Source of the DNA: Gemmatimonadota bacterium
GTDB lineage: Bacteria > JBHIER01 > G020348925
Length of the DNA stretch: 64,000 nt
NCBI GenBank assembly: GCA_020348925.1
Contig: CP070758.1
Span: 496,001-560,000, forward strand
Direction: 5' to 3'
Position numbers and translations under genes: made by a program. A model generated the notes under the pieces. That model ran no database searches. It was not told the DNA's origin and saw nothing but the letters and a program-made list of their open reading frames with translations. Every line of letters starts with the position of its first letter. The stretch's first letter is position 1. Of the stretch, positions 1 to 64,000 are shown one piece after another.

Positions 1-1062
1 GAGCACCATCTTTCTATCCGAAACACCGGGGTTAATAAAACGCTGATAAATGTCGCGCATGATATTCGTGGCAGGCACCAAAAGGAAACTGTTGGCCGTT
101 GAAATAATGATGGCCACGATGGAGGCAATTAAAATACACCCTATAGCCACCGGAACACCCTTGTGGGCTACAAGGAGAATAATCTTCCCCGATTCTGCCG
201 TACTGAGACCTTTGAAGTAGCTCGAGCCGACGACGGCCAGCGTCTGCAGTGCAATACCCAGAAGAATGACCCCGATCACCCAACCGACAACAGCCTTCCT
301 CGCCTCCCTGGGACTCTTCGCCGAAAAGAACCGCTGATACATATTACCGTTCCCCAAAGCCAGGAGGAGCGTTGGTACGAAGTACCCCATGGCCCGCACC
401 AGCGACATGTTGCCCAGAAAAGCATGCTTTCGAGGCGTGACATTGGCCACAATCTGCTCCATACCCCCCACGTGACTTATGAGAAAAGGAATAGCCAGAA
501 AGACACCACCTATTATAATGAGACCGTTGATGACATCGAGATAGGCCACAGAGATCATTCCCGCCGTGAGCGTATAAAAGACGACAAAGGCGGCCACCAG
601 GATCATGGCCGTCTCCACCCCCACCCTGCCGTCGGAGATAATATTGAGGACCCAACCTCCGCCGCGAAACTGGTAGCTGACAATGGTAACATAAGCAATT
701 ATAGTCGTCACCGTGGCCAGCAGCCTGGCCCATTGATTGTACCGTACCTCCAGAATATCAGGAACCGTATACTGTCCGAATTCCCGCACCCGACCGGCGA
801 TGAAAAAGACAATTATGATTCCTATCCACCCTCCAGCACTCCCGATTAATGAGGAATAGCCGTGATGGTAGCTCAAGTCAGCGACACTGAAGATGTCGCC
901 GGAGCCGATCCACGTAGCCAGAAGTGTCCCCACAAGGATTGGGGCCGTCAGTCTCCTTCCGGCCACCATAAAATCCTCCTGCGTCCTGGCCCGGAAGGAG
1001 AGCATCACCCCCACGGTGAAGAGGACGATGAGATAAGCGACAATTGTGTATAAATGGGTCAT
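1..1062 (-). CDS. Sodium:solute symporter (SSS) family protein, 3' end beyond the window
   Basis: Not in the ORF track. Manual translation from ATG 1062 gives MTHLYTIVAY...EDFMVAGRRL...LATWIGSG...YTVPDILEVRY...MYQRFFSAKS...IISTANSFLL, which are SSS family motifs; frame open to the window edge. Confidence 0.9.
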   Translation of the reverse strand, partial: MTHLYTIVAYLIVLFTVGVMLSFRARTQEDFMVAGRRLTAPILVGTLLATWIGSGDIFSVADLSYHHGYSSLIGSAGGWIGIIIVFFIAGRVREFGQYTVPDILEVRYNQWARLLATVTTIIAYVTIVSYQFRGGGWVLNIISDGRVGVETAMILVAAFVVFYTLTAGMISVAYLDVINGLIIIGGVFLAIPFLISHVGGMEQIVANVTPRKHAFLGNMSLVRAMGYFVPTLLLALGNGNMYQRFFSAKSPREARKAVVGWVIGVILLGIALQTLAVVGSSYFKGLSTAESGKIILLVAHKGVPVAIGCILIASIVAIIISTANSFLLVPATNIMRDIYQRFINPGVSDRKMVL

Positions 1063-1214
1063 ATTGAGTTACGTCGTTCGGTTACGGTGACGAGGCCTGT
1101 TTCGTACGAAGCACGCTTCGTTGAACGGTTACGGTGACGTTCCACCCTTGATCGCCCGGTATATGTACGTCGGGAAAATAATATTACAGGTGTGTATCCC
1201 TAATACGATTGCAA

Positions 1215-2210
1215 TCAACCAGGACTCTCCTCAACCATTTCTACCACTGGCTCCGCCTCCTTCAAGGTCTTGCTTTCCTTACGAACAACAAAGAAGAACC
1301 CCCCTATAAGGCTGACCGCAAGGGTAATTGCGTAGACCAGAAGGGCCAGGGAGAGGGCTTCGGCAGAACTCCTCTCTATTCTGGCCAACAGGAATACATA
1401 TCCCCCCTCTCTGAGACCAACGGCATTAATGGAAATCGGAATGAAGCCGACCAATCCAATCAGCGGCACAAATAATAAGAAATAGTAGAATTTAACGCCC
1501 AGCCCGAGAGTCAGGCTCACACAATAGACAAAGACCGCATTCATCAACTGATACACGATCGAAACAAAAAAGACGCCGCCCAGGGCATTCTTTGAGTCAC
1601 GGTAGAGTTTGAGACATCCGTGTAACTTTTTTATCCGCCGACCAAATTCGAGAAACTGAATTTCTTGAATCCATCTTTTCAGACCCCCCAAAGGCAAATC
1701 GTAAAATATCGAAACGAAAAGTATGAGTAAAAATCCCAGAAACACAAACACGACCAGAAAAAGCCTGGGCTTATAATCGATTCTTCCAACAAGGAGTAAT
1801 CCGATAAGGGCTAAGAAGACGATGGCAGTGAGCCCTATCACTCGCTCCATGAGCACTGACGCGGCGGACTCGGCCCTCCGCCCGCTCTTTCGGGCCAGAT
1901 CAAGGGTCCGCACAATATCCCCACCGATACTTGTGGGCAAAAAATTGTTGACGAAAAAACCGATGAAATAGTAGATCACCAGGCTGTGAACGGAAACCTT
2001 CATATGATGAGCGTACAGCAGGAGTCTCCAGCGGAAAGAGATGACAACAATCGAAGCGATGTAAGCAAGAACCGCAAGGAGAAGAAACTCAAATCTCGAT
2101 GCTTTGACCAAAGCCCAAATTTCAGAAAGATCCGTCTTCGACAGGAGAAAGACAAGGAGAGAAATGCCGACGGCTGCTTTCAGGAAGGTGGTGATGGCTC
2201 GCTTCATCAC
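1215..2210 (-). CDS. Lysylphosphatidylglycerol synthase TM / flippase-like (UPF0104) membrane protein
   Basis: RWRLLL, FVNNFLPTSIGGDIVR, SVLMERVIG and PISINAVGLREG motifs; multiple hydrophobic segments. Confidence 0.88.
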   Translation of the reverse strand: MMKRAITTFLKAAVGISLLVFLLSKTDLSEIWALVKASRFEFLLLAVLAYIASIVVISFRWRLLLYAHHMKVSVHSLVIYYFIGFFVNNFLPTSIGGDIVRTLDLARKSGRRAESAASVLMERVIGLTAIVFLALIGLLLVGRIDYKPRLFLVVFVFLGFLLILFVSIFYDLPLGGLKRWIQEIQFLEFGRRIKKLHGCLKLYRDSKNALGGVFFVSIVYQLMNAVFVYCVSLTLGLGVKFYYFLLFVPLIGLVGFIPISINAVGLREGGYVFLLARIERSSAEALSLALLVYAITLAVSLIGGFFFVVRKESKTLKEAEPVVEMVEESPG

Positions 2211-3298
2211 TTCTCCGTACCAGGTCCATTGTCAACCGGAAGCACATCGAGTGATCTCTCAACAGCTGCAAGCACATCTTCGACCGCAATGGATGTGAGA
2301 CACTCGAAGTTGAGGCCCGCCTTGCATTCGAGATGCTTCGTCGAATAGATGAAGCAGGGTTGGCAGGGAAGGTTCTTCTTCACGAGAACTCGTCTTTCCG
2401 TAAAGGGACCCACCCAGCGATCGTTCGTCGGACCGAAAATCGCCACAAGGGGAACTCCTATCGCTGCCCCGACGTGCATCACGCCGGAATCGTTCGTAAT
2501 CAGAAGGTTGCAGCGTTTGAGCAGAGCCGCCGTCTCTTTGACGGTGGTATCCCTGACAATGATAGGTTTGTGCCGGACTGTCTTGAGAATGAATGTATTG
2601 ACCTCTTGATCATGAGGACCTTCGAACAGGAGAAATTCGCAATTATATCTCTCTTTCAACTGGTCTATGAGTGCAGCGAATTTCGCTTTGTCCCAGCATT
2701 TGAAGTGCATGTCCTTCAACGTCGTGCTCCAGACGTGCATGCCGAAAACGTATGGCCACCGTGCCAGACCGTGCTCCTCCCAAAAAACCCCGGCCTTTTC
2801 AGTATCTTCTTTCGAGGGAAAGATCTCTAAGGTTGGTCTGAAATCCTCAGGACGCACGCCCAATAACTCCAACAGCCTCAAATTCTCCTCGACATTATGC
2901 AGTTCGTCCGATTCGAGGATCGTTTTGTGATTTAAAAAAGGAAAATGGATGAGGTTCTGGTGCTTGTAGCGGTGCCCCAGCCGCAGTTTGGCCCCGGCCA
3001 AGAAACTGACCATATTGTATTGCAGCCGATTGGCCGGAAAGGCAATAATGCTCATATCGAACCGCTCCTTGCGGAGGCGCACCATGAATTTCAGGGACTT
3101 GACAGATCCCTCCTTGAGAAATTCCCACAGAATGACTTCATCGAGGTTCGGGTTGCCATCAAGAACATCGAACGAACTCTTGTACATGACAAGGGCTTTG
3201 ATCTGGGCGTCGGGGAAATGGTCCCGCAGCACCTTCAGGGCCGGGGTGAACATGAGCGTATCGCCCAAGCCCGGCAGACAGAGTACGAGTATTTTCAT
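2207..3298 (-). CDS. Glycosyltransferase family 9 (heptosyltransferase-like)
   Basis: MKILVLCLPGLGDTLMFTP N-terminus and ITNDSGVMHVGAAIGVPLVAIFGPT motif; start placed at MKIL. Confidence 0.92.
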   Translation of the reverse strand: MKILVLCLPGLGDTLMFTPALKVLRDHFPDAQIKALVMYKSSFDVLDGNPNLDEVILWEFLKEGSVKSLKFMVRLRKERFDMSIIAFPANRLQYNMVSFLAGAKLRLGHRYKHQNLIHFPFLNHKTILESDELHNVEENLRLLELLGVRPEDFRPTLEIFPSKEDTEKAGVFWEEHGLARWPYVFGMHVWSTTLKDMHFKCWDKAKFAALIDQLKERYNCEFLLFEGPHDQEVNTFILKTVRHKPIIVRDTTVKETAALLKRCNLLITNDSGVMHVGAAIGVPLVAIFGPTNDRWVGPFTERRVLVKKNLPCQPCFIYSTKHLECKAGLNFECLTSIAVEDVLAAVERSLDVLPVDNGPGTEK

Positions 3299-3379
3299 TG
3301 CCCGGAAGTCAGCCTGACAAACAAAGTATGAACGCACAAAAGAAACAACGTACCATTCACAAAAAAGAAGAGGCGAAGG

Positions 3380-4129
3380 CTACCGATTCGCCTCAATCTC
3401 AATAAATACCGTTGACCCGAATTTGTTGACAATAGGAATCCTGTCCAGGATACCGCTCAGTTTCACGTCCACTGATGAGTTCTTAAAAAGGCGCAGCGGC
3501 GGAAGTCGAAAGACCAGTATGGTATCGATTTTAACGGTACAATCTTTTTCGAAGGCCCGCCGCACGGCCTTGATGTCAACCTGGGATTCGCCGGGAGTGA
3601 AGCAACCGATGAGCCATTTTACAAACCGTACTCCCAGGATCTTTATGACCAGGAGTCTCAAATTATAGTAAAAAAAGTTTAAACTGCGGCGATGTGGCTC
3701 GCAGACAAATACGTGTCCTCCCCGACGCAACACGCGCCTCACTTCCTCAAGGCAGGCGCTCTGATCCACCAAATGATGCAGGACTCCAATGAGAAGGACA
3801 AGATCGAAACGATTATTCGCAAAAGGGAGTATCTCACCGTCGCACACAACCAACCCCCGGCGCAACGGATTCTGATTGAGGAGAGAAAAGACATAATCGG
3901 AGGCGACAAAGAGGTTGTCCCTGTCAAACTGTTGCTTGAACTCGCTCACACCGGCGCCAATTTCGAGAATATTCGTATCTTTCAAGCGAAAGCGTGCCAA
4001 TCGCCGGTGAACCTCCTCCTTGAGCCGTTTCGTGTAAGGCCGATCCATGAGCTCCTGGTAGGATTCGACATCACCGAAGGCGTCTCTTTCGGCACGCTTT
4101 CTCTCCTGTGTGCGGTCTCTTTCCTCCAA
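3380..4129 (-). CDS. Class I SAM-dependent methyltransferase
   Basis: ILEIGAG motif I, LPFANNRFDLV, VLHH and EVRRVLRRGG. Confidence 0.9.
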   Translation of the reverse strand: MEERDRTQERKRAERDAFGDVESYQELMDRPYTKRLKEEVHRRLARFRLKDTNILEIGAGVSEFKQQFDRDNLFVASDYVFSLLNQNPLRRGLVVCDGEILPFANNRFDLVLLIGVLHHLVDQSACLEEVRRVLRRGGHVFVCEPHRRSLNFFYYNLRLLVIKILGVRFVKWLIGCFTPGESQVDIKAVRRAFEKDCTVKIDTILVFRLPPLRLFKNSSVDVKLSGILDRIPIVNKFGSTVFIEIEANR

Positions 4130-4198
4130 TAACAGGTTTCCTTTCGATCACCCACTCACCTATTCGACGCTCAGTGTCACTGGAGAGAGGCTCTGATA

Positions 4199-6751
4199 TC
4201 ATTGAGGTGATGTATCCGGCGGTGCGGTGGCCGGTTCGCTCAGCTTTTGCTCGTATTCCTTCAGCTTTTTCTGCATAGCGGTATCATTGGGATTTCGTGC
4301 CAGCCAGCCGCGGAGCACATTGATTGCCTGAACGTAGTCTTGACTTCCGGCGTAGAGCTCCGCCAAACCTTGATAGGCTTGACCGAAATTGGGTCTCTCC
4401 TCGATCACTTCTCTGTATGTTTCCACGGCTTCCTGCACTTTGTTCGCCCTTTGTTGCAGCAGGGCCAGATTTATTTTCCCCTGAATGAAACCGGGATTGA
4501 ACTGGAGCGATTTTTTGGTCTGATCAATCGCCTTCTCCCATTCTCCCATATTTGTGTAGAGCTGAGCCATGAAGATATACGTCCGCCAATCATCAATTGG
4601 AATGAGCTCATTAAGGCGTTCCAGTTCCTTGAGGGCAGCATCATTTTTACCCCGCTGCATATAAATCTGGGCCAGGTAGATGTAAGAAGCCTGGTAATTG
4701 GAGAGCAGCTTCATCGTCTGCTCGTCCTTGTATATTTTCGGATCGTTCACCCCCCGATAGAGGTACATATCCCACAGATTGTAATGGGAGCGTTCGGGAT
4801 CCAATTGCTCCAAGCCTTCCTCCTGAACCAATCGCAGAACGAGCCCCTCCATTCTGAGATATTTGTCCAAATTGATCTTGTTTTCCGGAGAAACGGTGAC
4901 GGCAAAGTAGATGGGCCGTTCCCACCTGTTCTGCTCAATGATCCGCATCACCATAATGTCCTGGACCGTCAGGTATCCGTATTGTCTCCCTTGAAAGGTG
5001 ACCTCGCGGGAGGGTTTGAGATCCCAGGTGAGACCTGACACGGATACCTTTCGCGTCTCCTCCTGAAAGAGCCGATCCGGAGTCGTTACTGTCAGCTTGG
5101 TATCGATGTACTCATCGTCCTTGTTGATCGGCACCTTCGGTTCGTAGTCCCTCAACTGCTTGATATACCATGGGGTGTTGAGCAAGCTGAGGTTGACGAC
5201 GCGAACATCCTTTCGAATTTCCTTCACCTCCTGCAAGAACCACAGGGGAAAGGTATCGTTGTCGCCGTTGGTAAAAAGAATGGCGTCGGGATCGCAGGAG
5301 ATGAGGATGTTGTAAGCATAGTCATGGGCAATATAATTACCCGTGCGATCGTGAACGTGATAATTCTGGAAGAGGGGCACACAGGAGAATGCGATGCAGC
5401 ACGCGGCACCTCCGTAAAGCGTCCCCCGGCCCGCTTTCAATCGAGACCGCAGCAATTCCAAGAGCCCGGATGCTCCGATGCCCAACCACAGGGGGTAAAA
5501 GGCATAGGCCTGGGTGTAGAAATAGTCCCTGTCCCTCACCTCCAATTGGTCACCCCGCGTGCCATCGGAAAAGTTAATATATATCAGTAATAAGAGACTC
5601 GCCGTGAGAAAGAACGAGAGGGTGAACATGGCCGTTCTCCGGTGGCGCTTCCAGTGATAGGCCATCCCGAAGAGACCCAACAGAACCGGAAGAAACCACA
5701 GCTCCTTGCTCATGTACTGTCCCCTGAAAAAATACCAGAATCCCATCCGTCGGTGAGCCCCAAACTGGTTCGCCCAACTCCCTCGTCTGTGGAACATCCG
5801 GGTCACCATACTCTCCTGACCGTACTGCTTCCGCTCCATGAACATCTTGTATCGCTCCCAGCTGTCCGGGTTATTCTCATTGATGGATGGACCGAGTTTG
5901 GCACGAATGGGAATGTAGAGATACGTCGAATACCCGATGAGGGCAATGAGAAAGGCAAAACCCAGGTATTTCCAGTTGAAACTGGTCTGCCGGGGACTCA
6001 TGAGCATCACCAGCAGTGTCAGAGCCAAAGCCACACCGCACAAGATGAAGAATATCATGATGGAGAAGAGCACGGTGGACAGGAGAATTCCGATGACCCA
6101 GAGTTTCCAATCGTACAGCTTCTCCCTGTCAGTCAGGATAATGTACAGAAAGACCGGAGGGGCCACAATAAAAACGGTCATATGATTGGTGATACCCAGA
6201 AAGAGGAGATAAATGACAAAAAACAGAAATCGGTCGCTGTCCCTTTCCTTGTACCGTTCGGCCCAGACGAGAATGAGCCACAGGACGAAACAGGTGAAAA
6301 ACATGGCGATACCGTAAACTTCCGCCTCCGCGGCATTAAACCAGTAGGTATCTGAAAAGGTCATGAAGAGGGAGGCCACAATGCCGCCCGTGTACAGAAT
6401 AATCCTCTTTTCGGTGGAATCGATGGGTCTCAGCCACTGCGACATGATTCGAATCGTACAGAGATAGAAAAAGGTCACAGCAAGGGCGCAAAACACAACC
6501 GAAATGAGATTGACTCTGAGGGCGATCTCTCGAATAAAAGGCAGAACAAGGATAAAGAATCGTCCCACCAGGATAAAGAGTGGAGCTCCGGGCGGATGAG
6601 GGACTCCCATAATATGGGAAGTGGCAATAAACTCACCACAGTCCCAAAAGGGAACACTGGGTGACACCGTTTTTAAATAGGTAGCAAAGGGTATTACAAA
6701 TAGGATCAAGGCGATGATTCGATTCCTTTTCCGTTCTGCCTTCTCATTCAT
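4199..6751 (-). CDS. DUF2723 (TMEM260-like) multi-pass membrane protein with C-terminal TPRs, putative GT-C glycosyltransferase
   Basis: FWDCGEFIA...GVPHPPGAP, AEAEVY, RDRDYFY, LFTNGDNDTFPLW, VNLSLLNTPWY motifs; TPR-like helices at the C-terminus. Confidence 0.88.
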   Translation of the reverse strand: MNEKAERKRNRIIALILFVIPFATYLKTVSPSVPFWDCGEFIATSHIMGVPHPPGAPLFILVGRFFILVLPFIREIALRVNLISVVFCALAVTFFYLCTIRIMSQWLRPIDSTEKRIILYTGGIVASLFMTFSDTYWFNAAEAEVYGIAMFFTCFVLWLILVWAERYKERDSDRFLFFVIYLLFLGITNHMTVFIVAPPVFLYIILTDREKLYDWKLWVIGILLSTVLFSIMIFFILCGVALALTLLVMLMSPRQTSFNWKYLGFAFLIALIGYSTYLYIPIRAKLGPSINENNPDSWERYKMFMERKQYGQESMVTRMFHRRGSWANQFGAHRRMGFWYFFRGQYMSKELWFLPVLLGLFGMAYHWKRHRRTAMFTLSFFLTASLLLLIYINFSDGTRGDQLEVRDRDYFYTQAYAFYPLWLGIGASGLLELLRSRLKAGRGTLYGGAACCIAFSCVPLFQNYHVHDRTGNYIAHDYAYNILISCDPDAILFTNGDNDTFPLWFLQEVKEIRKDVRVVNLSLLNTPWYIKQLRDYEPKVPINKDDEYIDTKLTVTTPDRLFQEETRKVSVSGLTWDLKPSREVTFQGRQYGYLTVQDIMVMRIIEQNRWERPIYFAVTVSPENKINLDKYLRMEGLVLRLVQEEGLEQLDPERSHYNLWDMYLYRGVNDPKIYKDEQTMKLLSNYQASYIYLAQIYMQRGKNDAALKELERLNELIPIDDWRTYIFMAQLYTNMGEWEKAIDQTKKSLQFNPGFIQGKINLALLQQRANKVQEAVETYREVIEERPNFGQAYQGLAELYAGSQDYVQAINVLRGWLARNPNDTAMQKKLKEYEQKLSEPATAPPDTSPQ

Positions 6752-6987
6752 GATTCGTTGTTCCTCCGGCTCTGCGTTTTAAAAACAAATATATGGTCAC
6801 TGTTTCTTCAAAAATCGAAAAAGATCTTTAAATATAGATGTGAAATAGAAAAGAATCAAGAGGAGACTTAAAAAAGAGTCTCCTCGAATAGGGTCCAGTC
6901 TGCAGCAGATGACTTTCTCAACGGAGACCCTTGTCCGCATTGGCAGAAGGTCGTATATTAGAGACGGATTCACAAGGGAAATGTTCA

Positions 6988-7386
6988 ATGCTGATAAAAC
7001 TGATCCTCTTATTTACCCTCATACCCCTTGTCGAGCTGGCTCTTCTCATTGAGGTCGGTTCGCGCATAGGCATCGGTGCCACCCTGGCCATCGTCATTGC
7101 CACCGGCGTGCTGGGGGCCGTCCTCGCCAAAAGTCAGGGGCTGGCGATTCTCCACCGCATACGAAATGAAATCTCTACCGGTCAGCTTCCGGCTGACGCT
7201 CTCTTCGACGGAGCACTTATTTTAGCGGGAGGCCTTTTGCTTCTCACCCCAGGTCTGCTCACCGATGCCCTCGGATTTTCCTGCCTCATCCCTTTCTCCA
7301 GGAGGGGGATCAAAGATTGGCTGCGGCGCAAGATACAGCTCAGGCTGGAACTCCGCAGGGGCCATTTCCCAGGTGAAAAAGAGTGA
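6988..7386 (+). CDS. fxsA: FxsA family membrane protein
   Basis: LFTLIPLVELALLIEVG...LAKSQG...GGLLLLTPGLLTDALG; start placed at ATG 6988. Confidence 0.9.
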   Translation: MLIKLILLFTLIPLVELALLIEVGSRIGIGATLAIVIATGVLGAVLAKSQGLAILHRIRNEISTGQLPADALFDGALILAGGLLLLTPGLLTDALGFSCLIPFSRRGIKDWLRRKIQLRLELRRGHFPGEKE

Positions 7387-7400
7387 GGAAAACCGAAAGA

Positions 7401-7616
7401 CTACCGATTCTTATACGTTTCAAGAAACCGCCGAACGGACCGATCGTAGGTTCTCTCAACTTCAGCGGGGAAAAAGCACCCCGGGAGCTCGTTGGCCCGC
7501 AGATGATAGGCCACGCATTCACAACACAACCCTTTCCTGCTGCATGGGTCGTAAGTACATGTGCAGCTGGCCTTGTGCTCCTCAACTTTATCGCAACGCA
7601 TCTCTTGAACCTCCAT
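7401..7616 (-). CDS. Small Cys-rich protein (DUF6485-like)
   Basis: CTCTYDPCSRKGLCCECVAYH...ELPGCFFP..ERTYDRS pattern. Confidence 0.75.
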   Translation of the reverse strand: MEVQEMRCDKVEEHKASCTCTYDPCSRKGLCCECVAYHLRANELPGCFFPAEVERTYDRSVRRFLETYKNR

Positions 7617-7953
7617 ATTAACAAGTTTTTACACCATTGTACATTGTACGAAGAGAGGTCTCTATCGCCCGAACTCTTGAGAGCGATTGTTCTCCTGTCG
7701 ATTCTGTACATCATTTAAATTTAAACTCACGTACGTTTGATGAAGTTTCAATATCAAGTTTTTTGAAAGAAAATGCCTCATCCACCAATTTTGGTCAAAT
7801 AACCCTGGTATCTGTTCAAATTAGGACACATCAAAAAGAATCGAATTCTTTTTTAAATAATATAATTTTAATAACTTATACAATATCGTACCACCACATC
7901 AATCCAAAAATCAGAATTAGAAGACTCGTTACGAAAAAAGTTGAACTTTTATC

Positions 7954-7981
7954 TTGACACAAAATTGTAAAAGGATATATT
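7954..7981 (+). promoter_or_regulatory. Sigma70-type promoter
   Basis: TTGACA 7954-7959, 16-nt spacer, TATATT 7976-7981. Confidence 0.55.
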
Positions 7982-7988
7982 TAATCAT

Positions 7989-8373
7989 TGCGATGACAGA
8001 AAGGCGGATTTTTTTTTGCACACACCCCAGTTACAAATCTTATGAATTACCGTTCTTCTGTTGTCGGAGACTTGTAAGATTGAACTGGGTTTTTTTCTGT
8101 GCGCGGGAACACCTTACGAAGAAATCATAGACGCCTTCCATTGTCATGAATTAATGGGAGAACGGTCTGAGACCATCTCTCCAATGTGTCGATGAACCAA
8201 CGTATTGGTTATTTAAAAAAAAGCAGAAAAAAAAAGCTGCCTTTTTCGGAGCAGCTTCGAATAACTTCTCTATGAATTTTTACAATGCGATGACAAACAG
8301 ACAGAATGTATCGTCTGCACAATATTCTTCCCCAGTCGATGGCCTGCTCATGGACCGCCTGTCTGTCATCGCA
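7989..8373 (+). ncRNA. Candidate structured RNA closed by a 19-bp terminal inverted repeat, family unknown
   Basis: 7989-8007 is complementary to 8355-8373 at 18/19 positions; internal long hairpin 8026-8089; begins at the predicted transcription start. Confidence 0.4.
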
Positions 8374-8619
8374 CGCAACAGAGGCATGGGTGGCCGTCGG
8401 CTGGGACCACATAGAATGTGTAGGAATAATAAAGCAACTTTTATGCCAAACGAATTCATGAATATCGAGACTTTCGCAACAGCATCTAAATTCATGATGT
8501 TAGTTCCATATTATAAAAAGCACGTTCATGTCACAGCTTGAGTATTTGCCCCAAATTCTGGGGGAAATGACTTCAGCATTCAAAAAGAACCATGATATAA
8601 CAAAATTGAACAATTAAAT

Positions 8620-8700
8620 CGAACGATAAAGGTAAACCTCGAGTGATCGGGGGACACAAAGCAAACGGATCTCAAAGAGATGGCCGGGCTGCCGAAGTCC
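8620..8700 (+). promoter_or_regulatory. Cyclic di-GMP-I (GEMM) riboswitch
   Basis: AAGGTAAACCTCGA-GTGA-TCGGGGGACACAAAGC...GGCCGGGCTGCCGAA: GNRA loop, covarying U-A pair in P2, G20/A47/C92 equivalents intact; TGnTATAAC upstream and a U-tract downstream before the gene at 8764. Confidence 0.88.
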
Positions 8701-8763
8701 GAAGGTAGGTAAGGGAGCTCGGTCTTTTTATTTGAAATTTTTAACAAACAAGGAGGTTCTTTC

Positions 8764-9109
8764 ATGAAACGAGTGGTAGGATGTGTTGGAGTCATTTCCC
8801 TCCTGGTGACAGTTTTAAGCGCCAGTGTAAGCCGTGCCCAGACCGCACCCACGGTCAACGGTCTCTTCTACGGCGACGGAGACACACTCAACTACTATCT
8901 CCTCGCCGAGGAAATCGACGGTCGCGGTTCCCTCTACTACAACCTTGTGGGAGATACCCTCTACATTGCCATGGTCGTGGACGCCACAGTCAATGACAAT
9001 GTCTTCGGGACGAAAACATTGGACGACTCCTATATGCTGAGTGCCAATTGGTCCGCTATCCATTTTGCCGATCGCTTGATCGGCTCCGACAACATGGAAT
9101 TTGTGCTGA
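8764..9109 (+). CDS. Secreted hypothetical protein, truncated at gap
   Basis: AAGGAGG RBS, signal peptide ending SRA-Q; frame runs into the N gap. Confidence 0.8.
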
Positions 9110-9209
9110 NNNNNNNNNNNNNNNNNNNNNNNNNNNNNNNNNNNNNNNNNNNNNNNNNNNNNNNNNNNNNNNNNNNNNNNNNNNNNNNNNNNNNNNNNNN
9201 NNNNNNNNN

Positions 9210-11140
9210 ATCGGATTCTGTCCCGAGATATCGATCCTCCCGTCATTATCAAAGTCCCATCGCCAGGTTACGATGTCTCGCAATGATTGGCCCGTAAAAT
9301 TCACCTCCAGTGGAGCATGCCCACACCTCGGCTCACCGGTAAAGGAAGGCACAAAACCGGTTGCGTCCTTCGTATAAACGTGGACGTCGTCGATGTAAGA
9401 CCCGGGTTGCGTATTCTCGTTGTCGGATTGAAATCGAAATCGAAGGCGAACGGTGTTCCCCGCGTATTGTGTGAGATCCAGTACAACCCGACTCCATCCA
9501 CCCACCTGGGGTATCTCAGGATCGTCATTGACTCCGCCCATCTGCCCGCATAAAGGATAAAAAGTGGTCCCGTCCAACGTGATATCTAACCATAAGGGAT
9601 CGTCTATATCGTATAAATTGCTTGTATCCCAGACATTATCCTCGACCCAGTTCCAGACCCAGAGGCTCATATAGGCACACCCTATTCCGGAAAGATCGAC
9701 GGGAGGGGACTTGAGCCAGCAATCAGCGTTATTCTCATATGTGCCCTCTAAGTCTGTTCCCCAACAACAGTCACCGGAGTGGGCCTGGGATGGTCCGTAG
9801 GAAGGAACACCCAATTCCCACTCGTTTTCAATACCACCTGTGCTCCACTCCCCTCGGCCATGTTCAAAATCCTCGAAGAAAAGAGTCGTCCATAGCCCGG
9901 GCGTCATGTTTTGATAATAAAGCAAAGCCTCTTGCATCAAGGCTACGTACGAATCGAGATCGCCATTTTGAAAGGCTATTAATGCCGCCTGTTGATTGGC
10001 GTAGGCACTCTGAAACCATTCTTCATGTTCAGGAGGCAAGGGAATTCCCCACAAATGGGTATAATAGTGGAACACAGACTGTGTCAACGAGTGGGCGAGA
10101 TCCATCGTATCGGTAGAAGTGGTTACGGTCTTGAAAGTCAAGGATCGATGAGCATCACCCCAGCGTGGATTGTAATCCAGGGCAGGATCCGACGTGTGCC
10201 ACTGTTCATCGCAGCCGACAGGATAGAAGAGGGGAAATTCATCCTCAGGATGCGATACAAAAACAGCAACCATGTTTTCAGAAGAGTAGAAATTTTGAGC
10301 GAGAGATGTCTCCATTTTGATCCATCCATACTCAGGAACAAAATAGTCGATAATCCAGTGCATGTCCATGTAACCATCTGCCCACACCGGTATATTCAGG
10401 ATCGACCGCGCCGGGACTCCATTGGCCCGGAACAGGGCGGCTCCGGCATGGGCGTGCCCTGTACAGGAATTCCCCCAATTTATGGTATACACGGCATCAA
10501 AAGCTGGTGGACTGTGAAGGAACGTAATGGGAATACTCCGGCAATATTGATTGATAGCACGTGCAAGATCCAAGAGATTGGTTGTGTTCCCTCGGAGGGA
10601 TGCCGCCGTCTCCTGCACAATCGGCACCGCAGCCTGACAGCAATCCGTGGATGCCAACCATTTCTTGATAGAATCGGGCAAATCATCCCTTGTTGGGATA
10701 GAGACATAATCCGGGAGCTCCGGGTACCTCGTCTCCTTAACCAGCACCCACCCTGTCCAATTGATACTCGTCTCCGGAGCCCGGTTCAGACGGGCGGCAA
10801 TCATGACATTCGGCGGGCTCAAGTGGACGAACCTGTAATCGATGAGATCAGGGCTCTCGACCTCGATGAGTATAGGAACCTGTTCCTCGAAGGAGATTGG
10901 GATATGGAAATAGGCCTCGTACGTCTCCGTACTCGACTCCTTATCTACGGTTAGATTTCCTATGGCCTGAAGCAGATGGAGTTTTGATTCCGCTGTCTGC
11001 TCCTGGTGGGAGTCACTGATATCCTGTTTGTATGCTGCAATGTTCTCTTCTGTGAATCCACCGATTTCATCGGCCAGGGTGTTAGATGAAAAAACGAAGC
11101 AGAGTACAACAAAAGTAAAGAGTAACGCTTTTGCCTTCAT
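9210..11140 (-). CDS. Secreted transglutaminase-like protein, paralog of 11187..14753, truncated at gap in its PKD domain
   Basis: Signal peptide, GNSCTGHAH...ALFRANGVPAR...HWIIDYFVPEYGW core, FFEDFE beta-sandwich, PKD start WRWDFDNDG. Confidence 0.85.
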
Positions 11141-11186
11141 GATAAATCTCCTTTACATCTGTACCCACTTGGAAACTGAATCGATA

Positions 11187-14100
11187 TTACTTCATTATAA
11201 TCATCTTTTTTACGGCTGCAAAAGAGCCTGCCTTCAATCGATAGAAATAGACGCCGTTTGCCATATTCGATGCATCCCAGGTTACTGAATAGTATCCGGG
11301 CTTCTTCACCTCATTCACCAGGGTTGATACCTCCTGCCCCAGAATGTTATAAATTTTCAGGGTAGTGTGTATGGGACATCTCCTGTCTGCTATCTGATAT
11401 CGAATATCTGTAGTTGGATTGAAAGGATTGGGATAGTTTTGAGAGAGATGGAACTGTGTCGGAATCTGGGCTCCGTTTTTCACCAACCCCATGAATTCCG
11501 TAAAATCATCCGGCGAAAGGTAGGATTCCAAAGACTGGCAGAAGTGGAGCACTTCAGAGGTAATTGTTAACTGCGAAATCGCCGGTCCACACTCCCCAAT
11601 GCCCAGAACCGCATTGACAACCCCCAAAGCATCGAGAATATTCACATCTCCATCACCATTGCAGTCGGCCCGGTCCAGAGGATGCCCGATCAGTAATGAA
11701 TTTCCTAAGATGTGATTGATGACAGATAGAACATCCAAGACATCGATCCCACCCCGGCAATCAATGTCCCCTCTCTCAATAAAACCTTGCTCCGGATTGT
11801 ATACTTGAGGACAGTTGTCCTCCTCACACTCGTTCAGCGGATATCCGGGATCGCCGTATCCATCACCGTCGGTGTCCAGGCATGTATCGCACACATCGCC
11901 CATGCCGTCACTGTCTCCATCCGCCTGATCGGAATTTTCGTTTTCCGGACAGTTGTCGCAAATATCTCCGATACCATCGCCATCCCCGTCCTCCTGGTTA
12001 GGATTATGGTCTTTGGGACAGTTGTCTTCGATATCAAGGATTCCATCTTCATCGGCATCAACTATTGCTGGACTCAAGTGCACCCCTTGGATCCACGAAG
12101 CATCGACGATTGTCCCGTCATTTCCGTTTCCGGAACAGTCCACAGTTGATCCTCCACTTCCTTCGTTCATTTGCCAGTAACCGACTAAGCCGGGCTCATA
12201 GCCGGTCAGGTATGAATCCCAGTGGGTTCGGATCTCGTCTGAGGTTCGGACAATATTCCACAGCCGCACTTCATCGATGATTCCATTGTACGCTGTACCA
12301 TAGTTTGCAGAGCCCCCAATGATGAATTCACTTTCAGTCAGGTTATTCGACGGAAATACCAATTGAGTGATCGGCTGTTTCTCGCCATTGATGAAGATCT
12401 CAACCTCTCCGGCGCTTTCATACATCACAGCGACATGTTGCCATTCTCCAATGTTTAACGAATTCTCAGGAGTGCATGAATAACTCACGGCCCCGCTCTC
12501 ATGAACGACCTGAAAGACGAGACTCGAACCATTCAAGACTGTACCTTGACGCACGACACTGAGGGAGTAAACACCTTTATCGATGAATGTTCCATTATGG
12601 ATACCTTGAAATTGACCCCATCCAAGTGGCTTTATCCAGGTCTCTATTGTTACAACATGTGTGAAATTCAAACTCGAATTCGGTTGAAACCGAACATATC
12701 TATTATATCCATTAAAATGGAGTGCGGTTTCACCGTCAAAGACACTAATATAATTCTCACGACTCGATGTTCCTGAAGCCGAGCCGTCGAAAGCCTCTAA
12801 ACCTACGGTATACGTACCTGGCTCCTCATACGTCCAGATCGGATTCTGTTCATAGGAGTCGATCGTCCCGTCAGCGTCAAAATCCCATTGCCAGGTTACG
12901 ATGTCTCGCAATGATTGGCCCCTGAAACTCACGGAAAGTGGAGCATTTCCGCACCTTGGCTCAACTGTGAAGGAAGGCACAAAACCGCCTACGTCCTTTG
13001 TATATACGTGGACATCGTCAATGTAAGATCCCGGTTGTGTATTTTTGTCATCGGATTGAAATCGAAACCGAATGCGAACAGTGTTCCCCGCATATCTCGT
13101 GAGATCCAGTACCATCCAACTCCATCCACCAGTGACGGGTATTTCAGGATCATCATAGACTCCGCCCATTTGGCCGCATAAAGGGTAAAACGTGTTCCCG
13201 TCCAACGTGATATCTAACCAAAGAGGATCGTACCTTTCGTCCCAGTAATCCTCAACCCAGTTCCAGACCCAGAAACTCATATAGGCACATCCTTTTTCAG
13301 TGAGGTCAATCGAGGGGGACATGAGCCAGCAGTCCGCATTATTCTCGTACGTATTATCCAAATCAGTCCCCCAGCAATGAGTTCCAGAATGGGCCTGCGA
13401 TGGTCCGTAGGACGGTACGCCCCATTCCCACTCGTTTTCAATGCCACCGGTGCTCCACTCCCCTCGGCCATGTTCAAAATCCTCGAAGAAAAGAGTCTCC
13501 CATAGCCCAGGCGTCATGTTTTGATAATAAAGCAAAGCCTCTTGCATCAAGGCTACGTACGAATCGAGATCACCATTTTGAAAGGCTATTAATGCCGCCT
13601 GTTGATTGGCGTAGGCATTCTCAAAACGTTCCTCATGTTCAGGAGGCAAGGGAATTCCCCACAAATGGGTATAATAGTGGTACACAGATTGGGTCAACGA
13701 GTGGGCGAGATCCATCGTATCGGTGGAAGTAGTTACGGTATTGAGTGAAAATGACCGATGAGCTCTTCCCCAGCGTGGATTGTAACCCAGGGCAGGATCC
13801 GATGTGTGCCAATGTTCATCGCAGCCGACAGGATAGAAGAGGGGAAATTCATCCTCAGGATACGATACAAATACCACGACCGTTCTTTCTGAGGGATAGA
13901 AATTCAGGCCTGAAACCGTCTCCATTATGATCCAACCGTACTCAGGAACAAAATAGTCGATAATCCAGTGCATGTCCATGTAACCATCAAACCACACAGG
14001 TATATTCAGGATCGACCGCGCAGGGATTCCATTGGCCCGGCACAGGGCGGCTCCGGCATGGGCGTGCCCTGTACAGGAGTTCCCCCAATTTATGGCATAC

Positions 14101-14753
14101 ACGGCATCGAAGGATGCTGGAGAACGAGTAAACGCAAAGGGAATGCTCTTGTTACAATATGTACTGATGGAATTTGCAAGTTCAAGAAGATTTGTAGTAT
14201 TCCCCCGGAGGGATGCCGCCGTCTCCTGCACAACTGGCGCCGCAGCCTGACAGCAATCCGTGGATGCCAACCATTTCTTGACAGAATCGGGCAACTCATC
14301 CATTGTGGGGATAGGGACATGATCCGGGAGCTCCGTGTGCCTCGTCTCCTTGACCAGTACCCATCCCGTCCAATTGAGAGTCGTCGATGGGGCCCGGTTC
14401 AGACGGGCGGCGATGACGACATTCGGCGGATTCAAGTGGACGAATCTGTAATCGATTAAATCCGGGCTCTCGACCTCGATGAGTATGGGGACCTGTTCCT
14501 CAAAGGAGATAGGGATGTGGAAATAGGCCTCGTACGTCTCCCCGCTTGCCTCCCGATCCACCCTGAGATTTCCCACGGCTTTATTCAGATAAAGGTTTGA
14601 TCCTGCTGTCTGCTCCTCGTGTGAGTCAATGATCTCCTGTGTATACGCTGCAATGTCATCTTCCGTGAATCCAACGATCTCATCGGCCAGGGTGTTCGAT
14701 GAAAAAACGAAGCAGAGTGCAGCAACAGTAAAGAGTAACGCTCTTGCCTTCAT
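11187..14753 (-). CDS. Secreted multidomain protein: transglutaminase-like, beta-sandwich, PKD, LamG, TSP3 repeats, dockerin, C-terminal sorting domain
   Basis: Cys/His core as in the paralog; WQWDFDADG/YEEPGTYTV (PKD); WQHVA, GIIDEVRLWN (LamG); DNCP repeats; GDIDCRGGIDVLDV...ADCNGDGDVNILD; QNYPNPFNP...GVYFYRL...KKMIIMK. Confidence 0.88.
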   Translation of the reverse strand: MKARALLFTVAALCFVFSSNTLADEIVGFTEDDIAAYTQEIIDSHEEQTAGSNLYLNKAVGNLRVDREASGETYEAYFHIPISFEEQVPILIEVESPDLIDYRFVHLNPPNVVIAARLNRAPSTTLNWTGWVLVKETRHTELPDHVPIPTMDELPDSVKKWLASTDCCQAAAPVVQETAASLRGNTTNLLELANSISTYCNKSIPFAFTRSPASFDAVYAINWGNSCTGHAHAGAALCRANGIPARSILNIPVWFDGYMDMHWIIDYFVPEYGWIIMETVSGLNFYPSERTVVVFVSYPEDEFPLFYPVGCDEHWHTSDPALGYNPRWGRAHRSFSLNTVTTSTDTMDLAHSLTQSVYHYYTHLWGIPLPPEHEERFENAYANQQAALIAFQNGDLDSYVALMQEALLYYQNMTPGLWETLFFEDFEHGRGEWSTGGIENEWEWGVPSYGPSQAHSGTHCWGTDLDNTYENNADCWLMSPSIDLTEKGCAYMSFWVWNWVEDYWDERYDPLWLDITLDGNTFYPLCGQMGGVYDDPEIPVTGGWSWMVLDLTRYAGNTVRIRFRFQSDDKNTQPGSYIDDVHVYTKDVGGFVPSFTVEPRCGNAPLSVSFRGQSLRDIVTWQWDFDADGTIDSYEQNPIWTYEEPGTYTVGLEAFDGSASGTSSRENYISVFDGETALHFNGYNRYVRFQPNSSLNFTHVVTIETWIKPLGWGQFQGIHNGTFIDKGVYSLSVVRQGTVLNGSSLVFQVVHESGAVSYSCTPENSLNIGEWQHVAVMYESAGEVEIFINGEKQPITQLVFPSNNLTESEFIIGGSANYGTAYNGIIDEVRLWNIVRTSDEIRTHWDSYLTGYEPGLVGYWQMNEGSGGSTVDCSGNGNDGTIVDASWIQGVHLSPAIVDADEDGILDIEDNCPKDHNPNQEDGDGDGIGDICDNCPENENSDQADGDSDGMGDVCDTCLDTDGDGYGDPGYPLNECEEDNCPQVYNPEQGFIERGDIDCRGGIDVLDVLSVINHILGNSLLIGHPLDRADCNGDGDVNILDALGVVNAVLGIGECGPAISQLTITSEVLHFCQSLESYLSPDDFTEFMGLVKNGAQIPTQFHLSQNYPNPFNPTTDIRYQIADRRCPIHTTLKIYNILGQEVSTLVNEVKKPGYYSVTWDASNMANGVYFYRLKAGSFAAVKKMIIMK

Positions 14754-14928
14754 GATAACCCTCCTTTACATCTGTACCCACTTGGAAACTGAATCGATAT
14801 TACTTCATNNNNNNNNNNNNNNNNNNNNNNNNNNNNNNNNNNNNNNNNNNNNNNNNNNNNNNNNNNNNNNNNNNNNNNNNNNNNNNNNNNNNNNNNNNNN
14901 NNNNNNNNAGAAGATTGAGAGGGATCAA

Positions 14929-15006
14929 AAAATAGGCTGTGTCCCTATTTACTATTCGGCCCTCGACTGTAATAAGTCTCCCCTATAAAGGGGAGATATA
15001 GAGGGG
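14929..15006. repeat. REP-like palindromes
   Basis: TCTCCCCTATAAAGGGGAGA-TATAGAGGGG and AAATAGG-CTGTGTC-CCTATTT; related copies at 17419-17529 and 19170-19204. Confidence 0.65.
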
Positions 15007-15104
15007 TGTATTTAGAGAATCGACCTTAAAGATTCGATTTCAACCCTGAAATTGATGTTCTAAGGATAACATCGACCGGCTTATTGGCAAGCTTTCATTG
15101 ATTA

Positions 15105-17231
15105 TCAATACGTTGGCTTGGTCCGACCCAAAGCAGGAGATGAGCCGAGAATAACGTTCACCAGACCGATAACATCGAGGACGTTGATCCTTTCATCACC
15201 GTTCCAATCAGCCCTATCGAGTGGAGCCCCAATAAGAGGGACGGTATTCAAAATATGATTTACTACGGCCAATACATCCAATACATCAATGTCGCCATCG
15301 CAATTGATATCGCCTCGCTCAACCTCAACCTGATCCGGATTGTAGACATTAGGGCAGTTATCCTCCTCACAGGTACTGGCCGGAAAGCCCGGGTCTCCGT
15401 ACCCGTCACCATCGGTATCGGTGCATGCATCGCACACATCACCTGTGGAGTCGCTGTCAGCATCCCCCTGATCGGAATTATCATCGTTGGGACAATTATC
15501 GCAGGCATCGCCGACACCATCGGCGTCCCCATCCTCCTGCTCAGGATTAAAATCATCGGGACAGTTGTCCTCAATATCATCAACGCCATCATCATCGCCA
15601 TCGGCTCCCGATTCCTGAAAGAAATCCTCCAAGATATGCTCGACATTGGAGCGCAACTGGTCAGCATCATAACGATACGGTCTGCCGCTGATGAAGGCGA
15701 ATCCTCCGCCGTCGCTGCGATACGATCCACCTTCTGCTGGTTTGCGTAAAACACCCAAGCCTCTCGGCACATGAAAGGAGACCGTCTCTTTGAAAAGCAA
15801 CGTACTCTCAGTGCTCGCCAAAACCGTATCGAATACGGCATTATACGTCTGATCGCCGATCAACGTCATATCGTGAAGATCGGGAGAGGTGGAAATGCAA
15901 TTGCGAAGCGTGTTATCTATCTCTTCCCACCAGGTTATACCGAGGTATGGAAGAAAGTCCGCATCGGCATCCATGAAAGACTGTCCCCTTCTCGTCAACA
16001 GGAGGAGATTCCCACCCGCTTCGAGATAGGGGAGCATGGGGGTGAGGCGCCACGAGCCCATATCAATCCCATAATCGTTTCCAACCCAGATCACTGTCGA
16101 AAATTGGCCCAGCCGCTCCGCCGGCACGTAACCGTGTCCCAACGGTTCCGGCAGCGACGACGGGTATCCCTCCTGAGGTGCGTCGAAACAATCCCAGAAG
16201 GAGATGGGGAAATCGCCCCAGAAAGCACGGTTTTCATACGCTTCACGGATCTCCTGATCGTACGTTTGAAATGAGACGCCGTTGACCAGCAGGATACCCT
16301 GATCAAATGTGGGATCGACCATAGGTTCATGGATCTCCCCAGCAGCAACGTAGTTGAGATGAGGCAAATAGTGCATACGGGCACCGTGTGCCAGTTCATC
16401 CTGGAGATTGATTTTCAGAACCTTTTCAAAATCGTGATTGAGATACACGTAGACGATACCGTTTTTCAAATCAAAGATAGTGGAGTAATCGGTTTCAAAA
16501 TCGCCCAACCGATAGACAGCATGCAAAATGGATCGGAAATGGTCAACCGAAACGTCCTCATTCTCCTCAAGGAGTCGAACCGTCAGGTCATGCCTCCAGC
16601 AAGGCCAACCGCCTAAGGAAGGATCTGATTGGAAAAAATTTGTTACGACTTGGTAATCATCACTTTTATGAATAACAGTATCGCGTTCCACAATAACGGA
16701 TGCTCCGTTCCGGTCAACGAACATATATTGCTCTCTCGCCGTTCCCATGAATGAAAGATCGTAGGTGTTAAAAATTTTCAGCACCTCCTCAATGGAGGCG
16801 CACCGCTCCATGACCAGATTGGGCAGATATTCCGGATAGACCGGTTTGTCTGACGAGTAACCAGCGGGGTAAGAAGGCGTCGATAGAATGTCCCAGAAAA
16901 GTCCCTGGTCATTCATACCACCAAAGGTATGCCAATAACCGGAGACCACCTCAAATCCGAAATAGACAATTCCATACGTCTCGGGTGTCGGTGGTACGTA
17001 CCAGACATACGGATCGGATTGACGCCAGTCTTCACCGTTACCGACCAAAACAAGAGTGTCATTGGCTGCGGTAAAAACCGTGCATGCGGGGAGCGATTGG
17101 CTTAATAGAATAAATAGGAAGACGGTCGTAACTACACTTACCCTGTTCACCCTTATCCTCTTAGTGTTGAACGGACTGTGGTATCCCTGGGATTGTGTCC
17201 ATTTCTGTCGAATGTGTACCATTTGGGTCAT
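15105..17231 (-). CDS. Secreted Ntn-hydrolase (choloylglycine hydrolase / peptidase C45-like) with TSP3 repeats and dockerin
   Basis: Hydrophobic leader ending PA-CTVFTA (N-terminal Cys nucleophile), GGMNDQGL, VVTNF, YSTIFDL; DNCP repeats; dockerin at the C-terminus. Start codon uncertain. Confidence 0.82.
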   Translation of the reverse strand: MTQMVHIRQKWTQSQGYHSPFNTKRIRVNRVSVVTTVFLFILLSQSLPACTVFTAANDTLVLVGNGEDWRQSDPYVWYVPPTPETYGIVYFGFEVVSGYWHTFGGMNDQGLFWDILSTPSYPAGYSSDKPVYPEYLPNLVMERCASIEEVLKIFNTYDLSFMGTAREQYMFVDRNGASVIVERDTVIHKSDDYQVVTNFFQSDPSLGGWPCWRHDLTVRLLEENEDVSVDHFRSILHAVYRLGDFETDYSTIFDLKNGIVYVYLNHDFEKVLKINLQDELAHGARMHYLPHLNYVAAGEIHEPMVDPTFDQGILLVNGVSFQTYDQEIREAYENRAFWGDFPISFWDCFDAPQEGYPSSLPEPLGHGYVPAERLGQFSTVIWVGNDYGIDMGSWRLTPMLPYLEAGGNLLLLTRRGQSFMDADADFLPYLGITWWEEIDNTLRNCISTSPDLHDMTLIGDQTYNAVFDTVLASTESTLLFKETVSFHVPRGLGVLRKPAEGGSYRSDGGGFAFISGRPYRYDADQLRSNVEHILEDFFQESGADGDDDGVDDIEDNCPDDFNPEQEDGDADGVGDACDNCPNDDNSDQGDADSDSTGDVCDACTDTDGDGYGDPGFPASTCEEDNCPNVYNPDQVEVERGDINCDGDIDVLDVLAVVNHILNTVPLIGAPLDRADWNGDERINVLDVIGLVNVILGSSPALGRTKPTY

Positions 17232-17418
17232 AGCCCTTTCAACTCTCAAAAGAGCTCTTCACCTCTCCCTGATAGATGGTTTTACATCTCCTCATCATCA
17301 TGCATTCACCAATGAAGTTTGAAACGCATTCTCAGACGTTTGTTTCATACGATGCAGTCCTACATTACTCATACCGGAGCTGAGCGAGAAAATATGGGTC
17401 CGGGCCTCGAAAAATGAA

Positions 17419-17529
17419 CCTGTAAAGGGGAGATTTAGAGGGTCTGTACAATATTTCTACTCCACGAACATCTCCCTTTTTGAAAGGGAGACTGAGAGGG
17501 ATTTGAAAAATAGAATGTGTCCCTATTTT
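17419..17529. repeat. REP-like palindromes, same family as 14929-15006
   Basis: GTAAAGGGGAGATTTAGAGGG, TCTCCCTTTTTGAAAGGGAGACTGAGAGGGATT and AAATAGAATGTGTCCCTATTT. Confidence 0.65.
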
Positions 17530-17659
17530 CGACTTTTCAACTTTTGAAGATTAAAGATNNNNNNNNNNNNNNNNNNNNNNNNNNNNNNNNNNNNNNNNNN
17601 NNNNNNNNNNNNNNNNNNNNNNNNNNNNNNNNNNNNNNNNNNNNNNNNNNNNNNNNNNC

Positions 17660-19054
17660 AGTGGCGATAATTCGATCCTTCCGACCCTGCTGCCCGGCGA
17701 TCAGGTGGGTATCGGGCTGATGCTGGACAACGAGTACCCGGTCTCGGCGGCGCAGATCGATCTGTGGTACGAGTCGGCTTACATGCGTGTGGTGGACGTT
17801 CAGACGACGACGCGGACTGCCGGCTTTGAGCTGGTGCACCGCGAGTTGGCGCCAGGAACGCACGAGATCGCGTTGTACTCGACGCCGGCCCATCCGGTGA
17901 TAATTCCGAACAATACGCCGCCGATATCGCATTGCGAGCTGCCGCCCGGGTACAATGATGTGGGCTTGCTGTCGATCGTGACGGTGACGTTTGAGATTTT
18001 GCCCGGAGCGCCGGCGGGTGCGTGTGCGGACATCTGGTACGGGACGGTGATCCTGGACGGGCTGCCGGACTGGGAGGGCTATCCCAAGGAGCCGCTGTGT
18101 TTGAAGTTTGAGGACAAGGGTCAGATCTGTTACGGCGGCTACATCGTGCCCAACAAGTGCGACGTAACGGGCTTATATTCGGAGCCGGACACCATGGTGA
18201 CGTTGATGGATCTGTTTGAGATGTTGTACCATATAGTTGGAGAGAAGAGCCTGGGGTCGTTGGAGGACGTTTTTGATCCGACGACGCTGATCTGGGCGGC
18301 TGATGCCAACGGTGACGGACTGGTGAACGTCATCGATCTGATGAAGTGCATCAACCGGGCGGTGGGTGTGTGCGATCCGAAGGTGGCTGTGGCCGATGTG
18401 GCTGTGGGCGATGCGGTCGGTATAGCCGGCCGGACGGTGGCGGTTACTGTGGATGTGACCTCGGAGCAGGATGTGGCTGGCTTGTTACTGCGGTTCCGGT
18501 ACGATCAGGAGGCCCTGATCGCCGGCGAGGCCGAGTTGACGGATCGAGCTGAGGGCATGGACGTGAGCCATCGGGTGATCGGAGATGAGCTGGTGGTCTT
18601 TATCTCCGGCAGCAAGGGAGAGGCGATTGAGGCCGGTGGTGGTGCCGTGGTGCGTGTTCCGTTTACTGTGGCACAGGATGTGAAAGAAATCGGTGTTGAG
18701 GTGGTTGAGCCTGTGGTCTTCACGGTGGATGAGGCCATCGCCTTCGGTCACGGCTCGATCTTCGTGGTCAAATCCGAGGATCTGGTGCCGGCCGAGTACG
18801 GTCTGGCTCAGAACTACCCCAATCCCTTCAACCCGGTGACGTCGATCGCCTACAGTCTGCCCGAGGCGGCGAAGGTGAAGGTGGTTGTCTACAACACCCT
18901 GGGACAGGTCGTGGCGGAGCTGGTGAACGCAAATCAGGAGGCCGGGCATCATGTGGTCACATGGGACGCGGCGGATATGGCCAGCGGCGTCTACTTCTAT
19001 CGAATTGAAGCCAATGATTTCAAGGCCACGAGGCGTATGGTGTTGATGAAGTAA
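17660..19054 (+). CDS. Cohesin-dockerin-cohesin-C-terminal sorting domain protein, 5' truncated at gap
   Basis: Frame open from the gap; VSAAQIDLWY and VAGLLLRFRYD cohesin-like strands; WAADANGDGLVNVIDL dockerin; QNYPNPFNP...RRMVLMK. Confidence 0.8.
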   Translation, partial: SGDNSILPTLLPGDQVGIGLMLDNEYPVSAAQIDLWYESAYMRVVDVQTTTRTAGFELVHRELAPGTHEIALYSTPAHPVIIPNNTPPISHCELPPGYNDVGLLSIVTVTFEILPGAPAGACADIWYGTVILDGLPDWEGYPKEPLCLKFEDKGQICYGGYIVPNKCDVTGLYSEPDTMVTLMDLFEMLYHIVGEKSLGSLEDVFDPTTLIWAADANGDGLVNVIDLMKCINRAVGVCDPKVAVADVAVGDAVGIAGRTVAVTVDVTSEQDVAGLLLRFRYDQEALIAGEAELTDRAEGMDVSHRVIGDELVVFISGSKGEAIEAGGGAVVRVPFTVAQDVKEIGVEVVEPVVFTVDEAIAFGHGSIFVVKSEDLVPAEYGLAQNYPNPFNPVTSIAYSLPEAAKVKVVVYNTLGQVVAELVNANQEAGHHVVTWDAADMASGVYFYRIEANDFKATRRMVLMK

Positions 19055-19085
19055 TAAATAGGATTCGAGGATTCAAGCGACACGG

Positions 19086-19123
19086 ACCTCCCAGGGGTTG
19101 GAATCTCCGGGAGGTTTTCTTTT
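19086..19123 (+). terminator. Intrinsic terminator
   Basis: ACCTCCC...GGGAGGT stem followed by TTTCTTTT, just after the stop at 19054. Confidence 0.65.
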
Positions 19124-19169
19124 GTTTTGGAAAGTACAACTCTCCTCGAATATAAGCTATGGTGAAGTT

Positions 19170-19204
19170 TTCCCCCTTTTGTAAAGGGAAGTTAGAGAGG
19201 ATTC
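19170..19204. repeat. REP-like palindrome, same family as 14929-15006
   Basis: TTCCCCCTTTTGTAAAGGGAAGTTAGAGAGGATT. Confidence 0.55.
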
Positions 19205-19532
19205 CATGATTCAAACAGTATTCCTCTTTGTACCTTGCGATCGTCTAAGTGTTGTTTCCCTGGCGGACAAACGGAGAGGGGCTCAAGTCCTCAGCTGTTC
19301 TTCGTTCATGAGACATCTCCTGAATGATCTGAAAAATCAAATATAGAAAAAGCCCCGTGACAATTGCACATGTTGGGGAGTAGAATGTGGTCTCATCAAG
19401 GCGTGTTCCTTTTTTTTATCGGGATCTCTCGTTATTGTGGGTTATGATGCCCATAAATGATGTGCCTCGGGTAAGGTACCCGAGGCGATCATAGGGATTT
19501 GTCACTCCTGTGGTCAGCCGGGAAGCCGGTCT

Positions 19533-21269
19533 TTATTTTATGGTGAGGGAGGGAGGATGGTGGGTTACAATTTCCTCAATAGCATCTTGGAAAGTGAACA
19601 CATGTGGATTGACGTCCCATCCTTTGAGTCGTAACACTTTCAGAATTTTGGTTGTCTCCGGAATATCCAAACCCATGGAAAAGAGCACATCGTGATGTTC
19701 AAAGACGTGTTGGGGTGATCCCTGCAGGACGATTGTGCCCTCATGGAGAACGACGATTCTATCGGCGACTTGTGCCACGAGGTCGATATTATGAGAGATG
19801 AGAACTATAGTTCTCCCTGCTTCATGGAGATTGTGCACGAGGTGAAAAATACGCCGTACCCCCTGAGGGTCCAATCCAGCTGTCGGCTCGTCGAGAACGA
19901 GAATCTCCGGTTTCATCGAAAGGATACTGGCAATGGCCACGAGGCGCTTTTCACCTGAGCTGAGAGAAAGGGGCGAGCGGCACCCGAACACTTCAACGTT
20001 CAGGCCAACACATTCCAAGGCATCTTTCACATGTTTCTCAACCTTCGTTTCGTCGAAGCCAATGTTCCGCGGGCCGAATGCCACCTCGTCCTGAACATTT
20101 TCCTCGAAAAACTGAAGTTCTGGAAATTGAAAGACAAGGCCGACCTTTCGGCGCACCGTCCGCACCTCCTTATTCCGCCCCCAGAGATCGACGCCATTAC
20201 ACTGAATACGCCCGGTGTATGGCTTAAGAAGACCAGTTAGGTTTTCAGCTAAAGTTGTTTTGCCGGAACCTGTTGGGCCAATAAGCCCGACACATTCTCC
20301 TCGTTCAATGCTGAGGCAGACATCCTTTAGGGCCGCTGTTTGAGTCCTAGGGCCTGCCTCATAAACATAATACAGATGTTCCGTGGTAAGTACACCTGAT
20401 AGAGGGTGATATCCTTGAGATGTTGCAGGGCACGAAATGGGAAGGTCCGTTCTCTTCTCATATCCTTGATCCGGTTTGCTGAGAATATCGTCAGGCAGAC
20501 AGAGACCTGCTTTGTTGATTGCTTCATTCAGGCGGAGAATTAAAGGCGCTTCGAGACCCCAGTGACTCAATTGGCTTGGTTGTTCAAAAATTGATTGAGG
20601 GGTTCCATCCTTCATGACCTTTCCCTGGACCAGAACGATGAGACGATCAGCCTGAAGAGCTTCCTCTGGAAATTGTGTTATGTGAAGTACGGTCGTTTTG
20701 CTCTCCGAATGGATATCCCTGAGGAGTGAGAGAAGGGATCGTCTGTTCTGAGGATCCAAGAGTGATGTCGGTTCGTCGAGGATAAGATATTTGGGCTCCA
20801 TCGCCATGACGCTGGCAACAGCCAGACGCTGTTTCTCACCTCCTGATAAGCGATGGGGCGAGGAGTGACGATAGGGAAGCAAATTGAACCTGTCAAGGGT
20901 CTCCTCGACCCGACTCTGGATGAGGGGAGTTGGCAGCCCCAGATTCTCGAGGCCAAAGGCAATTTCACGCTCAACTGTGGCCGAAATAATCTGATTATCC
21001 GGATTCTGAAACACCATGCCCAGACGACGTCGCACTTCCCATTGATCTTTGGGATCAGAGGGATTGAAGTGGTCGACGGTGATACGACCGGACGTTGGCG
21101 TAATAAGAGCATTCAAGCACTGAACCAACGTGGTTTTGCCTGAACCGTTGGGTCCGATTATGGCCGCATATTCTCCGTCTGAAAATGTCAAGGAGATGTC
21201 ATCGAGTGCAGATATCCATTGCTCGTGGTGCACCTTGAACCGGTGGCTGAGATGCGAGACGGTGATCAT
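19533..21269 (-). CDS. Energy-coupling factor transporter ATPase with two fused ABC domains (EcfA1-EcfA2)
   Basis: Two Walker A (GPNGSGKT, GPTGSGKT), VFQNPDNQ / VFQFPELQFFEE, LSGGEKQR / LSSGEKR, two LDEPT. Confidence 0.93.
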   Translation of the reverse strand: MITVSHLSHRFKVHHEQWISALDDISLTFSDGEYAAIIGPNGSGKTTLVQCLNALITPTSGRITVDHFNPSDPKDQWEVRRRLGMVFQNPDNQIISATVEREIAFGLENLGLPTPLIQSRVEETLDRFNLLPYRHSSPHRLSGGEKQRLAVASVMAMEPKYLILDEPTSLLDPQNRRSLLSLLRDIHSESKTTVLHITQFPEEALQADRLIVLVQGKVMKDGTPQSIFEQPSQLSHWGLEAPLILRLNEAINKAGLCLPDDILSKPDQGYEKRTDLPISCPATSQGYHPLSGVLTTEHLYYVYEAGPRTQTAALKDVCLSIERGECVGLIGPTGSGKTTLAENLTGLLKPYTGRIQCNGVDLWGRNKEVRTVRRKVGLVFQFPELQFFEENVQDEVAFGPRNIGFDETKVEKHVKDALECVGLNVEVFGCRSPLSLSSGEKRLVAIASILSMKPEILVLDEPTAGLDPQGVRRIFHLVHNLHEAGRTIVLISHNIDLVAQVADRIVVLHEGTIVLQGSPQHVFEHHDVLFSMGLDIPETTKILKVLRLKGWDVNPHVFTFQDAIEEIVTHHPPSLTIK

Positions 21270-22456
21270 TCCTGTACATCAGAGGAGGGCGTTGGATCGT
21301 GCAGTTTCTTCCGAACCTCTTCGTATATTTCCAAAATGGGGATTTTGTGGTTCATTGCAGCCTTCCTGCAGTCGTCATACTCCGGTGTGAAGCGTCTCGT
21401 TCCCTCGAAAGCGGCAGCCTTCACCCGGATACGGCCGTATTTCGTCTCGAGGGCGATTGTTTCCCTTTTCGCTTTGAGTCTTTCCACAGGAGAGATGCGG
21501 AGTCCCAAAGTCGTTGTCTCTTGAAGGATGTGATGGCTCATATGGTGAAGGGCGTGCGGTTCGACCAAAACGCGCAACAGGATTCCGGGCCTGCCTTTTT
21601 TCATGATGATGGGGGAGAGGGTCACATCCTGAGCGCCTTCCGCCAACAGTTTTTCAATCACGTAGCTGTATATTTCCGGATTCATGTCGTCGATATTCGT
21701 TTCGATGACGACGGACCGATCATGAACATATGATTCTCGTGCCCGACCTATCTCAATTCGCAACAGGTTGGGAATCTCGTCGAATTTCTTCGTACCGGCA
21801 CCGTACCCGATCGCTTCTGGTACGAACAGGGGAACGTCGTCGAAGCTTTTTGCCAGAGTCGTAATGATGGCCGCGCCGGTGGGTGTTGTCAGCTCTCCCC
21901 TGATCGAGGTCCGCTGAGAGGGTACACCGCGAATTAACTCGAGCGTTGCCGGCGCCGGGACGGGTATGGTCCCGTGTTCACTCCTGACGTAGCCTGAACC
22001 GAGCCGTATGTGCGAGGCGTAAACGTCATGCACCCCTAAGGATTCGAGACCGATGACGGCCCCCAGGACATCCACAAGAGCATCCGTGGCGCCGACTTCG
22101 TGAAAATGGACCTTTTCGGGAGTCGTATTGTGGATCTTTGCTTCAGCTTCTGCGAGACGTCGAAAAATTCGTTTCGCCGCCTCTTTGGATGAATGGCTGA
22201 CGGTGCTTTCATCGATGATATCCGTAATCTCTTTCAGGTGCCGAGCCGGCTCCATTTTCGTAAGCGTTACCTCAACCTTGGTGGCCGAGATCCCGTGTCT
22301 CTCGGTTCTGCTGGCAGACAGTTCATACCCCTCGAGCGGCAGTTTCGAAAGGGCAGTCCTCAGTGCTTCGAGGGACAGACCCGCATACACCAGAGCGCCT
22401 AAGATCATGTCTCCGCTGATACCGGAGAAACAGTCGAAGTATGCGAGCTTCATCAT
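21266..22456 (-). CDS. larC: Nickel pincer cofactor biosynthesis protein LarC
   Basis: YFDCFSGISGDM, VHFHEVG, ELTTPTGAA, ETNIDDMNPE, MKKGRPG, PEYDDC. Confidence 0.96.
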   Translation of the reverse strand: MMKLAYFDCFSGISGDMILGALVYAGLSLEALRTALSKLPLEGYELSASRTERHGISATKVEVTLTKMEPARHLKEITDIIDESTVSHSSKEAAKRIFRRLAEAEAKIHNTTPEKVHFHEVGATDALVDVLGAVIGLESLGVHDVYASHIRLGSGYVRSEHGTIPVPAPATLELIRGVPSQRTSIRGELTTPTGAAIITTLAKSFDDVPLFVPEAIGYGAGTKKFDEIPNLLRIEIGRARESYVHDRSVVIETNIDDMNPEIYSYVIEKLLAEGAQDVTLSPIIMKKGRPGILLRVLVEPHALHHMSHHILQETTTLGLRISPVERLKAKRETIALETKYGRIRVKAAAFEGTRRFTPEYDDCRKAAMNHKIPILEIYEEVRKKLHDPTPSSDVQE

Positions 22457-23217
22457 CGTCTTTTTTCGCGAGACCTGCTCATGAGGCTGGCGGCGTACCC
22501 TGCTCCGAAGCCATTATCGATGTTGACCACAGTGACGCCTGCGGCGCAGCTGTTGAGCATTCCCAGGAGCGCCGTGAGTCCTTGGAAACTGGCTCCGTAC
22601 CCGATGCTGGTCGGTACGGCGATGACGGGCTTGTCCACGAGGCCGCCGACGACGCTGGCAAGAGCCCCTTCCATACCGGCCACGACGATGATGATGCTGG
22701 CCGCCTCGATCTTGTCCTTGTGAGCGAAGAGGCGATGGATGCCGGCCACACCGACGTCGAAAACCCGCTCGACCCGGTTTCCCAGGACCTCGGCGGTGAC
22801 TGCCGCTTCCTCGGCTACGGGCACATCTGACGTACCTGCTGATATGACCAGGACACTTCCGGTATCCTCAGGAGGTGTTACCTTCCGTATGTGGGTGATC
22901 GTTCGGGCCAGATCGTTGTACTGTGCCTGTGGAATGGTCTTGCGGACCGCCTCGTAGACGTCACGATTCGCTCTGGTGGCCAAAAGATCGGATCCTGAAG
23001 AGCTGATGCGTTCGGCAATGGCAACAATCTGGTCGGTTGTCTTTCCCTGGCAGAAAATAACCTCAGGAAAACCCGTTCTCAACGAGCGGTGATGATCGAT
23101 GGTGGCAAAACCGATATCCTCGAAAGGCAGAGACCGCAACGACTCTAAGGCTTCTTCAACGTCGAGTGATCCGCTTTTCACCTGTTCCAGGATGTCCCTA
23201 ATCATTTCCCTGTTCAT
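22453..23217 (-). CDS. larB: Nickel pincer cofactor biosynthesis protein LarB
   Basis: IDHHR..RTGFPEVIF, AGTSDVPVAEEA, DVGVAGIHRL, AGMEGAL, VNIDNGFGA. Confidence 0.96.
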   Translation of the reverse strand: MNREMIRDILEQVKSGSLDVEEALESLRSLPFEDIGFATIDHHRSLRTGFPEVIFCQGKTTDQIVAIAERISSSGSDLLATRANRDVYEAVRKTIPQAQYNDLARTITHIRKVTPPEDTGSVLVISAGTSDVPVAEEAAVTAEVLGNRVERVFDVGVAGIHRLFAHKDKIEAASIIIVVAGMEGALASVVGGLVDKPVIAVPTSIGYGASFQGLTALLGMLNSCAAGVTVVNIDNGFGAGYAASLMSRSREKRR

Positions 23218-24194
23218 GCTACGACCTCAGCGTGCGCCTTTTGCATGTACTCCTGAAAAAGATTTTCAACGTCAACGATTGTTTCGAGGATGGATATGTT
23301 CTTTCGTAACTGGGCACTTTCGCGAAGACCTTTGGTATACCATAAAAGGTGTTTTCTCATTGCTCTGATGCCAAGGAGTTCACCTTTTTCTTGAAGCGCC
23401 GAGTGCGTGTGTTTGAGTGCTGCCTCGAATCGCTCATGAAGGGAAGGTTGAGGTAACAGCTCGTTCGTCTTCAGAAAGTGGTTGGTATGGTGGAAAATCC
23501 ACGGCTGCCCCAGGCTCGCTCTTCCGATCATGACCGCATCACATCCGGTCTGGTTGAACATGTTTGCGGCATCAAGGGGAGATGTGATGTCACCACTTCC
23601 GATGACGGGGATCGCGACAGCCTCTTTCACCTGAGCGATAAGATCCCAATCGGCTTTCCCAGAGAACTGCATCTGTTGGGTCCTGGGATGAACGGTTACA
23701 GCTGAGATGCCACATTCCTGGGCCATTGTAGCAACGTCCACAGCAACAATGGATTCGCGACTCCAGCCACTCCGTATTTTTATGGTAACGGGAATTTGCA
23801 CGGCTTGTACTACGGCCCGAAATATTTTTTCAACGAGTTTCAGATCGCGAAGAAGTGCTGCACCTGCATTGCGCTTGACCACTTTGCGGACGGGACACGC
23901 CAGATTGATGTCGATCATATCGGGTTTCTGTTGAGCAGCACTGACAGCTCCTTTGGCCAAAATCTCAGGATCTGATCCAAAAATCTGGATGCCTAAAGGG
24001 CGTTCCGATTGTTGAAAAAAGAGATAACGGAGCGTGTTGGTGTTCCCTCGCACAAGGCCGTCGGCACTAATCATCTCAGTGAAAACAAGAGCGGCTCCGA
24101 AGAATCGGCACAGCAACCGAAAAGAGGTATCCGTGATGCCGGCCAGTGGAGCCAATACAACTTTTCCCTGAATTTGAACATTGCCGATTTTCAT
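23214..24194 (-). CDS. dusB: tRNA dihydrouridine synthase
   Basis: LAPLAGITD, TEMIS, IDINLACPV, KIRSGW, VHPRT, GCDAVMIGR. Confidence 0.93.
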   Translation of the reverse strand: MKIGNVQIQGKVVLAPLAGITDTSFRLLCRFFGAALVFTEMISADGLVRGNTNTLRYLFFQQSERPLGIQIFGSDPEILAKGAVSAAQQKPDMIDINLACPVRKVVKRNAGAALLRDLKLVEKIFRAVVQAVQIPVTIKIRSGWSRESIVAVDVATMAQECGISAVTVHPRTQQMQFSGKADWDLIAQVKEAVAIPVIGSGDITSPLDAANMFNQTGCDAVMIGRASLGQPWIFHHTNHFLKTNELLPQPSLHERFEAALKHTHSALQEKGELLGIRAMRKHLLWYTKGLRESAQLRKNISILETIVDVENLFQEYMQKAHAEVVA

Positions 24195-24282
24195 GTCCGT
24201 CAATATACGTCATTCTGAAAAGTTGAGCAAGAATTTTCTCCTTGAGGGCGTGTGCTGACATTTCGTCATTTTCAATTTACCG

Positions 24283-24311
24283 TTGACATGATCCCTCACA
24301 CGTTATATATT
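24283..24311 (+). promoter_or_regulatory. Sigma70-type promoter of rpsT
   Basis: TTGACA-17 nt-TATATT about 60 nt upstream of the rpsT start. Confidence 0.65.
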
Positions 24312-24372
24312 TGCCCTCCCAAGAGTCTGAATGAACATACATGTAAAGCGGTACTTTCAGAAGGAGGTTTGA

Positions 24373-24630
24373 ATGCCGACCCATAAGGCTGCAGAAAAGC
24401 ATCTGCGTACCAGCAAGAAGAGAAGGGCGCGCAATATGGCTCAGAAATCGATGGCGAAAACAGCCGTGAAAAAAGTATTACAGGCGGAAGACTTGGAGTC
24501 GGGCCGGGAGGCCTTAAAATCGGCCACTTCGGCATTGGATAAGTTAGCTCGTAAGAGGATTGTCCCCAAAAAAAGGGTTGCACGCCATAAATCAAAGTTG
24601 ACGAAAAGAGTAACCGCACTCGGTGTCTAA
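24373..24630 (+). CDS. rpsT: 30S ribosomal protein S20
   Basis: MPTHKAAEKHLRTSKKRRARN...KTAVKKV...LDKLARK...ARHKSKL; AAGGAGG RBS; convergent with holA. Confidence 0.95.
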   Translation: MPTHKAAEKHLRTSKKRRARNMAQKSMAKTAVKKVLQAEDLESGREALKSATSALDKLARKRIVPKKRVARHKSKLTKRVTALGV

Positions 24631-25637
24631 ACATTTCCTGAGAAACGACACAATCTATAGATCAGCAGCTGCATGACGAAACGTGGATTTTGATAACTCG
24701 ACTTGAGATGTTTATCAGCTTCCAAGAGACATTGAAAAGCATGCTCGAATTCGGGTTGGGTCATGTCGCGGACCTGCTGTATATATGATCGAACAACAAA
24801 AGGCCTGATTTTGGCCCCTTGTGCTATTTCTTCTGTGGAAACTCCACTTGTGTACAGTTGGTGTACTTTGGTTAACGTCACGTAATGTTTTGTTAAAACC
24901 GAAACAAGACCTACCCCAGATTCACCCGTCTCCAGCAGAGAATGAAGTATGTGTAAGGAATCATTCAACCTTCGCTCAGCCACGGCCCCGGCGAAGTCAA
25001 AGACGGAATTGCTCTTTGTAATACCCACAACGGTTTCCACATCTTTCCGGTCTATCGTTGTTCGTTCATCAGTATACACGGCGAGCTTATCGATTTCGTT
25101 GGCCAATTCCCGAAGATTGGAACCAACGTAATTTTGTAAAACTACGAGAGCGTCTTGACTGATCTGCATTCCCCTCGCCTGAACCCTTTTTCGAATCCAG
25201 GTTGGAATTTCATTGTCAAACAGCGGCCAAAAAACGACCGTCGTAACCCTTTTGCTGAGATCTTTAAAAAATCCCTTGCGCACATCCATTTTCGGCCCAA
25301 CGAGCACCAGGCACGTCGTTCGGGCTGGATTCTCCGCGTAGCCGAAGAATATTTTTTTATCCTTAGGAGTGCAGCGCTGAATATCTCGATAGATGACGAG
25401 TCTTCGCTCGGCCATCATGGGAAACGAAGAGGCGATGTCCACTGCTGTCGCCGCATCCGTTTCACCACCATAGAGCACATCGTAGTTGAAATCCTTTGTA
25501 CTCGAATCTACGAGTACCTCGGAAATTTTTTCAAGTATCTCCTCTTTTAAAAAATCCTCCTCGCCGTGGAAGAGATAGACCGGCTCAAGATTGCCTTTTT
25601 GTATTTCCTTTAAGAGATCACCATATTTCATCGACAT
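24627..25637 (-). CDS. holA: DNA polymerase III subunit delta
   Basis: PVYLFHGEEDFL, FNYDVLYG, SFPMMAERRLVI, NEIDKL, VFDF; AAGGAG RBS before MSMK. Confidence 0.93.
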   Translation of the reverse strand: MSMKYGDLLKEIQKGNLEPVYLFHGEEDFLKEEILEKISEVLVDSSTKDFNYDVLYGGETDAATAVDIASSFPMMAERRLVIYRDIQRCTPKDKKIFFGYAENPARTTCLVLVGPKMDVRKGFFKDLSKRVTTVVFWPLFDNEIPTWIRKRVQARGMQISQDALVVLQNYVGSNLRELANEIDKLAVYTDERTTIDRKDVETVVGITKSNSVFDFAGAVAERRLNDSLHILHSLLETGESGVGLVSVLTKHYVTLTKVHQLYTSGVSTEEIAQGAKIRPFVVRSYIQQVRDMTQPEFEHAFQCLLEADKHLKSSYQNPRFVMQLLIYRLCRFSGNV

Positions 25638-25820
25638 GTTCTCCTTATCGCTTCTAATGTTACTGCGAAGTGACCGAAATGTCAATGAAAAAAAGAAAAT
25701 AATGGAAAAAAATCCTTTACAAGGAAAGAGAAATGTATTAATGTTATAAGTTCATTTATTTCGGTGTGTTCCTTTCAAGTGACACTTTTGCAATCTTGTT
25801 TTCCAGAAAGTAGAGTGCGG

Positions 25821-27797
25821 ATGAAAGACAGAGTTATACAGACGAAAAACGTAAGATGTCTGAGTAGCGTATTCTTCTTCACGTTACTTTTTTGTTGGGC
25901 TTTGTTTCCAGTGCATGCTCAGGAGCAGGAGGAACAGTTTGGGAAGGACTTACATACGTTTCGGATTGAAATACCGCGGTGTGTCCTGTCCTCCGTTCCT
26001 TGTGACATTTCCGTATCTGCTCTCGATGAAAAGGGAAACGTCCTGCACAGCTACACGGGGCGCCCTCAGGCATCCGGAATTCTGACAGAAAGAGATGGTC
26101 GCTGGATTCCCCTTGATCGCATCGGACCGTTTCGCCGGGGTCAACTCCTGTTACCAGGGGTTCGCCTGAGTTCTTCCACCATTACGGTTATCGATGGAAA
26201 AGTCGTTGAAAAACAACGGGTTCGGATTATTCCGGGAATATTATCCCTTCTCCCTCCGCTCTTAGCCATTGCCCTGGCTCTGCTCTTTCGCCAGGTTCTC
26301 CTGTCACTTTTTTGTGGTATATGGCTGGGGGCGACATTCTTGTTTGGATACAATCCCTTTCTCGGTTTTGTGCGTGTCTTGGACCACTATCTTGTGAATG
26401 CTCTTGCCGATCGTTCTCACGCGGCCATCATTCTCTTCAGTCTGACCCTCGGTGGCATGGTCGGTATTATTGCCAGATCCGGTGGGGCCCAGGGGATCGT
26501 AACCGCCATCACCAGGGGGACAGGTTCTCCGCGAAGAGCCCAGATTGCGACCTGGGCCATGGGAATTTTCATCTTTATCGACGATTATGCGAACAGCCTT
26601 CTCGTAGGGAACACCATGCGCCCTTTCACCGATACGCTCCGCATCTCACGGGAAAAATTGGCCTATCTCGTCGATGCCACGGCTGCACCTGTATCGAGTA
26701 TTGCCATTATCTCCACATGGATCGGGTTCGAGTTGGGTTTGGTGGGGGATGCCTTTACTACGCTGGGTCTGGATCGCAATGTGTACATGACTTTTCTGCA
26801 AACGATACCCTACCGGTTCTACAGCCTCTTCACGCTTTTTTTCGTTTTTCTTATCGCCATCACCCTGAGGGATTACGGTACCATGCGAGAGGCGGAAGTG
26901 AGAGCCCGAAGAACAGGCAAGGTATTACGGGATGGTGCGGAACCGTTGACGGACAAGGAATTGACGGAGGCTGTTGCACCAGAAGGAACGCCACTGCGGT
27001 GGTACAATGGATTGATACCGATTCTGACCGTTATTGTCGTTACTCTTGTGGGGCTTTGGTCGAGCGGGCGGAGTGCCCTCGGAAGTGAAGCAGCCAATGC
27101 GCCTCTGTACACGATCTTCAGCTCGGCCGACTCTTTTTCCGTCCTCATGTGGGCCTCCTTCATTGGGGCCGGTGTTGCGGCTCTCTTGACGCTTTCCCAG
27201 CGTATACTCTCTCTGAAAGAGACGATGGAGGCGTGGGTATCAGGTGCCAAATCGATGTTCTTTGCCATGCTGATCCTTGTTTCGGCCTGGTCCATAGGTT
27301 CGATCTGCAAGGATCTGAGTACGGCCGATTATGTCGTTCATGTCAGCAAAGGCGTGCTGACCCCCCATCTCATCCCATTGGCGGCATTTCTTATTTCAGC
27401 TTTTATCGGTTTCTCAACAGGAACCTCCTGGGGAACCATGGCGATACTGATGCCCATCGTGATACCGTTGGCCTACAAAATTCCATTGCAGGCGGGATTG
27501 GTCGAAGGCACGGCAGGGCACATACTATTGGGGGCGATCGCCGGAGTTTTGGCAGGCGCCACCTTTGGCGATCATTGCTCTCCGATATCTGACACAACCA
27601 TCCTCTCTTCCATGGCTTCGGCGTGCGACCACATTGATCACGTTCGCACCCAGATGCCGTATGCCTTGACCACAGGTGCAGCGGCCTGTCTGTTGGGCTA
27701 CCTCCCAGCTGGTTTTGGCTTCAGCCCTTATGTGTGCCTCGGGATGGGGAGTATTCTCCTGTTCTTTTTTCTCAGAATGTTTGGGAAGAAGGTGTGA
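25821..27797 (+). CDS. Na+/H+ antiporter NhaC family protein with N-terminal soluble extension
   Basis: FIDDYAN, ISREKLAYLVDATAAP, STGTSWGTM, GDHCSPISDTT, HVRTQMPYA. Start uncertain. Confidence 0.92.
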   Translation: MKDRVIQTKNVRCLSSVFFFTLLFCWALFPVHAQEQEEQFGKDLHTFRIEIPRCVLSSVPCDISVSALDEKGNVLHSYTGRPQASGILTERDGRWIPLDRIGPFRRGQLLLPGVRLSSSTITVIDGKVVEKQRVRIIPGILSLLPPLLAIALALLFRQVLLSLFCGIWLGATFLFGYNPFLGFVRVLDHYLVNALADRSHAAIILFSLTLGGMVGIIARSGGAQGIVTAITRGTGSPRRAQIATWAMGIFIFIDDYANSLLVGNTMRPFTDTLRISREKLAYLVDATAAPVSSIAIISTWIGFELGLVGDAFTTLGLDRNVYMTFLQTIPYRFYSLFTLFFVFLIAITLRDYGTMREAEVRARRTGKVLRDGAEPLTDKELTEAVAPEGTPLRWYNGLIPILTVIVVTLVGLWSSGRSALGSEAANAPLYTIFSSADSFSVLMWASFIGAGVAALLTLSQRILSLKETMEAWVSGAKSMFFAMLILVSAWSIGSICKDLSTADYVVHVSKGVLTPHLIPLAAFLISAFIGFSTGTSWGTMAILMPIVIPLAYKIPLQAGLVEGTAGHILLGAIAGVLAGATFGDHCSPISDTTILSSMASACDHIDHVRTQMPYALTTGAAACLLGYLPAGFGFSPYVCLGMGSILLFFFLRMFGKKV

Positions 27798-27868
27798 GTT
27801 CATTCATTTAACTTACTGTATTCATGAACTGTTCTCCCGGTCTCCGTATTTGAATACAGGGTAGACGC

Positions 27869-27938
27869 CGTGCCGGAATCTTCGCGATTGTGTAACGGAT
27901 TCTCAATGCAGAAGATTCCGGGATAAACCCGGAACGAC
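27869..27938. repeat. REP-like element (CCGGAATC...GATTCCGGG family)
   Basis: Shares GCCGGAATC and GATTCCGGGATAA.CCCGG with 42168-42252; lies between convergent genes. Confidence 0.6.
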
Positions 27939-27992
27939 ATAATCAATAATCGTGGAAGATGCTCTGGACCAAAGCTCGAAATACGTTTTCAC

Positions 27993-29591
27993 TTATTGTA
28001 CTTTGGTAGCCAAAATCATGGCATTTTTTTCAGAAAAAGTCCCTTTTATATACACTTTATCCAAATAATCGAGATTCTGCCAGTAATCCAAATACTTCAT
28101 GCTCCCTTTATATTCAACCCAAAGCAGTCCGGTTCCATCATCGACAGCTATCTTGTGGCCTCTGTCATAGACGGTCTCGATATTCTTAATTTGACCCTTA
28201 ATCTCAACGGTCTTCCCGTCATACTTTGCGGCTTGGCCAAGCACATCCATGATCTTGACCATACCGCAATCGGCCTGTTTTGCCAGAGTCAATCCATCCT
28301 GAACAATGTCCTCTATTCTGGAATATCCACCTTGGGTAAACGCTTCAGTCGCCTCTTTCATCTTTTTCCTTGCTTTGCCCGTATTACAGCCGAGCTCATC
28401 CACCATCTCTATACTCGTCTTCAACTCCTCAATACGCGGGTATGTACTCCAGGCTTTTTCAACGTTCAATTGGACGTTCGTCATCATTTGGTGAGCAAGA
28501 ACGTAGTGCTCATCCTTCAAGGTCTCTTCCGCTTCTTCGAGCGCTCTGATAATAAATGATATGTTGATCTCCTTCTCTTGAAACGTTTTTCGTTCTGCTT
28601 CGACATCATTTCTGATGATCGTATAACTCTCCAGTATATCCCAGATCTCATGTAACCGAAGGTGCGCACCATATCCGTGCTTAAATGCCTTTCCATATTC
28701 TTTATTCAGGAGTGCTTTTCTTGCCTCACCTAAATGTTTCGTAATCGCAGGCATCTCAATATTATTTCGTTTTAAATAATTGATTTTGATCTCTGTCCCT
28801 ACAACGAGATCCTCGGTCGCCTTGCCCCATGCGTCGTATGATGAAAAAACCGGAGCGGTGCTCTCCACCAGCATGGCATCGCCGTGGAGTGTTCCGTGAT
28901 TTTCAAACGGAGAGAGATCTTGGACTGTTCCGTCGCGTGTGAGCTCATTGAAGTCATAGTAGGCGACGATATCCTTGTCACTTCCCGTAATTTTCTGTCC
29001 CATTCCAGATTCAATCTCATCCTCAGTCAGGGCACGACTGTAAATTCGGACTTCATCGAACTCACCGTGAAAACGGCGATCCTTCGTCGACTGTCCTACA
29101 CAGAAAGCTTCATTGGTGCTTGAAGGATACTCGAGAGTGCCTTTCGTATCGAGAAAGCCGTTTATCCATATTTCCGCTTGATGCTTCTTATTCCCTCGCA
29201 AGACGCAAGCGATATGATACCACTGATGTGGGGATAACGCTAAATTTGATTTCAAGTATCTCGCTCTGTCATTTCCAGAAAAGAAGACAACATGGCCTTC
29301 CTCGGAAATTGACACAGAATACCCCGCCCATTCAGTGTCAGTCAAACATTTTTCCAGGACTGTCGTCTGATGAAAATCCTCTGACGTAGATTTCATCCAG
29401 ACCTCAATCGTTAATGGGCCTGTGATGTTTAAACTCTGTGAATGAGGGATTTCCACAAAATCTCCGTATGTACCGCATTTGAGTGCCTTTGCCGATTCTT
29501 GTGCATCGGTTGCTTCAACCCAATCGATCTGAGCAGCGACTGTCAATGATAAAACGATTAGGAGCCCAACTGTATTCCTCAAAGTTTTCAC
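27993..29591 (-). CDS. Secreted LamG-domain protein with helical repeats and a C-terminal OB-fold
   Basis: Signal peptide; WYHIACV and FHGEFDEVRIYSRAL (LamG); YDGKTVEIKG...VDDGTG (OB-fold-like). Confidence 0.78.
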   Translation of the reverse strand: MKTLRNTVGLLIVLSLTVAAQIDWVEATDAQESAKALKCGTYGDFVEIPHSQSLNITGPLTIEVWMKSTSEDFHQTTVLEKCLTDTEWAGYSVSISEEGHVVFFSGNDRARYLKSNLALSPHQWYHIACVLRGNKKHQAEIWINGFLDTKGTLEYPSSTNEAFCVGQSTKDRRFHGEFDEVRIYSRALTEDEIESGMGQKITGSDKDIVAYYDFNELTRDGTVQDLSPFENHGTLHGDAMLVESTAPVFSSYDAWGKATEDLVVGTEIKINYLKRNNIEMPAITKHLGEARKALLNKEYGKAFKHGYGAHLRLHEIWDILESYTIIRNDVEAERKTFQEKEINISFIIRALEEAEETLKDEHYVLAHQMMTNVQLNVEKAWSTYPRIEELKTSIEMVDELGCNTGKARKKMKEATEAFTQGGYSRIEDIVQDGLTLAKQADCGMVKIMDVLGQAAKYDGKTVEIKGQIKNIETVYDRGHKIAVDDGTGLLWVEYKGSMKYLDYWQNLDYLDKVYIKGTFSEKNAMILATKVQ

Positions 29592-30006
29592 GATGTTGTC
29601 TCCTCATGTTTGACCGTTCAGACAGACATTCATTCACACCTTTTGAAATCAATTCCTCTCAATATAATTCTCAGCCAGCGGATGTCAATCGAAAAGGTTA
29701 AGGTCAAATTACCCTGTTGAGAATCTGATATCCGTACATACTGCGAAGCGAATGTAAAATGGTTTCCTTGGCCATACGGCAGTATTAACATTATGGCAAA
29801 TGACCTAACAATTGGGCGCATAGAGTAACAATTTGTGGGGTAAGGGATTACATGTTTGCCAGCTTAAAATTAAAAAAGCATAACAATGAAGTTCCAGATG
29901 GAAGGTTTGATATTCTGATGCGAAGTATTGGATACTACAAGTGGGCAACGTGAGAGCCCCAAAAAGTACTTATTATCAAAGACATTATGTTAGAAAGTCA
30001 ATAGGT

Positions 30007-30087
30007 ATGGTAGTCTCCTTTCTTTAATTTAGAGATGTAAGCGTACACACTCACAAAGAAAGGAGGACTACCATGTGTACAAGTAAA
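30007..30087 (+). mobile_element. Possible 5' end of an insertion sequence at a contig break
   Basis: 19-bp inverted repeat (30007-30025 / 30055-30074) sequesters AGGAGG and ATG 30073; contig ends after 5 codons. Confidence 0.35.
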
Positions 30088-30259
30088 NNNNNNNNNNNNN
30101 NNNNNNNNNNNNNNNNNNNNNNNNNNNNNNNNNNNNNNNNNNNNNNNNNNNNNNNNNNNNNNNNNNNNNNNNNNNNNNNNNNNNNNNCACTTTATACTTA
30201 TGATAATATAGACTTATGATAATATAGAAACAAATTTTTTTATTAGAAAATATATTTTC

Positions 30260-30484
30260 CTAAAAACCAATCGCTGATTTCATTCCAACTAACAGCACAA
30301 CAGCCATGAGAGCGACTATGACGAACATGTAGGTTGCAAAGATGTAGGACTTTTGTTTTACTTTATGTAATACCTCGCCCACGGTAGGAACGAATATCAG
30401 CCCGAGTCCGAAGACAAATGCCGCCCCCAATGCTATTGCCAGTGCCACGCTCCCGACCAATTTAATCACTGCAAATACTTCCAT
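30260..30484 (-). CDS. Small two-TM membrane protein downstream of a c-di-GMP riboswitch
   Basis: AAGGAG RBS before MEVFAVIK; two hydrophobic segments. Confidence 0.75.
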   Translation of the reverse strand: MEVFAVIKLVGSVALAIALGAAFVFGLGLIFVPTVGEVLHKVKQKSYIFATYMFVIVALMAVVLLVGMKSAIGF

Positions 30485-30520
30485 TGTAGCTTCTCCTTTT
30501 TTCTTCAGTCGTCTGTAAGC

Positions 30521-30550
30521 AAAAAAAATCTGCCCCACATGTGGAGCAGA
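30521..30550 (-). terminator. Intrinsic terminator (riboswitch expression platform)
   Basis: Minus strand TCTGCTCCAC-AT-GTGGGGCAGA followed by T8, between aptamer and ORF. Confidence 0.8.
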
Positions 30551-30577
30551 CTCTCTTTCAAAAGATTATGCTTATCA

Positions 30578-30660
30578 CGGTTTCGGTAACCCGGCTTGCT
30601 AACAAATGAGCCCCGTGGCTTCCCGTCCCACCTTCACAAGTGGTTTGGCTTTTCGGTCCG
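30578..30660 (-). promoter_or_regulatory. Cyclic di-GMP-I (GEMM) riboswitch
   Basis: Minus strand CGAAAAGCCAAACCACTT-GTGA-AGGTGGGACGGGAAGCCACGG...AGCCGGGTTACCG; TATAAC just upstream; terminator downstream. Confidence 0.85.
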
Positions 30661-31471
30661 TCTATGTTATACTATCGATACTATCGGCCTACACTTTCAA
30701 CTTCCTCCAAATTTATGAAATTTCAAATACTGAATAAATGTTTTTATCTTCCTTCGCTGTTCAACTCCTGGCACTTCTATTGTGAACTTCCCTTACGCCA
30801 TTCTTGTGTTTCTTCGTATCCTTTATGCTTAGCATAAAAATTCTATTGTTAGTAGCGCAAAACCAATGCCAACCTCATATATTAAATCCAGAAATAATCG
30901 GATTCATTTTAAGTCATTATAATTTAAATATATTATAAGAATTGAAAGTAAAATAGTGATAGAACCGAAATCGTCGTTGAGCGGCCAAATCACCCAAATC
31001 TTGCATTTTGCATGGTAAAATTGCACACGCCTGTGCAACTATATGAGCTTGTTAGCGGGCATACCATTCATGTGAAGTTGAAAATCGGCCATATTCAGGG
31101 CAACGAAGAGGATTGAGGAGGAACTACGAAGCAGAGGAGTGGAGGAGCAGAGGTGAAGGAGAGAAATAATGAAAAGATCAAAAATAGGAGTATAAGGAGA
31201 GACGATGAACAGAGGGGCAAGGGGGGCAGGGGAGAATTGGTGCGGAAGAGTCGTGTGCCTTGCAGGCAACCTTATGACGCCTTTCCTGACGAAAGTACCA
31301 GAGATTGTGCTTCACGGCAGCGTAGGTCTCGCATGCCTAAGCGTGCGAGTATCACTGCCGCCACCACCTTCTTCGACGCCGTTTCGAGGAGCAATCCGAT
31401 CCCCGAGCCGAATCTGCGACACTCTGAAGAGCAAACTGCCGTTGATTTCGATATCAGACTGCCTCTTGATC

Positions 31472-33076
31472 TCACTCCTCCAATATCTCACGCACAATAG
31501 AAAGAACATCCACAATATTCAATTCTCCATCCCCATTCATATCAGCTCTTTCACGTTCTTCGGCGGTCGGGATATTGATTTGAAGTATGAAATTTATTAA
31601 GACGACTACGTCAATGATATCGATGGTACCATCACCATTGACATCACCCTGTATCATGATCCACGCATTGCGATAGACCTTTGTCGAGTCGAGATAGGCA
31701 AATCCGTATTCCAGCGACGGTTCGATCTCTGTGCCTTCATGCCATTCGTTCCAACTGGTGATGAGGATCCAGTGAGGTGCGTTGGCCGTCGCGATGCTCC
31801 ATCGCGATGCATAGAAGGCGCCGTCCTCTCTCGGCACATGGATGCCTGGGTCTCTGATGATTCGATCGTCGTACCCGGGCACGACCGTGGCGGCGAAGAT
31901 TCTGCTGGAGTAATAAGCCTGAATGGAAGCTGTCCAGTACATGCGATCCGTCTCCTCTTCGGACAGGGTTACCGGATTGTACGTGTGACAGCCGTCGAAT
32001 ACGGTGAGGGCCTCCGGGGTAAACGTGTCGGCGATGAAGAGGGCGTCCGAAGTCACCTGATTCAGAACGTTTTTCCAGGCCTCAAGGGGTAGAAGGCTCA
32101 GGGGATAACCGTAGATGAAGATAACGGGCAGGTCATTCTGTTTGAGAAAAGCCGGGTGATGTCCGTACGTATCAAGAAGATAATTGAGCTCGGCGGCAAA
32201 GATATCAATCCTGTCCTCCTCGGATGCGTTTTGGGCTGCCCAGGACGCCTCCAGGTAGACGGTGATCTCGATCCCACAGTCGAGAGCCGTTTCGAGGATT
32301 GGGTTGAGGGCGTTATCCTCGAAGCTGTCGATGCCCCACCAGGAAGAGATGAAAACGTCGACGCCAAAGTCGGCCGCCCACTGCATATGTTGCTGCACGA
32401 CGGTATCGCTCAGAGAGTCATAGTATCCCAGAAGAGGTGTATCAGTACTGGCATAATGATTGTATGGGTCCCAGTGGAACCAGGAGCCGGTTGGTCCCCT
32501 CGGATTGCCGTACCAGGGGTAGTAAAAAGCCATCACTTTTTTCGGAATGAAAAGGGACGTCCCCTCCAAAGGTGCGGGACCGTTTTCCATTAGAAGTTCG
32601 GCCGGGACGGTGAAGGTGCGGCTGTTGGTGGGATCGCCAGGTATGCTGCCAGGATTGGTGAAGGTAGAGACGGGTTCCGGAGGTTCACTGTTTGCATTCA
32701 TGATTATGAAGTTTACGATACCCCAATCCCCCTTCTGGCTCCGGATTATGAAACCTTCGTCTGGAATTGATCCTGAAAAGAGAAGGTACTCGACAATTAC
32801 GAGGGCCGTATCCTCTCTGAAAATGCCGTGGCAGTTGACGGTGGCCGAGCCCGACCGGTCCTCGATGATGTTAAGGTCGAGGCACATGGTCTCATTGCTG
32901 TTCGTAATCTCCAAACTTGCCCAATCGGAGGTGCTGGAGAAGAGGATTTTCGTCTCATAGCCCAAAGGCTGCCCACTGCTTGTCGGACAGAGGGGAAGGG
33001 AGGAAAAAAGAAGGGCAAGACACGTTCCAATCATAAAAGGCACAAGTGAGTACCGTAATCTTCGAGTTCGGAACAT
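31472..33076 (-). CDS. Secreted GH99-like (endo-alpha-mannosidase-like) glycoside hydrolase with dockerin
   Basis: AFYYPWYG, PLLGYYDS, SWWG, TVVPGYDD, ITSWNEWHEGTEIEP; GDVNGDGTIDIIDV...ADMNGDGELNIVDV; ATG 1 nt after the upstream stop. Confidence 0.85.
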   Translation of the reverse strand: MFRTRRLRYSLVPFMIGTCLALLFSSLPLCPTSSGQPLGYETKILFSSTSDWASLEITNSNETMCLDLNIIEDRSGSATVNCHGIFREDTALVIVEYLLFSGSIPDEGFIIRSQKGDWGIVNFIIMNANSEPPEPVSTFTNPGSIPGDPTNSRTFTVPAELLMENGPAPLEGTSLFIPKKVMAFYYPWYGNPRGPTGSWFHWDPYNHYASTDTPLLGYYDSLSDTVVQQHMQWAADFGVDVFISSWWGIDSFEDNALNPILETALDCGIEITVYLEASWAAQNASEEDRIDIFAAELNYLLDTYGHHPAFLKQNDLPVIFIYGYPLSLLPLEAWKNVLNQVTSDALFIADTFTPEALTVFDGCHTYNPVTLSEEETDRMYWTASIQAYYSSRIFAATVVPGYDDRIIRDPGIHVPREDGAFYASRWSIATANAPHWILITSWNEWHEGTEIEPSLEYGFAYLDSTKVYRNAWIMIQGDVNGDGTIDIIDVVVLINFILQINIPTAEERERADMNGDGELNIVDVLSIVREILEE

Positions 33077-33077
33077 A

Positions 33078-35378
33078 TCAGGGGCCTCCAAGAATTGCGT
33101 TGACGATACGCACGATGTCCATGATGTTGATCTCGCCGTCGTCATTCATGTCCGCGGCCCACAATTCATCCTCAGTGGGTTCGTCCGCCAATACAAGGAT
33201 GATGTTGACCGCCGTAACGACATCCAGAATATTGATGGATCCATCCCGGTTGACGTCACCTTTGGTCGGTTCTACGTATTCGTAGACATCGATAAGAAGT
33301 ACGCTGTGCATGTTGAGATCAATGCTTGCGGTGATTAACGATGGATCGGGCTGGTCGAATGGTTGGGGGGTCCAATTTCCGAGGAAATCAAGTTTTTGGC
33401 AGGAGGTGATTTCCTCCGCTTGGGGGAGGGTTACCGTGAGAGTCACCGATACGGGTGTCGGCACGGCATCGTTTTCGCCCACACCTGAATAATTCACAAG
33501 TCTCACCTGTAGGTCGTTTCCTTTTTGAAAGGGGAAAGCGACCACTCCGTGGGATGCAGTGACCGCGATGAGAGGATCGTAACTGAGATGGTTCCACACC
33601 TGACTCACGAATTGCTGCCGAATGTATTCGGCTGTGGCAGGGTCGCCGCCCGTCCAATATGGAGCGGCGGCCCAGTAGTACTCCCGTTCCAATAGGGTGA
33701 GGAGATAGACACACTGTCCCGATCCATAGGTGTTGAGGTAGACCATTCCCTCTACAGCGTCGGTGTAACTGACGTCGAAAACATCTGCGAGCTGAAAATC
33801 GGCCCTCTCCTGTCCCCATTCATTGAAGAGTGATGTTTCACCGGTGGCAAGAAGAAGACCCCCGTTTGATACAAAGTTCCGGAGGGTCACCACTTGATCT
33901 GAACTCATGCAGCCGAGCAGAGGAGCGATCACGACCTTGAATTCACTGAGATGGTGAAGATCGGAATCGGAAATCACGCGATAGGGGATGTTCGATTCCA
34001 AAAGCATCATGGCCATGCCCGGCCAGGCGTCGTGGTAGGCGTAGTCACCCTCCCAGGATCCTCGATCAAGATAGTCCATGGTTCGGCGGGAGAAGATGAG
34101 GGCCACGTCGGCGTAAGGCTCCCAATCTGTGTTGTAGTAAATTCCGCCGTACGTATTGAGCCATTGAAAGAACTGGCGGCGGAAGCCCACGTCCGGCGTA
34201 CTGACCATACCCTCTTCACCGGAAGTGTAGTAGTGGAATCCTGCCGTGATGACGGATGCGGCGTGGAGGCGGGCCACATCGGTGGTATTGGTTTGATCTT
34301 TCTCAACGTAGGAGAGGAGCCAGGGAGGATTGTCTTTGTCCAGATCGCTCCAAAACTTCAGGGTGGCCTGCATAGCCGGCCAGATATGGTATTTCCATGC
34401 TCTTCCAGGACCTCCGAATTCATGAGCCGTGGCGTCGCACACGTTGGGCAGGTCCAGCGGACTGCTTCCGGTCTGCGTCATGCTCACCGACGGTCCCACG
34501 GACGTCTCAATGATGAGCATGCAGTCGGGATCGACAGCTTTCAGTGCTGAATCAAAGTCGGCAATGAAGCGGTTCGCCTGCGTGTATCGCCAGGCGATGA
34601 AATTTCGCCAGTTGGGATCGTTCCAGTTTGGGGTGATTGGCGGTTCGGACAGCGAGTATCCGGTCTCATTGTGAAACCGGGCCCGGCTGTAAGGATCCAC
34701 CGTGGCCCATTGGTCCTGCCAGCCATCGCCGAATTCGGTGCGGAGAAAGGGGACATCGAACCAGACACCGTCCACACCGGTGGCTCCAATCCGGCCTGCG
34801 AGGGTCATGATGAGATCGTGGTATTCGGGATGATCAGGATTGAGCCAGACGTCCTCCTCAGTCTCGCCGACCCAGAAGGGCATGCCCGGCATGGATCCGT
34901 AGAAGACGGCCGGGCGGCCGTCGATGCCCATCTGGAGCCAGTCGGGGTGATCCGTGTAGGCGCTCAACTGGCCGTCGTCATCCTGGCCATCCATGTTCGT
35001 GTCGGAACCGTAGGTGCCCATCTCGAGAGGGGCAATATAGACAATCAGGGAGACGCCGGGGAAAGTGCTGTGAACATAATCCACGCCGGATTGCAAGGCG
35101 ACCAATCCGGCATCGGGTTCAAGAATGCGGCCCCGGTACGAGTCGCTGAAGTTGGCCCAGCACAGGATGACGTTGGCTCCATCGTCCACGGCTCTGGAGA
35201 CACCGTCCTGCCAGCTTACGGCGTTTGGATCGTCCCAGGCCGTGGCGATGCGGGCCGTTCGAAGCCAGTCGGAGGATTGAGCCCGTGAACCAGCCAGGAT
35301 GAAGGGTACGAGAAAACAAACGGCACAGAGAATTCTTATTGAAGAGCATATCATGCATTTGAGATGCGATGTCGGCAT
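33078..35378 (-). CDS. Secreted putative glycoside hydrolase (TIM barrel plus beta-galactosidase trimerisation-like domain) with dockerin
   Basis: HPDWLQ, GVDGVWFDVP, LRNFVSNGGLLLATGETSLFNEWG; GDVNRDGSINILDV...WAADMNDDGEINIMDI. Confidence 0.75.
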   Translation of the reverse strand: MPTSHLKCMICSSIRILCAVCFLVPFILAGSRAQSSDWLRTARIATAWDDPNAVSWQDGVSRAVDDGANVILCWANFSDSYRGRILEPDAGLVALQSGVDYVHSTFPGVSLIVYIAPLEMGTYGSDTNMDGQDDDGQLSAYTDHPDWLQMGIDGRPAVFYGSMPGMPFWVGETEEDVWLNPDHPEYHDLIMTLAGRIGATGVDGVWFDVPFLRTEFGDGWQDQWATVDPYSRARFHNETGYSLSEPPITPNWNDPNWRNFIAWRYTQANRFIADFDSALKAVDPDCMLIIETSVGPSVSMTQTGSSPLDLPNVCDATAHEFGGPGRAWKYHIWPAMQATLKFWSDLDKDNPPWLLSYVEKDQTNTTDVARLHAASVITAGFHYYTSGEEGMVSTPDVGFRRQFFQWLNTYGGIYYNTDWEPYADVALIFSRRTMDYLDRGSWEGDYAYHDAWPGMAMMLLESNIPYRVISDSDLHHLSEFKVVIAPLLGCMSSDQVVTLRNFVSNGGLLLATGETSLFNEWGQERADFQLADVFDVSYTDAVEGMVYLNTYGSGQCVYLLTLLEREYYWAAAPYWTGGDPATAEYIRQQFVSQVWNHLSYDPLIAVTASHGVVAFPFQKGNDLQVRLVNYSGVGENDAVPTPVSVTLTVTLPQAEEITSCQKLDFLGNWTPQPFDQPDPSLITASIDLNMHSVLLIDVYEYVEPTKGDVNRDGSINILDVVTAVNIILVLADEPTEDELWAADMNDDGEINIMDIVRIVNAILGGP

Positions 35379-35699
35379 GATTTCTTCCCTTTTGATGTGG
35401 CACTGATGGATTGTCGGGCTTCCGAAGTCTTTGGGAATTCGGAAGTCTCCTGAATCGGCTGCAAAGCTTTGAGAAGTATACTATACTTTCGTGGGATGCA
35501 TGTCAAGCTTCTTTTAACGGTGCTGAAAAATATTGAAATGATTAATCATTTCACTCCAGATTGTTGCATTGAATGTGAAAGGGACAGGTGAGGAGTGCAA
35601 CGATTTATCGTTGCAGAGAAGTATTGGAAACCATTTGCCAGGCAAATGCATTTTTATGGTATTTTTTTCAATCTGTCGAGAGGTGATCAGGTGAAAGGC

Positions 35700-36515
35700 T
35701 TAGGGATATGCATTCGGGTGGAAAAGAATTTTTCCGTCCTTCTTGAAATCACCGATGATCTTTTGACCCTCAGGCGAGGTCACCCATCCTATGAACGCCA
35801 TGGCGTGAAAGTAGTTGACGTGGGGGTGTCGGTGTGGGTTGACGGCGATGATGCCGTAAGGATTGAAAAGTCTTTCGTCTCCCTCACACAGAATGACGAG
35901 GTCGAGCTTCTTTTCAAAAGCGATGAAGGTTCCTCGATCGACAAGGCAATAGGTGTTCTTTTCGTTGGCCATCTGGAGGGTTGTTCCCTTCCCCTGTCCT
36001 GTCTCGACGTACCATTTTCCGTGAGGGATGATTTCCGCTACTTCCCATAAATTTTTCTCTTTTGCGTGGGTTCCGGACTCGTCACCCCGGGAGTAGAAAG
36101 GCTGCTGCGACGTAGCGATTCTTTTGAGAGCATCGGCACCACGTGTGCCCTTTATTCCGGCAGGGTCGTTTTCGGGACCGACCATAACAAAATCGTTGTA
36201 CATGACGTCCCGTCGGTTCACACCATATCCGATTTCGATAAATCTGTCCTCTGCCTCACGGGCATGGACGAGGACGAGATCGACGTCACCGTTTTCTCCC
36301 AACTTCAAAGCTTTACCGGTACCGACGGCTATCACATCGACGGTGACCTGAAATCGGTCTTCGAAGGGCGGTACTAAAACCTGGAGAAGGCCCGAATTGT
36401 CGGTGGATGTCGTCGTGGCCATTTTGATCCGTTCAGTCGATGCTGCTGAGGAAGTTAGAAATATCACGACAGCCAGAATGGCAAAACAGTTTTTAATGAA
36501 TCGACGTCGTCTCAT
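35700..36515 (-). CDS. tupA: Tungstate ABC transporter substrate-binding protein (TupA-like)
   Basis: ATTTSTDNSGLL, AVGTGKAL, VMYNDF, SRGDESGTH, DRGT, NPYGIIAVNP. Confidence 0.9.
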   Translation of the reverse strand: MRRRRFIKNCFAILAVVIFLTSSAASTERIKMATTTSTDNSGLLQVLVPPFEDRFQVTVDVIAVGTGKALKLGENGDVDLVLVHAREAEDRFIEIGYGVNRRDVMYNDFVMVGPENDPAGIKGTRGADALKRIATSQQPFYSRGDESGTHAKEKNLWEVAEIIPHGKWYVETGQGKGTTLQMANEKNTYCLVDRGTFIAFEKKLDLVILCEGDERLFNPYGIIAVNPHRHPHVNYFHAMAFIGWVTSPEGQKIIGDFKKDGKILFHPNAYP

Positions 36516-36577
36516 GGAGTGGTTCCTTTGAAATAAAAAATTTTTCTTATCGATACCAGGAATTCTGGGAAGCCTTT

Positions 36578-39136
36578 TCACTCAGGACTGGAAAGAATCA
36601 CCATGATTGTAAGCACCAAATCCACCACGTCCACCGAGTCGTCTCCGTTGAAATCTGCTGCCCAGCGATCAGAAGGGTGCGGGTCGAGGAGGCCTATGAT
36701 TATATTCACTCCGAGGACGACATCCATAACGTTGACAGTCCCATCATTGTTGATATCCCCCTTCAGATCTTCGGCAACAGAGATTTGGACGTCGTCGATG
36801 TACCAGCCTTCAGCACTGGCGGTCGTATCGGAGCCGGCTCTGAAACGGAACCGAACCGGGCCGTAATAGTCTGTGAGATCAAACTCCGCTTCCGACCAGC
36901 CCTGAGATCCTGAGTAGATGGGCGTATTGCCAGGAAACGGGTTTCCGGAGTATCCGTCCGTCAGAAAATATGGATACCCGCCCTTGGGGGTGATGAGCGT
37001 CCAGCCGTCCCCGTCATTGATTTCGACAAGAGCACCATCATAGGGCACCTCCATATCGATCCAGTGCCAGAAGGTCAGGGTCGTGTTAAAGCTAAGATCG
37101 ATGATCGGCGATACGAGCCCGGCATCAAGCGTATTGGCATAATGCTCACTTTCAGGACCGCCACATTTCCAGCTCGTCGTGCCTCCGAGGGTGTGATTTC
37201 TGTATGTGCTTTGATGCCACTGGTCATGATAGCCTGGAGTGATTGCCCCGGGCAACCACGCACCAGATCCCGATTCCATGTCATCGGCGAAGACTCGATC
37301 CAAACCTATGGTCATGGTGAATGATACTGTGAGAGGGTCACAGCCCTGACAGGCGACAGTCAAGAGGAAGAAAACCTCCCGATTTATGGGACAATCGGAT
37401 TCTACGCTCAAACGATAGGGAGTTTGTGAACTCTTTGTCTCAACAGTATCAATTGCACCGAAGGACGCTGTTGCGTTGATGATGGTAACGTAGAGATCAG
37501 GTGAACTCAAGGTTCCCGTGATGTTTTCGCTTCCGGCTGAGCCGACATTCTGGAGGTCGATAGTAACATCAACGGTTTCACCGGGATCGGGAAATGCATC
37601 CCCATCACCTCCGGTGTCGTCAACATGGAGATCGGCGACAGCAAATGCGGGGACTCCGGTGCACGCAATGTCAAAGGTCATCACCGAGCCGGAGTTGCCA
37701 ATGTTGGTGATTTGTATTCCACTTGATTCGTTGTAGCCGGCGGTGTTCGGTGTCGTCGTTGAGGTGAACTCCGTCTGTCCGTCTTCGGCTGAAAAACATG
37801 CCCCGATTTTGAACTCCCACGGATACCACCACTCGCTGAATTCGCCCACAGCATCCCACGGCTTGGCCGGATCGTAACCGGCATCTTCGACTACAACCCT
37901 GTAATGAGGGCGGTTTCCGCTGTTGGAAGGAATGTCTTCATCGACATGGGTGATCAACAGTCCGGCATCGAGTGGATTCGGTCCTGGAGTGAACCATTCA
38001 AACCAGGCCGAAAAATCCGAATCGTAATGATCGAAAAGAGCCGATGAGGCCGAGTTGCGATTTTCGATCAGAAAGTACTCCGTGAGTGAACTGTTGATGG
38101 GGATTTTATAGAGTGCGTTGACGAGTGTCGTTTCGATTTCGTTGATTTGAACGTTGTTGTGCGAGGAGTCAAGCACCGTCGGGGTGATCCAGCCGAGAAA
38201 GTTTTTCATATAACCACACAGATGAGTGGGAGTGATGTCCGCACCGTAGGATGATACGGAATATCCGTAGTATCCCATGAGACACCAGTCCATTAAAGGA
38301 TGATCGTTTTCGTCATTGGGGGTATTGTATGTGTCCGTATTCATTTTCCCATCGTAGTCGTACAGATCTGGGCAGCCGAGTAAATGGGAATATTCGTGGG
38401 CAAAGACTCGAATGCCCTGCATTTCTCCCGCAGTGCCTTCTCCTCTCAGCTCGGGGTTCATCGAGTAGAGGGTAATGGTGACCCCGTCGTATACTCTCCG
38501 TTCTCGCAGGGCCCACTGGTGAGACCAGATATCGTTCAGACTGCCTGTTGATTCCGCTCCAGGCCCCTGATGGACGATGATGAGTCCGTCCACGTAGCCG
38601 TCAGAATCGTTATCGTACTGGGAGAAATCCACACCGCCAGCTTCGGCGGCATCCACCGCTTCCTCGACAAGCGCCTGGGCATTGTAGGGGTACGTCCCCA
38701 TACCATAGTTCCCGCCGCCGGTATAATGGGCATAATTGTTGGCGGCGGTGTACCATCCCCCCACTTCACCGGTCAGACCGAAAGTGCCATAGGAGACCTC
38801 TGCGAAATAGTCATTCAGGCTTCCCGTCGGATAACTCCCGGTGGTGAACAGCATATTGTGAAAACTTTCACGGGAATGAGTGCCGGAGACATCCGGTGTT
38901 TGAATAAGGATGACCAGAGCTTTATCCGGACTGCCGGTCCTTTCGAGATTGAGAGCCGCCGGTTCATCAACACCTTCGGGGAAGACGGGGTAGGGGTCGC
39001 CGGTCGTCACCGAGCGGCCGCTCTTCGCATCGTACAAGCCGGGCCGAGGCGGGACATGCCCCCAGGAAAGTGTCGGTAAGACCAGTATAATGATGAAGAG
39101 GATTACCTTCAACGAGGTATTTTTTCCACTGTTCAT
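36578..39136 (-). CDS. Secreted M6 (immune inhibitor A-like) metalloprotease with dockerin
   Basis: SLNDYFAEVSYG, DFSQYDNDSDG, IWSH, FAHEYSHLLGCPDLYD zinc motif, EYFLIENR; C-terminal dockerin. Confidence 0.9.
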   Translation of the reverse strand: MNSGKNTSLKVILFIIILVLPTLSWGHVPPRPGLYDAKSGRSVTTGDPYPVFPEGVDEPAALNLERTGSPDKALVILIQTPDVSGTHSRESFHNMLFTTGSYPTGSLNDYFAEVSYGTFGLTGEVGGWYTAANNYAHYTGGGNYGMGTYPYNAQALVEEAVDAAEAGGVDFSQYDNDSDGYVDGLIIVHQGPGAESTGSLNDIWSHQWALRERRVYDGVTITLYSMNPELRGEGTAGEMQGIRVFAHEYSHLLGCPDLYDYDGKMNTDTYNTPNDENDHPLMDWCLMGYYGYSVSSYGADITPTHLCGYMKNFLGWITPTVLDSSHNNVQINEIETTLVNALYKIPINSSLTEYFLIENRNSASSALFDHYDSDFSAWFEWFTPGPNPLDAGLLITHVDEDIPSNSGNRPHYRVVVEDAGYDPAKPWDAVGEFSEWWYPWEFKIGACFSAEDGQTEFTSTTTPNTAGYNESSGIQITNIGNSGSVMTFDIACTGVPAFAVADLHVDDTGGDGDAFPDPGETVDVTIDLQNVGSAGSENITGTLSSPDLYVTIINATASFGAIDTVETKSSQTPYRLSVESDCPINREVFFLLTVACQGCDPLTVSFTMTIGLDRVFADDMESGSGAWLPGAITPGYHDQWHQSTYRNHTLGGTTSWKCGGPESEHYANTLDAGLVSPIIDLSFNTTLTFWHWIDMEVPYDGALVEINDGDGWTLITPKGGYPYFLTDGYSGNPFPGNTPIYSGSQGWSEAEFDLTDYYGPVRFRFRAGSDTTASAEGWYIDDVQISVAEDLKGDINNDGTVNVMDVVLGVNIIIGLLDPHPSDRWAADFNGDDSVDVVDLVLTIMVILSSPE

Positions 39137-39343
39137 GAACGAGCACCTCCACCTGAATTATGGTTTCGAATGATTCTCATGGACTGTTTTTCGATTCCCA
39201 CATACTCAGTCTCCTCTGGTTTGGGAAAAGAGACTCTCAAGTCTAATACGAAATGCGGATCTTGTCAACTCATTTTTCAGGTGTTTGCTCAAAAGGTGTT
39301 GAAAGAGTAAAACCTTTGAACGAGAACGCATCATTCTGTCACA

Positions 39344-40258
39344 TTAGAAAGTGGTCTGAAACTGGGCTTTTAGGGCGTCGCTATGATCTCCATCGTCCCT
39401 TAAGAGGTAATTGATTTGAACTTTCGAATTGTTGTGAATAAACACGTTCAATCCCAGTATAATGATAGCGGAAGTATCGTCTGAAACATCTCTGTCGGGA
39501 TCGTACGTGTCGTATCGCACCAATCCTTGGAAGTCGGTGAAACATGAATAGGCCGCTTGAACGAACCAGCCGTCCCTCTGATCAGAGCCATCTTCAGCAT
39601 ATATATACTCGCCACCCAAGGAGAGCAAACCAAGATGTGTCGCCATATAAATTCCTGTCCGGTTCTTCTTCTGGCGTTCTTCACCGGACTTCCCTCTATA
39701 GTGAGAGAACCCCATTTCCGCTTCATTGAAGGGTTTCGCCACTATCATTCCAACGACATCTTTCCAGTCATTTTCATCGGAAGTGTTCTTCCCAGACCCG
39801 TTAAAGACCCCGAGGCTGTACGAAAGTATTTTGAAGCTTCCGCTCACTTGCAACCCAATATCATACTTCGTTGATAAATTCGAGACCACTTGTGCTCGGT
39901 CAATCATGCTCAATTTTGCACTCGACGTAAGATATTCGTTGCTGAAAGGGGTTTTGAATTGGCCAAGACGAAGAGTAATCCATGGCTTGTAGTTGATGTC
40001 TATATGGGCTTTCCATAGAATGGGAGTAGAAACCGCATCGAAGAGAATTAAAAAGCTCATGTTCTTGAGAAGATCTCCAGAACATTTTAATCTCGCCCGT
40101 CTGACCTGAAATTCATCAATGGAATTCTCGTCAGAGGTGTATCGTACCTGGACATAGCCGCCTGTTTTCATCTCTGTTCCGGTCGTTTGTGCGAAAAGGG
40201 ATAAACTGTTCATTACATGCAGTACTGCGATGAATGTGAACGGAGCGGTTCTTTTCAT
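39344..40258 (-). CDS. Outer-membrane porin (OprO/OprP-like)
   Basis: Signal peptide, GYVQVRY, RRARL, GQFKTPFS, GVFNGSG, C-terminal Phe. Confidence 0.82.
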   Translation of the reverse strand: MKRTAPFTFIAVLHVMNSLSLFAQTTGTEMKTGGYVQVRYTSDENSIDEFQVRRARLKCSGDLLKNMSFLILFDAVSTPILWKAHIDINYKPWITLRLGQFKTPFSNEYLTSSAKLSMIDRAQVVSNLSTKYDIGLQVSGSFKILSYSLGVFNGSGKNTSDENDWKDVVGMIVAKPFNEAEMGFSHYRGKSGEERQKKNRTGIYMATHLGLLSLGGEYIYAEDGSDQRDGWFVQAAYSCFTDFQGLVRYDTYDPDRDVSDDTSAIIILGLNVFIHNNSKVQINYLLRDDGDHSDALKAQFQTTF

Positions 40259-40289
40259 CTTCTTTTTTCTCCTTATTTGTTTACATCTG

Positions 40290-41183
40290 TCACCAGGCGA
40301 TCACTCTGCCAGAATCCCTCGTGTCGTAGCCGCCCATGCGGTCAACTCTGTATCGGAAATGCTCGGAGCGAATAACCTCCAATATCTCCTGAATCGGTTC
40401 TGTATAGAAGTGAGCTTTGGTAATGACAAAATCGAAGCGTTCCTTCGTAATCGGAATGAAATTCAGACCGAAGGCTGTGGCAGCGGCCTTCAAACCCAGC
40501 CCCACATCGGCCTCCCCGTTGCGCACGGCCAGAGCGACCTCCGTGTGGGTCGACACACACCTTTCGTAACCGCGTATCTGCCATCCCTCGATGTTCAATC
40601 GCTGTAAGTGATAATCGAGGAGCTGACGAGTCCCGGCGCCTTCCTGACGATTGATGAAACGCACATCCGGCCGGGTGAGATCCTCAAAAGCCTTTACTTT
40701 GAGAGGATTTCCCGGTTGCACCATGAACCCCTGCTCCCGATCCAGAAAGTGGACGACGACGGTCTCCGCTTTCGGCAGGTATTTTGGCACAAAGGGGAGG
40801 TTGTATTCCTTCGTTTCCGGGTCCAGGAGGTGAATGCCGGCCATGTGGCTGGAGCCCCGCTGAAGATGCACAAGACCTTTGACGCTGCCCACATGGGCTG
40901 AGAGGACGACCAATTGCGGGAAGTGTTCGATCACTTCCGATTCAAGGATATCGATGGCCAGATCGTGGCTGCCCATGATGGTGATATTCTCTGTTTTGTC
41001 CAACGGTTTCTTCCCCCGGATGTCCTCGTCTATCCACTGATCGATGGATTTCTTCGGGAAAAGCCATTTTCCCGTGATCCGGGTGCACGGGATGTCCCCG
41101 CGCTTGATGAGAGCATAGATCTTTTTCTCATTGAGGCTCAAATACTTGGCGAGTTCTTGGACCGTCATCAATGCCTGAGTCAT
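40290..41183 (-). CDS. Excisionase-like HTH plus molybdate/tungstate PBP-domain transcriptional regulator
   Basis: LMTVQELAKYL...IYALIKRGDIP..RITGKWLF (HTH_17); GSHDL, VGSVKGL, FINRQEGAGTR, HTEVA...GEADVGLG (PBP-like). Confidence 0.9.
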   Translation of the reverse strand: MTQALMTVQELAKYLSLNEKKIYALIKRGDIPCTRITGKWLFPKKSIDQWIDEDIRGKKPLDKTENITIMGSHDLAIDILESEVIEHFPQLVVLSAHVGSVKGLVHLQRGSSHMAGIHLLDPETKEYNLPFVPKYLPKAETVVVHFLDREQGFMVQPGNPLKVKAFEDLTRPDVRFINRQEGAGTRQLLDYHLQRLNIEGWQIRGYERCVSTHTEVALAVRNGEADVGLGLKAAATAFGLNFIPITKERFDFVITKAHFYTEPIQEILEVIRSEHFRYRVDRMGGYDTRDSGRVIAW

Positions 41184-41280
41184 GTTCAATACAAGCCTTT
41201 CAGTGATACGAACAGGATTTTGGTGTTTTTGTTAGGGAGGAATTTAAACTCTGAGATAGGTGATGACAAGAAAAAAACGA

Positions 41281-41330
41281 AAAAAATAACAAATAAAGAC
41301 AAATAATAATAAATAATGACTAATAATAAC
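41281..41330. repeat. Five tandem 10-bp direct repeats, candidate operator
   Basis: AAAAAATAAC / AAATAAAGAC / AAATAATAAT / AAATAATGAC / TAATAATAAC about 100 bp upstream of the regulator. Confidence 0.55.
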
Positions 41331-41470
41331 TATGTTGTACACTGCTCAATAGATGTTTTGAATAGATGTACCCCCATTTTGACTTGACCCGGAGGGGAAA
41401 CGAGCGGAGATAAAGCACATGGAAATGTGATATGTATGTTTTTTGGGTACCGAAGCAGAGGTGTTGAACG

Positions 41471-42164
41471 ATGAAAAAATCCATGAGAATACCGCTGTTT
41501 ATCATCCGTGGCCTGTCCGTTCTCATCATCCTGGGTGTCCTTTTAACCAAACTGGCTGCAATCATTGTCGGTCCTGATACTTTTGAAGAGAGACTTGCTC
41601 GAGATATGAAGGGAGCGGTCAAAGATTCTCTCCGTTTCGCTAAAAAATTGAAGAAAGTATTCAAAAGGATGGAATGGGTCGTGTCAAGGAGATACGTATC
41701 TGTATGCGGGATCTTTTTAATATTCGGACAGGTCCAGGGAAACATACCTCAGGGATAAGATGGGCAAGCTTTCGAGAGGAGATGAGATTTTTATCCTCGA
41801 AGAAATTGACGGCCGGGTGAAGTTTCGTCTCATCTCAGAAGATACCGAGTGGTCCGGCTGGGTTCAAAAAAATGGGACTGTTCCGAAACAACAATGGGAC
41901 CTTTCAAAATATGATATGACTGTAAAAGAATTGATGGACTCCGGCCTCATCGTTGAAATTCAACTCAAGACTGTCCTCGTGAATGGTTCCGTGTGGAAAT
42001 CATTGGAGTACGAAGAACGAGGGAGTATCGCACAAATGCTTGCCATGTATTTTATCCTTCAGCAAAAATCTGAAATTATATTCAGTTTCATAATAGACAT
42101 CTAATCGGGTCATACCCTTGCCGAATCTAGAGAAGACAAAGGCTTTAGCCTGGTTTATTCATGA
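41471..42164 (+). pseudogene. Disrupted membrane-anchored SH3-domain gene
   Basis: SH3b motif split over three frames (RRYV / FNIRTGPG / DKMGKLSRGDEIFILEE...GWV) and an in-frame TAA at 42102 before a plausible tail. Confidence 0.6.
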
Positions 42165-42167
42165 GCT

Positions 42168-42252
42168 GTCATTCCGGCTGGAATGCCGGAATCTCCTCGA
42201 TTGATGCACCGGATTCTCTCTTCAGGGGATTCCGGGATAACCCCGGCATGAC
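42168..42252. repeat. REP-like palindromic element
   Basis: GTCATTCCGG...CCGGAATC...GATTCCGGG...CCGGCATGAC. Confidence 0.65.
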
Positions 42253-42574
42253 AGAGTATACAATTGCGGGAGATACTACCGAACAAAGTCCAACACCCGT
42301 GTTCATTATAATTCCATAAATATTTCTTGTTACGTTGCGTTTGCAGTGGTTGTATGAATTATCCGGGTTAGAAAATATTCGTTGTGGTAGATCCTATTCA
42401 AACTTGATTTATTCATACATTTTCATAAAAAGATCCCTAAAAATTTCGGAAAGTTTCGTTTATTAAAAGGGGAGAAAGGCAAAAATGTTATAATGTCTTC
42501 TGTAACTACTATGTTTTCTTTCAGGAACTTTCCAAAGCCTCCAAAAGGACGAAGCAAACTCTTCATCAAACCTC

Positions 42575-42701
42575 GTCATTGCGAGGAGGACCGTGTGTAA
42601 CACAGCAGAACGAAGTAATCTCCTTGTTCGAGAGAGATTGCCGCGCTTCGCTCGCAATGACAGGCAAAAGTGAGAGATTGCCGCGCTTCGCACCGTGAGA
42701 G
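42575..42701. repeat. RPE-like palindromic element plus a partial second copy
   Basis: GTCATTGCGAG...AATCTC...GAGATTGCCGCGCTTCGCTCGCAATGAC, then GAGAGATTGCCGCGCTTCGC again. Confidence 0.7.
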
Positions 42702-42747
42702 ACAATTCCATAGGCCTGATATTTCCACCACCAAACCCTGATACACA

Positions 42748-44295
42748 TCAATCAGTTTCATACTTAAAAGATTTATGCTTCAGATATGAGATCAAAAGCT
42801 CAATGACTTTTTTGGCGGTTGATTTGGAATAGGGGAATGTAATGGAGTAGGAGGCGTCTGCTGAATCTATGCTGAGTGTGCGCAGAGCCTTGCTTTTTTT
42901 CGTGGTGGGATTACTGCTGGAGGATCGTTTCATTTCGTGATACGGCAAAAATATCCGCTGTTTCTTGAAATCGAGGATGATATGTTCGTTTGTGAAAACG
43001 ACCGTGCCTCTGCTGGACATCTGTTGTCCCTTGGAAGGTGCCATCTCTATGTGAGGGCTCCCTTTGAGAAAACGTCCATGGGGTATGGCCAGCAAAATCC
43101 TGTTGTTGGGAGGGAGGCTGTAGCTCGTCTTTGCCCTAGTTCGGTTTTGCGCGTAATTCTTTCGGATGTCGTTGAAGCTCCGGATCTTGACCGAGAGTTC
43201 CTGCTCCAGTCGTGTCTCCTCCTTGAACATGTCGCAGCCGCACTTTTTGCAGCTGGGCACCAGTGCTCTGTTCGGTGTTTCGCAGAGTGGGCATTTGACG
43301 ACCACGGATTTGTTGCATTCAGGACAGACCTTCCTCCGTTCAGCGACGGCAGCCTGACAGTGGGGGCAGGGAACCATAGGTACATAGTCCGATTCTCGAG
43401 GCATTTTTGTCTCCTGAGCCTCTTTTTTCCCTTTTTCGAGAAAGTGGAAGTAGTGAAAGCCTTCTCCGCCACCATCCATGTCCTTGCAGGCGAGAGAGAC
43501 CTGAGCGAAATCGATACGTTTGACTCCATGACTGTGACCAATGACGAGACAGAGGTCGGCTAAAGAACAGATAACGCGGGGGACACCCATGGAAAATTTG
43601 TATATGGTTTCGTAGGCGAAATCAGTAAAGATTTCAGTTCCGGTGTATCCTGCCTTCGAGAGACGAAACCGGATAAGATCTTTCGTCTCGCTGAGATTGA
43701 GGTTTTTAAGAAAGAAGCGGACGGGCAATCGCTGCCAGAACTCAGGCATGCTCCGGACAATACCCTCGAGTGGTTTCTGGCCAGAGAAGATAAAGGTTAG
43801 AAGAAAAGCTTCGGCGACGCAGAAATTGAGGAGGATCCGGAGTTCCTGCAGAAGGTCGAGGCGGTGGCTGAGCATCTGCCCTTCATCGACTATGACAACG
43901 GTCTTGAAACCTGCATCGTGATAGGATTGCAGCTGTTCTCTCAATTGGTTTAAAGCATCAACTTTATCCCTGATTTTTTGGAGAGAACCCAATTGACGGG
44001 CGAGCTCGCTGATCAGCTGGGTTGGGGTGAGGGTTGGGTGGTCGATGAAGACGAGCTTTATCTTCTCCCCGTACTCGGTCTCCATGTCCTGACAGAGACG
44101 TGAGAGGACGCTCGTTTTGCCGTCACCGGCGTGATCAGAGACTAAAAGTGCCCCGCCTTTATTCGATTGAATGGCGTACTTCAATCGCAGGAGACACTCG
44201 CGGTGTTGGCTGCTCAAATAGAGCATTTCCGGATCCGGAGTGAGAGAGAAGGGGATCTTATCAAGACCCCAATATGTGAGATATTGGTCAATCAT
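42748..44295 (-). CDS. ExeA/GspA-like AAA ATPase with double zinc ribbon
   Basis: PFSLTPDP, AGDGKT Walker A, VIVDEGQ Walker B, GVPRVI; CPHC, CPEC, CPLC, CKKC. Confidence 0.88.
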   Translation of the reverse strand: MIDQYLTYWGLDKIPFSLTPDPEMLYLSSQHRECLLRLKYAIQSNKGGALLVSDHAGDGKTSVLSRLCQDMETEYGEKIKLVFIDHPTLTPTQLISELARQLGSLQKIRDKVDALNQLREQLQSYHDAGFKTVVIVDEGQMLSHRLDLLQELRILLNFCVAEAFLLTFIFSGQKPLEGIVRSMPEFWQRLPVRFFLKNLNLSETKDLIRFRLSKAGYTGTEIFTDFAYETIYKFSMGVPRVICSLADLCLVIGHSHGVKRIDFAQVSLACKDMDGGGEGFHYFHFLEKGKKEAQETKMPRESDYVPMVPCPHCQAAVAERRKVCPECNKSVVVKCPLCETPNRALVPSCKKCGCDMFKEETRLEQELSVKIRSFNDIRKNYAQNRTRAKTSYSLPPNNRILLAIPHGRFLKGSPHIEMAPSKGQQMSSRGTVVFTNEHIILDFKKQRIFLPYHEMKRSSSSNPTTKKSKALRTLSIDSADASYSITFPYSKSTAKKVIELLISYLKHKSFKYETD

Positions 44296-44713
44296 CAGAA
44301 ACCTCGTTGAATATGAGTACTACAAATCTATACATAATACTAAAGTCACTGTACCATTGTCAACCCCAAAATCGTAATCGTGTGAAGAAAAAGATGAATG
44401 GAGAGAGAGGAGGATGTGGTGAAGTCGATCCCTGAGATAATGAAATAGGCATTGCACCGAAGCCGAATGTGAGAAAATCAATGGAGAGAGGATCTCATTC
44501 GATTGAATTGCGTCAGGAGGGGATGCACACTCTGAACCTGAATTATGAAAAAATTGGGTTGCGAACAGAACGGGTTTTCGTCCTCATGGGAGAGGGACTA
44601 AAATAAGGTGGGAATTTGTGGAAGGTAAGCGGTAGGGGGGTATTATGTGGTTGAAAAGACCCAACCCTCTCTACGCTAATTTTCAATAGCGTAAATCAAG
44701 CTTTTCCACAAAT

Positions 44714-45001
44714 AATAGTACTACTTACCCGCTCTGTTCACAACGTCCGAGTTTTGTACTCAAGGGGCACAACCTGAGTAGTATCCCTCGCCCTTGAAAA
44801 ACTTGGTGCTCTGAAACACCAAACCTGTCAACGTCCGTGAAGAATCGACTCCTTTCTTCAGACAAGTTAACGGGAGAACAGTTTCGTAGCCCCCTGGCGC
44901 GAAGCTGATGCAATGATTGGTGTCGCGCCCTACGAGAAACCCTCACTGTTGACCTTGCACGTGTGGGTCAACAAAAGACTGGAGGACTTCTATCCACTAC
45001 T
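44714..45001 (-). ncRNA. Candidate ~290-nt multi-hairpin non-coding RNA, family unknown
   Basis: Five consecutive hairpins enclosed by a long-range helix; G-U pairs favour the minus strand; promoter directly upstream. Confidence 0.55.
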
Positions 45002-45005
45002 CTCG

Positions 45006-45034
45006 AATGTAGTGCGTCGTTAAGAAATTGTCAA
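45006..45034 (-). promoter_or_regulatory. Sigma70-type promoter
   Basis: TTGACA (45034-45029), 17-nt spacer, TACATT (45011-45006). Confidence 0.65.
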
Positions 45035-45262
45035 GTGTTTTTTGGGGAATATTCATTATATTTCAATAAAATCGCTTTTTTTTAAAGAAATTAATATATC
45101 TTACTGAAAAATATTGAAGTTATTCTATGTTGAGAACCATTTCCACGAACCGCCATATGGGCTGAATCAAGGATTTGTCGCGTACGCCTGTGAGATGGGC
45201 AGCAACCGCGAGTTCGAATGACTCAGCGGTCCTGTTGTATCGACTGTCACGTGGGACGGTTC

Positions 45263-46641
45263 TTATTTCACAAGGACCATGCGTTTCGTAGCTCTGAATT
45301 CCCCCTGAAGGTCTCGTGATGTTCCGCCTGCCGAGAGCGTATAGAGGTACACGCCACTGGAGACTTTTCTTCCTTCCTCATCCTTCCCGTCCCAGGTTGC
45401 CCTATGGCGCCCCGGCGCTTTCCGCTCATTGACCAGGGTTCGCACTTCCTGCCCGACAATGTTGTAGATTTTCAGAGAGACCCACGGTGTGAGTTCAGTG
45501 GTCGGAACAGAGTAGATGATCGTAGTCGTGGGATTGAAGGGATTGGGATAGTTTTGTTCCAGAACCCACGTCTCGGGTTGGAGGTCTCCTTTGAGGTTGA
45601 TGGGGTAGATATCAACCGGAATTTCACGACATCCTTCTCCGGCCAAGAGCGCTTCTGAAATTTCGATCATCGGTCTTTGAGTCGTGGATTTCGAGTTCCG
45701 CATAGAGAAGGATGCGGTCAGGATTGAACCGGATCCGGCAGGAATAGAAGTGCCATCGGGATTGTAAATGAGGATGACCCACCGGCCGTCTGCCCATTCA
45801 TGATCAAGCTTCATGTGAGAGGCGCGGCCCCGGAGTTGAGGCGCTTGTGGGTGGAGGGCGGTTGGATCGTAGCCGAGGATGAGCTGTATTCCAGTCATAT
45901 CATGTTCAGAGCGGATGGCGAGGGGGAGTTCGAGGCGTCCGTGTGTGAACTCCGCCTCCTCCCCAGGGCTCCAGATGCTGGCCGGAGATATGGCTATCTT
46001 TGCCAAGCTTGAAGTGGGCGGGCAGGTGCCAAGGCCGAGAATGACGTTGATGATGCCCACGACATCGAGAATATCGACGGCATCGTCCTCGTTGCAGTCG
46101 GCGGCCCAGAATTGAAAGGTGGTGAATTCTATTCGTTCGAGGATGTAGTTGATCATCCAGACGGCATCCAGGACATCCACTTCGCCGTCCATGTTGACGT
46201 CCCCTTTGATCCCTGTGCCGAGGAACAGCGTACCGTCCTGCACCCTCAGTGGGATTGCGATGCCGACCGTATCACTCAGTACGACTCTGTCAAAATGAAT
46301 GCGTGTGCTATCGCCCACCGTTACGCTTGGATTCACCTCAAACGTGATCTCGGCCACAGGTCCTGTTCCGGATGCGATCGCTTCGAGCTCTGAAGTGGCG
46401 AAGACGATGATGAGGCGTCCCGGATCCGGGATGTTCCAATCGAAGAGACCATCAATGCGCGGGGTCGGTTGGACATCCAGGACAGTTGCAAAGGTATCAC
46501 TGTACGTCAAGTGCGACTGAAAGGCGGCGATGGGGTCGTCCCTTTCGGTCTGGTTGTCGATATTTAGAGTCATCGTCACCGTATCGCCAGGCAGTGACCA
46601 AGCGTCGGGGATGGCAACAATGACCTGAGCTTCTCTCACGA
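45263..46641 (-). CDS. Cohesin-dockerin-cohesin-FlgD/C-terminal sorting domain protein, 5' truncated at gap
   Basis: IAAFQSHLTY...GTGPVAEITFEV and MTGIQLILGYDP cohesin-like domains; GDVNMDGEVDVLD...WAADCNEDDAVDILD; QNYPNPFNP...WDGKDEEGRKVSSGVY. Confidence 0.85.
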
Positions 46642-46741
46642 NNNNNNNNNNNNNNNNNNNNNNNNNNNNNNNNNNNNNNNNNNNNNNNNNNNNNNNNNNN
46701 NNNNNNNNNNNNNNNNNNNNNNNNNNNNNNNNNNNNNNNNN

Positions 46742-47121
46742 AATAAAATCGTCATGGGATTTGTTAACGTAAGAAAAAAAGAAGAAATATAAGCATTGAA
46801 GTATTTTGCTTTCTTCAATATCGAAGGATCCTTCAGGGATTTTGACAGAAAAGCCCTCACTCCAAGATAACAGAGGAAGATGCCGCCTGTGAGGCTGAAC
46901 CAAAATGTGTGTTGAACTAAAAAATGAGAGATGACTGTCAAGCCAAAGGCAGCGACGGACCCGTAGAGTGCATCGGCTGTCGCCGCACCAAGGCCGGTAT
47001 ACACTCCCGAACGGTAGCCGCCGTTTATGGTTCTTTGAATACACAGAACCCCGATCGGTCCGACGGGTGCAGCGATGGAAAATCCAATGATCAAACCTTT
47101 TAAGAATATGGGGATTTCCAT
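46742..47121 (-). CDS. LysE family translocator, 3' truncated at gap
   Basis: GFSIAAPVGPIGVLCIQRT, GLGAATADALYG, LTLTNPMTIL. Confidence 0.9.
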
Positions 47122-47248
47122 AGATCACAACATTTCAGAATTTCTTAATACTCCCTAATCAAATGCAACACGGAGATTGGAGATATTCCGAAAAGGTCGA
47201 AAAGCTGAAAAATGAACGCTTCTTTGGGCTTTCGAAAACTCTGTTGAA

Positions 47249-48268
47249 TCAAGTTCTTTGTAAATCGTACAAATTACGTTGTATGAAATTTGTGACGTTT
47301 CGAAAGGCCAAGGCTTTTTGTTCCTCTCCGTTCAATATGCCGTTCAATTGTCTGAGAATCTCCTGATACTTTCCGGCATGTTCATGCTCCTTGAAAAAGA
47401 ACGGAATGCGGCTCTTATCAGGATGATATTTCCAACAGAAAAAATCGGCGCCGAAGCATAGGGCATCCTTTGCACCCATCTCGAAACCGTGTTGGATGTG
47501 CTGTGTCAGCATTTTAGGATCATCAGGGTGCAGGAAGTTTCTCAGGAAGTTCATCCCGATGAGGCCTTTGCGGCGGATAATCTCCGTGGCTATCTCATCG
47601 GAGAGATTGCGATCGTGATCGTACACGGCCCTGAAATTGGAGTGGCTGGCGATGACGGGGATGTTCAGACCTTTCCTGTCGATGTAGTCGAGTATGTCGT
47701 GGGCCAGGGTGGTGCTGGTATGGGACAGGTCCACGGCGATACGCCTGCCATCGAGATAATCCATCAGAACTTTGCCGTCGTCTTTGAGGCCGGACTTCGA
47801 ACTATTGCCACCGCCGAAGCGATTTTCACCATGATGCGTGAGTGAGAGATACAACAGGCGTTCGGTTTTCTGAAGTATCTGCTCCAATCGAGTGAAGGTC
47901 TGTTCCAATGGCTCGTCTTCCTCGCAGAGCCCGGAAACATTCTCAATGGCGGCGAGGATTCCGGTTTTTTTCGAACCAAGAGCTCCGTGCAATTGCTTTG
48001 GGCCGGCAAGAGGTGTGAAGAACTGGTTCTCATCCCGGAGCAGTTGTCGGAATATCTCGGCTTGTTTTCTGGCCAGGTCCGCACTCCCCTTTTCTGTAGA
48101 TGTATATATGGCCAAAACTTGCAGCTTGACGTTGCCCTCCTGCAGGTGGGGAATGGCACAGCCGATATCCTCTTTGTTCGCAGGATGAGCGCCTTTGACG
48201 CTGGCGAGGTAGACAAGCAGGTCGCAGTGCATGTCGAAAATCGGATGAGCGTCTCTATCGGGGATCAT
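47249..48268 (-). CDS. Membrane dipeptidase (peptidase M19)
   Basis: DMHCD, IEN, VDLSH, IASHSN, RNLSD, GADF. Confidence 0.9.
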   Translation of the reverse strand: MIPDRDAHPIFDMHCDLLVYLASVKGAHPANKEDIGCAIPHLQEGNVKLQVLAIYTSTEKGSADLARKQAEIFRQLLRDENQFFTPLAGPKQLHGALGSKKTGILAAIENVSGLCEEDEPLEQTFTRLEQILQKTERLLYLSLTHHGENRFGGGNSSKSGLKDDGKVLMDYLDGRRIAVDLSHTSTTLAHDILDYIDRKGLNIPVIASHSNFRAVYDHDRNLSDEIATEIIRRKGLIGMNFLRNFLHPDDPKMLTQHIQHGFEMGAKDALCFGADFFCWKYHPDKSRIPFFFKEHEHAGKYQEILRQLNGILNGEEQKALAFRNVTNFIQRNLYDLQRT

Positions 48269-48897
48269 TTACTTGACTCCATAGTCTCAATGACTTTCTT
48301 ACCCGCCACCCGGGCACTGTCAAGGACGTCGGGATAGTTTCGCACGTCTCCGGGTTTGTGAGCTCCCGGGGCAACGACGGTGGCGAAGAGTTCCATCTTG
48401 AGCCAATCGAGTGCACCCTGGAACATCCCTGTGGTGTGACGGGCAGAGGTCTGCTTCGTATCCTCCAACGGTATTGCGAGGATGGCCCGTTTCCCCTTGA
48501 ATGACACAATACCTCCGTGGTGGGCTCCGTACCAACGGTCGAGGAAGGTTTTGAACTGGGCTGTGGGACCGTAGTAGTAAATCGGTGTGCCCAGAACCCA
48601 GACCTGGCTGTGCTGCATCTTCTCAAAGAGAACCTGCATGTCGTCCTGCTGCACGCAATCGCCGATTTCGTAGCAGGCATCGCAACCCTGACAGGGCGCA
48701 ATAGCGAGCTCGGTCAGGATAATCTTCTCCACCACTGCGCCCCCTTCCGCCGCCCCGGAGAGGACCTCATCCACGAGGATTTCCGTATTCCCCCCGCGGC
48801 GCGGACTTCCCACGATACCCAAAACTCGGGTACGATCTTTGTCGCCGTTCATCAGTATCTCCTTTATTGGAGTGATAAGATTTTCGTCGTTTGCCAT
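48265..48897 (-). CDS. Flavodoxin family protein (iron-sulfur flavoprotein / FMN reductase-like)
   Basis: GSPRRGGNT, CQGCDAC...C..QDDM, GTPIYY, KTFLDR. Confidence 0.9.
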   Translation of the reverse strand: MANDENLITPIKEILMNGDKDRTRVLGIVGSPRRGGNTEILVDEVLSGAAEGGAVVEKIILTELAIAPCQGCDACYEIGDCVQQDDMQVLFEKMQHSQVWVLGTPIYYYGPTAQFKTFLDRWYGAHHGGIVSFKGKRAILAIPLEDTKQTSARHTTGMFQGALDWLKMELFATVVAPGAHKPGDVRNYPDVLDSARVAGKKVIETMESSK

Positions 48898-48910
48898 TCA
48901 AAAAAAATTC

Positions 48911-49684
48911 TTATTTGAGTAAAAGTAAAGTCGAGGCAAGTGTTGATGCAAGAATCAAAATTCGGTATGGCTTATCGGGGATGGCCCGAACAATCCGGAT
49001 CCCAAAATAAAAACCGCCCACAATGGCCGGTGCCATAAGGAGATCGAACGCCATGGTTTTCAGGGTTACGGTCTTCCAGAAAATGACATGCAGGGGTATT
49101 TTCGATAGGCCGACCAGAACGAAAAGGCAGGATGCAGTACCTATAAGGTTATACTTCGGAAGGCGCATGGCCAGCAGGTAGAGCCACATGAGTGGACCTC
49201 CGACATTTCCGACCATCGTAGCAAATCCTCCCGAGATACCCAACACCATAGGAAACCACCAGCCTTCGGGGACTGTGACACTTTGCTCCCCTATATCCTG
49301 CCGTGTCATGACGGCAATTCCGGCGAATACAGTTCCAGCCAGGATTTTCTTGAAGAGATCATCGGAGATGAAATTCCCTACGAGGAGTCCCGCCATGATC
49401 CCCAATAGAATCCACGGCATGAAGCGCACGACGTACTTCCAACGCGCATGATGGTTGTAATAATGAACGGCCAAAATATCCGCAATGATGTTTATGGGTA
49501 AGACAACCCCTGTTGATGCTCTTCCTCCAAAGAGGTTCGCCATAATGAGTACGACAAGCGAATTGAGACCCATCAATCCCGCTTTCGTAATGCCGGCAAG
49601 CATTCCACATGCGAGTGAAAAAATCCATGTCAGAGGCGAGAGATTGGACCATTCAAATGACACGGTCATCACCATTTTTGACAC
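48911..49684 (-). CDS. Sulfite exporter TauE/SafE family protein
   Basis: GITKAG, STGVVLP, GFATMVGNVGGP, KIP; multiple TM segments. Confidence 0.85.
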   Translation of the reverse strand: MSKMVMTVSFEWSNLSPLTWIFSLACGMLAGITKAGLMGLNSLVVLIMANLFGGRASTGVVLPINIIADILAVHYYNHHARWKYVVRFMPWILLGIMAGLLVGNFISDDLFKKILAGTVFAGIAVMTRQDIGEQSVTVPEGWWFPMVLGISGGFATMVGNVGGPLMWLYLLAMRLPKYNLIGTASCLFVLVGLSKIPLHVIFWKTVTLKTMAFDLLMAPAIVGGFYFGIRIVRAIPDKPYRILILASTLASTLLLLK

Positions 49685-49778
49685 CTGAATACATTATCGA
49701 AAAAACTGCCATACCTGTCCCTGCTAAAGTTCTGAAACGATTCCGGAAGGCATTTCGTCTTCCATTTACCTTGGCTCA

Positions 49779-50147
49779 CTATTTTTCGGTTGAGCCCTTC
49801 CTTTTCGTTTTATCCAATTCATCCAAAACTTTGAAGACATAGCGAGCGGACCAGTCTATTACATTGCCGCCTAACGCCAAAGCGACAGCGGTCGCTTCCA
49901 ATATCTCCTTTCGATCGACGCCAAGGTCAACAGCACTGTTGACGTGATACTCTATTCAGCCATAACATCCGTTGCTGATACTTATTCCCAGAGCGATCAG
50001 CTCTTTGTATTTTTGTTTAAGAGCTCCATCCTTCAAAGCGTTCTCTTCGATCTGTGCCAGTTCACGAAATGTGCTTACACCGCTGAGGTACATCTTGGCA
50101 TTGTACTTTTTTCTTAACTGCTGAATGTCATGAATATCGTCGAACAT
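49779..50147 (-). CDS. AhpD / carboxymuconolactone decarboxylase-like selenoprotein (CxxU)
   Basis: DGALKQKYKELIALGISISNGCYG-TGA-IEYHVNSAVDLG...EILEATAVALALGG continues in frame to TAG at 49781-49779; SECIS-like hairpin after the TGA. Confidence 0.85.
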
Positions 50148-50287
50148 CATAGCCTCCTTTCCTTGGCTCCGGCAAGAGTTGCCCCTTCATAAAGAATACC
50201 GACACGCCTGTTAAGACTCTTACCTCGATTCTCTTCAGTTTCTTTAGACAAACATAACGATTTTCATGTCACCATAATAACCTCCTC

Positions 50288-52600
50288 TCACATTTGAAAC
50301 AGATATTGCAGCTTGACGAAAAACTGCCGCGAGGTCAAACGGGTCGAGCATTCGGTTCCATCAATCCCCAGACCGTTATATTTACAGTAGTCGTACGTCG
50401 TTCCAAAGTAGAAAAGAGAGAAAGGACTCAACCGGTAGGTCAACAGCGGGTCAACATCCCAGGTTTCATAGAAGTCGTTGTACTGTATGACCCAGCGTAA
50501 TGACAGTTCCCTTGTAATTTGATAATACAGCCGTGTCCTGAAAATGGATCCTTCGAAGAGACTCTCGTCGGACTCGAGATCGTTACTGGTCGCATATGTA
50601 AAAGAGGGTTCGAGGAGTAACCTGCGGGTCGGTCTGATGTAACCGTAGAGATCAATTTGGCTTTCCTTTCCCATGACCGGAGGGTTTTCCAGACGGGCGA
50701 TCCGATGGCCGTAGTCCATTGAAAATTCCAGGGAGAGCATTTCGCTGAAATTCCTGGATGCATAGAGATTTCCATTCCATATGTTTTGAAACCGTATTCC
50801 TTTCAACCGCTCTGCTCTTCGTGCATATGAACAAGAGACGGTCACCTGACCTTTGAGCTGAACAGCGATCTCGCCTTTGATCACTTCTATCTTCGGCGTG
50901 CCGTTGAAATTCCATCGTTTTCCAAAGTAGGCATTCGGCTTGATACGCTCGACGGCACTGTTCTCAAAGTAAAAAGTGTATGTCGTCGTGAGCTCTGTCT
51001 GTCGCCAATTGTTGCTGGGGCGATAACCGAGATCGGCGCGGTACGTGGGGCTGAATTCCCAGTAGGTGGCGTCGAAATCGAGATGGCGGGAGCGCTCTTC
51101 GAGGTTGATTGTGAGAGCGTGTCCTGCGAAAGATTCACCGTCAAAAGCGGCCGTATGCGAGCCACCGTCGAAGGTGGAATCGATCACATCATCTTGGATA
51201 AGTTCTTCGATATCCTCTGAGAGCTTCTCGTCCTCCGGCTCCATCGTGTAACTGCCAATCACCTGGCCCTGCAATCGAAAGTTCTTGTGCAGGTATATCT
51301 GACTGTCAAAGCTCGCAAGCGTACCTGAGCCGCCTCCGTCCAGGCGGCGATCGGTCACCAGAAGTCCGGCGTGAGAATCCGTGCCGAAAGTCCTTTTCAT
51401 CCTGAGAACGTTTGAACAGCTTTTTCCGGCTGAAAGAAGCCCGCTGCTCTCCTCAAAGGGCAGTACTATTGGCGAGTCCTCATCGCGCGCCACCACATAG
51501 GCGTAACTCGTCTTATTCATTCGCCCCGTCATCTTCGCCGCCAACCGGGGATTGTTGATTGTCCGGGTGTAAAAGGTAATGATCCACGTATTGAACAGGT
51601 CGCTGCCCTCCTGGAAAAAAGGCCGTCGCTCCGGGTAAAACAGGGCGAAGGTGGTATTGACGTCTATCTGGTCGGCGTCCGCTTCGACCTGACTGAAATC
51701 CGGATTCACGGTCGCTTCAACGGCGATATTAGAGGTCGGCTCGAAGGTGGCACTCATTGAAAGCTCCCCCTCGGGGTCGCCATTCTCAAATCTGAAGGGC
51801 GAATCGGCGGTTCCGCCTCCGTTCAGGGCGCCTGACTGGTAACTGATGAGGCTCGGCAGGATTTCGACACCTTTTCCCGGCTCTATGTTCCGGATCCCCT
51901 CAATGGTTCCCCACTGACACGGCCGGCAGGGCTCGTTTCGGTCGTAAGCCGCCCAGGAATATTCGCGCCAGCTCTGGCGCGGGTGAATGCGATAAAAGTC
52001 GACCTTCCAGACCTGCTCCTGCTGATTGGGAAAACGGAGGCTGGAGAAGGGGACGGCGATCTCCACCTGGTAGCCGAAATCCGTGATCTCCCCCGCCGAC
52101 TCCCAGATCACGTCGTACCCGATGTCCCAACCGCCGCTGCGCGACCACAGCCAGTCGCACTGGATCCCGTAGGGATTGGCCATAAGCTCATAGGCCCACG
52201 CGGCGTCGCCGTAGGTATCGATCAAAAGCTCGACAACGTCGTTGCCCCGCAGTTGATCCCGGTCACAGTATGTGGCCCGAACCGCTGCCGGATCGTCGTA
52301 ACAGAGAAAGGCGACGTACAGATGTTGATCGTCATAGGTTATGAGGGCTTTTGTCTCCACCGGAGGTTTCGTTTGATCACCGGGCTCGTGTTCGGCAAAA
52401 TTGTCCGCCACAGCGGCCCCATGCCAGCCGGGATCGTCCAGCCGTCCGTCGATCTTTACGATCCCAGCAGCCGGCTTTACTTCGAGCGTGGGATTGAATA
52501 CAGGAGTGAAGGTGTCACTGTTTTCAGAACTTGAGGTGAGTGACACCGTTGCTAAGAGAAACAAGGCTGCCATTACTGGAGAGATGCTTTTGCGTTTCAT
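50288..52600 (-). CDS. CBM9-like / DUF5916 outer-membrane protein
   Basis: IDGRLDDPGW, EIAVPFSSLRF, TVNPDFSQVEAD, FYPERRPFFQEG, FFVKLQYLF; start at MKRKS after GGAG. Confidence 0.85.
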   Translation of the reverse strand: MKRKSISPVMAALFLLATVSLTSSSENSDTFTPVFNPTLEVKPAAGIVKIDGRLDDPGWHGAAVADNFAEHEPGDQTKPPVETKALITYDDQHLYVAFLCYDDPAAVRATYCDRDQLRGNDVVELLIDTYGDAAWAYELMANPYGIQCDWLWSRSGGWDIGYDVIWESAGEITDFGYQVEIAVPFSSLRFPNQQEQVWKVDFYRIHPRQSWREYSWAAYDRNEPCRPCQWGTIEGIRNIEPGKGVEILPSLISYQSGALNGGGTADSPFRFENGDPEGELSMSATFEPTSNIAVEATVNPDFSQVEADADQIDVNTTFALFYPERRPFFQEGSDLFNTWIITFYTRTINNPRLAAKMTGRMNKTSYAYVVARDEDSPIVLPFEESSGLLSAGKSCSNVLRMKRTFGTDSHAGLLVTDRRLDGGGSGTLASFDSQIYLHKNFRLQGQVIGSYTMEPEDEKLSEDIEELIQDDVIDSTFDGGSHTAAFDGESFAGHALTINLEERSRHLDFDATYWEFSPTYRADLGYRPSNNWRQTELTTTYTFYFENSAVERIKPNAYFGKRWNFNGTPKIEVIKGEIAVQLKGQVTVSCSYARRAERLKGIRFQNIWNGNLYASRNFSEMLSLEFSMDYGHRIARLENPPVMGKESQIDLYGYIRPTRRLLLEPSFTYATSNDLESDESLFEGSIFRTRLYYQITRELSLRWVIQYNDFYETWDVDPLLTYRLSPFSLFYFGTTYDYCKYNGLGIDGTECSTRLTSRQFFVKLQYLFQM

Positions 52601-52755
52601 TTGTCTCCTCCTTGTTCTTCGGGCTTTGTTTGTCAGGCGATATACATTCGAATTTTTACGGTTCATATTGTTGCAAGTTGCAACTATTTTATTGCTTTTC
52701 ACGGCAGCCGCAGTGTTGTGGCGTTGTACAGTCCTGTTGAGCTGGATATGAATTC

Positions 52756-53124
52756 TCAGTCGCCCAGGGGATGTACCTGGCTGTCTTCGACCATCAGCAT
52801 GACGGCGCCCTCGGGAGCCCGTGTCCGATGTTCAACTCCCTTCGGCACTGTATACCCTTGATGAGGATTGAGCTCGACCGTGTCACCTTCCACATCGAGC
52901 ACAAGCCTCCCCTTCAAGACAAAGAAAAACTCATCGGTCTGTTCGTGCTTATGCCAGTGGAACTCACCCCGGACGATGCCCAGTCGAACAACGCAATCGT
53001 TGACCTGGCACAGCGTCTGATTGAACCATTCTTCCCTGCACGAGGTCACTATGCTCGGGACGTCAATCAGTTCGGAATACCCGTACTTCGTATTCAGGTC
53101 AATTTTGCAATTTTGTGATTTCAT
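52756..53124 (-). CDS. Cupin domain protein
   Basis: GEFHWHKHEQTDEFFFVLKG...VPKGVEHR. Confidence 0.9.
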   Translation of the reverse strand: MKSQNCKIDLNTKYGYSELIDVPSIVTSCREEWFNQTLCQVNDCVVRLGIVRGEFHWHKHEQTDEFFFVLKGRLVLDVEGDTVELNPHQGYTVPKGVEHRTRAPEGAVMLMVEDSQVHPLGD

Positions 53125-53182
53125 GAAACCTCCTTTTTTGTTAATTCATTCTTACTGCTTTAAAGAGGCGTTCGATACGACG

Positions 53183-53848
53183 TCAATACCCCAGTTCTTC
53201 GCCGACCAAGACGACGGTGATGCGATCTGGAGACATGCTCGATTCGATGACGACGAGCTGGCTGCAGATCCTGTTGGGAGGGGTGCAGTGGGGGTCCTTG
53301 CAGAAACCGAACCGTGAGCAGGGCGTTTCGACATTTACGCGAATTGAGTCCAGGGGCGCGGCGGTCGTTTTTATTCTGGCAACGGCATCTTCGACAGTCG
53401 ATACGACTTTGTTCATGCCCACCATGAGGATCACCCTCTTGGGTCCGAAGATCATACAGGCCACACGATTCCCAATGCCGTCCTGATTGACCAGTTGTCC
53501 GTCAGCCGTGATGGCGTTGCTGCTAGCAATAAAGACATCGGACAGCAGCCCCGTCCGCCGCATTTCATTGACCTCATCACGGGTAACGCCGTCCTTGTAC
53601 CGGTCGAGAAGCCTGATGTTCATCTTTCTGAGCGCGTCCACCAGACCCGACTCGATGATGGTTTCCGAACCGCCCAGGCCGACCAGCGCACCGTCCGGAA
53701 TTTTCGCGCAAATTTCCCGAACGGCGATTTCGCTGTTCTCACAGTATATCCCTGTCATGTTTCTTCTCTTGAGGTTTTTGATGATCTGCTCCGCCTGATT
53801 TTTGTAGATCGTCTCCTTGGGATTCGAGAATGCGTCTTTCGTCTCCAT
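53183..53848 (-). CDS. LUD-domain (lactate utilisation-like) protein
   Basis: VGLGGSET, SSNAITADGQLVNQDGIGNRVA, GMNKVV, GEELGY. Confidence 0.85.
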   Translation of the reverse strand: METKDAFSNPKETIYKNQAEQIIKNLKRRNMTGIYCENSEIAVREICAKIPDGALVGLGGSETIIESGLVDALRKMNIRLLDRYKDGVTRDEVNEMRRTGLLSDVFIASSNAITADGQLVNQDGIGNRVACMIFGPKRVILMVGMNKVVSTVEDAVARIKTTAAPLDSIRVNVETPCSRFGFCKDPHCTPPNRICSQLVVIESSMSPDRITVVLVGEELGY

Positions 53849-53984
53849 TATTACGGCTCCTTTCGAAAACGAGGTTTTGTGATCAATGATTTTACTCACT
53901 CCATGAGGTTGATCCTGTTCTCCGACCCCTTTCGTATGGCAGCAATTGATCTTCATGAGTAACACCTCCAAACGTATCGCAGAG

Positions 53985-54881
53985 TTAACAATTCTGTCGA
54001 CGATTCGTGAACCAGATTCCGGAGAGGATCAGGATCGTTCCTGCAATTAGGGACCAATCCAATCCTTCTCCTAAAAAGATGATACCGAGGCTCACTCCTA
54101 TGACGGGAATGAGATACGTAATTGTGGAAGCACGGGTCGGGCCGAGGGAATGAATCAAGTGATAGAAGATTATCCAGCCCAGACCTGAGCTGAGTGCTCC
54201 CAGCCAGAGGATGGCCGTCCACGTTATTGTTCTTGCCGGTAACGTGAAAGGGATTTCAATCGAGAGGGTAATTGGCCACATCACGATATTGGCCAGGAGC
54301 ATGGTATAAAACGTCAGAAGGATCGGCGGGATGCCGCGAAACTTCGCCCGGGCGTACACATTTGAGGCACCATAGAAGGCCGACGACAATAGCAATGCAC
54401 CGTGGCCCAGCAGCATCAGGCACAGTGCTTCTCTGGCTATACTGAAAGATGAGATGAGTTCATCGTGGACGAGCACGATGACACCGAAAAATCCTAAGAG
54501 CAAACCCTGGACCCGCCGGACCGTCATCCGATCGTCGTCCAGGAAAACGTGGGCCACGAGAATCGTGAACAAGGGAACCGTGGCGTTGAGCACCGTAGCC
54601 ACCGTCGAATCGATGTGCTGCTCCGCCCAGAAGATGAGGATCCAGGGAATCGCCATCGCGATCAGTCCCTGGATGAGCAGGTGTGAGCACATCTTCAAAC
54701 TGCTGGGTGTTTCCGGTTTGCCACGTACGAAGAATACGAACGTCGCCAACAGCCCCGTCAGAAGCCGAAGCGTCACGACAGTCAGGGGGCTGCTCTCCTG
54801 AACGGCGATCTTTATCCAGAGAAACGATGACCCCCAGAGACAGGCGAGCGTTATAAAGACTGACCACTGTTTAGCGTTCAT
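53985..54881 (-). CDS. EamA / DMT family transporter
   Basis: LWGSSFLWIKIA, LNATVPLFT, LGPTRASTITYLIPV; about 10 TM segments. Confidence 0.92.
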   Translation of the reverse strand: MNAKQWSVFITLACLWGSSFLWIKIAVQESSPLTVVTLRLLTGLLATFVFFVRGKPETPSSLKMCSHLLIQGLIAMAIPWILIFWAEQHIDSTVATVLNATVPLFTILVAHVFLDDDRMTVRRVQGLLLGFFGVIVLVHDELISSFSIAREALCLMLLGHGALLLSSAFYGASNVYARAKFRGIPPILLTFYTMLLANIVMWPITLSIEIPFTLPARTITWTAILWLGALSSGLGWIIFYHLIHSLGPTRASTITYLIPVIGVSLGIIFLGEGLDWSLIAGTILILSGIWFTNRRQNC

Positions 54882-55111
54882 AGGAACTCGATCGTTTCGT
54901 GTTCGACAGACACAAGCTGCACTTTCCTCCGAGACGGGATCGCACAGGATACGTACCCTGTGCGGAAAAATGGAAGGGGATATATATCCCTATCCCAATT
55001 ATCGGCCGGCGTACACATACCGGGCGATCAAGGTTTTTCCGCACCTCTGCTCCCGCTTCGATGACCTTGATGGGATAACTCGAAGCGGATGGCACGGACT
55101 CCTAAGACATG

Positions 55112-55891
55112 TCACAGCAGCGCCGGCACGTGGCCGCCATCGATGACGATACTTTGACCGGTGATGTAGCCTGCCTGACGTGAACACAAGAAGGCACACA
55201 ACGCACCGAACTCCTCGATAGTACCCAGCCGCTTCATTGGTCCTCTCTCGGCGTAACGCTGGACGGCCTCATCCGGAGGGAGATCCCCACGCCCGATGAC
55301 ATGCGGCGCGAATCGCCGCAAGAGGTCCGTGTCGAATGGTCCCGGTAAAATGGAGTTTACCGTAACTCCCGCTGCCCCCACCTCACGAGCGCGTGTTCCA
55401 AGTGCGCCCAGCAGACCGGGCTTTATACCGTTCGATAGCGGAGTACCGGTAGTGATCTCCTTCGCAGAAATCGAGCTGATGTTGACTATACGACCGTATC
55501 CCTCTTCGATCATGTCAGGCAGACACCGCTGGACCAGGTCCAGCGCGGACAGCATAACGAGCTCGAAGGCCGCACGCCAGTCCTTTTTGCTCTTGCTCAT
55601 GAATGTCCCTGGCGGCGGTCCGTCGATGTTGGTGACCAGTATCGATATCGTCCCGAGGCGGGCTCGTGCTTCCTTGAATAGGCGCGCGCGCTCTACGGCC
55701 CGGCTTACGTCGGCCTGCACGAAATGTGCCTTTTCCCCCAGTTTTGATTCCGCGTCGAGGCCTCGTTCCGTATTGCGACCGTTTATGACGACACGCACTC
55801 CTTCGGCTGCCAACGCCGCGGCGCATCCGAATCCGAGTCCCCGCGTACTCGACATCAAGAGCGCTGTCTTTTCCGCAATTCCAAAGTCCAT
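55112..55891 (-). CDS. Short-chain dehydrogenase/reductase
   Basis: SSTRGLG, GRIVNISS, VTVNSILPG, YITGQSIVIDGG. Confidence 0.92.
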   Translation of the reverse strand: MDFGIAEKTALLMSSTRGLGFGCAAALAAEGVRVVINGRNTERGLDAESKLGEKAHFVQADVSRAVERARLFKEARARLGTISILVTNIDGPPPGTFMSKSKKDWRAAFELVMLSALDLVQRCLPDMIEEGYGRIVNISSISAKEITTGTPLSNGIKPGLLGALGTRAREVGAAGVTVNSILPGPFDTDLLRRFAPHVIGRGDLPPDEAVQRYAERGPMKRLGTIEEFGALCAFLCSRQAGYITGQSIVIDGGHVPALL

Positions 55892-56064
55892 GGGGCAACC
55901 TCCGAAATCTTGCCAAGCAGATGATTGTGTCTCACCTCTTGAACCCTAACTTGTTCTTCTGATATTGTCGTCGTTGTATTCACGACCTTCAGGTCCGTAA
56001 GCGTAGCCCTATTATGATGCATAATGGTTCGTAAAAGTTACCTGATTGTGATGCGTACTCTGCA

Positions 56065-56952
56065 TCAGCCCCACCGCCCTTCCGCAATGGGGACGACCTT
56101 ACCGCCGACAAAGATCTCGAGACCTTCATCCCGTCCCTGTGCCCGGAGAGAAATGTGCGACGGCCTTCCGATCTCATATCCCTGACCCGTGGCCAGATCG
56201 ATTCTGTCAGATTTGAGATAACGATTTTTTACAAGGTAGGCGGCCAAGCATCCGTTGCCGCTGCCTGTTGCCGGATCTTCGGAAATCCCGAGACAGATGG
56301 GAAAGACACGGACGCCGAATTCTTGCCCTTCCGAATACCCTTCCGGGCAGAAGGTCAGTATGATTTTGGCCCATGACTCCCTGATGAGCTCATCGTAGAG
56401 CTCCCTCCTTATCGAGACCCGTTTTAATGCGTCGAGAGACGTCAGGGGGACGACAATAAAGGGTAAACCGGTGGATACTTCTTCGATGGGCCAGCGGACG
56501 TCGATGTCGTCTTCCTTCAGACTCAGAACTTTTGCCATGGGCTCGACATCCATGATTTTACCGAAGGTCGGCTCGGCCTGCTTCATCCAGAGCGTCCCGT
56601 CTCCGTTCCCCTCCGGAAATTCAACCGGAACCTGGCCCACCTTGAGATTCAATACGACTCTGTTCACTGGTTGTTGCATGATGTGTTTCCGGATGATGTA
56701 GGCGGTTCCCAGGGTCGGATGACCGGCAAAATCGATCTCGGCCATCGGCGTGAAGATGCGCACATTATATCCGCCATCCTGCGGCTCGTCGGACAGGATA
56801 AAGGTCGTCTCCGAGAAATTGATCTCGCGAGCTATGCGCTGCATCTCCTCATCCGACAGAGAGGCGCAATGGGTGAAGGTCGCCAGTTGATTGCCGGAAT
56901 ACTTCCCCTGACTGAAAACGTCGGTAAAGAAAAATTTTGGTTGAGAATTCAT
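56065..56952 (-). CDS. PhzF family epimerase/isomerase
   Basis: DVF...GNQLA, EINFSETTF, FAGHPTLG, EDPATGS. Confidence 0.93.
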   Translation of the reverse strand: MNSQPKFFFTDVFSQGKYSGNQLATFTHCASLSDEEMQRIAREINFSETTFILSDEPQDGGYNVRIFTPMAEIDFAGHPTLGTAYIIRKHIMQQPVNRVVLNLKVGQVPVEFPEGNGDGTLWMKQAEPTFGKIMDVEPMAKVLSLKEDDIDVRWPIEEVSTGLPFIVVPLTSLDALKRVSIRRELYDELIRESWAKIILTFCPEGYSEGQEFGVRVFPICLGISEDPATGSGNGCLAAYLVKNRYLKSDRIDLATGQGYEIGRPSHISLRAQGRDEGLEIFVGGKVVPIAEGRWG

Positions 56953-57023
56953 CCGTCTCCTCCTTTTTTATTTTTCTGTTGCAATGATATATTTTTTTCA
57001 TTAATATTGCAAATATTGTTTTA

Positions 57024-57038
57024 GTATCGGATTAATAC
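57024..57038. promoter_or_regulatory. Putative LysR binding box
   Basis: GTAT-CGGATTA-ATAC (T-N11-A dyad) in the divergent phzF-like/lysR intergenic region. Confidence 0.5.
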
Positions 57039-57052
57039 CCTGGAGGTATAAG

Positions 57053-57934
57053 ATGGAACTACGGCATTTGCGGTATTTTTTGACCTTGGCGGACGAGTTG
57101 CATTTCGGAAGAGCCGCCGAAAAATTGTTCATGGCCCAACCTCCCTTGAGCCGGCAGATCAAACTGCTGGAGGAGGAACTGGGCGTTGAGCTGTTCAACA
57201 GGACGAAAAAGAGCGTTCAGTTAACACCCTACGGTAAATACCTGAGGGAGGAGGCCGTCAAAATATTCCGACAAATGGAAATAATGAAAAATCGGTTGGA
57301 TTTGCTGAAAGAGGGCGTTATCGGTCAGATAAAAATCGGCTACGTGGGATCGGCCATGCATTCCCTGCTGCCGGAAGTGCTCTCATTATTGAATCGAAAA
57401 TATTCGGAGATTGATACCTTTCTATCGGAATTGGACAACGATGGCCAGATCGAGGCTTTGAGAAACGGCAATATCGATGTGGGCTTTGTCAGGCCTCCCA
57501 TCAAAGCCGACGACATCTCTATAAAACCGATCTGTTCGGAAACCTTCTCCGTGATCGTGCCTTTTTCGCATCCGTTGGCCAAATCGAAAAAAATACATCT
57601 GGAGCAATTGGCGGACGAGCCCTTCGTCAGCTTCTGCCGTCAGTGCGGTCCCTCGTTGTTCGACAAGACGGTCAGTATCTGCAACAGGGTTGGATTTTTC
57701 CCGAAGATCGTTCACGAAACGAGCCAGATCAATTCTCTGGTCAGGCTTGTCGAGAGCAACATGGGCTACTCCATTGTTCCCACAGGCGTGAAATCGGGGT
57801 ATAATCTACGGGTAAAATTTTATGAACTCGATCAATTCCCCGAACGGGCCGAGCTGGCCTTGGCTTACAATCCCAATCATCTCACGGCCACAACCGAAAA
57901 AGTGATCGACTTGATTTCGAACTTTTGTTCTTAG
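57053..57934 (+). CDS. LysR family transcriptional regulator
   Basis: MELRHLRYF...HFGRAAEKLFMAQPPLSRQIKLLEEELGVELFNR. Confidence 0.96.
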   Translation: MELRHLRYFLTLADELHFGRAAEKLFMAQPPLSRQIKLLEEELGVELFNRTKKSVQLTPYGKYLREEAVKIFRQMEIMKNRLDLLKEGVIGQIKIGYVGSAMHSLLPEVLSLLNRKYSEIDTFLSELDNDGQIEALRNGNIDVGFVRPPIKADDISIKPICSETFSVIVPFSHPLAKSKKIHLEQLADEPFVSFCRQCGPSLFDKTVSICNRVGFFPKIVHETSQINSLVRLVESNMGYSIVPTGVKSGYNLRVKFYELDQFPERAELALAYNPNHLTATTEKVIDLISNFCS

Positions 57935-58294
57935 AATTCGTTAGCGATTCCAATACCATTCATTAGAGATAGCCGCAGCTTGATCGTCTTCAGTCGTTTT
58001 GGCCCCGTCAGGTCTTAAATGGACGGTGGTACAGAAAGCGATTTAAAATACCATAATTTAGAAAGAAAAGATGTGATTTTGATGGTTTGATCCTGAAGGC
58101 AACTGGCCAGTTTTCAAGTGCCCACTGACAGAAAACTTAATTTTGAAAGGTTGACCCTGAATAATTTCTGTCACAGTCAACCATCTTAAGGTGTCAAAGG
58201 ATTGAAGTGAAAGAGGCGCATGTATTGAGAGAACCTTTTGAACCGGCAATGATTAGAAACGCGGTTTTCAATTACATGGAAGGAGACGTGCGAG

Positions 58295-59296
58295 ATGAAA
58301 GTAAGAAAAATCAGTTGCTTGCTTCTTCAATCACTCGTAATTCTATTCACTGTGTTCTCCGGGATTACCATCTTGTATGGTCAGTCATTTCATTTTGACT
58401 TTGAAGATGGTTACCAGGAATGGAAAGCGGATTTCGCTGATTATCCCGTTGGGGACAGTGCACATTGGAACCTCAACCATTTTCATCAGGCGATGCCCGA
58501 TATTGTCCCTGTTCAGAATGGACTCAGAATGGTGGGAGACAATTTTTCCGATGATCTCTTTTTCTTTATGAAAAGAAAGATCGAAGGGTTACATCCAAAC
58601 ACTAAATTTCAAATCATTTTTTCGATAGACGTAGTTACGAATATGCCGCCGAACGCAATAGGTGGTTCAGATCTCATGCTGAAAGCCGGGGCCACGATCA
58701 TTGAACCCAAAAAAATTGTTGTTGACGAGGATGGAATCCAGTATTACAGAATGAATATTAACAAAGATAGCCAGTCGCAGCCCGGTACGGACATGGATAC
58801 GTTGGGACATGTACACCATGACGTGACAGACAACTTCGATTATCATATAGCCAACTATCAAAATGGAATGGAACCATTTGAAATCACATCGGATTCAAAC
58901 GGTGAATTGTGGGTGATAATCGGGGCAGAGAGTCAATTTGAAGGTCCGGCTGAATTCTTGATAGCACATACTGAATGTACTTTAGAGAATAGAACTTCGA
59001 TAGAAGACCATGAAAAACATAAAGAAATACCTGCAGATTTTGAACTTTTCCAGAACCATCCAAATCCTTTCAATCCGCATACAGAGATTGCGTTCGGGTT
59101 GCCCGAAGATACTCCGATTCGATTGGTTGTTTACAATACCTTGGGACAGGAAGTGGACATACTGGTACATTCGGTCATGGAGGCCGGTCATCAAAAGGTG
59201 ATGTGGGATGCTTCCAACTATGCCAGCGGGATCTATTTTTATAGACTTTTAGCTGGTGATTTTACATTCATCAGGAAAATGATTTTGCTCAAGTGA
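58295..59296 (+). CDS. Secreted protein with C-terminal sorting domain
   Basis: Signal peptide; W.ADFADYP / NFSDDLF domain; QNHPNPFNP...SGIYFYRL...RKMILLK. Confidence 0.82.
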   Translation: MKVRKISCLLLQSLVILFTVFSGITILYGQSFHFDFEDGYQEWKADFADYPVGDSAHWNLNHFHQAMPDIVPVQNGLRMVGDNFSDDLFFFMKRKIEGLHPNTKFQIIFSIDVVTNMPPNAIGGSDLMLKAGATIIEPKKIVVDEDGIQYYRMNINKDSQSQPGTDMDTLGHVHHDVTDNFDYHIANYQNGMEPFEITSDSNGELWVIIGAESQFEGPAEFLIAHTECTLENRTSIEDHEKHKEIPADFELFQNHPNPFNPHTEIAFGLPEDTPIRLVVYNTLGQEVDILVHSVMEAGHQKVMWDASNYASGIYFYRLLAGDFTFIRKMILLK

Positions 59297-59493
59297 TTTC
59301 TTTCAAAATCGATTGAAACAGTATCGTTAATAATATTCCTTTTCAAGGGAAGATGTTGAATAAGGTTCGAAAAATGCTACGATTGTATTTAGAAACAACG
59401 CTTTTCGCATAAGCATCCGGCTCCATATCTTCGGGAATCTTCTCAGGGAGATAACAACACAAATCGCTTCTGCGCAATGAGAGGAGATGTGCT

Positions 59494-60597
59494 ATGAAAA
59501 AGTGTTATATAATTGCAGGGACGATCGTTTTGTTGTTTTGTCTGAGATTTTTTGTCTCGGCACAACTGTTTGATAACGACAGAACGAAAGGGGATGTCAA
59601 TGGAGATGGCGTCGTAAATATCCTGGATGCGATACGCAGCGTGGAAATTGTCTTGGGGATCCAGTCTCCACCCAGCCAAGATGAGCTTTGGGCTGCTGAT
59701 TGCAATGGAGATGAACAGATCAATGTTCTTGATGTATTAGGCGTTGTCAATGTCGCTTTAGAGATAGGAACATGCCTTTCCTCGTGCGAGGAACTCGATT
59801 GTGACGATGGCAATCCATGTACTGAGGACTACTGTGATTCTTTACTCATTCGGTGTGTGCACAATTCGTTGCCCTCTGGAATGTCTTGCGATGATGGTGA
59901 TCCCTGTACTGAGAATGACATATGCCAGAATGGAATCTGTGTAGGAACGCCCACGGACTGCATCGATAGAGACGGGATTACCTATCAGACGGTCATGATC
60001 GGCGATCAATGTTGGATGGCTGAAAACTTGAAGGTGACACACTACCGGAACGGCGATCCCATACCCAATGTCACTGTTGATACAGAGTGGGCGAATTTGA
60101 CAAGCGGGGCTTACTGCGATTATGACAATAATGCTGATAATGTGTCTGTGTATGGGCGACTGTACAACTGGTACGCAGTGGACGACAACCGCAATATCGC
60201 CCCCGAAGGCTGGCATGTGCCCAGCGATGATGAGTGGAAGCAGCTGGAGCTGTATCTGGGGATGAGCCAGTCGGAGGCTGATGATACAGGATATCGTGGG
60301 ACAGACCAGGGTGGCAAATTAAAGGCGACGGGGACGATTGAAGAGGGGACAGGGCAGTGGCATGCTCCAAACGCTGGAGCTACAAATGAAACCGATTTTT
60401 CCGCGATGCCTGGTGGGGCCTGTTACAGCGAGGATGGGACCTTTAATAATCTGGGTTTCCACGCCCCCTTCTGGTCTTCGACAAAGGGCGGGAGTAACAC
60501 TGCCTGGGGCCGGAGCCTGGGTTGCGTCAGTGCAGAGGTTTGCCGCAACAACGTCGATATGCAGTATGGTTTTTCCGTGCGTTGTGTGAGGGATTGA
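59494..60597 (+). CDS. Secreted dockerin + Cys-rich repeat + FISUMP (Fib_succ_major) domain protein
   Basis: GDVNGDGVVNILD...WAADCNGDEQINVLD; CDDGNPCTED repeats; IGDQCWMAENL, YGRLYNWYAV, PEGWHVPS, GFSVRCVRD. Confidence 0.9.
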   Translation: MKKCYIIAGTIVLLFCLRFFVSAQLFDNDRTKGDVNGDGVVNILDAIRSVEIVLGIQSPPSQDELWAADCNGDEQINVLDVLGVVNVALEIGTCLSSCEELDCDDGNPCTEDYCDSLLIRCVHNSLPSGMSCDDGDPCTENDICQNGICVGTPTDCIDRDGITYQTVMIGDQCWMAENLKVTHYRNGDPIPNVTVDTEWANLTSGAYCDYDNNADNVSVYGRLYNWYAVDDNRNIAPEGWHVPSDDEWKQLELYLGMSQSEADDTGYRGTDQGGKLKATGTIEEGTGQWHAPNAGATNETDFSAMPGGACYSEDGTFNNLGFHAPFWSSTKGGSNTAWGRSLGCVSAEVCRNNVDMQYGFSVRCVRD

Positions 60598-61394
60598 CTA
60601 TTTGCCATTTGACTATTTTATCCCCCGAATTGGGATCGAAAATTTTTAGGACTCTGTCTAAATGAGATGAATTGCCCGTGTGCAAGGTAAATCATGATTT
60701 GTTGTTGGGGATTTTCCTTTGAAGTTTGATTTCTGTAATTCTTGGGAAAATCTAATAGTATCGTTCAATATCTAGCATTGAATATTAGTTTTGAAAATCT
60801 TCACTTTCAAGAATTTTTTCAGATCCGTTCCCCAAAAGTGTTTGTTATCAAAGAAAAACCTTACTTTTGATTTATTGAGGGCGATAAATGTTTCTGACGA
60901 GAATTACAGAATTCACGAAGAGATATTTATCAGGTACCTATCGGCCACGTTCACCCGGCAGGCCATTCCTGCACTGTTGAAAGAAAGAAGCTTGGGTGGC
61001 AGTTGAGCCATTTTGAAAACGCAAGGATATGAATCCACGGTTTTCGCCTTTCTCAATTTCCCACCTTCTAATCACTTTACATGCCTTATTGTACAGCCTG
61101 TCTTGTAAAACCCCACGAGCTCTTAGATATTTAAAAAAGTACTTGACAACAAATTTAGAATATCTTAATCTTACCTTTCTAAAAAGGTCCTTGTCAGGCA
61201 AAAAGATGAAATTCTGGGTTCATGCTGAACCTATAGATAATATACAATAAACCTGTCAGTTGCATAGATGTCAACCCGGAAGTGATGGATATACGAACAG
61301 AACCAATTAAACAGATTGAACTCACGACGCTGTCGAGGTACACACTTCACCCTCTAATCCTCGATTTTATCGGGAATCAGAAAGGAGGAAGCAA

Positions 61395-63286
61395 ATGACT
61401 AAGCACCATATAGTCCTTTGCATCGTCATCGCCCTGACACTGGCGATGGCACTTGCTTCCCTGGCTGATGTGCCGCAGCTTATCAGTTTTCAGGGCAAAC
61501 TGAGTGACAATGTCGGCAATCCATTAAACGGTCACTACGAAATCACTTTTCGCATCTATAATGTCCAATCGGGAGGAACACCCCTCTGGTCGGAGACACT
61601 GAATGTGCAGTGCGAGGATGGACTGTACAGTGTTATTCTTGGAAAGATCAGCCTCATCGCTCTCGACTTCGCCGGTCAGTATTGGCTGGGTGTCCAGATC
61701 ACAGGTGAGGGTGAGCTCTCGCCCAGGTACGAGTTAACCTCTGTTCCAGGAGCCTTCAGGGCCGCTGTGGCCGACTCTGCGGTAACATCCGCCTCAGCGG
61801 TTAACGCAGATAAAGTGGACAATAGAGATGCCGATGATTTTGCTGTCTCTGATCATCAGCACGACGATCGCTACTACACTGAGATGGAATTGAATACATC
61901 AGATGGCAACCCGCCCAATGAGGGTTCCAACCGAATGAGCTGGGATAACCTGACCGACGTACCCGCAGGTTTTGCAGATGGTACTGACGAAGTTGGTGAA
62001 CCTGGTCAAAGTCTGTCTCAGGTAAGTGCAGGTACCGGCATCAACGTAACTGACCCAACGGGTCCGACAGCAACTGTGGCCCACGCGACCGATGCGTCAG
62101 CCCTGCCTAATGCCCACCACACCAAGACCACCTCTGCCTCTGAATTGAATTCGGGAACTTTGGATAACGCCCGTTTTTCGGCTTACAGCGATCTGGGTGC
62201 CGAAGGGAAGATTGGGACCGGTTCTGACCAAGTGTCAACTGGCGATCACAACCACGACGCTGATTATGTGAACGCTGGCCAGGATAATTCCATCACCAGT
62301 GGGATGATCGTAAATGGTACGATACAGCAGGCAGATGTTTCTTTCTCTATAGGAGATGGCCACTCGCTTGATGCGGCCGACGGAGATCCGACGGATGTAG
62401 TGTATGTGGATAATACTGGGAAAGTTGGCATCGGGATAACGAATCCGTCAGAGAAATTGGATGTTGAAGGAAGTATTCGTGCAAGCGGTACTGTCAGCAG
62501 CGGAAATTCGGTGACTATTGACGGGTCAAATCACCGCATCAATTCTTCCGACACATTTGAACTATATGTGAATGGGGATCGTGCTCTTCGCATTGAATCC
62601 CAATCTGAATTTCCGACTATCATAGGGGGATTCAGTGAGAATGTCGTCAAGACAGGTGTGTGGGGTGCTGTTATTGCTGGGGGCGGAGAAATAGACAGAA
62701 TCAATCAGGTAACTGATAGATATGGCACAGTGGGGGGGGGCTCCGGAAATCAGGCTGGCGACAACGAGGGAACGATAACCGACGCCATCTACGCCACCGT
62801 TGGTGGGGGCACTATCAATACAGCCAGCGGGAGTAATGCCACAGTCAGCGGGGGCAAATACAATACAGCCAGCGGGAGTGGTGCCACAGTCAGCGGGGGC
62901 GCATTCAATACAGCGGGCGGAGTTAACGCCACTGTCAGCGGGGGGCAAAGCAACATCGCCAGTAGCTACAGGGCCACGGTCGGCGGGGGAGAAAACAACG
63001 AAGCCAGCGGTTCCAGAGGCACCATTAGCGGAGGCGGTGGCAACGAAGCTGGTGGCGGTTTTTCCACCGTTGGCGGGGGTTACCACAATACAGCGAGCGG
63101 AGATTACGCTACTGTCAGTGGGGGGGATGGCAACATCGCCAGTGGCCACAGTGCCAACATCGGCGGGGGAGCAAACAACGAAGCCAGTGGTTACACCGCA
63201 ACTGTTCCAGGAGGGCGAGATAACTCCGCCGTTAGGTCTTACAGTTTTGCCGCCGGCCGGCGGGCTAAGGCCAATCATGAAGGAAC
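61395..63286 (+). CDS. Secreted fibre/adhesin-like protein with 14-aa Gly-rich repeats, 3' truncated at gap
   Basis: AAGGAGG RBS, signal peptide, VPQLISFQGKL domain, GKVGIGITNPSEKLDV motif, repeated ATVSGGxxNxASG. Confidence 0.8.
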
Positions 63287-63386
63287 NNNNNNNNNNNNNN
63301 NNNNNNNNNNNNNNNNNNNNNNNNNNNNNNNNNNNNNNNNNNNNNNNNNNNNNNNNNNNNNNNNNNNNNNNNNNNNNNNNNNNNNN

Positions 63387-64000
63387 CCTTCAAAGAGAGG
63401 AAAGCTCACATTGAGTCCCACGCTCCAATCCGTATCGTCTCTCTCTGGCAATGAGGGGATCAGGCTCAACCCGCTCTCCGAGCCGACTCCACTTCGAGAA
63501 AAAATATGATCGACTTCACCCTGGAGAGCAACAGTCGGAGCCCAAAAGCTGTTTGTGGCGGAACTCACAACACGCTGCTGAGCAGCAATGGCCGCATCCA
63601 GTGACAGGAGCTCAGGGGAATTGAGAAAACCCTCCTCAACAGCGAAGGCCCGGAACACCCGAAAGGACTGGGGGTCTCCCAAATATCGGATTAATCGCTC
63701 TTCGGCCGATAGTAAACCCGGTGCTTCAAAATCCGCCTCTTTAGTCCGGAAGGCCTCTTCGGCTGGACGGTGGAGCAGTCTATTCAAATCTATTTCTGTT
63801 AGGTTGCGCTGCGAATTGGACTCGATGACCTTTTTTCTGTTCGTAGCAATCTCGCTCTCCCATCGATAGACTTCGGCAGGCCCTGCGCTGCCAACCATCT
63901 CTCGAACCCTGGCCAACTCCAGATGAGAACGCGTCTGTTTTAAATTCTCCTTCTGGATTTGCTCAATAGTCTTCGCTTTCAAAACATTTAAATAGGCAGT
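63387..64000 (-). CDS. TolC family outer-membrane protein, fragment truncated at both ends
   Basis: TAYLNVLKAK...HLELARVR..VG, NSPEL, FWAPTVALQG, WSVGLNVSFPLF. Confidence 0.8.

Follow-up and report, generated by a model that had tools for sequence, protein, structure and literature searches.

A predicted ~450-nt structured RNA with a very stable 3' rod in an uncultured sediment bacterium, tentatively a polymerase decoy

The DNA analysed, here called the window, is a stretch of 64,000 nt from the 5.04-Mb genome (G000, 96% complete) of an uncultured sediment bacterium. The phylum is represented in the collection searched by this genome and one other (G001), whose RpoB is 88% identical to that of G000; among 300 sampled genomes, the next in line are at 65–67%. 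G001 holds two rpoB copies of identical score (contigs C19 and C87), consistent with its 7% contamination. The locus lies in an intergenic region, within a single gap-free scaffold piece, between two minus-strand genes, one for a cohesin-dockerin-FlgD protein and one for an AAA_22/double-zinc-ribbon ATPase (Table 1). Relatives of the ATPase include several Latescibacterota. Downstream of the ATPase gene and on the opposite strand are two small ORFs of 95 and 114 aa (window 41471–41758 and 41760–42104, plus strand) with no Pfam match. Window 35700–41189 (minus strand) encodes a periplasmic binding protein (PF12849), a porin and a helix-turn-helix/PBP regulator, a cluster suggestive of tungstate or molybdate uptake, with an 852-aa secreted protease-like gene in its middle. 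The window also contains two c-di-GMP-I-GGC riboswitch aptamers, both above the gathering score (8622–8697, plus strand; 30581–30658, minus strand).

Table 1. Features of the locus, of its neighbours and of the zapA-linked RNA (window positions unless a contig or locus is named)
Feature	Position	Strand	Details
Upstream neighbour gene	45263..46639	-	Cohesin, dockerin, FlgD-Ig protein (Pfam); 5' end enters N gap; outside the RNA unit
Sigma70-type promoter-like site	45006..45034	-	TTGACA 45034-45029, 17 nt, TACATT 45011-45006; 10/12 consensus matches
Whole predicted RNA, ~450 nt	44548..45000	-	Ends in U6 run 44553-44548
5' multi-hairpin domain, 255 nt	44746..45000	-	RNA of the first-pass annotation; predicted hairpins; z -0.3
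5'-domain stems	44974-44946; 44929-44896 inside 44940-44881 (AGGGGG bulge); 44871-44827; 44826-44799; 44798-44759	-	Predicted helices
Possible 5'-end pairing	45002-44995 with 44783-44776	-	Predicted
3' rod domain, 188 nt	44558..44745	-	Overlooked by the first-pass annotation; z -7.8
Closing helix, 18 bp	44744-44727 paired with 44575-44558	-	Pair probability 0.99; two G-U pairs
Central bubble	5' strand 44726-44714; 3' strand 44613-44599 and small hairpin 44598-44580	-	Centroid structure
Inner stem	44713-44704/44623-44614	-	Centroid structure
Hairpin A	44695-44670	-	Centroid structure
Hairpin B	44668-44634	-	17-nt loop 44658-44642; centroid structure
Nearly invariant pyrimidine-rich core (3' strand of the rod)	44576..44678	-	Comparison with X8 and X11
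Promoter-like site of the ATPase gene	44334..44363	-	11/12 consensus matches; ~185 nt beyond the RNA
Downstream neighbour gene	42748..44295	-	AAA_22 ATPase with double zinc ribbon, 515 aa (PF13401, PF12773); outside the RNA unit
zapA-linked RNA	L122:1280-1410 (G000:C1 ~3886350-3886480)	-	
zapA-linked RNA	L123:1850-1960; L124:1825-1900; L125:1785-1865; L126:1795-1875		

A first-pass annotation of the sequence had placed an RNA of ~290 nt on the minus strand, directly behind a TTGACA-17-TACATT sequence. This promoter-like site is present where claimed, with AT-rich DNA upstream of it (~45035–45140), and the usual spacing would put the transcription start near 45000; the region has 3 sites of this kind where shuffled sequence gives 1.7 ± 1.3, a number not above chance. 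The ATPase gene does, as stated, have a TTGACA promoter-like site of its own. The lack of a credible ORF was likewise borne out, and single-base gaps in the X11 relative described below also argue against a reading frame. The proposed length and 3' end have to be revised: the RNA is predicted to be ~450 nt long, and an end at 44714 cuts the strongest structure, the 18-bp closing helix of the rod. The RNA is single copy in G000. A 6-bp inverted repeat (CACTAC/GTAGTG, window 44996–45014) sits astride the −10 box and the predicted start and could be an operator. Between the RNA and the ATPase promoter, window 44380–44530 (minus strand) is C/T-rich too and carries a CCTCTCTCCATT-like motif twice, with no folding signal.

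Folding of the whole 459-nt region gave a z-score of −4.41 on the minus strand (0/100 shuffles as good) and −4.15 on the plus strand, and because the two are nearly alike, folding energy alone leaves the strand unfixed. The signal is concentrated in the 188-nt 3' rod: a z-score of −7 was reached by only 2 of 250 sampled intergenic windows, and the closing helix is one of 3 helices of at least 18 bp among 23 long-range intergenic helices. The core contains an imperfect 29-nt direct repeat, 17/30 alike. The 5' half is different in character. The stems of all five hairpins named in the earlier annotation are present, and 45000–44746 holds five non-overlapping stems of at least 7 bp, compared with 1.5 ± 0.9 in shuffles (1 of 1000 reaches five), on thresholds chosen after the sequence was seen. 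By energy, however, the 306-nt stretch then proposed folds no better than shuffles (z −0.68), and the 5' half folds better on the plus strand (z −3.3 versus −0.3). The statement that G-U pairs form only in the minus-strand orientation was thus overstated, as one plus-strand hairpin also extends via G-U pairs. The two enclosing helices proposed for this domain are probably wrong: TCCAGTCTTTTGT/ACAAAACTCGGA can form only with bulges and overlaps the first hairpin in some of its bases, and in AGTAGTG/TACTATT the 3' partner sits in the 5' bulge of the rod and is altered in the X11 relative.

Fourteen of the 15 listed sequencing runs carry part of 44600–45100, six of them RNA libraries. Four runs were compared in detail, the RNA runs X7, X8 and X11 and one DNA run; X10, X12 and X13 (RNA) and X9 and X14 (DNA) contain small shares and do not enter the evidence. 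Contigs of the three RNA libraries, each from a different study, suggest that the unit is transcribed; they show neither strand, ends nor level, and could derive from DNA in the libraries. X7 provides a 166-nt contig identical to 44721–44886. X8 covers 44564–44678 with one substitution and one gap, after which the sequence is unlike, and X11 covers 44576–44794 with 22 substitutions and five single-base gaps, spanning the junction of both domains. The X8 and X11 contigs end 6 and ~13 nt before the predicted 3' end, which we do not count in favour of that end, as no DNA run continues past it. In the RNA runs 44101–44550 and 45051–45250 are uncovered; we did not count these gaps, since the DNA run has the same ones and the runs were chosen by means of this stretch.

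Change in X11 is distributed very unevenly, with one listed change in the 103 nt of 44576–44678 versus 22 in the adjoining 116 nt (p = 7 × 10−6; four substitutions are not listed by place). The core therefore keeps 102 of 103 listed positions while neighbouring positions differ at ~1 in 5. In X8 and X11 together, the bubble strands and the loop of hairpin A vary and the inner stem and hairpin B are constant. The two wobble changes for which X11 covers both partners preserve pairing on the minus strand only (44692/44673, A-U to G-U; 44793/44764, G-C to G-U), C-G replaces a U.U where hairpin A meets its loop, and three changes in the 5' strand of the closing helix keep pairing provided the uncovered partner is unchanged. 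Two helix-end pairs are broken (44703/44627 and 44694/44671). Overall, changes fall at 6 of 92 paired versus 12 of 78 unpaired places (p = 0.08). The X11 changes give modest support to the predicted minus-strand structure, short of covariation.

All-family Rfam scans gave no gathering-threshold match at the locus and only noise at E-values up to 10, so the earlier failure to place the RNA in a known family stands; ROOL and GOLLD are absent among these matches, and 6S, 6S-Flavo and Ms1 do not match the locus even at E 10. With the DNA as query, no homologue was found in 60 other genomes (two 21–22-nt matches, only upstream of the promoter), in 400 genomes with two candidates scored per genome (four 20–28-nt matches), in 10 genomes from the phylum nearest in RpoB, or in G001. 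The blank in G001 shows nothing, as the assembly is only 87% complete and a contig start truncates its ATPase gene; its best match to the upstream protein is followed by a different gene, without the RNA. A covariance model of the 3' rod (R1), whose single-sequence basis limits the meaning of blanks, matched 0/121, 0/5, 0/10, 0/5 and 0/40 genomes and, in 4 other genomes, gave one weak match that is a plain 47-nt hairpin. Exact patterns found 0 and 7 loci in metagenomes and 0, 4, 17, 9, 16 and 7 loci in viral contigs, none extending past the seed, in collections that may lack records very near this genome, and plasmid and phage collections gave no significant match. An RNA relative lies beside 0 of 28 ATPase-related gene loci. 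The motif was not found in the openly accessible papers searched by motif string and topic, nor in the accessible supplements of PMC12286853.

Known RNAs to which the locus might be likened were also compared individually. OLE (RF01071) has no match in G000, and a suspected likeness to OLE proved wrong, since an HMM built from 30 real OLE RNAs, the best among 112 OLE-bearing genomes, gives no match at the locus; oapA is not downstream, its place being taken by the AAA_22 ATPase gene. The accessible text of PMC11332333 describes OLE as almost confined to Bacillota. The raiA motif (RF03072) has two weak matches elsewhere in the genome and none at the locus. HEARO/omega RNA scores 12.5 bits against a cut-off of 83 (E 6.8), and the neighbours are not nucleases. 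ARAGORN called no tRNA or tmRNA in the window, and the tmRNA is elsewhere in the genome. A hammerhead-like junction at 44613–44576 misfits in its core bases, as judged by eye against the hammerhead consensus.

The promoter-like sites on both sides, the very stable 3' domain, the relatives in RNA libraries and the 1-nt indels together make an independent structured RNA the best reading of the locus. That part of the first-pass annotation stands, as does the absence from Rfam; its length and, probably, its closing helices do not, and the part that folds best and is most conserved lies mostly outside its coordinates. We consider it likely that the locus encodes a functional structured RNA, which would probably be a new lineage-restricted family.

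What such an RNA does is a more tentative matter, and among the mechanisms considered a polymerase decoy is slightly preferred. The RNA of ~450 nt would be transcribed from the sigma70-type promoter on the minus strand, its 188-nt 3' rod, modelled as helix, bubble and helix, would mimic an open promoter, and the rod would bind RNA polymerase as a decoy or store, by analogy with 6S, Ms1 and CoRP. The 255-nt 5' multi-hairpin part would be an attached extension, perhaps cut off as in CoRP. What the data show is the sequence, its predicted fold, its single copy and its conservation in two relatives; promoter use, ends, strand and abundance, like processing and polymerase binding, are elements that we infer, and the statement as a whole, a stand-alone decoy with a 5' extension, is put forward as a possibility only.

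In favour of a polymerase decoy, the length of the rod and three features of its layout match canonical 6S, which is ~180 nt long (accessible text of PMC11077062) and has a closing stem, a 5' bulge and a hairpin opposite the bulge (accessible text of PMC8414754). The rod, like 6S (RF00013; 6S-Flavo, RF01685) and Ms1, has a predicted closing stem followed by a 13-nt 5' bulge, with the small hairpin of the centroid structure opposite. The variation of the bubble strands in X8 and X11 around a constant inner stem also fits, as do the two wobble changes that pair on the minus strand only and the finding, in RNA-library contigs of three studies, of parts of an intergenic stretch of this rare organism or a relative. 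A precedent is provided by the CoRP RNA of Corynebacterium, described in the accessible text of PMC11077062 as a 516-nt RNA that is cut into 318 and 198 nt and binds RNA polymerase, is genus-restricted, was overlooked by motif searches and lies between tRNA genes. CoRP and the present RNA are both ~500 nt, intergenic, lineage-restricted and missed by family searches, and in each a longer 5' portion accompanies one of ~190 nt. The likeness is one of description. For CoRP, binding to the polymerase and cleavage into two parts have been demonstrated, whereas here both are proposed, and the genes flanking the present RNA are protein genes.

We do not, however, file the rod as a 6S RNA, because no model matches it, its arm is short and branched, it lacks the GG template and another RNA occupies the slot behind zapA. 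The apical arm runs for ~14 bp and then reaches a junction with two hairpins, unlike the long, unbranched apical stem of canonical 6S, which has small internal loops and one terminal loop. The closing stem is perfect where that of 6S is bulged, and there is a 255-nt 5' extension. According to the accessible text of PMC8414754, 6S product RNAs carry a conserved GG at positions 4/5 or 5/6; a CC template for it is absent from 44745–44714 (minus strand) of the rod, and no distinctive structure emerged when the rod was refolded with its 5' strand masked to imitate a bound product RNA. Rfam 6S was not found in G000 by a search that succeeded in 7 of 14 control genomes, and in a 96% complete genome this counts for a decoy; it says little, since the same family was missed in 5/5 related genomes too. 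The 6S gene is often found in the slot behind zapA, in the order zapA-6S-rny, and the gene of the present RNA is not in that slot. What does lie there, in G000, G001 and three Latescibacterota-like genomes (5/5), is a conserved hairpin RNA of ~60–110 nt with an invariant 8-base core and a T run, which has no Rfam match and is probably a much shortened 6S of these lineages. The gene following it is presumably rarA-like in G000 and G001 and RNase Y-like in the other three genomes; the accessible text of PMC8414754 places 6S beside rarA in lactic acid bacteria. With a conserved short RNA behind zapA, the 6S role may already be taken. Further points against a decoy are that reading mostly by shape leaves a nearly invariant 100-nt strand unexplained, that changes avoid paired positions weakly and break the two helix-end pairs, and that the RNA evidence consists of contigs lacking strand, end and level, which may be DNA.

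A second pairing partner accounts better for the nearly invariant 3' strand, whose 5' partner drifts, and this makes a compact, tertiary-folded 'ornate' RNA like OLE, ROOL, GOLLD or raiA, unrelated to them in sequence, the main rival. By analogy with these, 5' purine tracts would dock on 3' pyrimidine tracts, within or between molecules, and so build an oligomer or a protein scaffold. Like these classes, the present RNA is large and multi-hairpin, with a promoter of its own (predicted here), invariant loops and possible long-range pairings. The 17-nt loop of hairpin B is invariant, and conserved loops make kissing contacts in OLE, ROOL and GOLLD (accessible parts of PMC12286853). Crossing helices could form between 44789–44783 and 44598–44592, both unchanged in X11, and further between 44895–44890 and 44639–44634, 44671–44665 and 44596–44590, and 45002–44995 and 44783–44776. 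Set against this, the nested model gives the crossing helices a probability close to zero, low-complexity purine and pyrimidine tracts easily pair by chance, and the known classes are widespread, whereas no further genome of those searched yielded this RNA. We regard an ornate fold of this kind as doubtful but as a close rival to the decoy. A new class of large RNA, with two domains joined by purine-pyrimidine pseudoknots and the 100-nt strand held by a second partner, for which another copy of the RNA, a protein and a nucleic-acid target are candidates, is again a tentative suggestion.

The one-sided conservation would also be accounted for by a fixed target, as in a trans-acting base-pairing regulator. 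RNAIII of Staphylococcus is such a regulator, and here the ribosome-binding sites of target mRNAs would be bound by single-stranded C-rich segments, namely CCUCC close to the 5' end and the UCCC motifs of the 3' bubble and hairpin, the invariant core being C/U-rich and partly unpaired. Yet the genome holds 6 sites with 15–16 nt of perfect complementarity against an estimated ~4 expected, and 0/6 lie over a predicted ribosome-binding site (on crude gene calls and perfect matches only), and we judge such a regulator unlikely. Hfq, CsrA and reverse transcriptase did not turn up in regex searches, but these also missed SigA and SmpB, which makes the blanks uninformative. A remnant of a mobile element (a miniature inverted-repeat element, an insertion-sequence end or an intron piece), with likeness to the relatives due to recent transfer, seems more unlikely still: the inverted ends are long, the upstream gene lacks synteny in G001, there is the weak HEARO score, and the RNA is missing from all other genomes searched, but the sequence is single copy, its inverted ends contain G-U pairs, the 9 neighbour proteins scanned include no transposase or reverse transcriptase, plasmid and phage collections have no match, and transfer alone does not give the very uneven change along X11. 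A cis-acting leader or switch of the ATPase gene is improbable. In it 44717–44701 would pair with either copy of the internal repeat (registers A and B) and so control termination at the U run; both registers are able to form, the strand is shared with the ATPase gene and a U6 run follows the closing helix. Register B, however, is less favourable by 10.6 kcal/mol and leaves the closing helix intact, so that no antiterminator results, a double change in X11 (A-U to G.A) breaks one of its pairs, the 11/12 promoter site of the ATPase gene lies ~185 nt further on, and a leader of this kind is missing from all 28 related ATPase loci. About as improbable is a chance structure in a purine/pyrimidine-skewed intergenic stretch, which would fit the 5' half, unremarkable by energy, the promoter count and RNA-library contigs that may be DNA, but not the z-score of the rod or a non-coding core that is near-invariant in a relative differing at ~1 in 5 positions nearby. 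Least probable, and largely refuted, is a degenerate paralogue of RNase P RNA (RF00010), suggested by GAAGTCC near the 5' end and by 11/12 bases at 44758–44747 resembling the 3' conserved region, two short motifs in the right order. No RNase P model matches the locus, a whole-domain alignment with the genome's own, normal RNase P RNA, encoded elsewhere, scores at the level of shuffles (z −0.45 to −1.0), and the locus cannot form the core helices P4 and P5 in the RNase P manner.

Few large structured bacterial RNAs are known, and several have led to new biology. The present one, ~450 nt long and matching no catalogued family, comes from one genome of an uncultured organism and two partial relatives. 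Should the rod prove to bind RNA polymerase, it would add one more independent answer to the task performed by 6S, Ms1 and CoRP, in a lineage whose usual 6S seems to have shrunk to 60–110 nt; failing that, the invariant strand points towards an RNA complex of a new kind.

A further intergenic stretch that folds strongly (z −7.6), unrelated in sequence to the RNA, lies near 4821564–4821750 of G000:C1. A replication origin at the locus was considered and rejected, as it has a single good DnaA-like box; the densest DnaA-box-like 9-mers of the genome cluster beside gyrB, at ~392000–394500 of G000:C1, which is the likely origin.
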